Of a stretch of 64,000 bases of DNA, positions 1 to 64,000 are shown piece after piece. The position numbers were made by a program, and so were the translations under genes. Every line of letters starts with the position of its first letter. The stretch's first letter is position 1. The notes beneath the pieces were generated by a model. The model was not told where the DNA came from. It saw only the letters and a list, made by a program, of their open reading frames with translations, and made no database searches. The DNA lies in contig OY740784.1 of assembly GCA_963514005.1 (NCBI GenBank), forward strand, positions 92,814,001 to 92,878,000, written 5' to 3'. Source of the stretch: Raja brachyura (taxonomy: Eukaryota).

Positions 1-990
1 GTTATTCCCAGATCCCTCTGTTCCACAGCATTCCTCAATTCCCTACCATTTACCATGTACGTCCTATTTTGATTTGTCCTGCCAAGATGTAGCACCTCAC
101 ACTTATCAGCATTAAACTCCATCTGCCATCTTTCTTCTTAACCAACCTTCCATGGGGAACCTTGTCAAAGGCCTTACTGAAATCCATATAGACAACATCC
201 ACTACTTTACCCTCATCAATTTCCCTAGTAACCTCTTCAAAAAATTCATAAAGGTTTGTCAAACATGACCTTCCAGGCACAAATCCATGTTGACTGTTCC
301 TGATCAGACCCTGTTTATTCCAGATGCTTATATATATTATCTCTAAGTATCCTTTCCATTAATTTGTCCATCACTGACGTCAAACTCACAGGTCTATAAT
401 TGCTAGGTTTATTCTTTGAACCCTTTTTAAACAATGGAACAACATGCGCAGTACGCCAATCCTCCGACACTATTCCCGTTTCTAATGCCATTTGAAATAT
501 TTCTGTCATAGCCCCTGCTATTTCTATGCTAACTTCCCTCAATGTCCTAGGGTATATCCTGTAAGGACCTGGAGACTTATCCACTTTTATATTTTTCAAA
601 CGTGTCAGTACTTCCTCCTCTTGGAATCTCATAGTTTCCATAGCTACTCTACTTTTCTCCCTTACCTGACAGAGTTCAATATCCTTCTCCTTGGTGAATA
701 CCGAAGAAAATAAATTGTTCAATATCTCCCCCATCTCTTTTGGTTCTGCAGATAGCTGTCCATTCTGGCTCTCTAATGGTCCAATGTTATCCCTTGTTAT
801 CCTTTTGCTATTAATATAGCTGTAGAAACCCTTTGGATTTACTTTCACCTTTCTTGCCAAAACAACCTCATATCTTCTTTTAGCTTTTCTAATTTCTTTC
901 TTAAGATTCTTTTTACACTCTTTATACTCTAGCACCTCATTTACTCCATGCCTCCTATAATTATTGTAGATATCTCTCTTTTTTCGAACC
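1..990 (-). mobile_element. CR1-type LINE ORF2 fragment (RT region), truncating the adjacent Gypsy integrase
   Basis: Minus-strand peptides GRSCLTNLYEFFEEVT...YMDFSKAFDKVPH and DKSPGP...VVPLFKKG...NYRPVSLTS are typical CR1 ORF2. ORF 315..1343 is a chimera that switches from integrase to CR1 near 990. Confidence 0.9.
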
Positions 991-3900
991 AGGTTAAGGA
1001 AGTCGAGATAGACATCAGAGCCAGCCCTGTGTGATCGTTCCATTAATTGTTTGGCACTTCTTACTGCGCGTTCAGCCAGGCCATTGGACTGCAGGTATTC
1101 GGGGCTGTTGGTAATGTGGCGGAAATCCCAGTGTTTAGCAAAATCCCTCAAGAGTTGACTGGAGTATTGATTGCCATTGTCAGAGAGCAGCTGGATCGGT
1201 GCCAAGTGGACAGCAAAGTGGCGCATAAGTTTCTGGATGACCAAGGCGGAGGCTGGACTATTGAGCAAATCATTCTCGAACCACCCTGAGTATGAATTGA
1301 CTAGGACCAGGTATTGTTTGCCACTCGAAAATGTCAGTTGCAAGTGTGGACCAGGGTAAGTCCGGTGTAGGGTGTGAGAGAAGTGGTTGTTTGGGTTGGT
1401 GTGGAACTAGGCTGTTGTAAACCGTTCAGGACTTTGACCTTCTCACGCACAAAATCGGCCATTCCAAGCCAGTAAAACATACTCTTTGCCTGTTGGATAG
1501 TTGCTTCTGCTCACAAAATATTTGTCACGCTGAGATTCCGGAACGACTGCCTTATGTCCCTTCACCACAATGTTGTCCTGGAGACCTGGTTCATGGTGAA
1601 CCAGGTAGAATGAGCGAATTGGGGGAGGCAGCTGGTATTGTTTGTCTGGCCAACTGTGACGGTTAACGGTAGACAGCGACTGTAGCATTTTGTCCGCAAC
1701 CGTTTGTGCTGTGAGGTTGTTTAAACATGCAAATGAAAGGTAAGAGACCATCATGACCGCATACCCATCATCGTCTGACAGGTGCTTCTCACAGGTGCTG
1801 CGTGGTGCTCGTGACAGGGTGTCAGCTAAATACATGTCCTTTCCGCATTTGTGAATCAGTTTTATGTCATACCTTTGTAGTTCATCATCATGTGTTGTAA
1901 GGGTGCAGGGCCACGTGTATTGGTTTGCTCAGGATGCTGACCAGGTCGGTCGCAATTGTGACCGGGTTGTCACACATAAAGTCCTTGAATTTCTTGCAAG
2001 CAAATGTTATGGCTAGCAGTTCGTTTTTGATTTGAGTGTAGCACTGTTCTGTGTCAGACATGGTGCGGGACGCATAGGCGACAGGTCGGGGACCCTTACC
2101 ATCGTCTTGTAGGCAGACAGCACCCAGCCCATACTGGGAGGCATCGCAAGTTAGGGTGACCGGTTGCTTGACATTGAAGTATGTGAGGGTGGGAGCGCAA
2201 GACATTTGTTGTTTGAGGTTGTCGAACGCCCTCTGTTGGTGCTCGTGCCAGGACCAGTGTGCGTCCTTGTGAGTTAGCTGCCGCAGTGTGGCTGAGAGTT
2301 CGCTGAAGTTTGGGATGAACTTTCCCAGGTAGTTTACCATGCCTAGAAATCGTTGCAGAGCAGTTACATCTGTGGGTGCCGGCATCTCACTGATAACAAT
2401 GGTCTTGAATGGGTCTTGAATGAGTCTGGCTTGAGACCGTTGCTGGTGAATACGTGACCCACGTACTTCACTTGGTCAACTTGAAACCTGCACTTGAGCA
2501 GATTGAGTTTGAGGTTTACCTCTCTGGCACGATCTAGGATTAGTTTTAGATTATAGTCATGTTCCTGGATGACCAGGATGTCGTCCACAATTATAGCGCA
2601 TGGGTACCCGGCATATACCTGTTCTATGGTGCACTGGAATACCTCACTAGCTGAATTGATACCAAATGGCATGCGTAAAAAACGATAACGTCCGAAAGGT
2701 GTTCAAAATGTGGTTAGTATGGAGGATGCGGAATCTGCCAGAATGAGCTTTTTGCATCATTTAAGACTGAGAATACCGTGGCTTTTCCCAAGTGTGCCGC
2801 AACTTCTTCCACCATCCGCATTGGGTGGTGTGGATGTTTGATGGCAGTGTTTAACTCCTTGGGGTTTATACAAATCCTTATTTTGTCTTAATTCATCTTG
2901 GTAGCTGTGACCATAGTGGAGACCCAGGCAGATGGATCATTGACAGGGGCAATCACGCCCAAAGCTTCCATTCTGTCCAGTTTGTTTTTGACGCGATCCC
3001 TCATTGTGTGCGGGATTCGGTGGGGAGAACGAATGACTGGTGCGACCTCTGGGTCAGTTATGATAGTGTACTTGGAAGGGAGCTTGCCCAATTTATTATG
3101 AAAAAGGTCGTTCTACTGTGAGAGTAGTTGTTGAGTAGGGATCTGGATGGTGGACAGCTGGTGCACAGCTTTACCGAAGGTGACCAGGCCCCTATCATGG
3201 CACGCATCGATGCCCAGAATGAGGGGCACTTCCCCTTGGACAATGGAAAAATCCAGGTTGTCGACCTGGAACGCTAGCTGGCATTGCAGCTTTACTTTTC
3301 CGGCTGGTTGAACTTGGCCTCCACCGAATGGATGCAGCTTGGTATTTGTTTTTAAGATAGGTTAATTGTTGTGAACTTTCTTGAAGTCAGATAGGGAAAG
3401 GATGTTACAGCGAGCTCCAGTGTCTATCTTCGCAACAACCTTGGCATTGTTGATGTGGAGCGTTGTTATGGGATCCTTGTGTTTGCACAACTGATCCGTT
3501 AAGGAATGTATGTTATGGCTATCTTCTTGCAGCTCACGCGATGCTGGCACAGAAGGTGCCACTAGGGCTTCATCGGAAATCGTGAGCTCAAGTGTATGAA
3601 GAGGTTGTTGTGGCTGAACTCGGCAGCACCGAATGAAGTGTTTTCTTTTCTTACAATAATGGCAAATGTTTCCAAAAGCGGGGCATTTATCACAAAATCT
3701 CTCGTGTGAGGTGCCACAATTAATGCAGTTATGAACATGCTGTCAGTAACCCTCCCTGACACAGCTGATGGCTGGCGTGGAAACCTAAAGAATGCATGAA
3801 CATTGTAGGCAGAATGGGGCCCCGGCCCCAGGGATTTGGAATGGGAATCAGTTAGTTCCACAACCCGCAAGGCATGATCAGTCTTATCTAGGGTGAGTTC

Positions 3901-4710
3901 CTCATCCCGGAGTAGTTCATTTCTCACCTTGTCATTCAGGATGCCATACACGAGACTGCCACAGATGAGAACGTCATGTAGGTCGTAAAATTGACATCTA
4001 CCAGCTATGTTCTTCAGGGAACCAATATGGGATTCGACTGTCTCGTCCTCTCTTTGGCTGCGAGAAAAAAATCTGTGGTGCTCCATAACCACATTGGTGC
4101 GTGCGTAATTGGCACAACTACCGGAACTTTCGGAGGAGGCATACAGGCTTGTCAATAGACTGCCTGTGCTACAACATGGCCCGCCTGATCAAGTTGCTCT
4201 GGGGCGTAGTGGAAGTCCTGTGCCCGCAGGGCGGCTTCAGTGCCAGCCACATTGAGGAGGATGGAGGCCTTTACCTCGGGGGTAGCATTAAAGTGGGCTG
4301 CACGAATGAAAACTCAAAATTCCACCTCGAAGATACGTTAACATTCTGCGAGGTCGCTGACGATTACCAAAGGATCGGGTTTGCGAAAAGACCCAGCCAT
4401 AGCAAGAAACAGAATCCGTGGCACTAAGATAAACTCAGGCAGAACAAGCTGGAGAAGTGTTCAGGCACTCTGACACCATGTTTGTGCGCGATCCATTACA
4501 AAGTCAATAGTGAACCATCGGTCTTTTATTAAGATATAAAGGAGAGAGAAAACCATACACAGCCATGCATTTCAAAATCATCTAAGTTCCGGCTGCAATA
4601 ACCAAAACCGACTGGCTGCCCAGGGCAGCCAAAACCCAGACTGGATTACGAGGTGGAATGTGTGGCATGCATAATATGTGTAGTGGAGATTATATAGGCA
4701 CGGATTAACA
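991..4710 (-). mobile_element. Gypsy/Ty3 LTR retrotransposon, decayed (gag-PR-RT-RNaseH-INT), 3' part lost or outside the window
   Basis: gag 3562..4430; protease KIDTGARCNIL; RT IIVDDILV; RNaseH TCDASQYGLGAV...YASRT; integrase SDNGNQY...SNGLAERAV. Domain order RT-RH-INT is Gypsy-type. Many stops and frameshifts. Confidence 0.92.
4479..4710 (-). repeat. 5' LTR of the first Gypsy element, with adjacent PBS (~4466-4478)
   Basis: Termini TGTT...AACA and a minus-strand AATAAA near 4525. Directly followed on the minus strand by TGGTGTCAGAGTG, a tRNA-Leu-like PBS. Confidence 0.8.
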
Positions 4711-5393
4711 TAGTTAATCTACAGTATCCTCCACTGCCAGTACATGATAATTACTTGATCTCCATTACTTCCACTTGAACTCTTGACCTCCATTACTGGG
4801 ACCTCATACACTGCCTCTTACAACTTCTCCATCCGCTTTCTCAGCCTCTGAGACATTCTGCATTTTACGACACATCTTGAGAGTAAGCGTGCAAAGAGCC
4901 TGCATGTGCTGCTCTAGGAAGGTCGTATTTAATCACCATTTCTATTTTACTCAAGGGAACTGATGTTTTGACAGAGCCAGCATTAACTCTCATCTCTGAT
5001 TGGTAGGTAATGGAGAACCATGGCTTGAAGCACAACCGTGCTTATAGTGAAGGTATTCCCACACACTTGATAAGGCAAGCTTTAACCCAATTCAAGATGA
5101 GGGAATAATCCATATATTTCTAAATGAGAATGGGATAAAACAACTTAGGGGTTACACATGTGCCCTGCTTTTATCCTCCTTTGGCAGCACGACAAGCATC
5201 CCATATGGTTTCCTCATCACCTTCATAGATTCATAGATGGTTACTGCACAGAAACGAACCCTTAACATCAACCTTCCCAATGCCAACTCTAATGCCTATA
5301 TACACTAACCCCATTTTTCACATTAAGTCTGTACACAGTTTCTTGTACCTCTAAGTAATTTGGGAACTGAATCCCAGGGAAGTGCATGAAGGA

Positions 5394-6290
5394 GGGGCCC
5401 AGTGAGTTTCAGGGAAATGGGAGAACCAGGGACCCAGTGAGTTTCAGGGAAACGGGAGAACCAGGGACCCAGTGAGTTTCAGGGGAACAGGAGAACCAAG
5501 GGCCCAGTGAGTTTCAGGGGAACAGGAGAACCAGGGGTCCAGTGAGTTTCAGGGGAACAGGAGAACCAGGGACCCAGTGAGTTTCAGGGAAACGGGAGAA
5601 CCAGAGGCCCAGTGAGTTTCAGGGAAACGGGAGAACCAGGGACCCAGTGAGTTTCAGGGGAACAGGAGAACCAGGGACCCAGTGAGTTTCAGGGGAACAG
5701 GAGAACCAAGGGCCCAGTGAGTTTCAGGGAAACGGGAGAACCAAGGGCCCAGTGAGTTTCAGGGGAACGGGAGAACCAGGGGCCCAGTGAGTTTCAGGGG
5801 AACGGGAGAACCAGGGGCCCAGTGAGTTTCAGGGGAACGGGAGAACCAAGGACCCAGTGAGTTTCAGGGGAACAGGAGAACCAGGGGTCCAGTGAGTTTC
5901 AGGGGAACGGGAGAACCAGGGGCCCAGTGAGTTTCAGGGGAACAGGAGAACCAGGGGCCCAGTGAGTTTCAGGGGAACAGGAGAACCAGGGGCCCAGTGA
6001 GTTTCAGGGGAACGGGAGAACCAGGGGTCCAGTGAGTTTCAGGGGAACGGGAGAACCAGGGGCCCAGTGAGTTTCAGGGGAACAGGAGAACCAGGGGCCC
6101 AGTGAGTTTCAGGGGAACAAGAGAACCAGGGGCCCAGTGAGTTTCAGGGGAACAGGAGAACCAGGGGCCCAGTGAGTTTCAGGGGAACAGGAGAACCAGG
6201 GGCCCAGTGAGTTTCAGGGTGGTGCAGGAACCAAGGCCTCACTGAGTTTCAGGAGAGTGTGGGAACCAGAGCTTGGTTGAGTTTCTGGGA
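5394..6290. repeat. 35-bp minisatellite, about 25 copies
   Basis: Unit CCCAGTGAGTTTCAGGGGAACAGGAGAACCAGGGG recurs with period 35 (e.g. 5941 to 5976) and degenerates at both edges. Confidence 0.95.
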
Positions 6291-7112
6291 GATGCTGAGC
6301 CACTGGGAGTTTTGAATAATCAGATAGCAGTTTTTCAAAATTGTACTGTACTTCCTGTGGCCTTACCATTCATTATTGATGTCATAGCCTTATTAGTCTT
6401 CCCAAAGTGCATAACCTTGCACTTATCAGCATTAAATAGTATCTGCCATTGCTCTGCCCATCCTACCAACAGACTACTATCATCCTGTAGCCTCAAACTG
6501 CTCTCTTAGTAATTAAAAAAATACTTTACATAGGACTCCTGTGGCATAAATATTATTTAAGTCTTCCTCTCCTCATCTTGAAAGAGTTTTACCTTAAGAG
6601 AGCAGACTTGAATTACCATCTGACAGAAAGTACTGTGGTCAAGTGTCAGCCAAGATTTTTGTGCATGAGTCTTCGAAGAATGAATATTAAACACCCAGCC
6701 TTCCAAGTCCAAGGCAAGAGAGCTATCAGCTAAACTTCTTTGTGGGTAGTTGTCAAATATCAAGTGAAAGGCAGCAGTACCATGAAAACCAACATTTTGC
6801 TTTGATCACAAACTATTATTTTAAATGATTAATTGTATGTAAAGTATGCTGAGAAAAAGCCAATCACCTCCCTAAAGAGGATACTTTTGCCCATGTGTTA
6901 ATGTTAAATACAGGTTTGCAAACTGGCTTCTGCAAGACAGATTCCCACAGTAAAGGAATGGTGCTCTGCTGACACAACAGCATTAAGGGATCATATTTGC
7001 TGAAACCCAGGAAGCTTCCTGAGATTCTGTATGGCTGATCCATCCCTAAATGACGTTTTGGCAAGCTGCAATGGCGAGGGGCACTAGATAGAAACATATT
7101 AGATCCTGAAGT

Positions 7113-7378
7113 GTTTAGTTTAGTTATTTTAGTTTAGGTTAGAGATACTGCATAAAAACAGGCCCTTCGGCCCACCGAGCCTTCACCAACCGGCAATCAC
7201 CTGTACACTGGTTCTATCCTACACACTAGGGACAATCTACAATCCTGAATCACTGGAGAAAATTTACACGGTCACAGGGAGAATGTGTAAATTCCGTACA
7301 GGCAGCATCCGTAGTCAGGATTGAACCCGGGTCTATGGCGCAGTAGGGCATCAAATCTACCGCTGCACCACTGTGCTA
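7113..7378 (-). mobile_element. tRNA-derived SINE (V-SINE/HE1-like)
   Basis: Minus strand begins GCACAGTGGTGCAGCGG (A box) ... GGTTCAATCC (B box) and ends in a GGGCCGAAGGGCCTG tail with (CTAAA)n. Confidence 0.8.
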
Positions 7379-8684
7379 TCTTGACAAGATGGGTGTGGGG
7401 AAGGGATTTTCTTTTGTTGGGAGAATCCTGATCTCAGAATCGCTGTTTGAAAACAAGGGGACTATGATTTAGGACAGAGATACAGTTAAAATTAAGTTAC
7501 TTCTCTTAATGGATTACTTACCTTTGGACCTTTCTCAAAGAATGGTGGAAGCAGTTTCTTTAAATACTTTTAAGGAAGACGTAAATGGATTCTTGATAAA
7601 GCAAGAGGAGGGGGCAAAGATTACGACAGATAAATGGGAATCTGGAGTTAAGGTTATGATCAGATCGGTCAAGATCTTATTAAATGTTGGCCTATTTTTG
7701 CTCCTTATTCAATCTGAATTCTGACGATCCATTGTTAGCGATTTCAACACATGACTTCAAGCCTCAACTCTCCCACCAGAGCATAACTAAGTGTTAAAGA
7801 AACTGATAAAGGCACATATTGTTTAATTCTAATTTTGTTGATGGCTTCAGTGAATTCATTTTTATTTCCTGATGACTGTGGAACAATCCTGATGGAATGG
7901 ATATGAGGTCAATAGTTCAGGATTGTGAACATAAGGCTTCACTTCAAACATTTACCAGACAGAGGGTCAGTTAGTAACTTGGAACAGATTAATGACCATG
8001 GGCTGAATTGTGCTGGGCGGAAGCCAGTGGGTTTTGATTGGAGTTGATTGTTTTCTGCTGCTGAAACTTCAGTAAGTCTCGGAATTCCAGGCATGGACTA
8101 GCGAACATGGAATCTGAGGCTTAATGAGTGACAGATGTCACTGCTCCTAACATAATGCTCCATTCCTGGACACTAGCAGCAGAGATTCATCTACCTGGGT
8201 TACACACTTTTACGCAGGGGAATCAACACTAGTATTCTGTGCCAGTAGCTCTTATATCAGAACAGAAACTCCACTGGATTCTAGTCCTCTGGATTAAAAG
8301 GAGATAACAAAGAAGATAACAACACTTAAAATTGCAACATCTTGTATTCCATGGATAACTTACAACCTAATGTTATGAATGTTGAATATTTCAATTTCAG
8401 ATAACCCACACACACAGGGTTCTCCTCACATACAAACACTTGCATGTCCACTTAATTTTCTTCTCTCCCGTACCCTCACGCACCCAGTTCCATCTATTAC
8501 CTACCAGCTTCTATCCCACTCTCTTACTGCATACTGGCAATCTTTCCTGTTCCCTCTCAGTTTTAACATAAGGTCACGATCCAAAATGTCAATTTACATC
8601 TTTTACCCCCACAGATGCTGCTTAACTGGCTGTGTTCTTCCAGAATACTGTTTTAAAAAACTATATTTAGTTCAAATGTTTATA

Positions 8685-9022
8685 AACTCATACTGCATGG
8701 AAACGGGCCCTTCGGCCTACTGAGCCACAACAATCATTAAGCATCTATTCCCACTAATCTTATTTATTCTGCCCATTTTCCTGTAAATTCCTCTTGTAAT
8801 CTAACACTCAGCTAAACAGTAAATACAATGTGTGGCAGCTATTTAACCTACTGACCTGCAAGTCTTTGGGATGTTGGAGGAATCTGGAGCACCTGGACGA
8901 AAGCCTATGCAGTCACGGAGAGAGCCTGCACCTCCACACAAGCAGTTCCAGAGATCAGGATTGAACCCAGGTGATCAGAGTTGTGAGGCAGTAGCTCTAC
9001 AAAATATGTAATTGTACTGCCC
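8685..9022 (-). mobile_element. tRNA-derived SINE, diverged copy
   Basis: Shares ggcccttcggcc tail, gaatctggagcacctgg core and caggattgaaccc (B box complement) with the 7113-7378 copy. Confidence 0.7.
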
Positions 9023-9407
9023 AAATAATGAACATATTTCAAGAAGAAATTGAAAAAAATATTTCCTTCAATTTTAGTATGTCTTTGAATGTTAATAATT
9101 GTTTAAAAGTGTTTAAATGCCTTAAAGCTTTCACAACTGGTTTGTCACTGTTTACCTTCTATCATAGCCTGCCAAAGCATTCATGGGGCAGAACTTCTCA
9201 CTTAGTTGCTTGTGGCCGGTGAGTTTGGCTGTTGGCATCTGGTCCAGCTTAGAGTTAATGGGCAGGGAAGGCAGGCAGCAACTACAGACAGCAGACTGAG
9301 TCCCATAAAATATAGCCAAATCAGTTTGGCCTTCCTCATATTTCTTTTAAAGAAATTTCTGCAGGCCACAAGCTGGACGTCAGACTATCAGAATCAGTGA
9401 AGGCAGG

Positions 9408-9882
9408 TAGGGTTGCCAACTTTCTCACTCCCAAATAAGGAACAAAAGGTGAAAATAAGGGACAAATTCCCGATGGCAATTCGTTGACCGACTCAGTCGT
9501 GGCCCGGGTGCTGGACTGCACACAAAGCCCAGCCAGCGGGCCAGCCAAGGAGTTTTGGCCGCAAAGTTCAGCACACCATCCAACTCATGAACCGATGATT
9601 GGCCATGAGAAGGAGGGGTGGTGGTGTCGGCGGTAAGTGAAGGTCCCAAGGTCGAAAGCTGGCCAGGCTGCCGACCGAAGGGGCCACAGGCGAGGCGCTG
9701 TTGCGGCACTCCTTGGGCTGTACTATGTTGGGACAGGTGAGGCGGGGCCGGGCGCAGACTACAGTCCCCTCAACCCGAGTAGTAGCAGTCAAATACGGGA
9801 CAAGGGCGGTCCCGTATGTCACAAACCAATTTAGCCCAAGATACGGGATACCCCGGCTAATGCGGGTCAGTTGTCAACCCTA
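9408..9882. mobile_element. hAT-like non-autonomous DNA transposon (MITE)
   Basis: TIRs TAGGGTTGCCAAC / GTTGTCAACCCTA, subterminal ATACGGGA/GGGACA repeats, and a degenerate 8-bp flank pair AAGGCAGG / TGGGCAGA. Confidence 0.8.
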
Positions 9883-10707
9883 TGGGCAGAAGAGATGGTG
9901 ATGAGACATAGTTGGGTGACATCAGCCCTCATGTGGAACCTGACATTGTGTAATGCTCTCCTAATCGCTCTGCCTATTATTAAAGTCCAGCATTCTCTTG
10001 TTTAATTTATCACTAATTGTTGTGCAGTATTTTATCTTCACCTGATTGTCTTCATATATACACCTAAATATCTTTATCTTTATTTAGAAAATGATTGAAT
10101 TTCTTTCAGATTATATGACCAAAAATGGTTCATAAACAAAAGAAAAGATAACAGTTTAAAACTAATCTTGAATTCTAAATAACTGTTAATACTCTAGCCT
10201 TCATTATCTTTGTCTAATTTATTTTCGTTACAAAGGTTTTGTCCTTTATGGAAGATTTAGAGTTTTCATGCATCATTCAGTCAGTCAAAATACGTCCATG
10301 TTACACTAAGTTCCTGGTAAACCAGATATCCCTATCCAGGATGCATCAGATCTGCAACACATCCACCCTAAAAGAATGCAATGATTTAATCAAAACCTTT
10401 GTGAATTTAAGGACTGAATATGAGATTACTTTCAACTATTTGTTTCAGTAACAACAATTGTCTGTAACAGTTACATCCCATGCCCATATTTCTGGCCTGT
10501 CGTGGCTTCAAAACATTCCAACTACTTTAGTACTTTAGAAATAACTACTTTACTTGCTTCATGTACAACCACGTCATTGCTACACTGAATATTTAGTGGT
10601 CTCTTGGCTAAATTTTAACTTTATACTGCAAAATTGAGTTTATTTAACACTCTTTTGCTTGCATTCAAAATTACACCCGAGCAATCTCTTGGTCCACTTT
10701 CTACATT

Positions 10708-10935
10708 AAGACACAAAATGCGGGAGTAGCTCAGCGGGTCAAGCAATATCTCTGGAGAAAACGGATACGTGGAGAAAATCCTTGAGAAAATGTATTTCAA
10801 GTTGGGACTGAATGTAGTCAATCTACCCGAAACATCACATATCCCTTTGCTCAAGAGATGTTGCCTGATTTGCTGAGTTGCTCCAGCATTTTGTGTCTAT
10901 CTTTAGTGTAAACCAGCATCCGCAGTTTATTTTAA
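10708..10935. mobile_element. Penelope-derived fold-back short repeat
   Basis: agacacaaaatgcgggagtagctcagcggg (10709) is an inverted copy of gctgagttgctccagcattttgtgtct (~10898). A degenerate CTGA..CCCGAAACATC core lies inside. Confidence 0.65.
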
Positions 10936-11326
10936 GACATTCAGATTTTCTGCAATGTTTTCATCCCTCCATGGCCTCAACCCACCCACCTCTATAACAT
11001 CCTGCTCCTTCACTCTCAAGGATGTTTGTATTCCTGATTTTTTTTTACACCTCCCATAGGTAATCTTGCCTTTTGCTGCATCAGCCCAGAACCCTGTAAG
11101 CCTTCGCCTAAATTATTCTGCCTCCTTATCTATCTGTTTACAATGACTTTTACAAATCATTGCTTTGTCCAAGCTATTTATCACATATTCTTATATGTGG
11201 CATTATGTTTACCCAGTGAAATGTCTTGGGAAATTCTATGATGGATGCTATTTCAATAGAAGTTCTTGCTGTTGTAGCATTGCATTATTTCACCCTTTTT
11301 CTCACAATTATATGAAATTTGAGATA

Positions 11327-14300
11327 TGTCGAGCTTCTGCTGTTGGAATAACTTAAGTCACGCGCAGTAATTAAGATCCAAATACTTTATTTGCGTTACA
11401 GCATAGGTAACTTCATCTTAGCACATAACCCAAGAGTGAGAGAGAAAAGGCAGAGAAGCTTTCTGTTAAACTAGTGGGCGGAGCTACAAAATATGACATA
11501 ACATGAGTGACACTGATTTACATCCTCCCTCTTAAAGAATTAAATGTCAGTACAAAACCATTGACTAAATAAGGCATGCATAGCATTTGATAATAAGCTG
11601 GAAGAAATTTGAACATAGCCCGGGTACTTCATGGTGGGCTTGCAAACATGACCAGCACATGTGCGATAAAAAACATCTCCATTTTTCACCACCAGAGACA
11701 GAGCCGGTGGCTTCACAGGTGATGGACACTGAACCAACATTCCCAGTGATGAAACAGGGGACTGTGGCGCAGGCGGAGGGGGCGTCGCCACTGGCAAAGC
11801 AGCCGCTCCAGAAGTGGGTTGTTGTGCTGGTGTAGGCGGATCAATGCCGCTGGACACGGACAGAAGTACACTTGTATGGTCTGGATAATATGGAGGTGGA
11901 GCCAGCTCATTCACAGGTAGGATATTTTGTCTGTTATGTCTGTAGGTGCCGCCATCGGTACCGACCAGATATTAGCGTGGCTAAGAAGCAGTTCCAGAAA
12001 TTATACTGATATGGTCATGGCCTTTCTCAGTTTTCTCAGAACCACCTGCCCCTTGGTTAATGGTGGCAGTGGCTTATTTGTTTTGTCATACCACTGTTTT
12101 TGAATGTCACGCTTTTGTTGTAACCTGGACTGGACTTCCGATGGTGGAACCACCTGTGGGATCAATGCCTGATCCGCCACAGGCACCGTGGCTCGGGTCT
12201 GCTTCAACAATAAACGTTGAGCGGGTGAATCCAAAATGGGGTCGCGGGAGATTTTGCATAGGTTGAGCAGATCCAGGAACACGTTGGAATTAGCTTTGTA
12301 CGATCGTTCCATGAACTATTTGGTAATCCTGACAGCCCGCTCAGCTAGTCCGTTCGACTGTGGATATTCAGGGCTGCTGGTGATGTGGCGAAACCCCCAG
12401 AGTGCAGCAAACTCCTTGAAGTGTTGGCTGGTAAATTGACTGCCGTTATCAGATAACAGTATGCATGGAGCTCCGTGATCTGCAAAATGGCGAGTAAGCT
12501 ACAAAACTACCCCGCGAGAAGTGGGGCTGCAAAGAAAATCAATGTCAAACCATCCAGAATACGAATCGACAAGTACCAGGTACTATTGGCCATGCCATTC
12601 AAATATGTCAGTTGCCACTTTAGACCCTAGGAGGGCAGGAGCCGGATGTGAAAGAAGTGGTTGCTTTTGTTGATGAGGTGCAAAGCTGTTACACACTGCA
12701 CAGGACGCCACATTTTCGGTGATGTATTCGGCCATGCCAGGCCAGTAAAAAAAGGTTTTTGCCCGTTGGATGGTGGCTTCAGCGCCTGGGTGCCCTGCAT
12801 GGACAGTATTAAAATACTTGCTATTCAGCAAAGCTGGGACCACAGCCTTATGTCCTTTTACAATAATGCCATCCTGCAGCACTAGCTCATCGCGGAGGGC
12901 AAAGAAATGCCGAACTGGCAGCTGGAACATTGTAGTGTTTGTCTGGCCAGCCGCGCTTAATGACGGAGGCGAGCGGCCGTAAAGTACTGTCAGCAGCAGT
13001 GTGGGCAACCATGTTCTCCACATAGGACGAGGGAATAAGGGGCACACTCGTTACGATAAAGTAATCATCCGGCGAGGATGTATCCTCATAGGTCTTCCAG
13101 GGTGCCCGCGAGAGAGTGTCAGCCAGGTGCATATCCTAGCCACGTTTGTAGGTCAGAACAAAGTCATATTTTTGAAGTTGCAACAGCATCCGCTGTAGGC
13201 GTCCTGGAGAGGCATGAATCGGTTTGGAGATGTATGTCAGTGCTTTGAAGCACATTGCCCATTGATGCGATTTCAGGGATATATGTGATAGCCTAGTCCA
13301 TGACCGTTTGGTCTATGGTGTCTGCAATGATAAATTACGCGACATGTTACTGCGGGATGCTGAGCTTACTCTAGAGAGTGCTGAAAAGCGCTGTCGCATT
13401 GCTAAAATGGCTGACGCTCATACAAAGGTTTTAGGGCACTCTGCTGGTTGTGAAATTAATGTTGCTAGCATGTCTTATCAAATCTCTCGTCGTTCTTCTC
13501 AAGTGCCCGACAACTCTATCGTGAGACTATTAGACAATTGTTTTCACTGTGGGAGTTTGCATGCTGCTGCTCGTGACAGTTGCTCTGCGTATGGAAAATT
13601 ATGTCGATTTTGTAACAAAAGGAATCATTTCTTCAGATGCTGTCATTTGCATAGCAACAGAGTTCAAACAAGGCAATCTGTTAATTCACTTGGCCATGAG
13701 AACTTGCTCTCAGAATGCTCTCAACCAGCTCCCACGGATTTGCAGGCTGCTAGTGAAGGTTTTGACTTGGATGTGCATTCCCTGTCTGATGCACAAACAA
13801 CTAGACCCCAAAGTCGCTTTGCTCGTTAATGGCAAGAACCTTTATCTGAAAGTTGATACAGGGGCCAGGATCTGTCTAGCTGTGTTGAAAAAGTTATGAA
13901 AAACAGAGACTGTCACTCCCACGGCTGCCTCCCTTCTCCCATTTGCAGGCGGTTCAGTGCACCTTATCGGTCAAGTTGAGTTACGCAGCTGTCTTAACTC
14001 ACGTGTCCACAACCTGAGTTTCTATGTTGTTTGTGAGGATGTGCCATCCCTCCTGGGTGCCAACACTTGTCGTGACCTGGGACTTGTCTCTTTCAGCCCT
14101 TCTGTTTGTCATCTGACTACAACCTGTGACTTTAGCCAACAAATCCTGACACAATACAAAACTTTGCTTGATGACAAGCTGGGCAGGTTGCTTGTTAAGT
14201 ACACAATTACCATTAACCCTGAGATACTCCCAGTTGGCTGTCCAACATGCAAGATTCCCCATGCTATGCGGGACTGTGTTCAAAGTGAACTCAACAGAAT

Positions 14301-15310
14301 GGTGTCTCTAGGTGTGATTGCTACCGTCGCTGACCCCTCGGATTAAGTCTCCACCATGGTTGTGACAACGAAGAAGAATAAAGACGAAATACAGATTTGT
14401 ATCAATCCTAAGGACTTATACACAGTTTTTAAACAACCTCACTATCCCATGCGCACTGTGGATGAGATTGCAGCGCAGATGGCTGAGGCAACTGCATTCA
14501 CTGTTCTAGATGCCAAGCGTTCATTCTGGCAGATTTCGCTGGAACACAACTCCTCCAAGTTAACCACCTTCAGCACACCGTTTGGGCCTTACAGATCTCT
14601 TTGCATGCCTTTTCGCATAAGCTCTGCTAGTGAAGTATTTCAACAAGCTATGGAACAGTTGTTTGCAGGTTACCCATGCTCCATTGTAGTGGATGACATC
14701 CTCATTGCTGAACGAACTGTCGAAGAACACAATGGTAATCTGACAAAGGTCCGGGATCACGCCAAGGCCATTAACCTCAAGCTAAACCCTCAAAAATGCA
14801 AATTCAGGGTAAGTGAGGTGAAATACATAGGCCATGTGTTCACTAAGGACGGCCTAAAAATGGATCCAGCGAAAACCAGTGCCATCAACGAGCTCCCAGC
14901 ACCCACAGACGTGCTCGGTCTGCAGAGATTCCTTGGTATGGTTAACTACTTGAGCAAATTTATTCCGGACTTCAGTGAAATATCAGCCCCGTTGCGCCAG
15001 CTTACATACAAATACACTGCTTGGACCTGGCACGAGCAATAGCAGAGGACGTTCGACACTCTTAAGCAGCAGATGTCTTGTGCTCCTACTCTTGATTATT
15101 TTGATCCCACTTCTGACACCATGTCGAGGTCCTGAATAACTTAAGTCATGCAGAGTGATTAAGATCCAAAGACTTCATTAGCATCACAGCATTGGTAACT
15201 TCATCTTAGCACATAACTCAAGTAAGAGAGAAAGGACAGAGAAGCTTTCTGTTTAACTAGTGGGCGTAGCTACAAAGTGTGACTCATAACATGAGTGATA
15301 TTGATCTACA
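11327..15310 (-). mobile_element. Gypsy LTR retrotransposon with both LTRs and an inverted internal gag-PR-RT block
   Basis: Homologous LTRs 11327-11522 and 15122-15310 (TG...CA). PPT AAGAGGGAGGA at 11523-11533 and PBS at 15104-15121, both on minus. Integrase (HAGHPG, CAVC) is on minus, while gag CCHC, KVDTGA and RT VVDDIL are on plus. Confidence 0.92.
15104..15121 (-). promoter_or_regulatory. Primer-binding site complementary to the tRNA-Leu 3' end
   Basis: Plus strand ATCCCACTTCTGACACCA matches the 3' end of vertebrate tRNA-Leu(CAG/CAA) plus CCA and abuts the LTR. Confidence 0.85.
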
Positions 15311-16714
15311 AATTCTTTGAAAATTATTTCCTGGTATCAGTGGCACAAAACTATTTGCATTTTTTTCCAGTAGAGGCAGCCACACCTCACAACAAGGGAT
15401 GGGGGGAGGAGTACAATTTGCACACAACATCAAACAACGAATATGCAATTATGTTGCTGTCCAGGGGGCAGTCATCACAGAAACTTTTACATGATTTATG
15501 CACAGTATCGCCAACCCCTCAAGAACATTCTACAAACCTGCAGGACTTTGTTGCCAGCACTCTTGGCAGCGAAATCAGAGACGCAATAAAATAAATTACA
15601 CCTGTAAAACAAAGTTGTAAACTTTCATTAATTAGTTAGAAAAGTAAAGGGGTTGGGGATCAATCAATTACTAATTGCAATTGCAATTACAATTACTAAT
15701 TAGTGGTGCTTGCTCGAAGGGCCGAATGGCCTCCTCCTGCACCTATTTTCTAATTAGGTGGTAAAGTCTATTTAATTTTCAAATAGCATTGTAAATGTTT
15801 TCTCTAAACCCTTCACACCTCTCTCTCCTTTTAACTTGCTCAATAAAACCTATCCCTTTGACCACATTTTTAATCCCACCTTCTAACATCTTTCCATGTG
15901 GCTTGGTGTCCATGTTTTGATCACTCATGTGAAGTCCTCCTGAATGTTATGTTTCTTTCTCATTTGAAGTGCAACATAAGTGCATGTGTTTGCTGTGCAT
16001 GTATGCTGACACCTGATTAAAATTAAGTGAGTCAGCATGGTCCGGGAAGTGAACCAACGATTTTTCTGACCAGTGGGATTTACTGGATAAACTGCTCCAT
16101 GCAAATCATTGTAGGTTTTTATAATGCTGCTAGTATAGTCATTCATTTGAAGTAGTGCATAGAGGCCCTAAATAGTGAAAGGTGTGTTTCTTCTTTGCGT
16201 GTATGTAAATGATTCCCATGTAAATTATACCCATCAGGAAAATATAAACATTTTATGATTAACAAGTTCATTTTAAAAATTACTACGTTGTCTTCTTTTT
16301 GTGACCCACGGTTCTGATCATATAACAATAATTTGTCACTTGGTTGTGAACTGTTTTAAAAAGTAGCTCTTTTACTATGAGATTTCCACATTGGCTACAG
16401 TGAAAGCTAATTTTACCTTTTAAAATCCTAACATTCACATTTCTCCCACTGTCAGCATGTCTCAATCTCCATAGCAGTGCTGGTTTCATTCTGCAGCAGG
16501 GATGAGTTTGTTAGTCAGGTCATCAATGAAGCTAATCAGATGGAAAAAGTGAGTGAGTGTGGTGAACCTGTAGACATCAAGTCCTTGAATAAATTTCGAA
16601 CCATAAAAGTCTTCGAGGTATGGAGGAGGTTCAGCCATGATTATATTGAATAGCAGGTCAGGCTTGAAGGCCCAAATAGCCTACTTATGCTGCTATCCTT
16701 TTATAGCATCCCAG

Positions 16715-17040
16715 AAACATGCAGCATAAAAACAAACCCTTTGGCCCACTTAGTCTGCACCCACCATGTACCCACTTACACTAATCCTGCAAAAATCCCA
16801 TTATATTCCCCCACATTCCCTTAAACTCCCTCCAGATTCCGCCACAGAGCTTACATGTATGGGCAACTTACAGTGGCTGATTAAAGTATCATCATGCATG
16901 TATTTAGGATACAGGAGAGAACAGAAGAATGGTCATAGGGAGAACATGCAAAATTCAAGCAGATAGCAGTCGTCAGGATTGAATGCCGGGCCGTAGAGGC
17001 TATGGAACTGCAGTACTATAGCTGTAGCACTGCACCGCCC
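16715..17040 (-). mobile_element. tRNA-derived SINE, diverged copy
   Basis: Same tail (ccctttggccca), core and B-box complement (gtcaggattgaa) as the other SINE copies. Confidence 0.65.
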
Positions 17041-17076
17041 TTTCTATGTGTGCCTTGTTAGAAATTTTAATAATAT

Positions 17077-17848
17077 ACTTGAGACACATTGGGCTGGTCC
17101 CGAAATGCAATATTCCACCACTCACCCATAGCCACCAACTGCGCAGGCGTGGCTGACGAGTTCCCATTGTGACGCCAGAGATCCCCGTGATGACGCACGT
17201 GACGGCAACCATCCCCCCAACTGCGCCTCGCCAACCATCGTCCTACCCCTCTTCTCCTCCGTTCCCCCTCATCCCCCAACACTCCCTCCCCCTCCTCTTC
17301 ACCGTCTTCTTTCCCCTCTCCTCCTTCCCTCCCTCCCCTCTCCCTCCCTATACTTTCCCCTACCCTCAGTCACTCCCTCCCTCCATAACCACTATCCCCT
17401 CCCTACCCCCTCTCCTCTCCCTCTATCTCCTTGTTCCCCCACTTATCACCTCGCCCATGTCCCACTCCCCCACTGAACACAATGGTTAAATAAAATGTCT
17501 CCTCTTCCACTCCCTCCCTCTCCTTACAACAATGTAATAAATCTCTCATTGCACTGGGTGGAACAATGTTGACAGGCACTTTATGTAAATGAAATCCCCA
17601 CTGCAACTTGAAATGATTTTTCTCAAACTGGATTTTGTAAAGTTAAAATTGTGAGTAACTTGTAAAATATACCATCAATCTGAACAGAACTTGATACACC
17701 ACACCCACAGGACAATGATGAGTAAGGTGGTCCAAAAATTGTAGCTATCGTGTACCATTTTGGCGTAATTCAGGACCACACAGACACATAAACGCACAGA
17801 CAGACAGAGATAGAGACACACAAGATGAGAGTTTTAGTAATATATAGA
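17077..17848 (-). mobile_element. Non-autonomous Helitron-like element
   Basis: Minus strand starts A|TCTATATATTACTAAAACTCTCATCTTG (Helitron 5'-TC after an A). Shares cccattgtgacg and gcaatattccac-like motifs in opposite orientation with the CTAG-ending element at 52587-53415. 3' end is degenerate. Confidence 0.6.
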
Positions 17849-17851
17849 TGC

Positions 17852-19040
17852 GGCACATGTAGATGCTGCTCATGGAGGGGAGAGTTGTGCCTGCGATGGA
17901 CTGGCTGAGACCACCATTCTCTGCAGTGTCTCGCATTCTCTTTGTGATGGAATTGCCATACCGGGCCCTGATGCAACCTGCCAGGATACTTTATACAGTG
18001 CATCTGTGGAAATTTGTTAAGAGTATTTAGTGACAAGCTGAATCTCTTTGCGTTTCTAAGAAAGTAGAAGCCTTCTTCATAATTATATCTATATGTTGAA
18101 ACAGAAAATAGATTAATGCCCAGGAATTTGAAGCTGCAAACTCTCCCCACCGCTGACCCAATAATGAAACCTGGCATGTGGTTTTCCGATTAGTTCCTTT
18201 GTTTTGTTGATGATAAGAGAGAGATTGTTGTAGCACGATTCAACCATGTGTTCTATCTCTCTGCTTTATGCTGACTCATCACCATGATTCCCCCACAGAG
18301 GAGATCTGTGAATTTGTAGATGACATTGGAGAGATGAGGAGGAATTTCTTTAGCCGTGGTGTATCCGTGAAATTCATTGCCACATACGGTTGCGGAGGAC
18401 AAGTCATTGGGTATTTTTGAAGTAGAGTCAAAAGTCAAACAAACTTTATTGTAATTTAGAAATACATTGATGTATGCAGTTCCAAACAAAATTATGTTGC
18501 ATTTGGCTCCCTGTGCAACACAATAAATTAACAGAAGGATAGGCATGGATAAAAAGGATAAAAGGATAAATAGACAACGGTGGCAGCCCATTACATGGCA
18601 TTCAGGAGTCTGATGGCTCGTGGGAAGAAGCTGTTGCAGAACCTTGATGTTCTGCTCCTTATGCTGCGATATCTTTTGCCCGAGGGCAGCAGAGTGAACA
18701 GACCGTGATGGAGATGTGTGGGGTCTTTTATAATACTGCTGGCCTTAGACACGCAACGTTTGGTCGCAATATCCCCGATTGAGGGGAGAGAGGTCCCGAT
18801 GATTTTTTCCGCTGTCCTCACCAATCTCTGCACAGACTTCCAGTCGGAGGCTCTACAGTCCCCAAACCAGACAGAGATACAGCTGGTCAGAATACTCTCT
18901 ATGGTGCCCCTGTAGAAAGTAGTGAGGATGGGATGGGGGAGATGAGCTCTTCTCATCCGGCGCAAAAAGTGCAACCGCTGCTGCGCTCTCTTAACTGTTG
19001 ATGAGATGTTATTCGACCAGGTCAGACTGTTAGTGATCTG
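17852..19040 (-). mobile_element. Two Rex1/Babar-type LINE 3' fragments (about 17852-18320 and 18425-19040)
   Basis: Peptides SFKFLGINL...FYFLR and HFLRRMRRAHLPHPILTTFYRGTIESILTSCISVWFG...LLPSGKRYRS...NSFFPRAIRLLN. Confidence 0.8.
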
Positions 19041-19329
19041 CAGAGATTGATGGGTTCTCGATTAGTAATGGTGTCAAAGGTAGAAACGAATAATTGCAGA
19101 TGCTGGTTAATACAGAAAAGGACACAGTGCTAGAGCAAGTCAATCAGCATTTCTGGAGAACATGGATAGGTGATATTTAGCGTCAAGACCCTTTTTCAGA
19201 CTCAAAGGTTACGTGCAGAATGCAGGAGAATGGGGTTGAGAGGGAATGGCAGATCAGCCATGATTGAATGGTAGAACACACTCGATTAACCCGAATGACC
19301 TAATTCTGCCACTATGATCTCATGTGTTT

Positions 19330-20130
19330 AGCTACATGGTCAGGGGTGTACAGTAAGTAGAACGGGGTCTGAGCAGATGAGGTGCATCACTGTTTAGAGT
19401 TAGTGAGGAGATGTTCTTACTGATCCACACTGATTGAGGTCTGTCAATGATGAAGTCAAAAATCCAGTAGCAAAAGAAGGTACAGAAACCCAGGTCTTGG
19501 AGTTCAGTGATGAGTTTGGAAGGGATGACAATGTTGAACACCGAGCTGTAATTGATGAATAGCAACCTGATGTATGAGTTCCTAGTATCCAGGTGGTCCA
19601 GAACACAGTGGAGAGGCAGTGAGATATCCTCTGCTGTTGACCTGTTCAGGGAATAGACAAAATGATGCAGATCCAGATCATTTCTGTGGCAGGAATGCCA
19701 CACCCAACCTCACAAAACATTGCATTGTGATGGATGCAAGTGCTAGTGAACGTTAGTTATTGAGACTGTTTACCATACTCTTCTTGGGCACCTGTAGAAT
19801 AATTGGCCTTTTGAAGTAGGTAGGGATGTCAGACCACAAAAGCGAGACGTTGAAGATGTCCTTGCATATTTAAACCAGTTGCTTCACATAGGCCTTTAGC
19901 ATTTGTCATGGGACGCTGTTTGGGCCAGACACGTTACATGGATTCACCCCCTAGAGGGATGCTCTGACATTGGCCTAAAAGACCTAGACTACAGAGTTTT
20001 CAGGGGGTGTGAGGGCTTGGGTATATGTGTAATTGTTCAACCTTTTAAAGTGTACAAAAGGCATTGAGCTCATCTGGAAGTGATTTGTCATTGCCACTTA
20101 TAGCACGTAGTTTTTCTTTATAGTTGGTGT
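19330..20130 (-). mobile_element. Rex1/Babar-type LINE RT fragment
   Basis: NRSTAEDISLPLHCVLDHLD...YIRLLFINYSSVFN. Confidence 0.75.
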
Positions 20131-20169
20131 GCATGGCTGTCGAACATCGCCTGTGACTCTTCCTGATGG

Positions 20170-21065
20170 TGACCCACGGAAAACATCTGGCCCAGACACA
20201 TTTTCTGGCAGTGTCCTTTGTAGCTGCATGGACCAGCTTGTGTGAGTATTCACAGACATCTTTAATCTCTCCCTACACCCTACTTATGAGGTACCCACCT
20301 GCTTCAAGAAGACCACCATCATCACTGTACTGAAGAAAAGCTAGATCGCATGACCGTCCAATGGCCTTGATGTCCATCATTATGAAATGCTTTGAGAGGC
20401 TAGTCATGGAACGCATTAAATCCAGTGAACCAAGCAGCCTTGAGCCACTGCAGTTTGCCTACTGCCACAACAGGTCCACAGACGATGCCTTCTCCCTGGC
20501 CCTACACTCATCCCTGGAACACTTGGGATCGTCAGACTCAGACTCCTATTCATAGACTACAGCTCTGCCTATAACACCATTACACCATCCAAGCTCATCA
20601 CCAAACTCGCGGGACTTGGAGTCAGCACTCATCTCTGCAAATGGATCCTCGACCTCCTGACGAACTGACCACAATCAGTGAGGATAGGGTACACATCTTC
20701 CTTTACTCTAATTCTCAACAAGGATACGTTCTCAGCCCCTTATTTATTCCTTACACACCCATGATGAGATGGAGGACAGGAGGAGATTGAGAACCTCGTG
20801 TCCTGGTGTTGAGATAACAACCTTTCTCTCAATGTCAGTAAGACAAAGAAGATAGTGATCGACTTCAGGAAACAAACTAGTACGCATAACCCGGTTTGCA
20901 TTAACAATAGAAATGGCTGAAAACTTCAAATTCCTAGGAGTAAATATCACCACCAACTTCTCCTGGTCCATCCATAATGAAGCAATGGCCAAGAAAACAC
21001 ACCAATGCCTCTAAATCCTTAGAAGGCTTAGGAAGTTTGGCATGCCCCAACAACTTTCGCAGATG
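20170..21065 (+). mobile_element. Rex1/Babar-type LINE RT fragment
   Basis: MKCFERLVM...[14 protein letters not shown], followed by FKFLGVNIT. Confidence 0.75.
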
Positions 21066-21573
21066 TAAAGTAAGCATGCAGGTAAATAGGCAGTGAAGAA
21101 AGTTAATGGCATGTTGGCCTTAATTGCTAGAGAATTTGAACATAGGAGCGAGATTCTACTGCAGTTGTACAGGGCCCTGGTGAGACTGCATCAGGAGTAT
21201 TGTGTGCAATTTTAGTCTCCAAATTTGAGGAAGGACATTATTGCTATGAGGGAGCGCATCATAGGTTCACCAGGTTAATTCCCGGGATGGCGGGCCTGAC
21301 ACATGATGAAAGAATGGGTCGACTGGGCTTGTATTCACTGGAATGTAGAAGGATGAGAGGGGATCTTATAGAAACATATACAATTCTAAAAGGATTGAGC
21401 AGGCTAGATGCAGGAAATCTTTTCCTGATGTTGGGGAAGTTCAGAACCAGGGGGCACAGTTTAAGAATAAGGGCATAGGACTTAGATGAGGAACATTTTT
21501 TACCCAGAGAGTTGTGAATCTGGGGAATTCTCTACCACAGAAGGCAGTGGAGCCCAATTCAGTGGATGTTTTC
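21066..21573 (+). mobile_element. CR1 LINE 3' fragment
   Basis: [11 protein letters not shown]...[19 protein letters not shown]...RTRGHSL. Confidence 0.85.
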
Positions 21574-22230
21574 GAAAAAAATCGCTACCAGAACAAAAGT
21601 TCAAATCTCTTCCCTTCTAGGCTCTCCATTGACAGGACGATCTTGACTCCCGCAGCCGGCGATGTTTGGGCCCTCCGTATCGGGGCGATCAGCTCCTGCA
21701 TTGGGGGATGTCACCTCCCCCACGCCAGGCAATCTGACTCCGGGTCAGGGCTGGTCAAGCCTCTGCACGGTGGAGCTCCCGACTAGCCTCTCCCGAGACT
21801 GCGAGCTCGCGATGGTAAAATCCGCAGGCCGCGGGTGGAGCAATCCCAGGCAAGGGATCGACTCTGATGTTAATTCCACGCCCCGCGGTGGGGCCCAAAG
21901 TCAGTCTGAGGAGGCCTCCAGCTCCATCGATGGTAGGCTGCACATCTGCCGGAGATGCCAGCCGGCAAATAATCACATCTCCGGCAAGGTAAGAAACTGA
22001 AAAAAAGATTCCTCCAAACCCCATCCCCTTCCCCCCCACATAAAGCAAACTGGGGAATATTTATACAAACTTTTAACACACACAAAATTTTTTTTTTTTT
22101 TTTAAAGACGAAAAAACAGACATACTGTTGGCGGGACTACCAATCGTTCGGCGTCCCTGGTGCACTCTTTTGCAGTTTTCGATGATTCAATGATACTTCA
22201 ATGTTACTTAACTGTCATAAATTCTTTTGT

Positions 22231-22360
22231 TTAAGAAGGAACTGCAGATGCTGGAACATCGACGGTAGATAAAAATGCTGGAGAAACTCAGCGGGTGCGG
22301 CAGCATCTACGGAGCGAAGGAAACAGGCAACGTTTCGGGCCAAAACCCTTCTTCAGAGTC
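22231..22360 (-). mobile_element. Penelope-derived terminal repeat unit with minimal hammerhead motif (copy 1)
   Basis: Minus strand CTGAAGA-AGGGTTTTGGCCC-GAAACGTT at 22329-22356. The same unit restarts at 22396. Confidence 0.7.
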
Positions 22361-22456
22361 CTTGAGGAGATTTTGCAGTGGAGTAGACAAAATATTTAAG
22401 AAGGAACTGCAGATGCTGGAAAATCGAAGGTAGATAAAAATGCTGGAGAAACTCAG

Positions 22457-23391
22457 AAAAATTGATATCATATATTTATAATATTTTATTAGAAAATGAT
22501 GTACCAACAACAGAAACATATAGGCAATCATGGGAAAATGAATTTGGTCAAACAATTAGACCAGAAATATGGAATGAAAGTTTACAAAATATACATCATT
22601 GTTCGTTAAATGCTAGACACATCTTGATACAATTTAAAGTACTACATAGATTACATTATTCCAAATCAAAATTACATAGAATTTTTTCAAATATACCAGC
22701 CATGTGTGATAAATGTCAACAATTAGAAGCTAATCTAACGCACTCATTCACAAACTGTATAAAAATTACTAACTTTTGGGCAGAAATTTTTAAGATAATT
22801 TCGAATGTTGTTAATACAAATTTGCTTCCTGACACAAAATTAATAATATTATGAATATTAGAAACAGATCAATTAATAACAATAAATCAAAGAAGTTTTA
22901 TTGATTACAGTTTAATAATTGGGAAAAAACTAATATTGAAATTTTGGAAAGGTCCTACATCCCCCGCAATCAAAATGTGGATCACTGAAATGTCGGAGAC
23001 ACTTCATCTGGAAAGATTAAGACTTGTCCTTCTGGACAAGTTGGATCAATTCAGAGGGATATGGTCTCCATTTATTGAATATTTAAAGGGTCAAAGTGGT
23101 TTGGTGCGAGAACCTGACTGATGCCTGGACGAAGAAATAGACGAAGATTTACATATAATAACCCATGATATATCTCCAATGATGTACAAACTGCTTAATA
23201 CTTCATTCATCTTTCTGAATCTCTATCTTTATTTAATTTCTCTCTTTTATTTCCTATCTATAATAAAAATGAAAAACTCATACAAGTACAAATTAGAAAT
23301 AATTGTTAATATTAATAATATTAAGAATGTATATGACATGTATATCCTTATCTTGATATGTACTTCTAATAAAAAATATTTAACTAAGAAA
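22457..23391 (+). mobile_element. L1-clade LINE 3' fragment with poly(A) and a 21-bp TSD
   Basis: ORF2 C-terminal Zn-binding region (QFKVLHRLHY...CDKC...H..C), AATAAA and an A tail. Flanked by AAAAATGCTGGAGAAACTCAG at 22436-22456 and 23392-23412. Confidence 0.88.
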
Positions 23392-23449
23392 AAAAATGCT
23401 GGAGAAACTCAGCGGGTGCGGCAGATTCTATGGAGTGAAGGAAATAGGC

Positions 23450-23477
23450 AACGTTTCGGGCCGAAACCCTTCTTCAG
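23450..23477 (-). ncRNA. Putative minimal type I hammerhead ribozyme core (Penelope-associated)
   Basis: CUGAAGA, helix II GGGU-UUCG-GCCC, GAA, palindromic ACGU, then U. Helix I could not be confirmed by eye. Confidence 0.55.
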
Positions 23478-23480
23478 TCT

Positions 23481-24660
23481 GACTGCTTTGCAAATCCACA
23501 CTCTGTGAAGAGGTGGGCAACCGTCTCCTCTCCAAAGCAGCCGTCCTGAGGGCAGCGAGCGCTGGGGAGTGAGGTTCCGATGGTGCAGGAAGGATCTGAC
23601 AGGGAGGGCTCCCGTCACCGCCACCCAAGCCAGATCTTGGTGCTTGTTGGTGAGTTCTGGCAATGAGACATTTTGCCAGACAAGCTGGGTAGTCTGCTCT
23701 GGGAACCATGCCGCAGGATCCAAGGAGTCATTTCCCTGCAGGGCGTTCCGTGGGACCACTGTCTGATGGACTTGTGGTCAAAGGTGTTGGTCCAGAAGAA
23801 CCTTTCCACAAATGACAGATTGTGCCTGCTGAGATGCTCTTGACTGGTGTCTTCTGGTTTTGTAGATGGTGAAGATGCTGCCAAAGATTGATCCAGCTTC
23901 GTATATGTAGGTGCAGTCTTCATCTTTGGGAGAAGCAACAGTATTTAGTAAATTTACAGAATGGGAGGGCCTTGAGCAGAGTTTCCACTCCCATTTACCC
24001 GTTCACACAATTTCCCCCCCATTGCTCATTGCTGCAGATCAATTTTGACAATGAGTTGGACGGCAGTTTACTGCATTTCAGTGGTCAAGGCAGTGAGGAT
24101 AGACACGCATCATCGTGAGCAGGGAGGGCCATTGAGACTGAGGAGTGTCTACGAGAGCAATCCAACGGTTGGGGGGGGGGGGGGGGCGCTGAGAATGTAG
24201 GGAAGCCCAGAAGGGGCAGACGAGAACAAATGGGAGGACTCAGCGGAGGGCTGCTGGGAATGAAGGAATGAAGAGTGGACACGTCGGGGGATCACCAAGA
24301 ATGAAGGTGTGCAGTGGTCCCGAGTCTCCCGATCGAGGGGGGCGGTCAGTCGCTGGTGTGCATTCGCACCCAGTTGGCAGCTCTCTGCCTCAGGACACTG
24401 CAGAGATACCTGTGCTCAGGACGACCTCCCAGGTGGCACGTGCTGGTGACGCGCTTTTTCCAACGGGGCCACTGCCTTCACGGTGATCTCGATGGTGCGC
24501 GTCAGCCGTGCCGTCCTGCCGCGGATGCCCGGCTTCTACCGGGAGTTGTTGAGAGTTTGGAACCTGCTTGCCATCGACCGGACCCCTCTCCGCTGGAGGC
24601 GGACGATGGCTTGAGCCATCAGGTAGCGGGGGGGGCTCAAACATGTGGCGTACTTGCAGC
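23481..24660 (-). mobile_element. Tx1/L1-clade LINE ORF2 fragments, interrupted
   Basis: LPELTNKHQDLAWVAVTGALPVRSFLHHRNL...C..C...HLF and further ORF2-like pieces, with an unrelated segment in the middle. Confidence 0.65.
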
Positions 24661-24859
24661 CAAAGATTATAGAGGAGCAAGATAGACCACTCCTCCGAAA
24701 TTCTGGTGTGTAGTACGCAACGGAACGTCACGGCCGCCATTTTGGACTGCCTCCCTCTGTGTAATCCGCTCCAAAGCTACAGAGCAGTTGTAAGCAAAGA
24801 TTATAGAGGAGCAAGATGCATCATAAAGTTATTGGATTTATTTGTAATATATCTTTACT

Positions 24860-25145
24860 TACCTCTGGACCTCCTTCTCTTCTCCCTATCTCTCTCGTTT
24901 CCCCTCCCTCTCTCGATCCCCCTCCCCCGATCCCCCTCGATGTCTCTCTCCCCCTCTCTTCTCTCCCCTCTCGATCTCCCTCTTCTCTCGATCTCCCTCT
25001 CTCCCCTCTCGATCTCTCTCCCCCCTCTCGATCTCTCTCTCTCCCCTCAATCTCCCTCCCTCCTTCCCTCTCTCTCCTTCTCTCGCTCTCCCTCCCTTCC
25101 CTCTCTCCTTCCCTTTCCCCTCGCATCTTTCCTTCCCAGCCCCCA
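24860..25145. repeat. CT-rich low-complexity tract with recurrent CTCGATCTC
   Basis: Pyrimidine tract seen directly. It generates spurious Pro/Ser/Leu and Arg/Glu/Gly ORFs. Confidence 0.9.
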
Positions 25146-25419
25146 CTTTTGCGTATTTTCCCTTGCATTGTATTGTGCAACTTCCCTTGTATTGCTTTAA
25201 CACACACTGTGCACAAAATTACAGGCACACACAAACACACATCCATATACATATATGGTGGGACAGGCCCTTGAGAGATTTCCTTCTCATGGATCAGAAG
25301 CAACTGTTTTAAAGCATCACTATAACTCTCTATCTTATTTGTCAAATGGTGTACATAAACCATATATGCATACATACATATACATATACATGCATATTTA
25401 CACATACATATATATGATA

Positions 25420-26050
25420 ATTTTCCAATGTTCAATAGATTTAGGATCAGTTCTTGTGGATTGGAGGATAGCTAATGTTATCCCACTTTTCAAGAAAGGA
25501 GTGAGAGAGAAAACAGGGAATTACAGGCCAGTTAGCCTGGCTTCGGTGGTGGGAAAGATGCTGGAGTCAATTATTAAAGATGTAATAATGGGGCATTTGG
25601 ATAGCAGTAAAAGGATTAGTCCAAGTCAGCATTTATGAAAGGAAAATCATGTTTGACTAATCTTCTGGAATTTTTTGCCACAAGGCTCGGTGTTGGGTTC
25701 GCAACTGTTTACCATATATATTAATGATTTTGAAGAGGTAAATAGGACCAGACTGATTCCTGGGATGGCAGGATTACATATGAAGGAATGGATAAACTTG
25801 GCTTGTACTCGCTGGAATTTAGCAGATTGAGGGGGGGATCTTATAGAGACTTACAAAATTCTTAAGGGGTTGGACAGGCTAGATGCAGGAAGATTGTTCC
25901 CAATGTTGGGGAACTCCAGAACAGGGGGTCACAGTTTAAGGATAAGGGGGAAGTCTTTTAGGACCGAGATGAGAAGATCTTTTTTCACACAGCGAGTGGT
26001 GAGTCTGTGGAATTCTCTGACGGCTGGAACCGATATTGCACCAACTCACT
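25420..26050 (+). mobile_element. CR1 LINE fragment with internal deletions
   Basis: DWRIANVIPLFKKGVREKTGNYRPVSL jumps to MDRLDAGRLFPML...FFTQRVVSLWNSL. Confidence 0.85.
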
Positions 26051-26689
26051 CAATTTTAAATAAATCATAATAGAGATCTATTAACATGGTTTACACTTTA
26101 TTTCTGACATACATGGTAAGATTTACATAATTCACATTATTCTGTGCGCGAGATATACAGGGTTGCAGTGTTCAGCATATCAGCTAACCAATGAAAGTGA
26201 TGTACAATTCAACGTATGTAACACAATGATAGCCCCACCCCTTCTTACACCATAGAGCAAAACGTCCAACATAGATACAATAATAAATAAATCGCCATTT
26301 GCATTGTTTTGTGCAGTTAACAAATCACAATTTGACACAATGTACATAAGACAGCAGTTATTTGACATGGATCATGTCTACTGACGACGTCTGAAATTAC
26401 AGAAAATATCATGCAGTCAATATGTTCTTATTCTGCATTAAATAACAGAGAAAGAAAATGCTCTTGAGGAGAAGATTTTAACAAGGATGTTGCCATGAGG
26501 ACTCGACTATCTGAGCTCAATGATCTAACTACAGTGAGAGATTGAACAAGCTAAATAAAATTTTCAATATGCCACAGAAGAAATAAATGATTTCTTACCT
26601 TTCCTCCTTAATGGGGAACCTGAAGAAAGACAAGTCGGGATGCCTACATTGCCGATTGGCAATTGTTTTTCGCAGGAGAGGTCAATCTT

Positions 26690-27515
26690 GAGCACATGGT
26701 ATTGGGGGTAGGGTGTTGACATGGATAGAAAATTGGTTGGAAGACCAGAAGCAAAGAGTAGGAGTGAACGGGTCCTTTTCAGAATGGCAGGCAGTGGCGA
26801 GTGGAGTGCCATAAAGCTCGGTGTTGGGGCCGCAACTGTTTCCCATATATATTAATGATTTGGAAGAGGGAATTAGGAGCAACGCTAGCAAGTTTGCGGA
26901 TGACACAAAGCTGGGTGGCAGTGTGAACTGTGAAGAGGATGTTAGGAGGTTGCAGAGGGACCTGGACAGGTTGAGTGAGTGGCCAGATGCAGTGTAATAT
27001 AGATAAAAGTGAGGTTTTCCACTTTGGCGTCAAAAACAAGGGGGCAGATTATTATCCCAATGGAGTTAGGTTAGGTAAGGGGGAGGTGCAGCGAAACTTG
27101 AGCGTTCTTGTAAAGGTTGGCGTGCAGGTACAGTGGGCAGTGAGGAATCGTGTTGCACGGGGAGCCATATGCAACGGAATTTCATTTGGAATTGCATATA
27201 TCGATTAATTTCTAAATGACAATAAAGTTTGTTTGATGATGATTTGATTGAAAGCTAATGGAATGTTGACCTTCAAAACAAGAGGATTTCAGTATAGGAG
27301 GTTCTTCTGCAGTTGTATAGGGCTCTGGTGAGACAACATCTGGAGTATTGTGTACAGTTTTGGTCTCCTAATTTGAGGAAGGACATCCTTGTGATTGAGG
27401 CAGTGCAGCGTAGGTTCACGAGATTGATCCCTGGGATGGCGGGACTGTCATATGAGGAAAGATTGAAAAGACTAGGCTTGTATTCACTGGAGTGCAGAAG
27501 GATGAGGGGGGATCT
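26690..27515 (+). mobile_element. CR1 LINE RT/C-terminal fragment
   Basis: Encodes [11 protein letters not shown] and [23 protein letters not shown]. Confidence 0.85.
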
Positions 27516-28114
27516 TTGCTCTTAGTGGCTCTCCCACAGAGTATCCATTCCTGCCCATTAGGTTCCCATTGTGATGAAGAACACGCAGGCATGAAAAGTG
27601 GAAAAAGGATTTATTAAAGTTTAAAATGTGAATAACTCTTAAAATATAAGAACATTTAAATGTCAAAGATGAGAATTATTAAGTTTTTTCTTGTTGTGTC
27701 TCTTGTTGCTGCCCACTGCGTCCTTATGTCGCTCTGCTGTTGATTAGAAAAAATAATTTTAAAATAGATTCAGCGGTCAAATTTTAACCAAGATAATCTG
27801 ATAATATCTCAGAAGTCATCATTCAACGAAGCACGCTTTTATATAAGCACGCATATATACACACACACACACAGACTCACTCAAACGTTTAAACACTCCT
27901 GCAGAGGCTGCTGCTGTTGAAGCAAATACGTGCCTTAAATAACGTCCAACAAACACACTCACCATTGACAGAGAAGTCAGCTCTCTTGAATTATTCAGCG
28001 GTGTCTTCACTCGGTGCCTTCTGCAGTCAGCACCATCTTGCCACGAACCTGAAATGAGGCACTCAGCGCCATCTTGCCGCTTTAGCTATCCGGAAACTGT
28101 TGCAACGATTTTAA

Positions 28115-28633
28115 GAGCATGCTGACCGGTTGCATCATGGCTTGGTTCAGCAACTTGAGCGCCCTGGAGCGGAAAAGACTACAAAAAGTATTAAACACTG
28201 CCCAGTCCATCATCGGCTCTGCCTCCCTTCCATTGAGGGGATCTATCACAGTCGCTGCCTCAAAAAGTCTGGCAGTATCATCAAGGACCCACACCATCCT
28301 GGCCACACACTCAACTCCCTGCTATCTTCCCTGCTAAGGTACAGGAGCCTGAAGACTGCAACAACCAGGTTCAGGAATAGCTACTTCCCCACAGCCATCA
28401 GGCTATTAAACTTGGCTCGGACAAAACTCTGAACATTAATAGCCCATTATCTGTTATTTGCACTTGATCAGTTTATTTATTCATGTGTGTATATATTTAT
28501 ATAATGGTTTATGGACACACTGATCTGTTTTGTAGTAAATGCCTTCTATGTTCTGTTGTGCTGAAGCAAAGTCAAGAATTTCATTGTACCATCAGGGACA
28601 CATGACAATAAACTCACTTGGATTTGAACTTGA
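28115..28633 (+). mobile_element. Rex1/Babar-type LINE 3' end
   Basis: GSIIKDPHHPGH...RFRNSYFPTAIRLLN, 3'UTR ending caataaa...(cttgaa)n. Same family as 54457-54752. Confidence 0.8.
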
Positions 28634-28675
28634 ACAGTATTACTTCAAATAAATAAAATTTGAAAATTATGCACT

Positions 28676-30673
28676 TTACTTGTGTTCCACTTTTTGAAGT
28701 TTTTTACATTTCCTTTTAACAGTCATGTTGTGCATTTTTCTATTCTTGAATTTGAGTCCATAGTGCATGTGGATACTCACAAAGATTGCTACAATTCTAA
28801 CCTTGACTCTATTGCAGCACAAGTTCATGTCTTTGTATTGCTGTGTGTTATGTATTGCTGTGTTTATTAGATGGGAAATGTTATCCCTGGTCATGTTAAG
28901 ATCATCAAATTCTGTGTGGAAACCTTTTTCGCACACTTCACAGAACCCAAGAAAGTATTCTGAAGGCACCATCAATGAGCCAAATTCAGACGTTGATGTT
29001 TCATACGCTTTATGATGGATGTAAATGAGTGCAGGATCAACTAAAGTGGTGTCAGTTCTTAATAGAATTTCTCTGCATGTGTTGCATTTTGATGACAGTT
29101 CATGTGAATTGATGATCCTGTGACAGATGTGCCCTGTGATGTGAGCTAGTGTATTTTCTTCAGGGAGATCAAATGAAATGCTGCAGACTGCATTGTGCTG
29201 TTTTGTTTTATTAGTATGGAGATAGATGGAGATGGTTTCTTGACTCTGTTTTTTGTTAGTGTTTGCAATGTTAAGATGAATTTGTCCGAGTCTGGGGAAC
29301 AATTTGCACTCACAGATGGCTTTATCAGCTCAGCAACCATAACCATCCGAAAAGCACATCTAAACTCCTTTGCTGATGGATTTTCTCTGAATCTGCCCTT
29401 TGGACGAATAGTGGAGAACAAATTCTCTACAACATCCTGATTGAGATGTGAACATAAAACGGGCGTCTGTGCTTTCCTTTATGTGCTGCCACAGCTGTGA
29501 AATGCAAGAGATTGCAAGACGCCATCCCTTTACAAACAACACATTTTTAGCTCCAAGCACTGTCAAGCTTTTGAGCGCAGTCAAGCATGATTTAAAGAAT
29601 GACTTATGTGCAGACTTTTCTGACATAGGCCTCCTTAACTTTTTGGGGTCCTTGAAAAACCTGCTGTTAAATGAGTCAAACAGCCCATCAACCATTCCAA
29701 TAAACTCTGCCGTATAAACAGCCTCCAAAGGTAACTTTCCAAGAGCTGCATAGGTGTAGACACCTGCTGCTACAGAATGGCTAAGCACCTGCGCAGCCTT
29801 GTCGACTCTCATTTTAGAGAAGCTGTTTAAAACAAAATGGCCTCTGGTTAATTTTAGGGGGTTTTCTAATGGGCAACTGTGAATCATGCTCATAAAATGC
29901 GTAAATATGTGCCCATTTGATATGTTTTTTCCTGCCATCCTCTCCCTTGACCTCAAAAACATATTTCTCCAAATTTGAGCGAGTGTTTTTCAACAAGTGG
30001 GGTGGGTCATGCATGCTATAGATATTGGTTCCCCCGTGGACGAAGAAAGGATGGTCTTCCGTCACACCCAAGTTGGAGTACAGTCGAATATTGCTTGGGC
30101 CTTGGTCACAAACGGCCTTAGGCTGTAATCCAATAGCCTTAACCTTCTGTAAACATTCATTGAGTAATGTTTGCAGTTTGTCAGCTGTTGTGCAGTCCAG
30201 TGACAGAATGTAACCTACAGATTGCTTTCATTTCCCCATCAAGCCTCTAACCATGAAAACGAGCGCATGGTTGGCAGGCCTTGATGTCTTCCCTAGGGAT
30301 CCAAAGTCCTCAAAACCCTCTACAGAATCTTCAGTAATATTGTAAGAGAGGCTTGCACGTAAACTCATTTCGTCAAAGGAGCCTACACATAATGTATCCC
30401 TCTCTGTCATCCCCGCAACCCTGTCTTTCAAAAGTTCAAAGATCTTAGGGGGAAACCCAGGCCTCACTTCAATATTGCACAACCACCTACGTAGTGATGA
30501 GATTGATGGAAGTGTGAAAATGCACTGCCAGAACTGATATGCTCTGGTGGTAGAGGGACAACGCAACTACCTTGTCTGAATAACTCCATCGTCTTCCTCT
30601 TGCACCTCTACGTCCTGATGCATTACGCAACTGCGACGCAAAGAAAGACAGTGCTGGTTCTTGTAAAAATTCA
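28676..30673 (-). pseudogene. P-element/THAP9-like transposase, frameshifted, N-terminal THAP domain missing
   Basis: Successive motifs LPSISSLRRWL, FDEMSL, AVCDQGPSN, DPPHLLKNTRSNL, KMRVDKAAQVLSHSVA, QDVVENLFSTIR..G..NPS, and a C-terminal CNTC...LMVPS segment. All are P-element transposase signatures. Confidence 0.88.
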
Positions 30674-33560
30674 TGGGGGGTGGTGGGGAGGGGCAAGGGG
30701 GAAACCGCTTTCGGCCACCTCCTCCACGGAGATGCGACTTTTTCCACGTCGCCTCCCTCGCGGCCTAACACCATGGATTGGAGCGGCCTTTCCTGGAGTC
30801 AGGCCCGGAGCATCGGCAGCAGGCGCAGCGTGGACTTTCCATTGCGGAGCGGGCGAATCCTTGCCGGGGGTCGTCAAAGAGGAGTGCTCCGATCGCAGGC
30901 CTGGTGTGGTTGACATCATGGGACTGTGGTCTGCGGGGATTCTAGCTGCGGTTGTGGAGTGGACTTATCATCCGGAGCCTGAGATCCCTTGCCAGGTTCG
31001 GGACCTCCAATTCTTTATAAACTGCAAACCCTTCTACTCTCCAAGGGAATTTAACTCCTTTATTCTCGCTGGAGTTTACACCCCACCCCGTGCCTGCGTA
31101 CGCGTGGTGCAAACGCAACTCGCTGACCAGGTAATGAGGGTAGAGAGTGACATCCATGGTCATTGGACTTTAACAAAGCTAACCTCAGCCATGACCTTAC
31201 AAAGTACAAACTTCATGTTACTTGCCCCACCAGAGGGGAGAGAACGCTTGACCACTGTTACACGTCAATCAAGAACGCATATCGCTCTGTTCCCCGGGCA
31301 GGTCTGGGTCTCTCTGATCATTGTCTAGTTCACCTTATTCCTACCTACAGGCAGAAAATAAAAGCTGCTAAGGCTGTGGTCAGAACAACGAAAAGGTGGA
31401 CAAGCGAGGGCATTGAAAACCTACAATCCTGCTTTGACTGCACGGATTGGAATGTGTTTAGGGAAGCAACCACAAGCCTCAATGAGTATACAGACACCAT
31501 ATCATCATATGTCAGCTTTTGTGAGGACAGTTGCATTCCAACTAGGACCCGGACCTGGTTCAACGATGACAAGCCCTAGTTTACTGCAGAACTCAGTCAG
31601 CTCCGACAGTCTAAAGAGGAAGCCTACAGGTGCGGGGATGCAGACCTCTACAGGCAAGCCAAGTACAAGCTGAGAAGAGGAATCAGAGCTTCCGAGGAAA
31701 GATACTCTGAGAAGTTGAGGAGCAAGTTCCCAGCTAGTGACTCTTCTTCAGTTTGGTAGAGCTTGCAAGAAATCACCAGCTACAAGCGGAAAGCCCCCCA
31801 CTCTTTGGACAATCGTCAGCTGACCAACGACCTGAATGAGTTCTGCAGGTTTGACAAGCAGAAACGTAACCCTGTTATCCCCTCCCCCCCTCCCCACCCA
31901 GCACTTCACACCCACTCACACCCTGACCCCAGTCTTTCCACCCACCCCTCTCCAATCACCATTTAACACACAATTACCCACCGCCTCCGTGTTGCACAAC
32001 ATCACTTCTCCACCACTTCTCCACCAGCAACAATAAAGTTGGAGGTGGAGAGGCTGTTCAGAAGACAGAAAATCCGGAAATCTCCAGGACCGGACAATGC
32101 TTCCCCCTCTACTCTCAAACTCTGTGCCGAACAACTGGCACCGGTCTGCACAGACATTTTCCACCATTCCCTGCAAACCTGTACTGTCCCTGCCTGCTTC
32201 AGTCTCCACTATTGTCCCTTTACCCCAAAAGGCAAGGCTTACTGGTCATAATGACTACAGGCCTGTCGCACTGACCTCTGGAGTCATGAAGACCCTTGAA
32301 AGGCTTGTGCTGACCAAGCTGAAAAATATCACCAACTCCCTGCTGGACCATCTGCAGTTTTCATATCGGGCCAATAGATCTGTGGATGACACAGTCAACC
32401 TGAGCTTGCACTTCATCCTCCAGCACCTAGACCGCCAGGGGACCTATGCGAGGATTTTGTTTGTTGATTTTAGCTCTGTATTCAACACCATTGTGCCAGA
32501 GCTACTACATTCCAAACTTTCCGAGTTGACTGTGCCTGAACCCCTCTGTCGATGGATCACTAGCTTCCTACAGACAGGAAGCAGCATGTGTGGCTGGGAA
32601 AGCACATCTCGGACCCGCAGACCCTCAGCACAGGAGCACCGCAAGGCTGCATACTTTCCCCTCCCCTCTACTCTCTCTACACCAATGACTGCACCTCCAC
32701 TGACTCCTCTGTCAAGTTTCTCAAGTTTGTGGACGACACAACCCTGATTGGACTGATCCAGGATGGGGAGGAATCTGCCCACAGACAGGAAGTAACACAG
32801 CTGGCGTCCTGGTGCCATCGCAGCAGCCTGGAGCTCAATTCTCTTAAGATGGTGGAATTGATTGTACACTTTAGCAGAGCTCCCCCTACCCTCATCCCAC
32901 TCACCATCAACAACACCACACTCACATCTGTGGAATCTATTAAGTTCCTGGGAACCATCATCTCCAAGAACCTTAAATGGGGGGGGCACCATCGACTCCA
33001 GTCAAAAAGGCACAACAGAGGATGTACTTCCTGTGGCAGCTGAGGAAGCACAATCTGCCACAGGCAATGATGGTCCAATTCTATACGGCCATTGTAGTCT
33101 GTCCTCACCTTCTCCATCATGACCTGGTTTGGCACAGCCACCAAACGCGACATTCAGAGGCTGCAGCAAATCGACTGATCAGCTGAGAAGGTTATTGGCT
33201 GCAACCTTCCCTCCATTGAAGAACTGTACACTGCAAGGGCCAGGAAGCGAGCGGGTAAGAGCATCTCTGACCCCTCTAACCCTGGCCACAAACTCTTTGA
33301 ATCACTTCCCACTGGAGGGCGACTCCGGACTGTCAAAGCTGCAACAGCCAGACATAAAAACAGCTCTACTCAATAACCAAAAATCTGTAGCCTCCTTTTT
33401 ATTTAATTCACATGTTTAATCGATAATGTTTTATTATTAATGTTGAATTTTTTATGTGTCATTCCTAACTGTCACTGGATGTCATGTTATCACTTGCGGG
33501 CGGAGCACCAAGGCAAATTCATTGTATGTGAATACTTGGCCAATAAATGAATTCATTCAA
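30674..33560 (+). mobile_element. Rex1/Babar-type LINE, near full-length, decayed
   Basis: APE domain (PFYSPREF, DFNKANL, LDHCY, SDH), RT (KSPGPD, FVDFSSVFNT, PQGCILSP, VDDTT) and a 3' tail ending caataaatgaattcattc. Confidence 0.9.
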
Positions 33561-33924
33561 TCTGTGAGGCTGCAGCCCCTGTTCCATTGTCTAAAGGAGC
33601 TTCTCCTTGCATTCTGGCTGCATTTCTCACCCGCCATCCTCATCTTTGGACACCCTGTGCGTAGGGGAGAGGGTAGGGCTAAAGATGTTCTGGTTGGGTT
33701 ACTCCTGGGCCTGGCCAAGCTGGCCATCCACGAGTCATGGCGGCAGGTGGAAGATGGCTCTGACCCAGCCAGCTGCCTGTCCCTTTTCCAGGGTTACGTC
33801 CACGCCCGAGTGACATTAGAGAGAGACTACGCGCTGTCGATGGGCACCCTGGGGGATTTCCGGGACCACTGGGAGCTGCGGGGGTTGAATGCATCCTTGA
33901 CAAGGATTGTAACATAGCTGTATA

Positions 33925-35586
33925 TAGGTATGTTACAAAACTTACCTTGAGCAGCGCTGCAGTTCTGCCGCTCCCCTTGTGCGTGACTTTGGCGCCTTTC
34001 AGAGGGGGGGGGCGTGTTTAAAGTGCCGTTTTTCTACAGAAAGGCAAATCGATCCCTGTCGGGCGATTTCGTTGCTCGAGAAAAATCGCTCCGATATTTC
34101 ATTCATGAAGGTATTTTTAAATTATGCTAAATTATTTATTATCTAGAGTAATTTAAAAATCATCTTCTAAAGCCGTGAGCGCCGACAACGGGAAGGATTT
34201 TACATAGGGGAGAAAATAAAGTGCAGAGTTTATTTTTATATTAAAACTTGGTTTTTAGAAAGGCTTTACTTCCCGAGGGTGCTCAGGAATAATAACATCA
34301 CACAGAGACTGCTGCTGTCCTTTTATCGGTGCTCCATTGAGAGCATCCTAACATACTGTGTATGCGTGTGGTACACCAGCTGCACAGCAGCTCAGAGGAA
34401 AGCGCTCCAGAGGGCCATTGACAACGCCCAGAGGATTGTCGGCTGCCCTCTCCTTACCTTGGAAGACTTACACAGTTCCCGCTGCATCAAAAAATCCCAG
34501 AATATTATAACGGCATTTCCCAACCCGGACACTCCCTGTTTGAACTGTTGCCGTCAGGCAGACGGTACAGATCTACAAGGACAAGGACAAACAGACTTAA
34601 AAACAGTTTTTACCCCACTGCTATTAAGGCACTAAATGTAGCCGCCAAGGAACGCGGGGACTAAGGGACTGTGGTTGGTACACTGAAATCGACAGAAGGA
34701 TGTAGGGTTGGGTGTTTATGCGTGCTATTTTCATATTTCATATTTATTTTAGTTGTTTCTTTTTTAATATTTTACCTTGTATGTATCGTTAGCTTTTATG
34801 GTTTGAATGTTGCACTGACTGGTTGACATTTTTAAATTTCGTTGTACATGGTTCATGTTACAATGACAATAAAGAAACTATTCTATTCTATATTCTATTC
34901 TTTAATCACATTTTCATGGGGACAAAAAAAAAATGTATGAACCGGCAGTGTTTTTCATGCCGACTTCACCGCAAACCGCAACGTTCTAATCCACCGCATT
35001 CCACTAAAATACACTCGCTAGTTGATTTAAATGGCCATTAATTTACAGGAATTAAACACTAAATTCTTTCCAATTGGCCTACAAATTCATGAAAATGAAA
35101 TTTAAAAAATCATGTTATATTGTGAATTATTGTGTGAATGTTATTTGGACACTTAGGCAATTTAAAAAAGTTTATATTTTCTTAAGAAATGGATAGATGT
35201 TTTGATCTAGTAATTGAATTTTGTAATTAGCTACAATTAGGTAACTAACTAATTATATGCTTTAATTTCAGGTCATCCAAGTAATATTGTTTCATGTTTG
35301 TTTCAGAATGCTTCAATCTATAATAACTGAAAATATCATTGAGTTTTCTTAATTTTTAAGAAAGTTAAGGGCTTTTGACTGTCCTAGATCACAGCTTTTG
35401 TGTTAAGTCAATGGAAAGGCAATGGGGAACAAGATGCTAATTTCTGAGTATGAAAATGGCCATAACCTTTTTAATACTGAAGATATGAAAGTTGTATTAG
35501 GTGTCAAATTAAACTTTTTATGCTTTATCTGATGGGATTAATTGCAGACTTGATTTTTAAAATCTCAAAATTTTGTAACATTGCTA
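33925..35586. mobile_element. Non-autonomous TIR DNA transposon (hAT-like), itself interrupted by a Rex 3' fragment
   Basis: Imperfect TIRs TAGGTATGTTACAAAA / TTTTGTAACATTGCTA, with flanks CTGTATA / TTGTATA. Confidence 0.65.
34278..34900 (+). mobile_element. Rex1/Babar-type LINE 3' end with (CTATT)n tail
   Basis: LLLSFYRCSIESILTYCVCVWY, then caataaa...ctattctattct. Confidence 0.8.
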
Positions 35587-36377
35587 TTGTATAGTTGTTT
35601 ATTTTGTATATTTGTTTGTCTTGTATTATGGTGGTGGGTTCTGTTTTGGTTTTATTGTATTGTATATTTTTTAATATTTGAATAAATATTTTTGATTAAA
35701 AAAAAATTAAGGTGGGCCTGGTGGGTCACCACCTGCTGCTCCGTGCGGCGGCAGGCCTAGTTTGCCACTGCGAGGAAATATAGACTGAAAGTGAGCTATT
35801 GTAACTTTGTTGGTGCCAGAAATGTGATGACCCTTTGTGTACTGCCCAGGTGAATTTTGTTGTATGTTTTTACCAGATTGTATGCACAAAGAATTTCACT
35901 GTACCTATGTACGTGACAATTAAGTATCATTGAATTGAATTCCAATTCTGACTGCTTGTCTTTAAGGTGTGGCTAGGTGCCCTACCAGCATATCACATAT
36001 TCCTTATGATTGTTCATAAAACATTGTGTTGTTGGGCCATTGGCCTCCGAGGTCCAGCAATTCTGCTCAGCTAAGCACAGTTTGCAGTGCACTGCGGCCT
36101 CTGAATGGGCCACTCTCCTTCCATTCCAGCTCCATTTAAATTATTGAAAACTTTGTTAGTATTGTACCACAGTGTGGTCCCATTATCCTCCAGAACTGTC
36201 TCCTTAACTTCACTGACAGGCTTCTTCCTCCCTTTGGAAGCTAAAACTATTTCCCAGTGTAACCGCGCACCAACAAGACACACCCTCTGAAAGATCAACT
36301 GCATTCTGCTTCTCCAAACATGTTGTTGAGTTAAAATCCAATTTACGATCTCAGATTCCTACCACTACATTAAGCAT

Positions 36378-38120
36378 TGAAACATAGAAACTAGGTACAG
36401 GAGTAGGTCATCAGTACCCCATTCCTGCTTCCTCCCCATATCCCTTGATTCCATTAGCCTTAAGAGCTATATCTAACTCTGTCTTGTAAACATCCAGTGA
36501 ATTGGCCTCCACTGCTTTCTGTGGCAGAGAATTCCAGTTTCACAACTCTCTGGGTGAATAGGTTTTTCCTCATCTCAGTCCTAAATGGCCTACCCTTTAT
36601 TCTTAAACTGTGACCCCTGGTTCTAGATTTCCCCAATATCGGGAACATTTTTCCTGCATCTAGCCCGTCCAATCCTTTAAGAATGTTAAATGTTTCTATA
36701 AGATATCCTCTCATCCTTCTAAACTCCAGTGAATATGAGCCCAGTTGATCCATTCTTTCATCATATGTCAGTCCTGCCTGGGGTGGCCATTTGCCTTATT
36801 TTGTGTCATTAATTATGGCATTTGTCTTTAAATTTTAGTCTGCCTGTAATTATGTGGGTGGGATTTATTATGTAGACAGGGGCGTGTTTGCTGCTGGGAT
36901 TCTTGTGCAGAAGCTTAGTTTTAGTTTAGTTTTAGAGCTACATGGCAGAAGGAACACCCTTCGACCATGTAGAGTTTTGCTGAGACTCGAGGAGTTTTCT
37001 TACGTTTAAAAGCGATATGCTGGAGTTTGATGAAGATTAAAGTGTACGAGTCAGAGAAGACGGTCGGATAAATATCTTATTGTTTTTCTTCTACAATAAA
37101 GAAACTATTAATCAAAAGACTGTGGTATGAAGATTTATCATTTGAGAAGCTCTGAAAGTCTCACGGAAAGCTCACATGCATAATACGACATTCTCCTAAA
37201 TCCATGTTGTCTCTTAAGTGGCTGGAGGGAGTAATCTCTTGAACGAGATAAAAATCTACCGCTACACCGCCATCCTGGGAATTAACCTGGTGAACCTACG
37301 CTGCACTCCCTCAATAGCAAGAACGTCCTTCCTCAAATTAGGACACCAAAACTGCACACAATACTCCAGGTACGGTCTCACTGAGCCCTGGACAACTGAG
37401 GAAGGACCTCCTTGCTCCTATACTCAAACCCTCTCGCAATGAAGGCCAACATGCCATTTGATTTCTTCACTGCCTGCTGTACCTGCATGCTTACTTTCAC
37501 TGACTGATCTACAAGGATACCCAGGTCACATTGCACCTCCCCTTTTCTTAATCTGACACCATTCAGATAATAATCTGCCTTCTTGTCACCAAAGTGGATA
37601 ACCTCACATTTATCCACATTATACTGCATCTGCCATGCATCTGCCCACTCGCCCAACCTATCTAAGTCACCCTGCAGCCTCATAACATCCTCCTCACAGC
37701 TCACACTACCACCCAGCTTTGTATCATCCACAAACTTGGAGTTGTTATATTTAATTCCTTTGTCTAAATCATCAATATATATTGCAAATAACTGGGACCC
37801 AGCACAGAGCCTTGCAGCACCCCATTAGTCACTGCCTGGCATTCTGAAAAGGACCCGTTAATCCCTCTCTTTGCTTCCTGTCTGCCAACCAGTTCTCTAT
37901 CCATGTCAATACCCTAACCCCAATACCATGTGCTCTAATTTTGCACACTAATCTTTTGTGTGGGACCTTGTCAAAGGCCTTTTGAAAGTCCAGATACACC
38001 TCATCCACTGGCTGCCCTCATCCATTCCACTTGTTACATCCTCAAAAAATTCCAGATTAGTCAAGCATGATTTCCCCTTCATAAATCCATGTTGACTTTG
38101 ACCAATCCTGTCACGGCTTT
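36378..38120 (-). mobile_element. CR1 LINE 3' portion interrupted by a solo LTR
   Basis: DDTKLGGSVSCEED...QYNVDKCEVIHFG and LEFRRMRGYLIET, with the CR1 tail near 36380. Confidence 0.88.
36779..37266 (+). mobile_element. Solo LTR (~488 bp) with a 5-bp TSD
   Basis: TG...CA termini, internal AATAAA at ~37095, flanks CTGCC / CCGCC. The CR1 sequence resumes in register on both sides. Confidence 0.75.
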
Positions 38121-38212
38121 CCAAATGCGAAACAAAAAATGGGGTTATCCAAGTAGTATCCGATTAGATAATTGTTAACAGATGACCAACAACTGGTAAC
38201 ATCAGAGGATAG

Positions 38213-38890
38213 CAGACACTTAAATAAAACACAAGGTGCTGGAGTAACTAAGTGGGCCAGGCAGTATTTGTGGAAGGAACAGACAGACGACATTTCAGGT
38301 TGGGACCTTTCTTGAGACTGATCGGAGGGCAGAAAGCTGAAAAAGAAAGGTTGGAAGTGAGCCAAAGTCTAACAAGTGATAAGTTGATGCGGTGAGGGGA
38401 GTTTGATTGGCAGATGGGTGGAGTATATGAAAAAGATTAGAGGTGAAAAGGAGACAAAAGGTTTTCAACAAAGAAGAGGTGTGAAATGGAAAGCCAAAAC
38501 AAAAAATGTGGGTGGAAGCAGACGGGTTGGGGGGGGGGGGGGGGGGGGTGTGAAGGGAGTAAAAGGGAAATAGGGGTACAGTACAGTACGAAGGAGGGGA
38601 AAGGAGCAGCATGACTGGGGGGGGGGTGGGGTGGGGGGGTGGAGATGGTGGGAGAATGGATGTGCGGGGTGGGGGAACAAGGGAAAGAATGAGAGGAGAT
38701 AGGGGGAATATTACTTGAAGTTGGAAAAATCAATGTTCATACTGTTGAGTTGCAAAATACCCAATCGAAATATGATATGCTGTTCCTCCTGTTTGGGTGC
38801 AGCCTAACCGGCAAAGAACAGTATGGGAATGGGAAAGAAAGTTAAAATGGTAAGCAACCGGGAGATGCAGCTGTCCTTGGTGCACCGAGC
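38213..38890 (-). mobile_element. Penelope-like element 3' fragment (GIY-YIG C-terminal region and terminal repeat)
   Basis: Minus strand encodes KQEEQHIIFRLG.LQ..SMNIDF, a PLE C-terminal motif, followed by a C-rich tract and the terminal repeat with a decayed hammerhead core (~38288-38320). Confidence 0.7.
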
Positions 38891-41800
38891 AAGTGTTCAG
38901 TCTTCAGTTTTGTCTCTTTTCTCTAAAATGTCTTGCACCTCAGGCTATGATTCTTGCAGTGAATAATAGTAAGATTAAACGAGAACTTACCAGTTTGAAG
39001 TTTGATCTTTATTTTATGAGGAGTCGAGTTGAGGGACTACGTGAAGAACCCCGTACATGCGTCAATCTTCAAAGCAACGGTGTGAAATCACAGCAAATAA
39101 TAACTGAAGTATAATGTAAGATAAAGACTAGAACTACCAGATGAAATCTATGAGGGCTGGGAGCGGAGGGCACGTAGTCCCTCAACTCGACTCCTCATAA
39201 AGATCAAACTTCAAACTGGTAAGTTCTCGTTTAATCTTACTATTTTACTTCGGAGTCACGTGAGTGACTACGTGAAGACTTCAAAGATCTGTGATTTCAT
39301 GCCGTGTGAAACCAGTATACACAACCACAGCTGCTTCATTGACAAATGAAGGGAAAACATTCATAATGCATACAGTCATAACATAGATGTAAAACATGCT
39401 GATGCTGTTTAAATGAAACAATAATATTTCCATCTCACCCAGATGGAACATATAACCAGAACATAAATAGAGTTAACAATACTCCTGGTTCACCAATGGG
39501 TCATTACAGATGTTTGGAGATTCATTCGATGGACCATACTCCAGCCGCAACAATGCGACCCAGCGGAACATAAATACCCTTGCTGCTGATGTTGTAGCAG
39601 CCCTGGTGGAATGAGATCTGGAAACAGAATCCATTAGTACATAACACAACTCCGTTTTCCTCATCTGGAATGCCATGAACAATACGTTCTCCCAAATTCT
39701 TTGTGACTAACAACATTGCTAGTCCAGAACTCCAAGGCTCTTGATGACCTTGACATATTGTTGTATACATGTGTGCTTACCTTACCAAAGGTCCCCTGGT
39801 ATGCCTGTGACTATTTTGAGACCAGACCCCCTTCTGGTCTGCTCAAGTATTTATAACATATTATATATTATAATTTACAGACATTATCATCCTGTACCAT
39901 CACAATTATTTAGCGACTGAACCTGCTGCACTAAACCAGTGCCAGAAGGATAACTACCTAATAAACTCCAGCCAAATTTAAGGATATAGTTGCTGCCTCC
40001 TGGTGAAATAGTGTTCACAAATATCAACATCGCATATGGCATTATACTGGTCCTGGGACCCATGTTGAAGATATCCTACCCCTTGATAACCGGTGTGGAC
40101 CCGACAGCGAGTCTTGTTTGTTACAGCCAATTCAATGAGGAAGCTTATCGAGCCAATTAATGGCCGTATAACTCCATAAGTAACAGACAATCATTTAGCA
40201 TGAACTCGAAACATTAGCAATCAATACCATTTTCCATGGAACATAAGCATAACAAACTCTCTCATCTCCGGGAAAAGAAATTCAGCCATTTGGTGCTATG
40301 CAAACACTTTGAACACATAGAAGGATAGATGTAACAACCCAAACCTTAGGGCAGTTTGTTAGACCTGCAGAACATAAATTTGAGTTTATCATGCAACATC
40401 TGATTTCCGAAGCCTCAGGCTGAACAAGCAAATTCAAGTTTAAAATAACCAATAAGGTTATATAATTATTCGCAACAAATCGGGAATCAATTAGCATAAT
40501 CACACAATAGGAACTTAAAGCCTCTTAATGACTTTATTTGAAACCTCGATTGATGAGACAAAATGGAGGTAGCCATAAAAGACCCACCTGCTCCTTTTGG
40601 CGAGAATGTATCTTTCGCCACTGCTATGCCAACTATTTTGCAACCAGTGAAATAAACATGAAACCAACATACATATGTATACACATATATTCATATTAGG
40701 TGTTCCATTGAACCAGAATTTCATAATACAGTGCAATTCAACACCAACTCTGTGTTGCCATTACCCACACTTGATGATTCTCCTGTGGCAACAAAATTAT
40801 GTAACCATTCCAGTGATTCTTTAACCGATTGCACCCTTGTGACTAACATATGCCATCACAATGCATCAACCTGAACATGAGCATGACAATATGCTTATTT
40901 GTCCAATCACTCTATAGCCCATACAATGCCCGTAGAGTCTATAAATAGTTGATACTAATAACAGAACTTTTTGGGCAAGTCATGCAAATCTGTTCCATCT
41001 CCAAACTCGAGATGATCTTTCAGCTACTTGGTAACTACCTTAAATAGCAACTGTGGCCCGATTTCCGAGCCAGTCTAGCAAGACAATCTTGGTCCTTATA
41101 CTAAACCTGTCCAATTCTAACCTGCTTGAAAACCAATATTGTACATTTTACATTTACCATTCAAAGTAACTGATAATGTCTCAATCATTTGTACTGTATA
41201 ACTAAGTATACACCTTACCAAACTGCAAGTGGTCCCTTAATTGTAGAGTAGCACAAGTCCAGTGCGTGGAACCTCTGGCCAGCTTTCATGCTGCCAGCAA
41301 CTTCAGTGAACCGCTACTGCCAAAAAAGACATGGGATACATTGTTGCCAAAACTATGAAACCTTGCTTGTTCCAATAGCTTGTGCTTCGCCCTCCAGGTT
41401 ACACCTATGGAAAAGTCTTACCTGAATAGAAGATTCGGCAGCCAACTGTAATGTCCCCCTGAAAGCGGTGTTCACTGCATATTGTGTTTGGGATGGTAAC
41501 TTTCTTGCCAGGCATAGACCTCTGACACATGCCCCGATCTCTTGGGTATGCTCTATGGCTATACCCTTAGACTCGGCGTTAAACTATACCAATCCCACAT
41601 GCTCACCTCTTACATGAGGGAGCCATAAAGCAGGCCTGTTACAAAGCCCTGCTGACACCATTTCCCATTTAGGCCATTAGCACCAATTTGCAATAGAATA
41701 AAAGGTTTACCTAACAACTACTAGAGCAGTAATGAACACTGTTTGTCCATCATCGTGACATTATTAATTTCAGCTGGTGTTAACAATGACCTAGATGGCA

Positions 41801-42199
41801 CTTACTAATTAACCATTTAACAAAATAACTGTTGCACTACTTACACACCTGAATTGCATCTATGCACTTAACAATTAATCCAACGACTAGAACTGTTTTA
41901 TACCAACAACTGTTACCAAAGTCTTATTGACTGCAATCTGTTGCCCAGGCCGGCATCATGGCCAATTGAATACCTAAAGGTAAATCCCAACATCCTACAA
42001 ATCTATTTGATAGGACTTAATCTAACTGGATAGAGGAGCCCAATTTCTCAAATATAGTTTGAGACTAGACAGCGGATTTTAGCACAAGCGCTTTTAAACT
42101 GTGTATAGTTTTCTTTGAATACTTTTGTCATCATTCTGTTATATTGCCTTATCCTAACAATGCCTCCTCATCCCCCATGATCACTGTGAATGGGAATAC

Positions 42200-42720
42200 C
42201 CTACTAAACTGCTATTCCCATAAAGCAGCCCTAACAAGGTACCCCTGGTGCCCATGAAGCAGCCCTGAACAAAGTAGCTGCTGGCCCGGACTTTCCCATA
42301 GCCCAGTATTTGCCATAGATTTGGCATTCTCATCAAGCAGCCCTGAGCAAAGGTGCTGCTGGCATAACCTCTCCAATAGGCTAGCCTACCATAACTTGGC
42401 ATTCCCTTAGAGCAGTCCTGAGCAAAGGTACTGCTGGCACCGCCTTTGCAATAGGCTAGCCTGCCATAGTTTGGTATCCCCATGAGCAGCCCTGAGCAAA
42501 GGTGCTGCTGGCACAGCCTCTCCAATAGGCTAGCCTGCCATAGCTTGGCATCCCCGTGAGCAGTCCTGAGCAAAGGTACTGCTGGCACAGCCTCTCCATC
42601 AGGCTAGCCTACCATAGCTTGGCATCCCCATTAGCAGTCCTAAACAAAGGTACTGCTGACACAGCCTTTCCCATAGGCTGGCACTGCCATAACTTGACAT
42701 TCCCATGAAGCAGCCCTACC
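42200..42720. repeat. 74-bp tandem repeat (~6-7 copies) inside the DIRS element
   Basis: gagcagccctgagcaaaggtgctgctggcacagcctctccaataggctagcctgccatagcttggcatcccc recurs at 42410, 42484, 42558 and neighbouring positions. Confidence 0.9.
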
Positions 42721-42934
42721 TAAAAGTGCTGCTCTCTAAATTAATTCCCAGAGGTGAAATCTCCCAACTTTCCCATTTGTACTGACTATTTTGTCAGTTG
42801 TCCCCATATCCTGGGGATTATTGTAGTTTGGGAACCCCATAGGTGAATTTCCCCTCACCAGGAATCCATATAAATATAATATAATATATATAAATATATA
42901 CCCACGGTACCCTCCTGGCACGCAGGCTAATGAT

Positions 42935-43295
42935 TTATGTGAATTAACCCCATTACCTGGGGACTACTGTGGTCTGGGAACCACACATATACCTGGGTTT
43001 CCCCTGCACCGGGAACCCAGCCTAACCATTTAGGTTTGTTTTAACCCCATGCGCTGGGGACTACTGCGATGTAAACCACATATATTTGGGTTTCCCCTGC
43101 ACCGGGAACCCAGCTTAACCATTTAAGTTAGTTTTACCCAATGTCCTCGGGACTACTGCGGTCGAGAACCGCATATGCTTGAGTTTATCCTCCCCGGGAA
43201 CCCAGGCTGACCGTTCAGGTCCGTTAAGCCCCATCCCCTGGGGACTACTGCGGTCTAAAACCGCACTATTCTTGGGTTTCCCCTACCCGGGAACC
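42935..43295. repeat. ~92-97-bp tandem repeat (4 copies) inside the DIRS element
   Basis: gggactactg...gggtttcccc...ccgggaaccca recurs at about 42960, 43057, 43149 and 43241. Confidence 0.85.
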
Positions 43296-46200
43296 CAACG
43301 TGTGGAGTCACTGACCGCGTTATCAGTGACTCCGATCGCGAACCCGACTTTCCCAGCTCTCCGCTTCCGCGGTCGGACCAGGGTTTTCCCCCAAAGCCCT
43401 AGGCTGGTTCCCTCGTCGGCTATCGCGAACATCCACTGCAAAAACCCCGGAGGTTCCTGCAGAGACCTAGAACAGGTAAGAAAAATAACACTTACCTGCA
43501 ACTTTTTTAGACTTACCATGGAGGAGCTGCGCTGCTCCACAGTCGTCTGCACGAAAAACGTCTGACGCCATGACGCACGAACGGCTGTACGGGGTTCTTC
43601 ACGTAGTCACTCACGTGACTCCGAAGTAAAATTTAATCATTGATTGCAACCTTAGTTAGCAGCATCAAAATGGTCTCATTATTAAAAGGTTCTCTTTCTA
43701 ATGTATATTCTCTCTAGCACTGGGCACGTCAAAGGCCTGAACCAGCCAGATTCAACCGTATACTGACCCTGTACCCCTTGATCTGCATGGTCTATTATTG
43801 CACCTGCTGATACTTAAGGCCCTCTGATTTACAGTAGTTAAATCAGTGTGTCAGTTGAATGTGCTTGCCTTCATCACATTTCGAAGGTAGGTACTGGGTC
43901 GCTCAAATAATTTACATGATGCTGGGTCTACATTATCTTAATTATTTATCACATTAGCTACATTGATGCCTGGATATTTGGAGATCAGAGGTAGAATAGT
44001 CTGCAAGGACGGATTGTACCTGAAATCAAGTATAGTAGAAAACCCACCTGAGGCATGAACAACAACCTGTAATGTTATTAACATGGGCTTTGGAATGTTA
44101 TTATTAAGACACACTATGCAATATGGCTGAGGAAGGCCAAGTAATTGCTGAGAAAGACAAGATTGGTTACCATTTTCTAGTTACAGCTTCATCTGAGTGT
44201 CAAAGTCACTGCAGCACAATGTTGAAAACATGTTTTAAATTAAGTACCACCCGCCTTATGCATCAACCAACTCTGTTTGATGTTACTTATCTGAAAATGT
44301 ATATCCTGATATGGAAATCATGATAGTAAAATAAATTCTGAAAATTGGAAAGCAGGCCAAAGAATTTATTACTCTAAAACTATGATTAAATATATTTTCT
44401 ATGGAGGTGGTGCGCATTCATCAAACTTATAACTCGCGTCTCCACCCATACTTCATCCAAAGCCTCGGCTTTGGTAAGGCCGCATTTGGAGTAGTGCATG
44501 TAATTCTTACCACCCCATTGCAGGAAAGATGTGGAAGCTTTGGAGAGGGTGCAGAGGAGGTTTACCAGAATGCTGCCTGGATTAGAGGGTTTCAGCTAAA
44601 GGAAGGTTGGATAGACTTGGATTGCATTTTATGGAATGTCGGAGACACTCGGAGCAGTCTTGCACTCATAGAAACATAGGAAATAGGTGCAGGAGTAGGC
44701 CATTCGGCCCTTCGAGCCTGCACCGCCATTCAATATGATCATGGCTGATCATCCAACTCAGTATCCTGTACCTGCCTTCTCTCCATATCCCCTGATCCCT
44801 TTAGCCACAAGGGCCACATCTAGCTCCCTCTTAAATATAGCCAATGAACTGGCCTCAACTACCTTCTGTGGCAGATAATTCCAGAGACTCACCACTGTGT
44901 GTGTGAAAAATGTTTTCCTCATCTCGGTCCTAAAGGAATTCCCCCTTATCCTTAGACTGTGACCCCTTGTTCTGGACCTCCCCAACATCGGGAACAATCT
45001 TCCTGCATCTAGCCTACCCAACCCCTTAAGAATTTTGTAAGTTTCTATAAGTTTCCCCCTCAGTCTTCTAAATTCTAGCGAGTACAAGCCAAGTCTATCC
45101 AGTCTTTCCTCATATGAAAGGCCTGACATCCCAGGAATTAGTCTGGTGAACCTTCTCTGTACCCCCTCTATGGCAAGAATGTATTTTCTCAGATTTGGAG
45201 ACCAAAACTGTACGCAATACTCCAGGTGTGGTCTCACTAAAACCCTGTACATCTGCAGTAGAACCTCCCAGCTCCTATACTCAAATCCTTTCGCTATGAA
45301 TGCTAACATACCATTTGCTTTCTTCACTGCCTGCTGCACCTGCATGCTTACTTTCAATGATTGGTGTACCATGACACCCAGGTTGCATCTCCCCTTTTCC
45401 TAATTTGCCACCATTAGGATAATAGTGTACCCTCCTGTTTTTGCCACCAAAGTGGATAACCTCACATTTATCCACATTATACTGCATCTGCCATGCATTT
45501 GCCCATTCTCCCAGCCTGTCCAAGTCACCTTACAGCCTCCTAGCATCCTCTTCACACCTAACACCAACCCCCAGCTTAGTGTCATCCGCAAACTTGGAGA
45601 TATTGCATTCAATTCCCTCGTCCAAATCATTAATATATATTGTAAATAGCTGGGGTCCCAGCAATGAGCCTTGCGGTACCCCACTAGTCACTGCCTGCCA
45701 TTCTGAAAAGGACCCGTTTACTCCTACCCTTTGTTTCCTGACTGCCAGCCAGTTCTCTATCCACATCAATACTGAACCCCCAATACCGTGTGCTTTAAGT
45801 TTTTATACTAATCTCTTATGTGGGACCTTGTCAAAAGCCTTCTGAAAGTCTAGATATAACACATCCACCGGTTCTCCCTTATCAACTCTGCTAGTTACAT
45901 CCTCGAAAAATTCTATAAGATTCGTCAGACATGATTTACCTTTCGTAAATCCATGCTGACTTTGTCTAATGATTTCACCACTCTCCAAATGTCCTGCTAT
46001 CCCATCTTTAATAACTGACTCTAACAGTTTCCCCACTACCGATGTTAGACTAACTGGTCTGTAATTCCCCGTTTTCTCTCTCCCTCCTTTTTTAAAAAGT
46101 GGGGTTACATTAGCTACCCTCCAATCCTCAGGAACTACTCGAGAATCTAAGGCGTTTGAAAAATTATCACTATGCATCCACTATTTCTGTGGCTACTTCC

Positions 46201-47355
46201 TTGAGTACTCTGGGATGCAGACTATCTTGCCCTGGGGATTTATCGGCCTTTAATCCATTCAATTTACCCAACCTGGATTTCACTCAGTTCCTCCACCTTA
46301 TTTGACCGCCGGTGCCCTGCTATTTCCGGCAGATTATTTATGTCTTCCTTAGTGAAGACAGAACCAAAGTAGTTATTCAATTGGTCTGCCATGTCCTTGT
46401 TCCCCATGATCAATTCACCTGTTTCTGACTGCAAGGGACCTACATTTGTTTTAACTAATCTCTTTCTCTTCACATATCTATAACAACTTTTGCAGTCAGT
46501 TTTTATGTTCCCTGCCAGTTTTCTTTCATAATCTATTTTCCCTTTCCTAATTAAGCCCTTTGTCCTCCTCTACTGAATTTCTCCCAGTCCTCTGGTAGGC
46601 TGTTTTTTCTGGCTAATTTATGTGCTTCATCTTTTGTTTTTATACTATCCCTGATTTCCCTTGTTATCCATGCATGCACTACCTGCCCTGATTTATTCTT
46701 TTGCCAAACTGGGATGAACAATTTTTGTAGTTCATCCATGCAGTCTTTAAATACCTTCCATTGCACATCCACTGTCAACCCTTTAAGAAGCACTTGCCAG
46801 TCTATCTTTGCCAATTCACTTCTCATACCTTCAAAGTTACCTTTGTTTAAGTTCAGAACCCTTGTTTCTGACTTAATTATGTCTATCCTAATGAAGAACT
46901 CAACCATATTATGGTCACTCTTGCCCAAGGGGCCCCGCACAACAAGACTGCTAACTAACTCTTCCTCATTACTCAATACCCAGTCTAGAATAGCCTGCTC
47001 TCTCGTTGGTTCCTCTACATGTTGGTTTAGAAAACAATCCCGCATGCATTCCAAGAAATCCTCTTCTTCAGCACACCTGCCCATTTCATTCACCCAATCT
47101 ATATGTAGATTGAAGTCACCCATTATAACTGTTTTACCCTTGTTGCACGCATTTCTAATTTCTAATTTCTAATTTTGTTTGATACCATCCCCAACTCCAC
47201 TACTACTGTTAGATGGCCTGTACACAACTCCCAGTAGCGTTTTCTGCCCCTTAGCGTTTCGCAGCTCTACCCATATCGATTCCACATCCTCCAAGCTAAT
47301 GTCCTTCCATTCTATTGCATTAATATCCTCTCTCACCAGCAATGCTACCCCACCC

Positions 47356-47980
47356 CAAGGATTTAAGTATAGGAGCAGGGAGGTTCTACTGCAGTTGTAC
47401 AGGGTTTTGGTGAGGCCACACCTGGAGTATTGCGTACAGTTTTGGTCTCCAAATCTGAGGAAAGACATCCTTGCCATAGAGGGGGTACAGAGAAGATTCA
47501 CCAGACTGATTCCTGGGATGTCAGGACTTTCATATGAGGAAAGATTGGATAGACTCGGCTTGTACTCGCTGGAATGTAGAAGATTGAGGGGGATCTTATA
47601 GAAACTTACAAAATTCTTAAGGGGTTGGACAAGCTAGATGCTGGAAGATTGTTCCCGATGTTGGGGGAGTCCAGAACAAGGGGTCACAGTCTAAGGATAA
47701 GGGGGAATTTCTTTAGGACCGAGATGAGGAAAACATTCTTTACACAGAGAGTGGTGAGTCTCTGGAATTCTCTGCCACAGAAGGTAGTTGAGGCCAGTTC
47801 ATTGGCTATATTTAAGAGGGCGTTAGATGTGGCACTTGTGGCTAAAGGGATCAGGGGGTATGGAGAGAAGGCAGGCACGGGATACTGAGTTGGATGATCA
47901 GCCATGATCACATTGAATGGCGGTGCAGGCTCGAAGGGCCGAATGGCCTACTCCTGCACCTATTTTTCTATGTTTCTATG
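47356..47980 (+). mobile_element. 5'-truncated CR1 of the same family inserted antisense into the endonuclease domain of the large CR1
   Basis: Near-identical reverse complement of 44670-45300, ending (ctatgttt)n. The host peptide RQKGKGG|GVALLVRE is split by it. Confidence 0.9.
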
Positions 47981-48624
47981 TTTGTACCTCCCTTTCCTTT
48001 CTGTCTATCCCTCCTGAATATTGAATATCCCTGGATGTTCAGCTCCCAGCCTTGGTCCCCCTGGAGCCATGTCTCCGTGATCCCAACTATAGCATAGTCA
48101 TTAATAGCTATGTGCACATTCAACTCGTCCTCCTTATTACAAATGCTCCTTGCATTGAGACACAAAGCCTTCAGGCTTGTTTTTACAACACTCTTACTCC
48201 TTATACAATTATGTTGACAAGTGGTCCCTTTTGATTTTTGCCCTGGATACCCACCACCTCTTATTCTCTGTTTATTATTTTTTTCTTCTTTCTCCCCTAC
48301 ATGTTGTGTCTGAGTGCTTCCCTTCTCTGCCTCCTGCCTCAGACCCTGTCTACTGGCTTTCTCTATTTTGAGTCCCTCCCTCCAACCGTTCTAGTTTAAA
48401 GTCCCCCCGGTAGCCTTTGCAAATTTCCCTGCCAGGATACTGGTCCCCCTCGGGTTCAAGTGCAACCCGTCCTTTTTATACAGGTCACTCCTTCCCCAAA
48501 AGAGGTTCCATTGATCCAGAAACTTGAATCCCTGCCCTCTGCACCAGTCCTCCAGCCAGGCATTTATCCTCCACCTTACTCCATTCCTACTCTCACTCTT
48601 TTCCTTAACTCTCTTCCTAACTCC

Positions 48625-49281
48625 CTAAATTCTCCTTTCAGGATCTCTTCTCTTTTTTTTACCTATGTCATTGGTACCAATATGTACCATGACCTCAGGC
48701 TCCTCTCCCTCCCTTTTCAGGATATCTTGGACACGTTCAGACACATCCCGGACCCTGGCACCAGGGAGGCAAACTACCATCCGGGTCTCCGGACTGCGTC
48801 CACAGAATCGCCAATCTGACCCCCTAACTATAGAGTCCCCTATTAATATTGCCCTCCTCTTCTTTTCCTTACCCTTCTGAGCAACAGGGCCTGTGTCTGT
48901 ACCGCAGGCCAGGTCGCTGTTGCTACCCCCAGGTAGGCTGTCCCCCCGAACAGCACTCAAACAGGAGTACTTATTTCCAAGGTGTACAGCCACTGGTGTA
49001 CTCTCTAGCGCCCGCCTCTGCCCCTTGCCTCTCCTAACTGTGACCCACGTGTCTGCCTCCTGTGGTTTTGGAGAGACTACCTCCCTGTAACTCCTCTCTA
49101 TGACCTTCTCACTCTCCCTGACCAGACGGAGGTCATCAAGCTGCTGCTCCATGTTCCTAACACACTCCTTTAGGAGTCCCATCTCGACACACCTGGCGCA
49201 GATGTGAACGTCTGGAGGGCTACCCGACTCCATGACCTCCCACATCTGACATCCAGAACAGTAAGCTGCCCTGACACTCAT
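48625..49281 (-). pseudogene. CR1 ORF1 (Zn-finger, coiled coil and SGNH/GDSL esterase domain)
   Basis: CSGC...CARC, IGDSIVRG, VCLPGARVRDV, HIGTND. Confidence 0.85.
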
Positions 49282-49434
49282 ACTTCCCTTACCCTAGACA
49301 CAACACAAAATACAATATACAATACAAAAAACAAAGTACAGTACACTACAAACTGCTGGAATCTGACTGCCAATCAGCTGCGTACTCAAGTCCACCAGTC
49401 AGCGGCTTCCTCAAGCCCAGTTAATTGAATAGAA

Positions 49435-52400
49435 CGTTAAGGATTTAGAACGCTATGGATTTCAGTCACTCCTCCCTCACCAACGGCTCCTGGGCATCTG
49501 TCCAACGGCTCCTGGGCCTCCTCTCATACAGCCGGCAGGAACTATTGAACCTCGGTTCCTGCGGATACAATAAATTTACGGACAAACTCCGTCTCCCTCC
49601 CGAACTTGCCAGTAGAGCGGAGCTGCGGGGCGGCGGAGCTGCGGGGCGGCGGACCTGCAGAGCGCACCAAATCAACTCGGCCGACCGGAAGCACCCACAG
49701 ACGGCGACGAGAACGCAAGCACTGCAGAGGATGCCGAGGTGGGTTAAAGGCTAGGTTAGAACGAGCCCCACACAGGCCATCGATTCCTAGCCTTTTCCTC
49801 GCCAACGTACGATCACTGGCAAACAAAATGGACGAACTCCGGCTACTGATCACCTCCCACAACTGGATCAAAGACTGCAGCATCCTGATCTTCACTGAAA
49901 CCTAGCTCAACACCGATGTTCCTGACAGCGCCATCAAGCTAACAGGGCGTCTTATACTCCGAGCGGACAGAACACCAGACTCCGGTAAGACCAGAGGTGG
50001 GGGTCTGTGCATTTATGTAAATAAAGCATGGTGCATGGACACCACCATCATTGAGAGTCACTGCTCAGCCAACCTAGAGTTCCTCTTGGTTAAATGCAGA
50101 CCGTTTTATCTGCCCAGAGAGTTTACCTCCACTGTTGTGACTGCAGCATATATTCCTCCTGAGGCTCATGCTAAGCTTGCAATGAAAGAGCTGCATACTG
50201 CCATTAGCAAAGAACAGACTCACAACCCCGAGGCAGCCTTCATTGTTGCGGGTGACTTCAATCACTCCAACCTGAAGACTGTACTCCCAAAATTCCACCA
50301 ACATGTCTCCTTCGCCACTAGAGAAGACAAGACACTGGACAAAGTTTACACAAATATGGCTGAAGCTTACAAAGCCTTTCCCCTACCCCACCTTGGTCAG
50401 TCTGATCACCTCTCATTGTTCCTGCTCCCTAAGTATTCACCACTCATCAGACGGGTAAAACCCACAGTGAGAACAGTTAAAGTTTGGTCAGAGGAGGCTG
50501 ACTCCACACTTCAGCACCATTTTGGAAACACTGACTGGAATGTGTTTGCAGCCCAGGCCACCTTCGACTCCCACACGGACATCGACACATATACATCCTC
50601 TGTTCTGGAGTTTATCAACTCCACCATCAACAGTGTCACCACCCTCAAACGGATTACCACATTCCCGAATCAGAAGCCATGGATGAACAGCGAGGTCAGG
50701 CTACTGCTGAAAGCATGGGACACCGCTTTCAGATCAGGCGATGCTCGAGCCTACAGTTCATCCAGGGCTAACCTGAAGAGGGGCATCAAGAAGGCCAAGC
50801 ATAGCTACAAGCTTAGGATTGAGGAGCATTTCAACAACAACTCCGACCCCCGACGCATGTGGCAAGGCATCCAGGCTATCACGGATTTCAGATATCCACC
50901 AACACCACCCCCATATCCAGCGACTCATCCTTCCTTGAGGAGCTTAACCACTTTTATGGCCGCTTTGACAGGGACAACCAAGAGATGGCCATCAAGGCTG
51001 TGCTCCCTGCTGATCACCAGCCCCTCACACTCACCCCCTACGACGTGTATCTAGCACTCAGTAGGATTAATGCACGTCAGGCTGCTGGCCCTGACGGCAT
51101 CCCCGGGCGCGTCCTCAGTACCTGTGCTGCGCAGCTGACAGGCGTCTGGACTGACATCTTCAATCTGTCACTTGCCCAAGCAGTTGTCCCCATGTGCCTT
51201 AAAACCACCTCCATCGTGCCGGTGCCAAAACACTCCACAACGACCTCCGCCCAGTTGCACTTACTCCCATCATCGCCAAGTGCTTCGAGAGGCTGGTCCT
51301 GGCACACCCCAAAGGCTGCCTACCTCCCACACTGGACCCCTATCTGTTTGCCTATCGCAAGAATAGGAGTACGGAGGATGCCATCTCAACGGCACTCCAC
51401 TCCGCCCTCTCCCAACTCGATAACAGAGACACCTACGTGAGAATGCTGTTCATTGACTTTAGCTCAGCATTTAACACCATTATCCCTTCAAAATAGATCA
51501 CCAAACTCAGCGACCAGGGCATCAACCCCTCCCTCTGCAACTGGATACTGGACTTCCTGACCACAGTCTGTTAGATTGGACAACCACACCTCTTCAACCC
51601 TCACCCTGAACACCGGCGTTCCACAGGGCTGTGTACTGAGCCCCCTCCTCTACTCCCTCTTCAGCTACGACTGCACACCTGAACATGGTTCTAACACCAT
51701 CATCAAGTATGCAGATGATACAATGGTGATTGGCCTCATCAGCGACAATGATGAGTCGGCCTATAGGGAGGAGGTTCAGCTCCTGGCAGCATGGTGTGCC
51801 GACAACAACCTGGCCCTTAACTCCAAGAAGACCAAGGAGCTCATTGTGGACTATAGAAGGTCTAGGGGCTGCACGCACACCCCCTTCCATATTAACGGGA
51901 CGGAGGTGGAACGTGTTTCCAGCTTCAGGTTTCTGGGGGTCAACATCTCTGATGACCTCTCTTGGACCCACACTACCTCTATACTGGTCAAGAAGACTCA
52001 CCAGTGTCTGTTCTTCTTGGGGAGACTGTCCATCTGTCTCCTGAGATTCTGGTGAACTTCTACCGGTGCACCATCGGGAGCATCCTTACCAACTGTATCA
52101 TAGTATGGTATGGCAACTGCTCTGTCTCTGACCGGAAAGCACTGCAGAGGGTGGTGAAAACTGTCCAACGCATCACCGGTTCCTCACTCCCCTCCATTGA
52201 GTCTGTCCATAGCAAGCGATGTCGGCGAAGGGCGCGGAGCATCGTCAAGGACTGGTCTCACCCCAGCCACAGACTGTTTACCCTCCTCCCATCCGGGAGG
52301 CGCTACAGGTCCCTCCGTTGCCGGACCAGCAGGTTCAGGAACAGCTTCTTCCCTGCGGCTGTTACAATACTTAACTCTGCACTTCGGTGATTGCCAGTCA

Positions 52401-52586
52401 CCCCCCCGGACACTCCTTCCCCCAGTATAATTGCACTACTGATACTGTTTGTACATATATATATTTTTTACCTAAGTTCATTATTCTAAGTTCGCTCTTC
52501 TGGGGAGATGGTAACTGCATTTTGTTGTCTCTGTACTGTACACTGCACAATGACAATTAAAGATTGAATTGAATTGAATTGAATTG
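49435..52586 (+). mobile_element. Rex1/Babar-type LINE, near full-length, with (AATTG)n tail
   Basis: LANVRSLANKMDEL, FTET, GDFN, SDH, PQGCVLSP, YADD, NSFFPAAV, then the tail aattgaattgaattg. Confidence 0.92.
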
Positions 52587-53415
52587 ACGCACGCCCCTTT
52601 GCCCGCTCCTCGCTGCCCGTACCTCGCTGCCCGCTCCCTTCCTCCTTCTCACCCCCCTCCTCCTCCTCTCCCCCTCCTCCTCCTCTCCCCCTCCTCCTCC
52701 TCTCCCCCCTCCTCCTCCTCCTCCCCTTATCTGAAAAATTCATGCATTATTACTCGAGTTATTAATCAAAATGTTCAAAAATCTGAAATGACTTTGAAAA
52801 TAAACGAGATGGTCTCACTGATGACGTCACAATGGGTCTGCTCCGTATGGCCTACTGTGTTCCACACGTTTCCCCCACCTCTCCCTCCTCCCCCCGTTAT
52901 TCAAAAGAGACGCACAAAGAATGAGAAAGTCGGGCCGTGGACTGAACACCAGCTGAAGACTCTCTCTCTCCCCCCGGCCTCGCTCTGCCGCCTGGAGCCT
53001 GGAGCTTGAGCTCGGAGCTGGTGTTGGAGTGAGAGTGTATTGCGCTCGGGAACCAGCCCTCCCCTGTGACGCCGCGCCCCACCCCCCACCCCTCAAACTC
53101 TACCTCCCTCCCTCTCTACCGCCCTCTGTGACCCCCTCCCGCTGCCCGCCCGCCCCTTTGGCCCCCCATCCCCTCTGCCCATGCCCTTCCTCCCTCTGCC
53201 CCTGCCCTCTCTCTGCCCCTACCCTACCAAGTTGTGAGCTGTGCGTGAGTGGATAGGGCGGGGGATGGAGTAAAAGGAGCAAATGAATAATATTAATATA
53301 ATATCAAGGAGGGTGGTTATTGTGTGTGTGTGGGCGGTGGTTTGTGTGTGTGATGCCGCAGGCCGCCACCTCCCCTCGCAACAGCGCGTTGAGGGGACGG
53401 GACCCAACGGTCTAG
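52587..53415 (+). mobile_element. Non-autonomous Helitron-like element, 3' part
   Basis: Ends GGGACCCAACGGTCTAG|T (CTAG 3' end before T, partial hairpin) and shares motifs with 17077-17848. Confidence 0.55.
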
Positions 53416-53419
53416 TTAA

Positions 53420-54752
53420 GTATAAAAGTCAGAAGTCCTGTTTCAGCTGTGTAAAACTTTAGTTACACTACATTCAGAGCAAGGTGTGCAGTTCTGTTTG
53501 TCGTTCTACAGGAAAGATGTGGAAGCTTTGGTGATGGTGCAAAAGAGGTTCAGTTTCAGTTTAGTTTATTGTCACGTGTACCGAGGTACAGTGAAAAGCT
53601 TTTTGTTGCGTGCTGGTCAGCAGAAAGACAATACATGATTACAATCAATCCATTTACAGATACATGATAAGGGAATAATGTTTAGTATAAGGTAAAGCCA
53701 GCAAAGTCTGGTCAAGGATAGTCCGAGGGACATCAGAGGTAGATAGTTGTTGAGCATTGTTGTCAGGATGTGATAGGATGATTCAGTTGCATGATAACTG
53801 CTGGGAAGAAACTGTTCCTGAATCTGGTGGTGTGCGTTTTCACACTACTATACCTTTTGCCTGGTGAGAGAGGGGAGAAGAGGGAGTGGCCAGGGTGTGA
53901 CTCATCCTTGATTATGCTGCTGGCCTTGCCGAGGCAGCGCGAGGTATAAATAGAATCAAAAGAAGGGATGTTTGTGTGATGTCCTGGGCAGCGTTCACAA
54001 TTTGCTGCAATTTCTTACGGTCCTGGATGGTTCCCAAACCAAGCTGTAATGCATCCTGATAAAAAGCTTTCTATGGTGCATCTGTAAAATCTGTAGGGGG
54101 CATGCCAAACTTCCTAAGCCTTCTAAGGAAATAGAGGCATTGGTGTGCTTTCTTGGCTGTTACTTCAATATGGGTGGACCAGAAGTTCACCAGAATGCTG
54201 CCTTGATTGGAGCATATTAGCTTTAAGGAGAGATTGGACAAACTTCGTCGACGTATCTAAAATTATGTTTGGCAGATATAGGGTAGATAGGGCGGAATTG
54301 TCATGTGTTAGACAATGTAAATTTAAGGTGAAAGGGGGCAAGTTTAAAGGAGATTTGCAGATTTTTTTCTTTTTACAGTTTGGTCGATAGAAGCAAATCC
54401 AACAGCAATGTTCAAGGGGCATTTTAGACAGAGGAGCATGTTCAAGGGGCATTTAGACCCTGGCCACACACTCTTCTCCCTGCTACCTTCGGGTAGAAGG
54501 TACAGGAGGCTGAAGACTGCAACAACCCAGTTTAGGAATAGCTACTTCCCCACAGCCATCAGGCTATTAAACTTGGCTCAGAACTCTGAACATTAATATC
54601 CCTCCATCTGTTATTTGCACTTTATTAATTTATGTGTGTATTTACGTATATAATTGTAGTCAATGCCTACTATGTTCTGTTGTGCTATGCAAAGAAAGAT
54701 TTTCATTGTCCTGTCAGGGACACATGACAATGAACTCTTTTGACTTTGACTT
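53420..54752. mobile_element. Composite: CR1 3' fragment (+) interrupted by a Rex 3' fragment (-, ~53550-54175), followed by a Rex tail (+, 54457-54752)
   Basis: CR1-like gtgcagttctg...gaggttca resumes at ~54180. DPGHTLFSLLPSGRRYRRLKT...NSYFPTAIRLLN follows. Confidence 0.7.
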
Positions 54753-54879
54753 TGGAAGAGGCAGGAAATGGAAATACAGATCATTTGCAGGCGGATTGGA
54801 TTCATTAACTTGGTATCATGATCTGCGCGGACATTGTGGCCTGAAGAGCCGGTTCGTGTGCTGTGCTGTTCTATTTTCT

Positions 54880-55124
54880 CATGGCCGTCCGAAGGGGGGG
54901 TGCGTTGGGCGCGACCGCACCCCCCTTTTTTCCACCAGAGTAAGAAAAAATCCTGAGGAAAAAAAAAAAAATCGGAAAAAAATATTCGCGTTTCCAATTT
55001 GTCGGAAAAGCGCCCGAAAGTAAGAAAAAATCCAGAGAGAATTAAAAAAAAAAAAAATCGAGAAAAAAAAATCAGCGTTTCCAATTTGTTGGAAAAGCGC
55101 CCAAAATTCTGGTTCCGGCCGCTG
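54880..55124. mobile_element. Possible MITE with an internal 80-bp tandem duplication
   Basis: Degenerate ends CATGGCCG / CGGCCGCTG, hairpin GGGGTGCG..CGCACCCC, and a duplicated gtaagaaaaaatcc...ggaaaagcgccc unit at 54940 and 55020. Confidence 0.45.
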
Positions 55125-55149
55125 GATGATTTCATAGAATAAAACTGCA

Positions 55150-55293
55150 ACCATCCGCGCCTGCGCAGTTGGGGAAGCGACACAAAATGACGCCGCCTCT
55201 CTGCCTGTGCGCAGTGGGCCCGGGCGGGATCAGTCTGCCATTTGCACTCCACACATTGAGCTCGATGCCTCGTGTTGTCTACTTCAGGTAAGT
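55150..55293 (+). promoter_or_regulatory. Candidate CpG-rich promoter and non-coding first exon
   Basis: NRF1-type GCGCCTGCGCA (55157-55167), a GC box, and a consensus donor CAG|GTAAGT (55285-55293). Confidence 0.4.
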
Positions 55294-55673
55294 AGTGGAA
55301 TATTGTGTTGCAGGAGGGGGAGTCCTTTTTATCCTTGGTTCAAACTACCCTTGAGGGGCTCTAATCTGGCCTGCGGGATAAGGGAGTACCCATTTCTCCG
55401 GGCCGGGGGGGGGGAGGGTGTGGGGTGCGGTGTCTGCCCGCCCGGTCCATCGTCTCCATCCACGGCATCGGAGCCTCACCAATGGCCAGCCTGGCAACCA
55501 GGAGACCGTTCTCCCGTCGCCGGGCGGGAGTGGCTGAATCTGAACCCAGCGGCTGTAACTGCAACACCAGACGCCGCTGCGGCGGGGCCCACTCCCCCTG
55601 CCGCCGAGGCCCAAGCCATCTTCCCCCCACGCCACCCCTGCTGGTCCCACGCCACCCCCGCTGGACCCACGCC

Positions 55674-56276
55674 ACTCCCTGCAAAGATGTACTGTCCCAG
55701 CCTGCTTCAAAGTCTCCACTATCGTCCCTGTACCCGAAAAGGCAAGGATTACTGGTCTTAATGACTACAGGCATGTCGCACTGACCTCTGTAGTCATGAA
55801 GACCGTTGAAAGGCTTGTGCTGGCCAAGCTGAAAAATATCACAATCCCTCTGCTGGACCGTCTGCATTTTGCATATTGGGCCAATAGATCTGTGGATGAC
55901 ACAGTCAATCTGGGCCTACACTTCATCCTCCAGCACCTAGACCGCCAGGGGACCTATGCGAGGATTTTGTTTGTTGATTTTAGCTCTGCATTCAACACCA
56001 TTGTGCCAGAGCTATTACACTCCAAACTTTCTTAGTTGACTGTGCCTGAACCCCTCTGTCGGTGGATCACCACCTTTCTGACAGACAGGAAGCAGCATGT
56101 GAGACGGGAAAGCATATCTCGGACCTGCAAACGCTCAGAATAGGAGCGCCGCAAGATGCGTACTCTCCCCTTTCCTCTACTCTCGGCACGCCAATGACTG
56201 CACCACCACAGACACCTTTGTCAAGCTTCTCAAGTTTGCGGACAACACAACCTTGATTGGACTGATCCAGGATGGG
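55674..56276 (+). mobile_element. Rex1/Babar RT fragment (same family as 30674-33560)
   Basis: Near-identical to 32165-32770: [16 protein letters not shown]...[16 protein letters not shown]. Confidence 0.88.
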
Positions 56277-56490
56277 GATCTCTGTACTCTTTTCAGTTTG
56301 ACATCTTTCCTATAACATGGTGCCCAGAACTGAACACAATATTCTAAAAGCGGTCTCACCAACGTCTTATACAACTGCAACATGACCTCCCAACTTTTAT
56401 ATTCAATACTCTGACTGATGAAGGCCAAAGTGCCAAAATACGTTTTGACCACCTGATATACCTGCGACACGACCTTCAAGGAACCATGCA
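56277..56490 (-). mobile_element. CR1-like fragment
   Basis: [21 protein letters not shown]. Confidence 0.75.
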
Positions 56491-57880
56491 ATGATCAACC
56501 ATTCCTCGGCTAATTGATCCAGATCCCAGGGGCTTTGATGTAATCATAGAAACAGGCCCGTACGAAGCCTCCTCAGATATTCCCAGGTCACTGGAAACTG
56601 TAAAGCCATGATGTTTTGGAGTTTTCCTAGCCTAGAATTAAGGGCCTGTCCCACCAGCATGCAACTCTATGTGATTAGCGCGACCTAACGTGGTCGCTTG
56701 AGAAGAGGAAGATTAGAGAATGCTGTAAGAAGAGGAAGTGATGGAGAAGGGGAATGAGAGAACGGCAGCACAATTGTCATTCATCCCAACATGGATTAGA
56801 TAATTCATATTTATAAAGAAAACATGCTGTCCACTACAAATCATAACAGGATGCCCATTTTTTTGTTTAATATCTCTGACCTGAGCACCTAAACTATACG
56901 TCCTTGATTAGTCCGAAGCTAAATGACTGCAGAATAAGTAAGGACCCAGCACACCTGACAGGCACACAATCTCAGAATATTTTCATCAGCAGTGAATACT
57001 TCCAGTTTTCCACTGATTTCTCAATTAATCAAAATTCACTTTGGAGCATTCCTCCCAGAGGGGAATTCCAGGAGAGGCCAAAAACCTTCCTGGAATTTCC
57101 CATTGGCAGAACAAGCTCTGCCTCTGACATGCCCCATTCACAATTGATTCTATATTTGAAGTATAATGTTGGCAACGCTTACGGAAACGTATGCCATACT
57201 TTTGAAGTTTCTCTTTTCTACTAATGATAACTCTGGATTGTGTTGCTTTTATGTTAGAATGACACTGTCGAAACAGCTCAAGAGGCAAGATTTTTTGCTT
57301 TCACTTTTACTCATTGAACACAGAAAATGCAATTAACAACAAATCATTCCATCTTAATTAATCAACAGCTGCTCCAAGAAATAACGATGCTCCTGACCAG
57401 TTAATTATTTCCAGGAAGTTATTTTCATTATTCAGTGTTCCACATATAAAATATCTAAATTGTTATTTATAAGGACCAGTGACAAATGAATAACCCTGCT
57501 TCCCATATCAGATGATGCGGCATGCTTCAAAATGAACTTCAGAAGTATGTATTGACAAGGCTATCTCATCATTGTTTCCATTCAGGAGAAATTCACCAAT
57601 CATCCTGTACTTTCCATTCTACATTGGCTTCTGGTCCAGAATCATCTCATGTTTAAAATTCTCATTCTTGTTTTCAAATATCTCTTTGATTTTGCCCTTC
57701 CACTTTTTTCTCTCTGTCATCTCCTACTACCGTACAACTCTGTGAAAAATCTGCATTCCACCAATTCCAGCCTCTTGATGATCCCATTTTGATTCTCCTC
57801 AATGGCAGTCATTACTTCAACTATTTAGATTCCGAGCTCTGTAATGCATTTCATTCCAAGGACTTTTGGCAGAAGAATGA

Positions 57881-58195
57881 ATGCAGCAGCATCTAAGGAG
57901 CGAAGGAGATAGGCGATGTTTCGGGTCGAGACCCTTCTTCCCTGCAATAGAGATGGTGAGGTCAAGGAATGGTAGGGAAATGTCGGAAATGGTCCAAGTG
58001 TATTTGAGTGCCGGATGGAAGTTGGTGGTGAAATGGATGAAGTCAGTCAGTGTGTGTGGGTGTGGGAAGAAGGGTCTCGACCCGAAATGTCGCCTATCTC
58101 CTTCGCTCCTTAGATGCTGCTGCACCCGCTGAGTTTCTCCAGCCTTTTGTGTACCCTCGATTCTCCAGCATCTGCAGTTCCTTCTTTAACACCTA
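57881..58195. mobile_element. Penelope RT fragment bracketed by inverted Penelope terminal repeats
   Basis: Inverted repeat 57881-57941 / 58065-58125. The inner minus-strand peptide is FIHFTTNFHPALKYTWTISDISLPFLDL (PLE RT). Confidence 0.8.
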
Positions 58196-59334
58196 GTAGC
58201 TTTGAGTTCAGCATGAAAATCACAGCTCTTGGAAAGCACAAAGATAGATATCGCAGAACTCCTTTTATTACATCACCAGATTTATGGGAGGCATATCTCA
58301 CACCCATCCAATGTATTTGCATCTTTTAATTTCAGTGACACTTGTTTTATTTCTATTTCTGTCTTACTGAATAGATACATTGAAATAGCTATTCACAAAA
58401 GACAGCAAAAAAGCTAACTTTGCTTCATGTTTACTGTCGTAAATAATAGCGTTAACATAACATCAGATATCATTCTAAGCATAACCAATTTTGGATTTGT
58501 AAGACTTACATTTTGGGAATCTATTAAAATACTGAATCTGAGAAAATTCCATGGCACAGTTGCAGTGATACAACATCATTTTGGTTTTTGATCAACATCA
58601 AAATTCAGTTAGAACAAGCACTGTTGAAACAAGGCCCAATGTAAGCTTCAGGCATAACACCTTATCTTCTTCCAGGGAATGTTGCAGCTTTCCAGAATTA
58701 TTGAATTCTACAACTTCCGAGAACTCACTTAGTCCAGATCTGGTCAGGCCAGGTCATCCATCTGTAATATTGGCTTAGAATATCTCTCTTCAGTCGTGCA
58801 GCCCAACCTGCAGGGCATATCCCAAATCCCTTCATTTTGCATCACTTACATTCCAGGGTTTGTGCTATAGCTTTTGTAAACAATGACCATGCGTCCTCCC
58901 TCCAACTGCCCACATCAACCGGAAGACCTCATTTATACTTTACCCTGAGGGCAACCCTAGCCTGACCTTCTTTGATTTATCTATCCCTCCCACCCAGTTT
59001 GATATCAATTTACTTACTCTCCTTAGTTCTTTGAACTGAAGCATTAAATCGATTTCTCTTCCTAGATTTGCTGCCTGATCTGCTGAGTGTTTCTAGTACT
59101 TTCTGTTTTTATTTCATATTTTCCGTTTCTGCAGCTTATTTTAAATTATCATTTATCATTCAATCTCTTCAATTCAGTATCTGTCCTTGTGAGGCAGCAA
59201 TCAAAAGGGGCCGAATAAAAGTAAAAAATGAAAGTGTTGCACTGGTTATGGTATAATATTTCCTCTCTTCAGGCATTGACATTTGTTAACCACACCTTCC
59301 TCTTCCCAATCCTCTGTGGCACATCAGTGAGTTA

Positions 59335-59850
59335 ATTCTACACAGCCATCATAGAGTCTGTTCTCACCTTCTCCATCATGGTCTGGTTTGGCTCAGCCAC
59401 CAAGCACGACACCTGGAGGCTTCAGCAAATCCTCCGATTAGCAGAGAAGGTTATTAGCTGCAACCTTCCCTCCAAATATGAACTGTACACTTCAAGGGCC
59501 AGGATGCGAGTGGGCAAGATCATCTCTGACCCCTCTCACCTTGGCCACAAACTCTTTGAATCACTTCCCTCTGGAAGGCGACTCTGGATTGTCAAAGCTG
59601 CCACAGCCAGACATAAAAACAGTTTTTATCCACGAGTAGTTGCTCTACTCAACAGCCAAAAATCTGTAGCCTCCCTTTGATCTGGTATTTTGTTGGTTCA
59701 CATGCTTGATTAATGGTGTTTTATCATTAATGTTTAGTGTTTTCGGAGTCATTCGTAACTGTCACTATGCCATGTGGTTACTTGTGGGTGGAGCATCAAG
59801 GCAAATTCCTTATATGTGAATAATTGGCCAATAAATTTACTTAACTCATT
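59335..59850 (+). mobile_element. Rex1/Babar 3' fragment
   Basis: VWFGSATKH...SLPSGRRL...NSFYPR, homologous to 33080-33550. Confidence 0.8.
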
Positions 59851-61109
59851 TCTTGTTGCCTGTCTGATCATTATTGATGCATTTCCCGTAAACCATCATA
59901 CTGGTTCTTCCAGTATTCTCCAAACATAAATTCTTGGACCATGCCAGTTTCTTATCTTGTCAGTTATATTAATCACAACGTGACTCACAGCACCCAGGTC
60001 CTTCTTGCCACTATCTTGATTGGCTTCTCACTCAATTTTATCATATCGCCCATTCAAGGAGTGGGCAGTATAAACAACTGACCCGAGAACCCCTCAGTGG
60101 TGACCTACGGTATCTTCACTTCAAGTTGTCCAAAACCATAAGAAAGTGCATGTCAGTCCTGTTCCACTTGCAGAAAACTAATTGTAATTTTTATTTGTAG
60201 GTCGGAGTATGAAACAACAATGAGTGGACCTCAGGCCGATTAGTGTCCTTTCTGCATTAGAGTTGAATGGGACGAGGTCTCTCTCTCCACATGCAACATT
60301 CCTTTTGGAACTTTGCAGATGCCAGTCGAACCAGGAGAAGTTAAAATATGCCAGGCTTCTTTTTACTGTAATGAGTGTGTTTTAAATCGATATCAAACTC
60401 ACCAGCCAAATGCTGGCCTCCAGTTAAGTGTGAAATCTAATTATTGAGGGAGTTACATCTTCTTCCACTAATCAACCACCCTCCAAATATTGGTACTGTC
60501 AGCAAACTTTTTAATTGTGGGCTCTATAATTGTCTACATCACTTATATCACATCCAGGGGGTTACGATTTCAGCATGAGAGTGATCCTGAAGATAAATGG
60601 GTTAACATATGAGGAGACACTTGGGGGCTCTGGTCCTATACTCGCTGGAGTTTAGAAGAAAGAGGGTGGTGAATCTGTGGAATTCAGATGGCTGTGGAGG
60701 CCCGGACATTGGATATTTTTAAGGCAGAGATTGAAAGGTTCTTGATTAGGAATTGTATCAAAGGTTATGGAGAAAGGCAGGAGAATGCAGATGAGGGGAA
60801 AAATAGATCAGCCTTGATTGAATGGCAAAGTAGACTCGGTGGGTTGAAAGACCTAATTGTGAGTCTTAAGAGGGAGTTACTTAAGCCTTAGAGGAGGTGA
60901 TGTATCTTCACTGCATGTGTGGTACATCTTTGTAATTCTCTACCCTGAAGTGCAATGAAGACTTCCTCAGAGTTTACTAAGAAGGGTGGCTGATAGATTT
61001 CTAGACATTTAGAGTATAATTATATAAAACACACATGGTAGAACAACATGCTGTACTCTGCTCAGCCTTGACAATCCACTCAAGCCAATTCTTGGCAGTA
61101 CTCATACCC

Positions 61110-61830
61110 CGGCATACATTCACGGCGCCGACGTAGAGATGGTTGAAAGCTTCAATCCTTATGAGTAAATGTCACATGCAGCTTGTCCTGGACCAGCCAT
61201 ATCAAAGCAATGGCCAAGAAAGCACACCAATGTCTCTACGTCTTTAGAAGGCTTAGGAAGTTTGGCATGTCTCCAAAAATTCTCACCAACATCTACAGTT
61301 GCACCATAGAAAACATTTTATTGGGGTGCGTCACAGCATGGCCCAGGAACAGCTCCACCGTAGACCGCAAGATGTTGCAGAGAGTTGTGGACATAGCCCA
61401 GAACATCACACAAACAAACTTCCCTTCCATTGACTCCATCTACACCTCATGCTACCCCAACAAGGCCACCAGCATAATAAAGGACCAGTTTCATCCTGGT
61501 CACTCCCTCTTCTCCCTTCTCCCATCAGGCAAGAGGTGTAGAAGTGTGAAAACATATACCTCCAAATTCAGGGATAGTTCTTTCCAACTGTTCTCTACAG
61601 AACCATCCTATCACCAAAGAGAGAGCAGTCCTGATCTATCATCTATCTCATTGGATACCCTCAGACTGTCTTTAATTGGACCTTATCTTACATTATTCTC
61701 TTTTCCTGTATCTGTATACTGTGGACGACTTGATTATAATCCTGTACAATCTTTTCACCGACTGGATAGCACGCAACAAAAGGCTTTTTACTGTACCTCA
61801 GTACACCTGACAATAATAAACGAAACTAAA
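61110..61830 (+). mobile_element. Rex1/Babar 3' fragment
   Basis: KKAHQCLYVFRRLRKFGMSP...YSCTIENIL...LLPSGKR. Confidence 0.8.
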
Positions 61831-62267
61831 ACTGCTCCCTGCTCGATTCCCGAGTGGTGAAGGGAACAGAGGTTCAATTGGTGCAGTTGCCGAAGAACAC
61901 AAATCGCTTTTGCTGCAATTGCATCTGGTCCACGAGTTCTGTTCAACCTGGTCGCAGATACCGATCAAATGGTCTGAACCAAAGGTGCAAAGTACAAGAA
62001 GGCTCTGATTTGCTGCATGAGATCATTGGCCCTCTTATGCTGCATCTGATAAACATTAAACAACAAATAAACCTGATGTTGAAACATAAGGTTTATTTGT
62101 TGTTTGAAACAATTTTAGGCTCTGTAATTCCTCCTTACTCTTTATTTGTTCTACTGATGTGGACCTGACCACATATTGTTAGAAGAAAATTGAAATTTTA
62201 CATTAGAAAGGGAATCTGGCCATGTTACACCATGAAGTCTTGGCTCCGGGAAATACCAAATAATAAA

Positions 62268-62398
62268 TGTAAGAAGGGTCTCGACCCAAAACGTCACCCA
62301 CTCCTTCTCTCCAGGGATGCTGCCTGTCCCGCTGAGTTACTCTGGGTTTTTGTGTCTATCTTCGGTTTAAAACAGCATCTGCAGTTCCTCCTTACACA
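62268..62398 (+). mobile_element. Penelope-derived short repeat with a degenerate hammerhead core
   Basis: aagaagggtctcgacccaaaacgtcacc...gctgagttactc...cagcatctgcagttcc. Confidence 0.65.
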
Positions 62399-62554
62399 AA
62401 ATAATAATGTAACATTCTACTCAACATTCACATACCAAAGATAGCTCCTCTAGTATCTTTGACACACGCCAACCACTTCGAAAATCTCGCGATCGTTTAA
62501 AAAAAACAAAAAAAATGGGGAGGATTACTTTCAAGTCAGGGCGGAACTTTTTCC

Positions 62555-62730
62555 ACAGCGCGGAGGAAGCGCTCTGACGCCCGATTGTGACGTCCGCGCC
62601 TGTGCACGCGCTGGCACGGGGCTTCGCCGATCGGTTGGCTGGGCGAGCGCGAGGGAGGAAAGCGGGCGTGCGCCGCCGGAAGTGACGCGGGCGCACCTAT
62701 AAATAACGGCGAGTCTACCCGTTTGACCCT
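62555..62730 (+). promoter_or_regulatory. PABPC1: PABPC1 core promoter within a CpG island
   Basis: CRE-like TGACGTC (62588-62594), ETS-CRE CCGGAAGTGACG (62676-62687), TATAAATA (62698-62705), and a pyrimidine start CCCTCC about 30 nt downstream. Confidence 0.75.
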
Positions 62731-62824
62731 CCGATCCCCGGCTGTGTGTGTGTCCGTGTGCACCAGGCTCGATCCGAGCTCTCTCGTCAGCACACTTTTC
62801 TGTTCTCTCTCTATATATAAATGG

Positions 62825-63025
62825 TTTAAAAAAATAGAAAAAAATTTAAAAAAGCGGAAAAATCTTAACCCAAAAAAAATTTAAAAAGAAAATCCCATAA
62901 AAAAAAAAAAAGGCGGTCGGGGGTTTTAAGGAAAAATAAAAGGCAAAAAAAAAAAAAGCACCGGAGTCAACGAGAAGATTCTCAACGTCTCGGAACTCGA
63001 GAGGAAAAAAATTAAAAAAAAAGAA
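62825..63025 (+). promoter_or_regulatory. PABPC1: A-rich autoregulatory sequence (ARS) in the PABPC1 5'UTR
   Basis: Many oligo-A runs separated by short spacers, lying between the promoter and the ATG, as in the known mammalian PABPC1 ARS. Confidence 0.8.
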
Positions 63026-63295
63026 ACCGACGACTCGACAAGCAAAGGAACCCGCGAGGAACGGCTCTGAATCGTCACCAACCACCGCAGGCGCCGCCAT
63101 CTCCTCCCGGGACCCCCTCGCCGCCCGCCCGCCCGCCGCCGCCGCCGATCGACGCCGTGCCAGGCTCCTGCCACCGCGCCGCCCACAGCTGACATCTCCT
63201 TCTCTGACCTCTTCTGAGTTAAATCTGGTAACCCGTTCCTTCTCAACCTTCAACGACAAACAAAATTGGGAAAAAAGGAGCCCCGCACCGAGTGA

Positions 63296-63751
<456 letters not shown>

Positions 63752-64000
63752 TGAAAGGCGTTCCTGGGTTGGGGCGGATGAATGGGTGTTGGATTTTGTA
63801 AAATATCATTTCTTGACACGGGGGTCCAGCTCCTGTTAATGAGCTGATTGAACCATTTTGTGTGGCGGAAAAACTCGCCCTAGTGGTCATGTGGGAGTGG
63901 CCTTGCATTTCGACAACTTGGTGCGTACCTAACAGCATGGTTGCAGATTATCGCAGAGAAACAGATCTGTTTCTTTGCAATGACCTCGTCTCCCACCCTA

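Follow-up and report, generated by a model that had tools for sequence, protein, structure and literature searches.

A gene-less DIRS1-like family of Raja brachyura, likely copied in trans by a coding family from which it probably acquired its ends

Known relatives and the class of the element

The closest described systems to the element analysed here are AcaDIRS1 and AcaDIRS2 of Aplysia, which have a short conserved inverted terminal repeat (ITR) and a long right extension (available text of PMC3266345). In that description, AcaDIRS1/2 resemble the present family, called N, in having ITRs, an ICR complementary to both termini with a 3-bp junction, ATT at each end and an HSTR motif; the ICR halves are 37 and 79 nt in N and 45-88 in AcaDIRS1. 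Unlike AcaDIRS1/2, N is without coding capacity or an RT core, and two tandem arrays fill its 5' half. TOC1 of Chlamydomonas is given as a non-autonomous version of TOC3, and TOC1 and N are alike as long non-autonomous members of the DIRS order with a partner encoding a tyrosine recombinase (YR) (PMC9940879 and PMC5613634, in the parts at hand). However, the TOC elements are PAT-like (PMC3266345, same text) whereas N is of the ITR/ICR type, and the parts of PMC9940879 and PMC5613634 describing TOC1 contain neither end capture nor a conserved hairpin, both of which are proposed for N.

Non-autonomous members of the order are thus already known from TOC1. Internal tandem repeats are reportedly present in TOC1. 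By naming convention DIRS-N1 of zebrafish is presumably a catalogued non-autonomous DIRS family, likened to N by name alone. The name itself appears in the available part of PMC5400779. A partnership like that proposed below for N is seen in the Cereba/Quinta LTR pair, where the partner is known by shared cis ends and segments are exchanged by template switching (PMC11302176, in part). Such LTR pairs are integrase-type with PBS/PPT, whereas the exchanged module of N consists of ICR, spacer and ITR and, unlike the LTR pairs, N supplies no protein. An "LTR swapping" between autonomous and non-autonomous LTR elements of soybean was reportedly described by Du et al. in 2010.

The window is a stretch of 64,000 nucleotides of the Raja brachyura assembly and contains one complete N element (Table 1). 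The ends are inverted and the ICR is complementary to both termini with a 3-bp junction overlap, as in DIRS1-like elements, rather than split direct repeats of the PAT/TOC or Ngaro type. In place of gag, RT/RNase H (RH)/methyltransferase (MT) and YR coding regions there is only decayed homology to them, and the element is therefore not an autonomous DIRS1-like member. An Rfam search of 38500-44100 gave 0 matches at E<=0.1. The element is 4.67 kb long and the coding families are 4.73-4.92 kb; most N copies without insertions measure 4.5-4.76 kb, which might hint at a size constraint, but older copies are shorter.

Table 1. Features of the N element, in positions of the window
Feature	Position	Strand	Remarks
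Whole non-autonomous DIRS1-like element (family N)	38965..43632	-	4668 bp, ATT at both ends
Left terminus	43596..43632	-	37 nt complementary to left ICR half; same sequence in families A and B
5' end region	43508..43632	-	Left ITR (sense 25-62) and two GGTAAG donor-like motifs (sense 116, 137)
93-bp tandem array	42946..43297	-	Units with 3-4 small predicted hairpins
74-bp tandem array	42251..42762	-	7 hairpin-bearing units, two predicted hairpins per unit
Decayed in-place gag remnant	41383..41693	-	Matches ~520-770 of coding elements; RT core missing downstream
Eighth hairpin 2 copy, in gag remnant	41626-41682	-	Flipped G-C pair
Decayed RNase H / methyltransferase / tyrosine recombinase region	39333..41233	-	Collinear with coding DIRS, ~50% identity
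YR HSTRAA patch	39530..39620	-	Best-kept stretch of body
ICR	39171..39278	-	Circle junction at 39242-39244; private 5-nt deletion
3' end module (ICR, spacer, right ITR, right terminus)	38965..39305	-	94% to family A in intact copies
Right terminus	38965..39043	-	79 nt complementary to right ICR half; AATAAA and recurrent TC>GA site

The sequence-only reading had described the ICR as matching both ends with one 5-nt indel, a perfect 23-bp ITR, and AAT at both ends and at the ICR junction. All three descriptions hold. The stretch 38965-39043 is matched by ICR arms 39197-39244 and 39171-39201 with 100% complementarity and one 5-nt gap, and 43596-43632 by arm 39242-39278, likewise with 100% complementarity; the two ICR halves overlap on the three nucleotides (AAT as read on the plus strand, ATT in the sense of the element) that also stand at both ends. 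The perfect ITR run is 23 nt in this copy and 38 nt in 17 of 34 copies; the 8-nt gap that shortens it and the 5-nt ICR gap are private to this copy, neither being found in any of 64 other elements.

A dispersed family that spread as non-coding sequence

Comparison of copies confirmed that they share the same dead body and constitute a non-autonomous family. Pfam found no match at cut-off in six frames of the element. The coding scraps noted earlier go beyond the HSTR motif (minus frame 3): collinearity with the RH/MT/YR region of coding DIRS elements persists over some 2 kb in the 3' half, at about 50% identity, and no RT core can be detected. The longest stop-free stretch in sense does not exceed 149 aa in 34 of 35 elements; the remaining one carries a private insertion. 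Of 85 stop triplets, 76 are common to at least 90% of 48 copies, and a 1-nt frameshift behind the HSTRAA patch is common to 57 of 61 elements; the indels of this copy, unlike these family-wide lesions, are private. Queries with the family A RT, RH/MT and gag pieces in tblastn matched 0 of 60 N elements, and the YR piece matched 2 of 60. That this copy is an ordinary autonomous element decayed after insertion, which its near-coding length might suggest, is refuted by lesions common to nearly all copies, themselves 97-99.9% alike, and is given virtually no credence. Intact reading frames in other copies, which would have told against the sequence-only reading, were not encountered among the 35 elements.

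Family N is estimated at ~580 copies, or several hundred. A body 24-mer of N has 245 exact matches in the genome, a spacer 24-mer common to N and A has 690, and a family A body 24-mer has 122. Among 40 sampled unassigned ends, 36 were N, 4 were A-type and none belonged to a third family. End branches form a ladder of subfamilies, mostly 0.016-0.03, then 0.002-0.011, then mostly <=0.002; this copy, at 0.006, falls in the middle range, and the youngest copies differ by 0.11-0.3%. The analysis showed that N spread in successive subfamilies as non-coding sequence while keeping ITRs, ICR and ATT ends, with several rounds of amplification of dispersed, lesion-sharing copies after coding was lost. 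The proposal of a family mobilised in trans is supported by these shared lesions and, at the level of sequence, by a likely helper, family A. A comparison of divergence in ends and body (3' end 0.8%, body 1.4-1.8%, 5' end 2.1%) was set aside because the copies had been chosen by best match to the 3' end.

The insertions of N use a single ATT target, as had been anticipated (a single AAT on the other strand) for empty sites. ATT stands at both ends in 56 of 59 elements with no 4-6 bp duplication, and of 20 N sites whose repeat flank allowed a test, 17 give an ungapped alignment of flank, 3 nt and flank, 11 of them with exact ATT; empty sites thus hold one copy of the trinucleotide and no further duplication. 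A contig of run X1 starting at 43630 is counted with this evidence. No data set that contains the element is recorded as RNA; run X18, taken for RNA by guess, has contigs over part of the 5' end and was not counted as evidence of expression. In related species, coded A-I, 39-70% of the element's words occur.

Origin of the ends and the likely helper

The sequence-only reading had suggested that ICR-templated homogenisation of the ends could contribute. A paired C>T change at ICR and terminus (r62), present in 29 of 83 elements, shows that the two are coupled, and templating accounts for the match between ICR and termini. It does not account for the match of N ends to those of family A, which is better explained by exchange with the helper. 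Since r62 is a CpG site and no flanking marker moved along with it, it is only a possible mark of recent conversion from family A. A recurrent 2-nt TC>GA change was found in 62 termini and 10 ICRs, never in both.

The last 355 bp of N are 94% identical to family A and 74-88% to six families B-G, whereas the N body is 49-53% (~50%) identical to families A-F, rows C_L059 and G_L058, both rearranged in body, being excluded from the body figures. The identity of N to A steps abruptly from 50% to 97% at the ICR. The 5' end region is less A-like than the 3' end, at 84-89% (~87%) to typical A copies and 64-76% to families B-F. For the N stretch just upstream of the ICR, family D (61-63%) is a closer match than A (54-57%). 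An A/T site there, considered as a sign of a second exchange, was rejected, the N state being the ancestral one of families D and F. In the end tree N and A group together (100/97), and the N stem measures 0.015, resting on ~5 substitutions. In the body tree the N stem is 0.8 and N+A was rejected (p-AU 0.0079), in a test that involves this 0.8-long branch and rejected N+D by the same margin. The two trees disagree, which suggests that capture of the ends from A followed the death of the body, and N probably acquired them by recombination.

The same data can be read as an offshoot of the A lineage without exchange, in which strong purifying selection held the ends while the body decayed neutrally. 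In every family constraint is greatest at the ends (74-88% alike between families with bodies 62-78% alike), the N ends and A ends are each monophyletic (87/92), and an AU test on the YR-tail/UTR alone left N+A unrejected (p 0.175). This account is unlikely, however, since the ratio of body to end stem is ~3-5 elsewhere and 0.8/0.015 for N, the spacer, which is 57-81% identical between families, is 90-91% identical between N and A, the step at the ICR is abrupt, and the N body has changed only a few percent since the oldest sampled copies inserted. Among coding pairs whose ends are 87-92% identical, distances at fourfold sites are as low as 0.06-0.28.

Family A is the likely source of the proteins that copy N in trans, judged from sequence comparison. 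The inference of A as helper has two grounds: no other family shares the 3' module in full, variable spacer included, and A has very young intact copies. Its proteins give RVT_1, weak Dam and Phage_integrase matches, both ORFs are open in 19 of 24 young copies, and the closest pairs are 0.02% apart; the genome thus holds an intact partner with matching cis ends. N and A also share a target bias (ATT, then T-T-A). Family B has the same left 37 nt as A and N and is also young, and could therefore help too. Mobilisation by several DIRS families, or mainly by another such as B, with A-like ends a historical relic, would also fit an ICR ~90% conserved across families and a DIRS-1 RT that acts in trans (PMC7192593, in part). 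Against it, spacer and ITR core are common to N and A only, and the youngest N subfamily has the paired C>T state of young A, which at a CpG may be parallel; this reading seems improbable, a shade more so than descent without exchange. The coding families were drawn from 5354 YR candidates, of which the best 95 were scored and 20 fetched, and a coding family nearer to the N body may therefore lie outside the sample.

The favoured reading, a gene-less family likely copied by A in trans and carrying A ends probably gained by recombination, is held at roughly 75%. Following the DIRS-1 model (PMC7192593 and PMC3266345, in the parts available), N RNA would be reverse transcribed by the helper RT, the ends rebuilt on the ICR and the DNA circularised, and the circle integrated at ATT by the helper YR. 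PMC7192593 states that DIRS has no known primer, and its direct demonstration of trans action concerns RT alone. The ICR-to-end module, together with the 5' end, would have passed from the A lineage to an old lineage that was dead by then, the likeliest route being a template switch between RNAs handled together, shortly before the oldest sampled N copies inserted.

Tandem arrays, a candidate cis signal and significance

The two tandem arrays noted earlier in the 5' half are confirmed at 42251-42733 (74 bp x 6.4) and 42946-43297 (93 bp x 3.8), and both are present family-wide with varying unit number. The 74-bp unit derives from ~520-590 of coding elements, in the 5' gag region; a homologue of the 93-bp unit was sought in six coding families and none was found (z -2 to 0.2). 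The 93-bp array has a folding z of -3.7, and the 74-bp array as a whole folds no better than shuffles (z -1.4). Within the 74-bp unit, hairpin 1 is only 69% paired, and hairpin 2 is paired in 97.5% of cells across 21 sequences with two-sided changes at 3 of 8 pairs. Whole-structure covariation exceeds 500 of 500 shuffles, and for the two measures counting pairs or types the observed value is reached by 24-32 of 500 shuffles, for a structure drawn from the same, related, sequences on which it was tested.

This predicted gag-derived hairpin, retained in place and repeated sevenfold in N, may be a cis signal for the helper Gag/RT, which is the least certain step of the proposed mechanism. A lack of function is quite possible: pairing could result from self-templated correction of DIRS cDNA, which is single-stranded (PMC7192593, in part), together with protein constraint in coding families, where the hairpin overlaps a P..GL-type peptide; expansion of the arrays by slippage, with varying unit numbers, fits this as well. 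Function is favoured by the persistence of hairpin 2 across five or six coding families, where flips fall at different pairs, and in the non-coding in-place remnant of N, which shows a G-C flip amid ~50% decay. The boldest form of the favoured reading, that N is a helper-tracking parasite joining an ancient dead body, the ICR-to-end module of an active family and a multiplied Gag/RT-recruiting hairpin, and outnumbering its helper ~4-5 to 1, is put forward only tentatively and is on balance doubtful. On that reading, if true, no packaging-type signal of ICR-type DIRS elements would have been mapped before this hairpin, and the TC>GA slip, biased to the terminus, would show the place at which RT rebuilds the right end.

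The gene-less N is a natural deletion experiment, and what it kept, the ends, ICR, spacer and one gag-region hairpin, are candidate cis needs. The recurring slip at the right terminus offers a sequence read-out for testing the end-rebuilding model. N points to a likely helper, the very young and intact family A, and suggests exchange of ends between parasite and helper. It provides in-genome evidence that an animal can support an entire DIRS cycle in trans.

The window element and family N

The element in the window belongs to N, a real non-autonomous DIRS family. It has the cis features that define a DIRS1-like element but not the coding capacity, and none of its frames matched Pfam at the cut-off. 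The sequence-only reading had described an ICR (internal complementary region) matching both ends with one 5-nt indel, and two tandem arrays in the 5' half; both descriptions were confirmed. The trinucleotide shared by the ends and the ICR junction also held, being ATT in element sense and the overlap of the two ICR halves. The perfect 23-bp inverted terminal repeat (ITR) stands for this copy, in which an 8-nt gap limits the perfect stretch; the ITR core of the family is 38 nt. Among 64 other fetched elements none has this 8-nt ITR gap, and none has the 5-nt gap in the ICR.

Features mapped in the window
Feature	Position	Strand	Remarks
DIRS element, family N	38965-43632	minus	ATT at both ends in element sense
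ICR	39171-39278	minus	complementary to 79-nt right terminus and 37-nt left terminus; halves share 3 nt
74-bp and 93-bp tandem arrays	element 5' half	minus	
17-nt inverted pair	39289-39305 and 39077-39093		flanks the ICR and the spacer (between ICR and right ITR)
35-bp tandem array	5393-6219		23.6 copies, 95% matches; unrelated to the element
Very abundant repeat	44510-44800		in all four runs compared; probably a SINE or LINE end

GCTTTGAAG-like text lies before the ICR and again before the right ITR. This text and the 17-nt inverted pair are possible structures or strand-transfer sites.

The genome searched comprises 2.7 Gb. The N 3' end and the N body, used as queries, each gave 40 scored places at 95-99% identity, and both element ends were found in 34 of the 39 fetched places. 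A 24-mer from the N body has 245 matches, one from the body of the coding-intact family A has 122, and a spacer 24-mer common to N and A has 690. On contig C1 the 76 spacer matches consist of 23 known N, 7 known A and 46 others, 40 of which were fetched (36 N, 4 A-type). Applying this N share of ~84% to the 690 matches gives an estimate of ~580 N ends in the genome, for exact matches only.

The lesions are inherited family-wide: of the 85 stop triplets in the 3' body of the window copy, 76 each recur in 90% or more of 48 N copies, and a 1-nt shift behind the HSTR motif is found in 57 of 61 elements. RT, RH/MT and gag pieces of A found no match in 60 N elements. DNA-level profiles showed the 3' 2 kb of N to be collinear with RH/MT/YR of coding elements and a gag remnant at sense ~1940-2250, with no RT core between them. 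N copies are mostly 4.5-4.76 kb long, near the 4.73-4.92 kb of coding families because the arrays occupy the 5' half. The N tree (64 rows) is a ladder in which end branches of old copies are mostly 0.016-0.03. The window copy falls in a middle group (end branch 0.006), and members of the youngest clade (support 98) are 0.11-0.3% apart. The ladder and the inherited lesions together bear out the proposed non-autonomous family; N therefore kept moving after its genes were lost.

Family A and the origin of the N ends

In a PF00589 search for coding DIRS the best 95 of 5354 candidates were scored, and the 20 loci fetched sort into seven families, A-G. In family A a single long frame matches RVT_1 and, weakly, Dam, and there is also a tyrosine recombinase (YR) frame. 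Both are open in 19 of 24 young copies, the closest pairs being 0.02% apart. In A (L057:2956-7084; L120-L138) gag-like and RT/RH/MT sequences share one ~1050-aa frame, followed by the YR frame, which has no start codon near its beginning; GGTAAG motifs occur at ~119, 137 and 1378. A 4772-bp subfamily (L122, L124-L131, L134-L136), with both frames open and closest pairs 0.02-0.04% apart, has probably transposed very recently. L063 carries a 1563-bp A-derived element that kept both ends and lost most of the coding region.

Over its last 355 bp N shares 94% identity with A and 74-88% with the other sampled families; the 5' 130 bp are 84-89% identical to typical A copies and 64-76% to B-F. We infer that N is likely moved by the proteins of A. 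For Dictyostelium DIRS, PMC7192593 found the ICR essential, with the RT working in trans.

The N body is only 49-53% identical to each of A-F, with a step up to 97% at the ICR. The end tree, which rests on few substitutions, unites N and A (support 100/97), the stem of N measuring 0.015. The body tree rejects N+A (p-AU 0.0079), with the caveats that its N stem is 0.8 long and that N+D is rejected equally; the short region alone does not reject N+A (p 0.175). Coding pairs with 87-92% end identity have fourfold-site distances of 0.06-0.28, and the family pair A-D, with 85% end identity, about 1.05. Spacers of old N and old A are nearly identical. Because the two trees disagree, identity steps up at the ICR, the fourfold distances differ in this way and N is nearer D than A immediately upstream of the ICR, capture of the N end module from the A lineage fits best, within an incomplete sample of coding families. 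Comparable exchange between LTR element pairs is described in PMC11302176 and reportedly also by Du et al. (2010).

A single C>T change is carried by ICR and terminus alike in 29 elements (15 N and 14 A) out of 83, and in N it marks the youngest clade. The pairing is consistent with ICR templating of the ends. In N the pair may come either from A or from parallel gain at a CpG. The variant TC>GA, at positions 21-22 of the right terminus, was matched exactly 72 times, by 62 termini and 10 ICRs, never by both together. It is scattered over the N tree (6/64 rows) and occurs in one A derivative. The change would seem to arise anew during copying, and its CTC-rich context would allow a slip-and-realign error.

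Hairpins of the 74-bp array

Position ~520-590 of coding elements is the origin of the 74-bp unit, in which folding predicts two hairpins. They were compared across 21 sequences, 8 taken from the window copy and 13 from families A-F. Pairing reaches 97.5% in hairpin 2, where one pair occurs as C-G, U-A and G-C and two others are flipped, and 69% in hairpin 1. Covariation exceeded 500 of 500 shuffles, for a structure drawn from these same related sequences, and in two pair-counting measures 24-32 of 500 shuffles reached the observed value. Taken as a whole, the 74-bp array shows no better folding than its shuffles, unlike the 93-bp array (z -3.7). The preferred reading, at about even odds, is a candidate cis role for the 74-bp hairpins, for example Gag recruitment.

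Target sites and integration

T at +2 follows 49 of 59 N and 21 of 23 A insertions, and adenine at +3 follows 35 and 19, respectively. N and A have a common target bias, and the target is therefore like the element's own first six bases. Adenine is also enriched at -8/-7 (29/59) and +8 (31/59) around the ATT core in N and A flanks, like symmetric recombinase contacts.

Repeat flanks in fetched loci made 20 of 60 N insertions testable. In 17 of the 20 the commonest class of alignment had flank, 3 nt and flank ungapped, with an exact ATT in 11 reconstructed sites, in keeping with the single ATT/AAT expected of empty sites. The pattern agrees with the 3-bp model in PMC3266345. A contig of sequencing run X1 matches the right flank of the window element from 43630 on, preceded by 242 other letters, and one of run X4 crosses the element-flank junction; seen on the right side, the two contigs probably represent an empty and a filled allele from two organisms. 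L028:1247-6567 is a DIRS 5321 bp long that belongs to an eighth family and is nested in an N copy where N has a single ATT; its long frames, of 633, 721 and 364 aa, are separate. In L025 an end related to this DIRS adjoins a shortened N copy.

Known non-autonomous elements of the DIRS order include TOC1 (PMC9940879 and PMC5613634) and zebrafish DIRS-N1, by name only (PMC5400779); the portions of PMC9210276 and PMC8498967 available describe none. Searches of open literature, a scope without subscription journals, Repbase reports and supplements, turned up no ICR-type non-autonomous family described as having a named helper, captured ends or a hairpin conserved in the gag region. Family N gives testable leads on the cis signals of DIRS elements.
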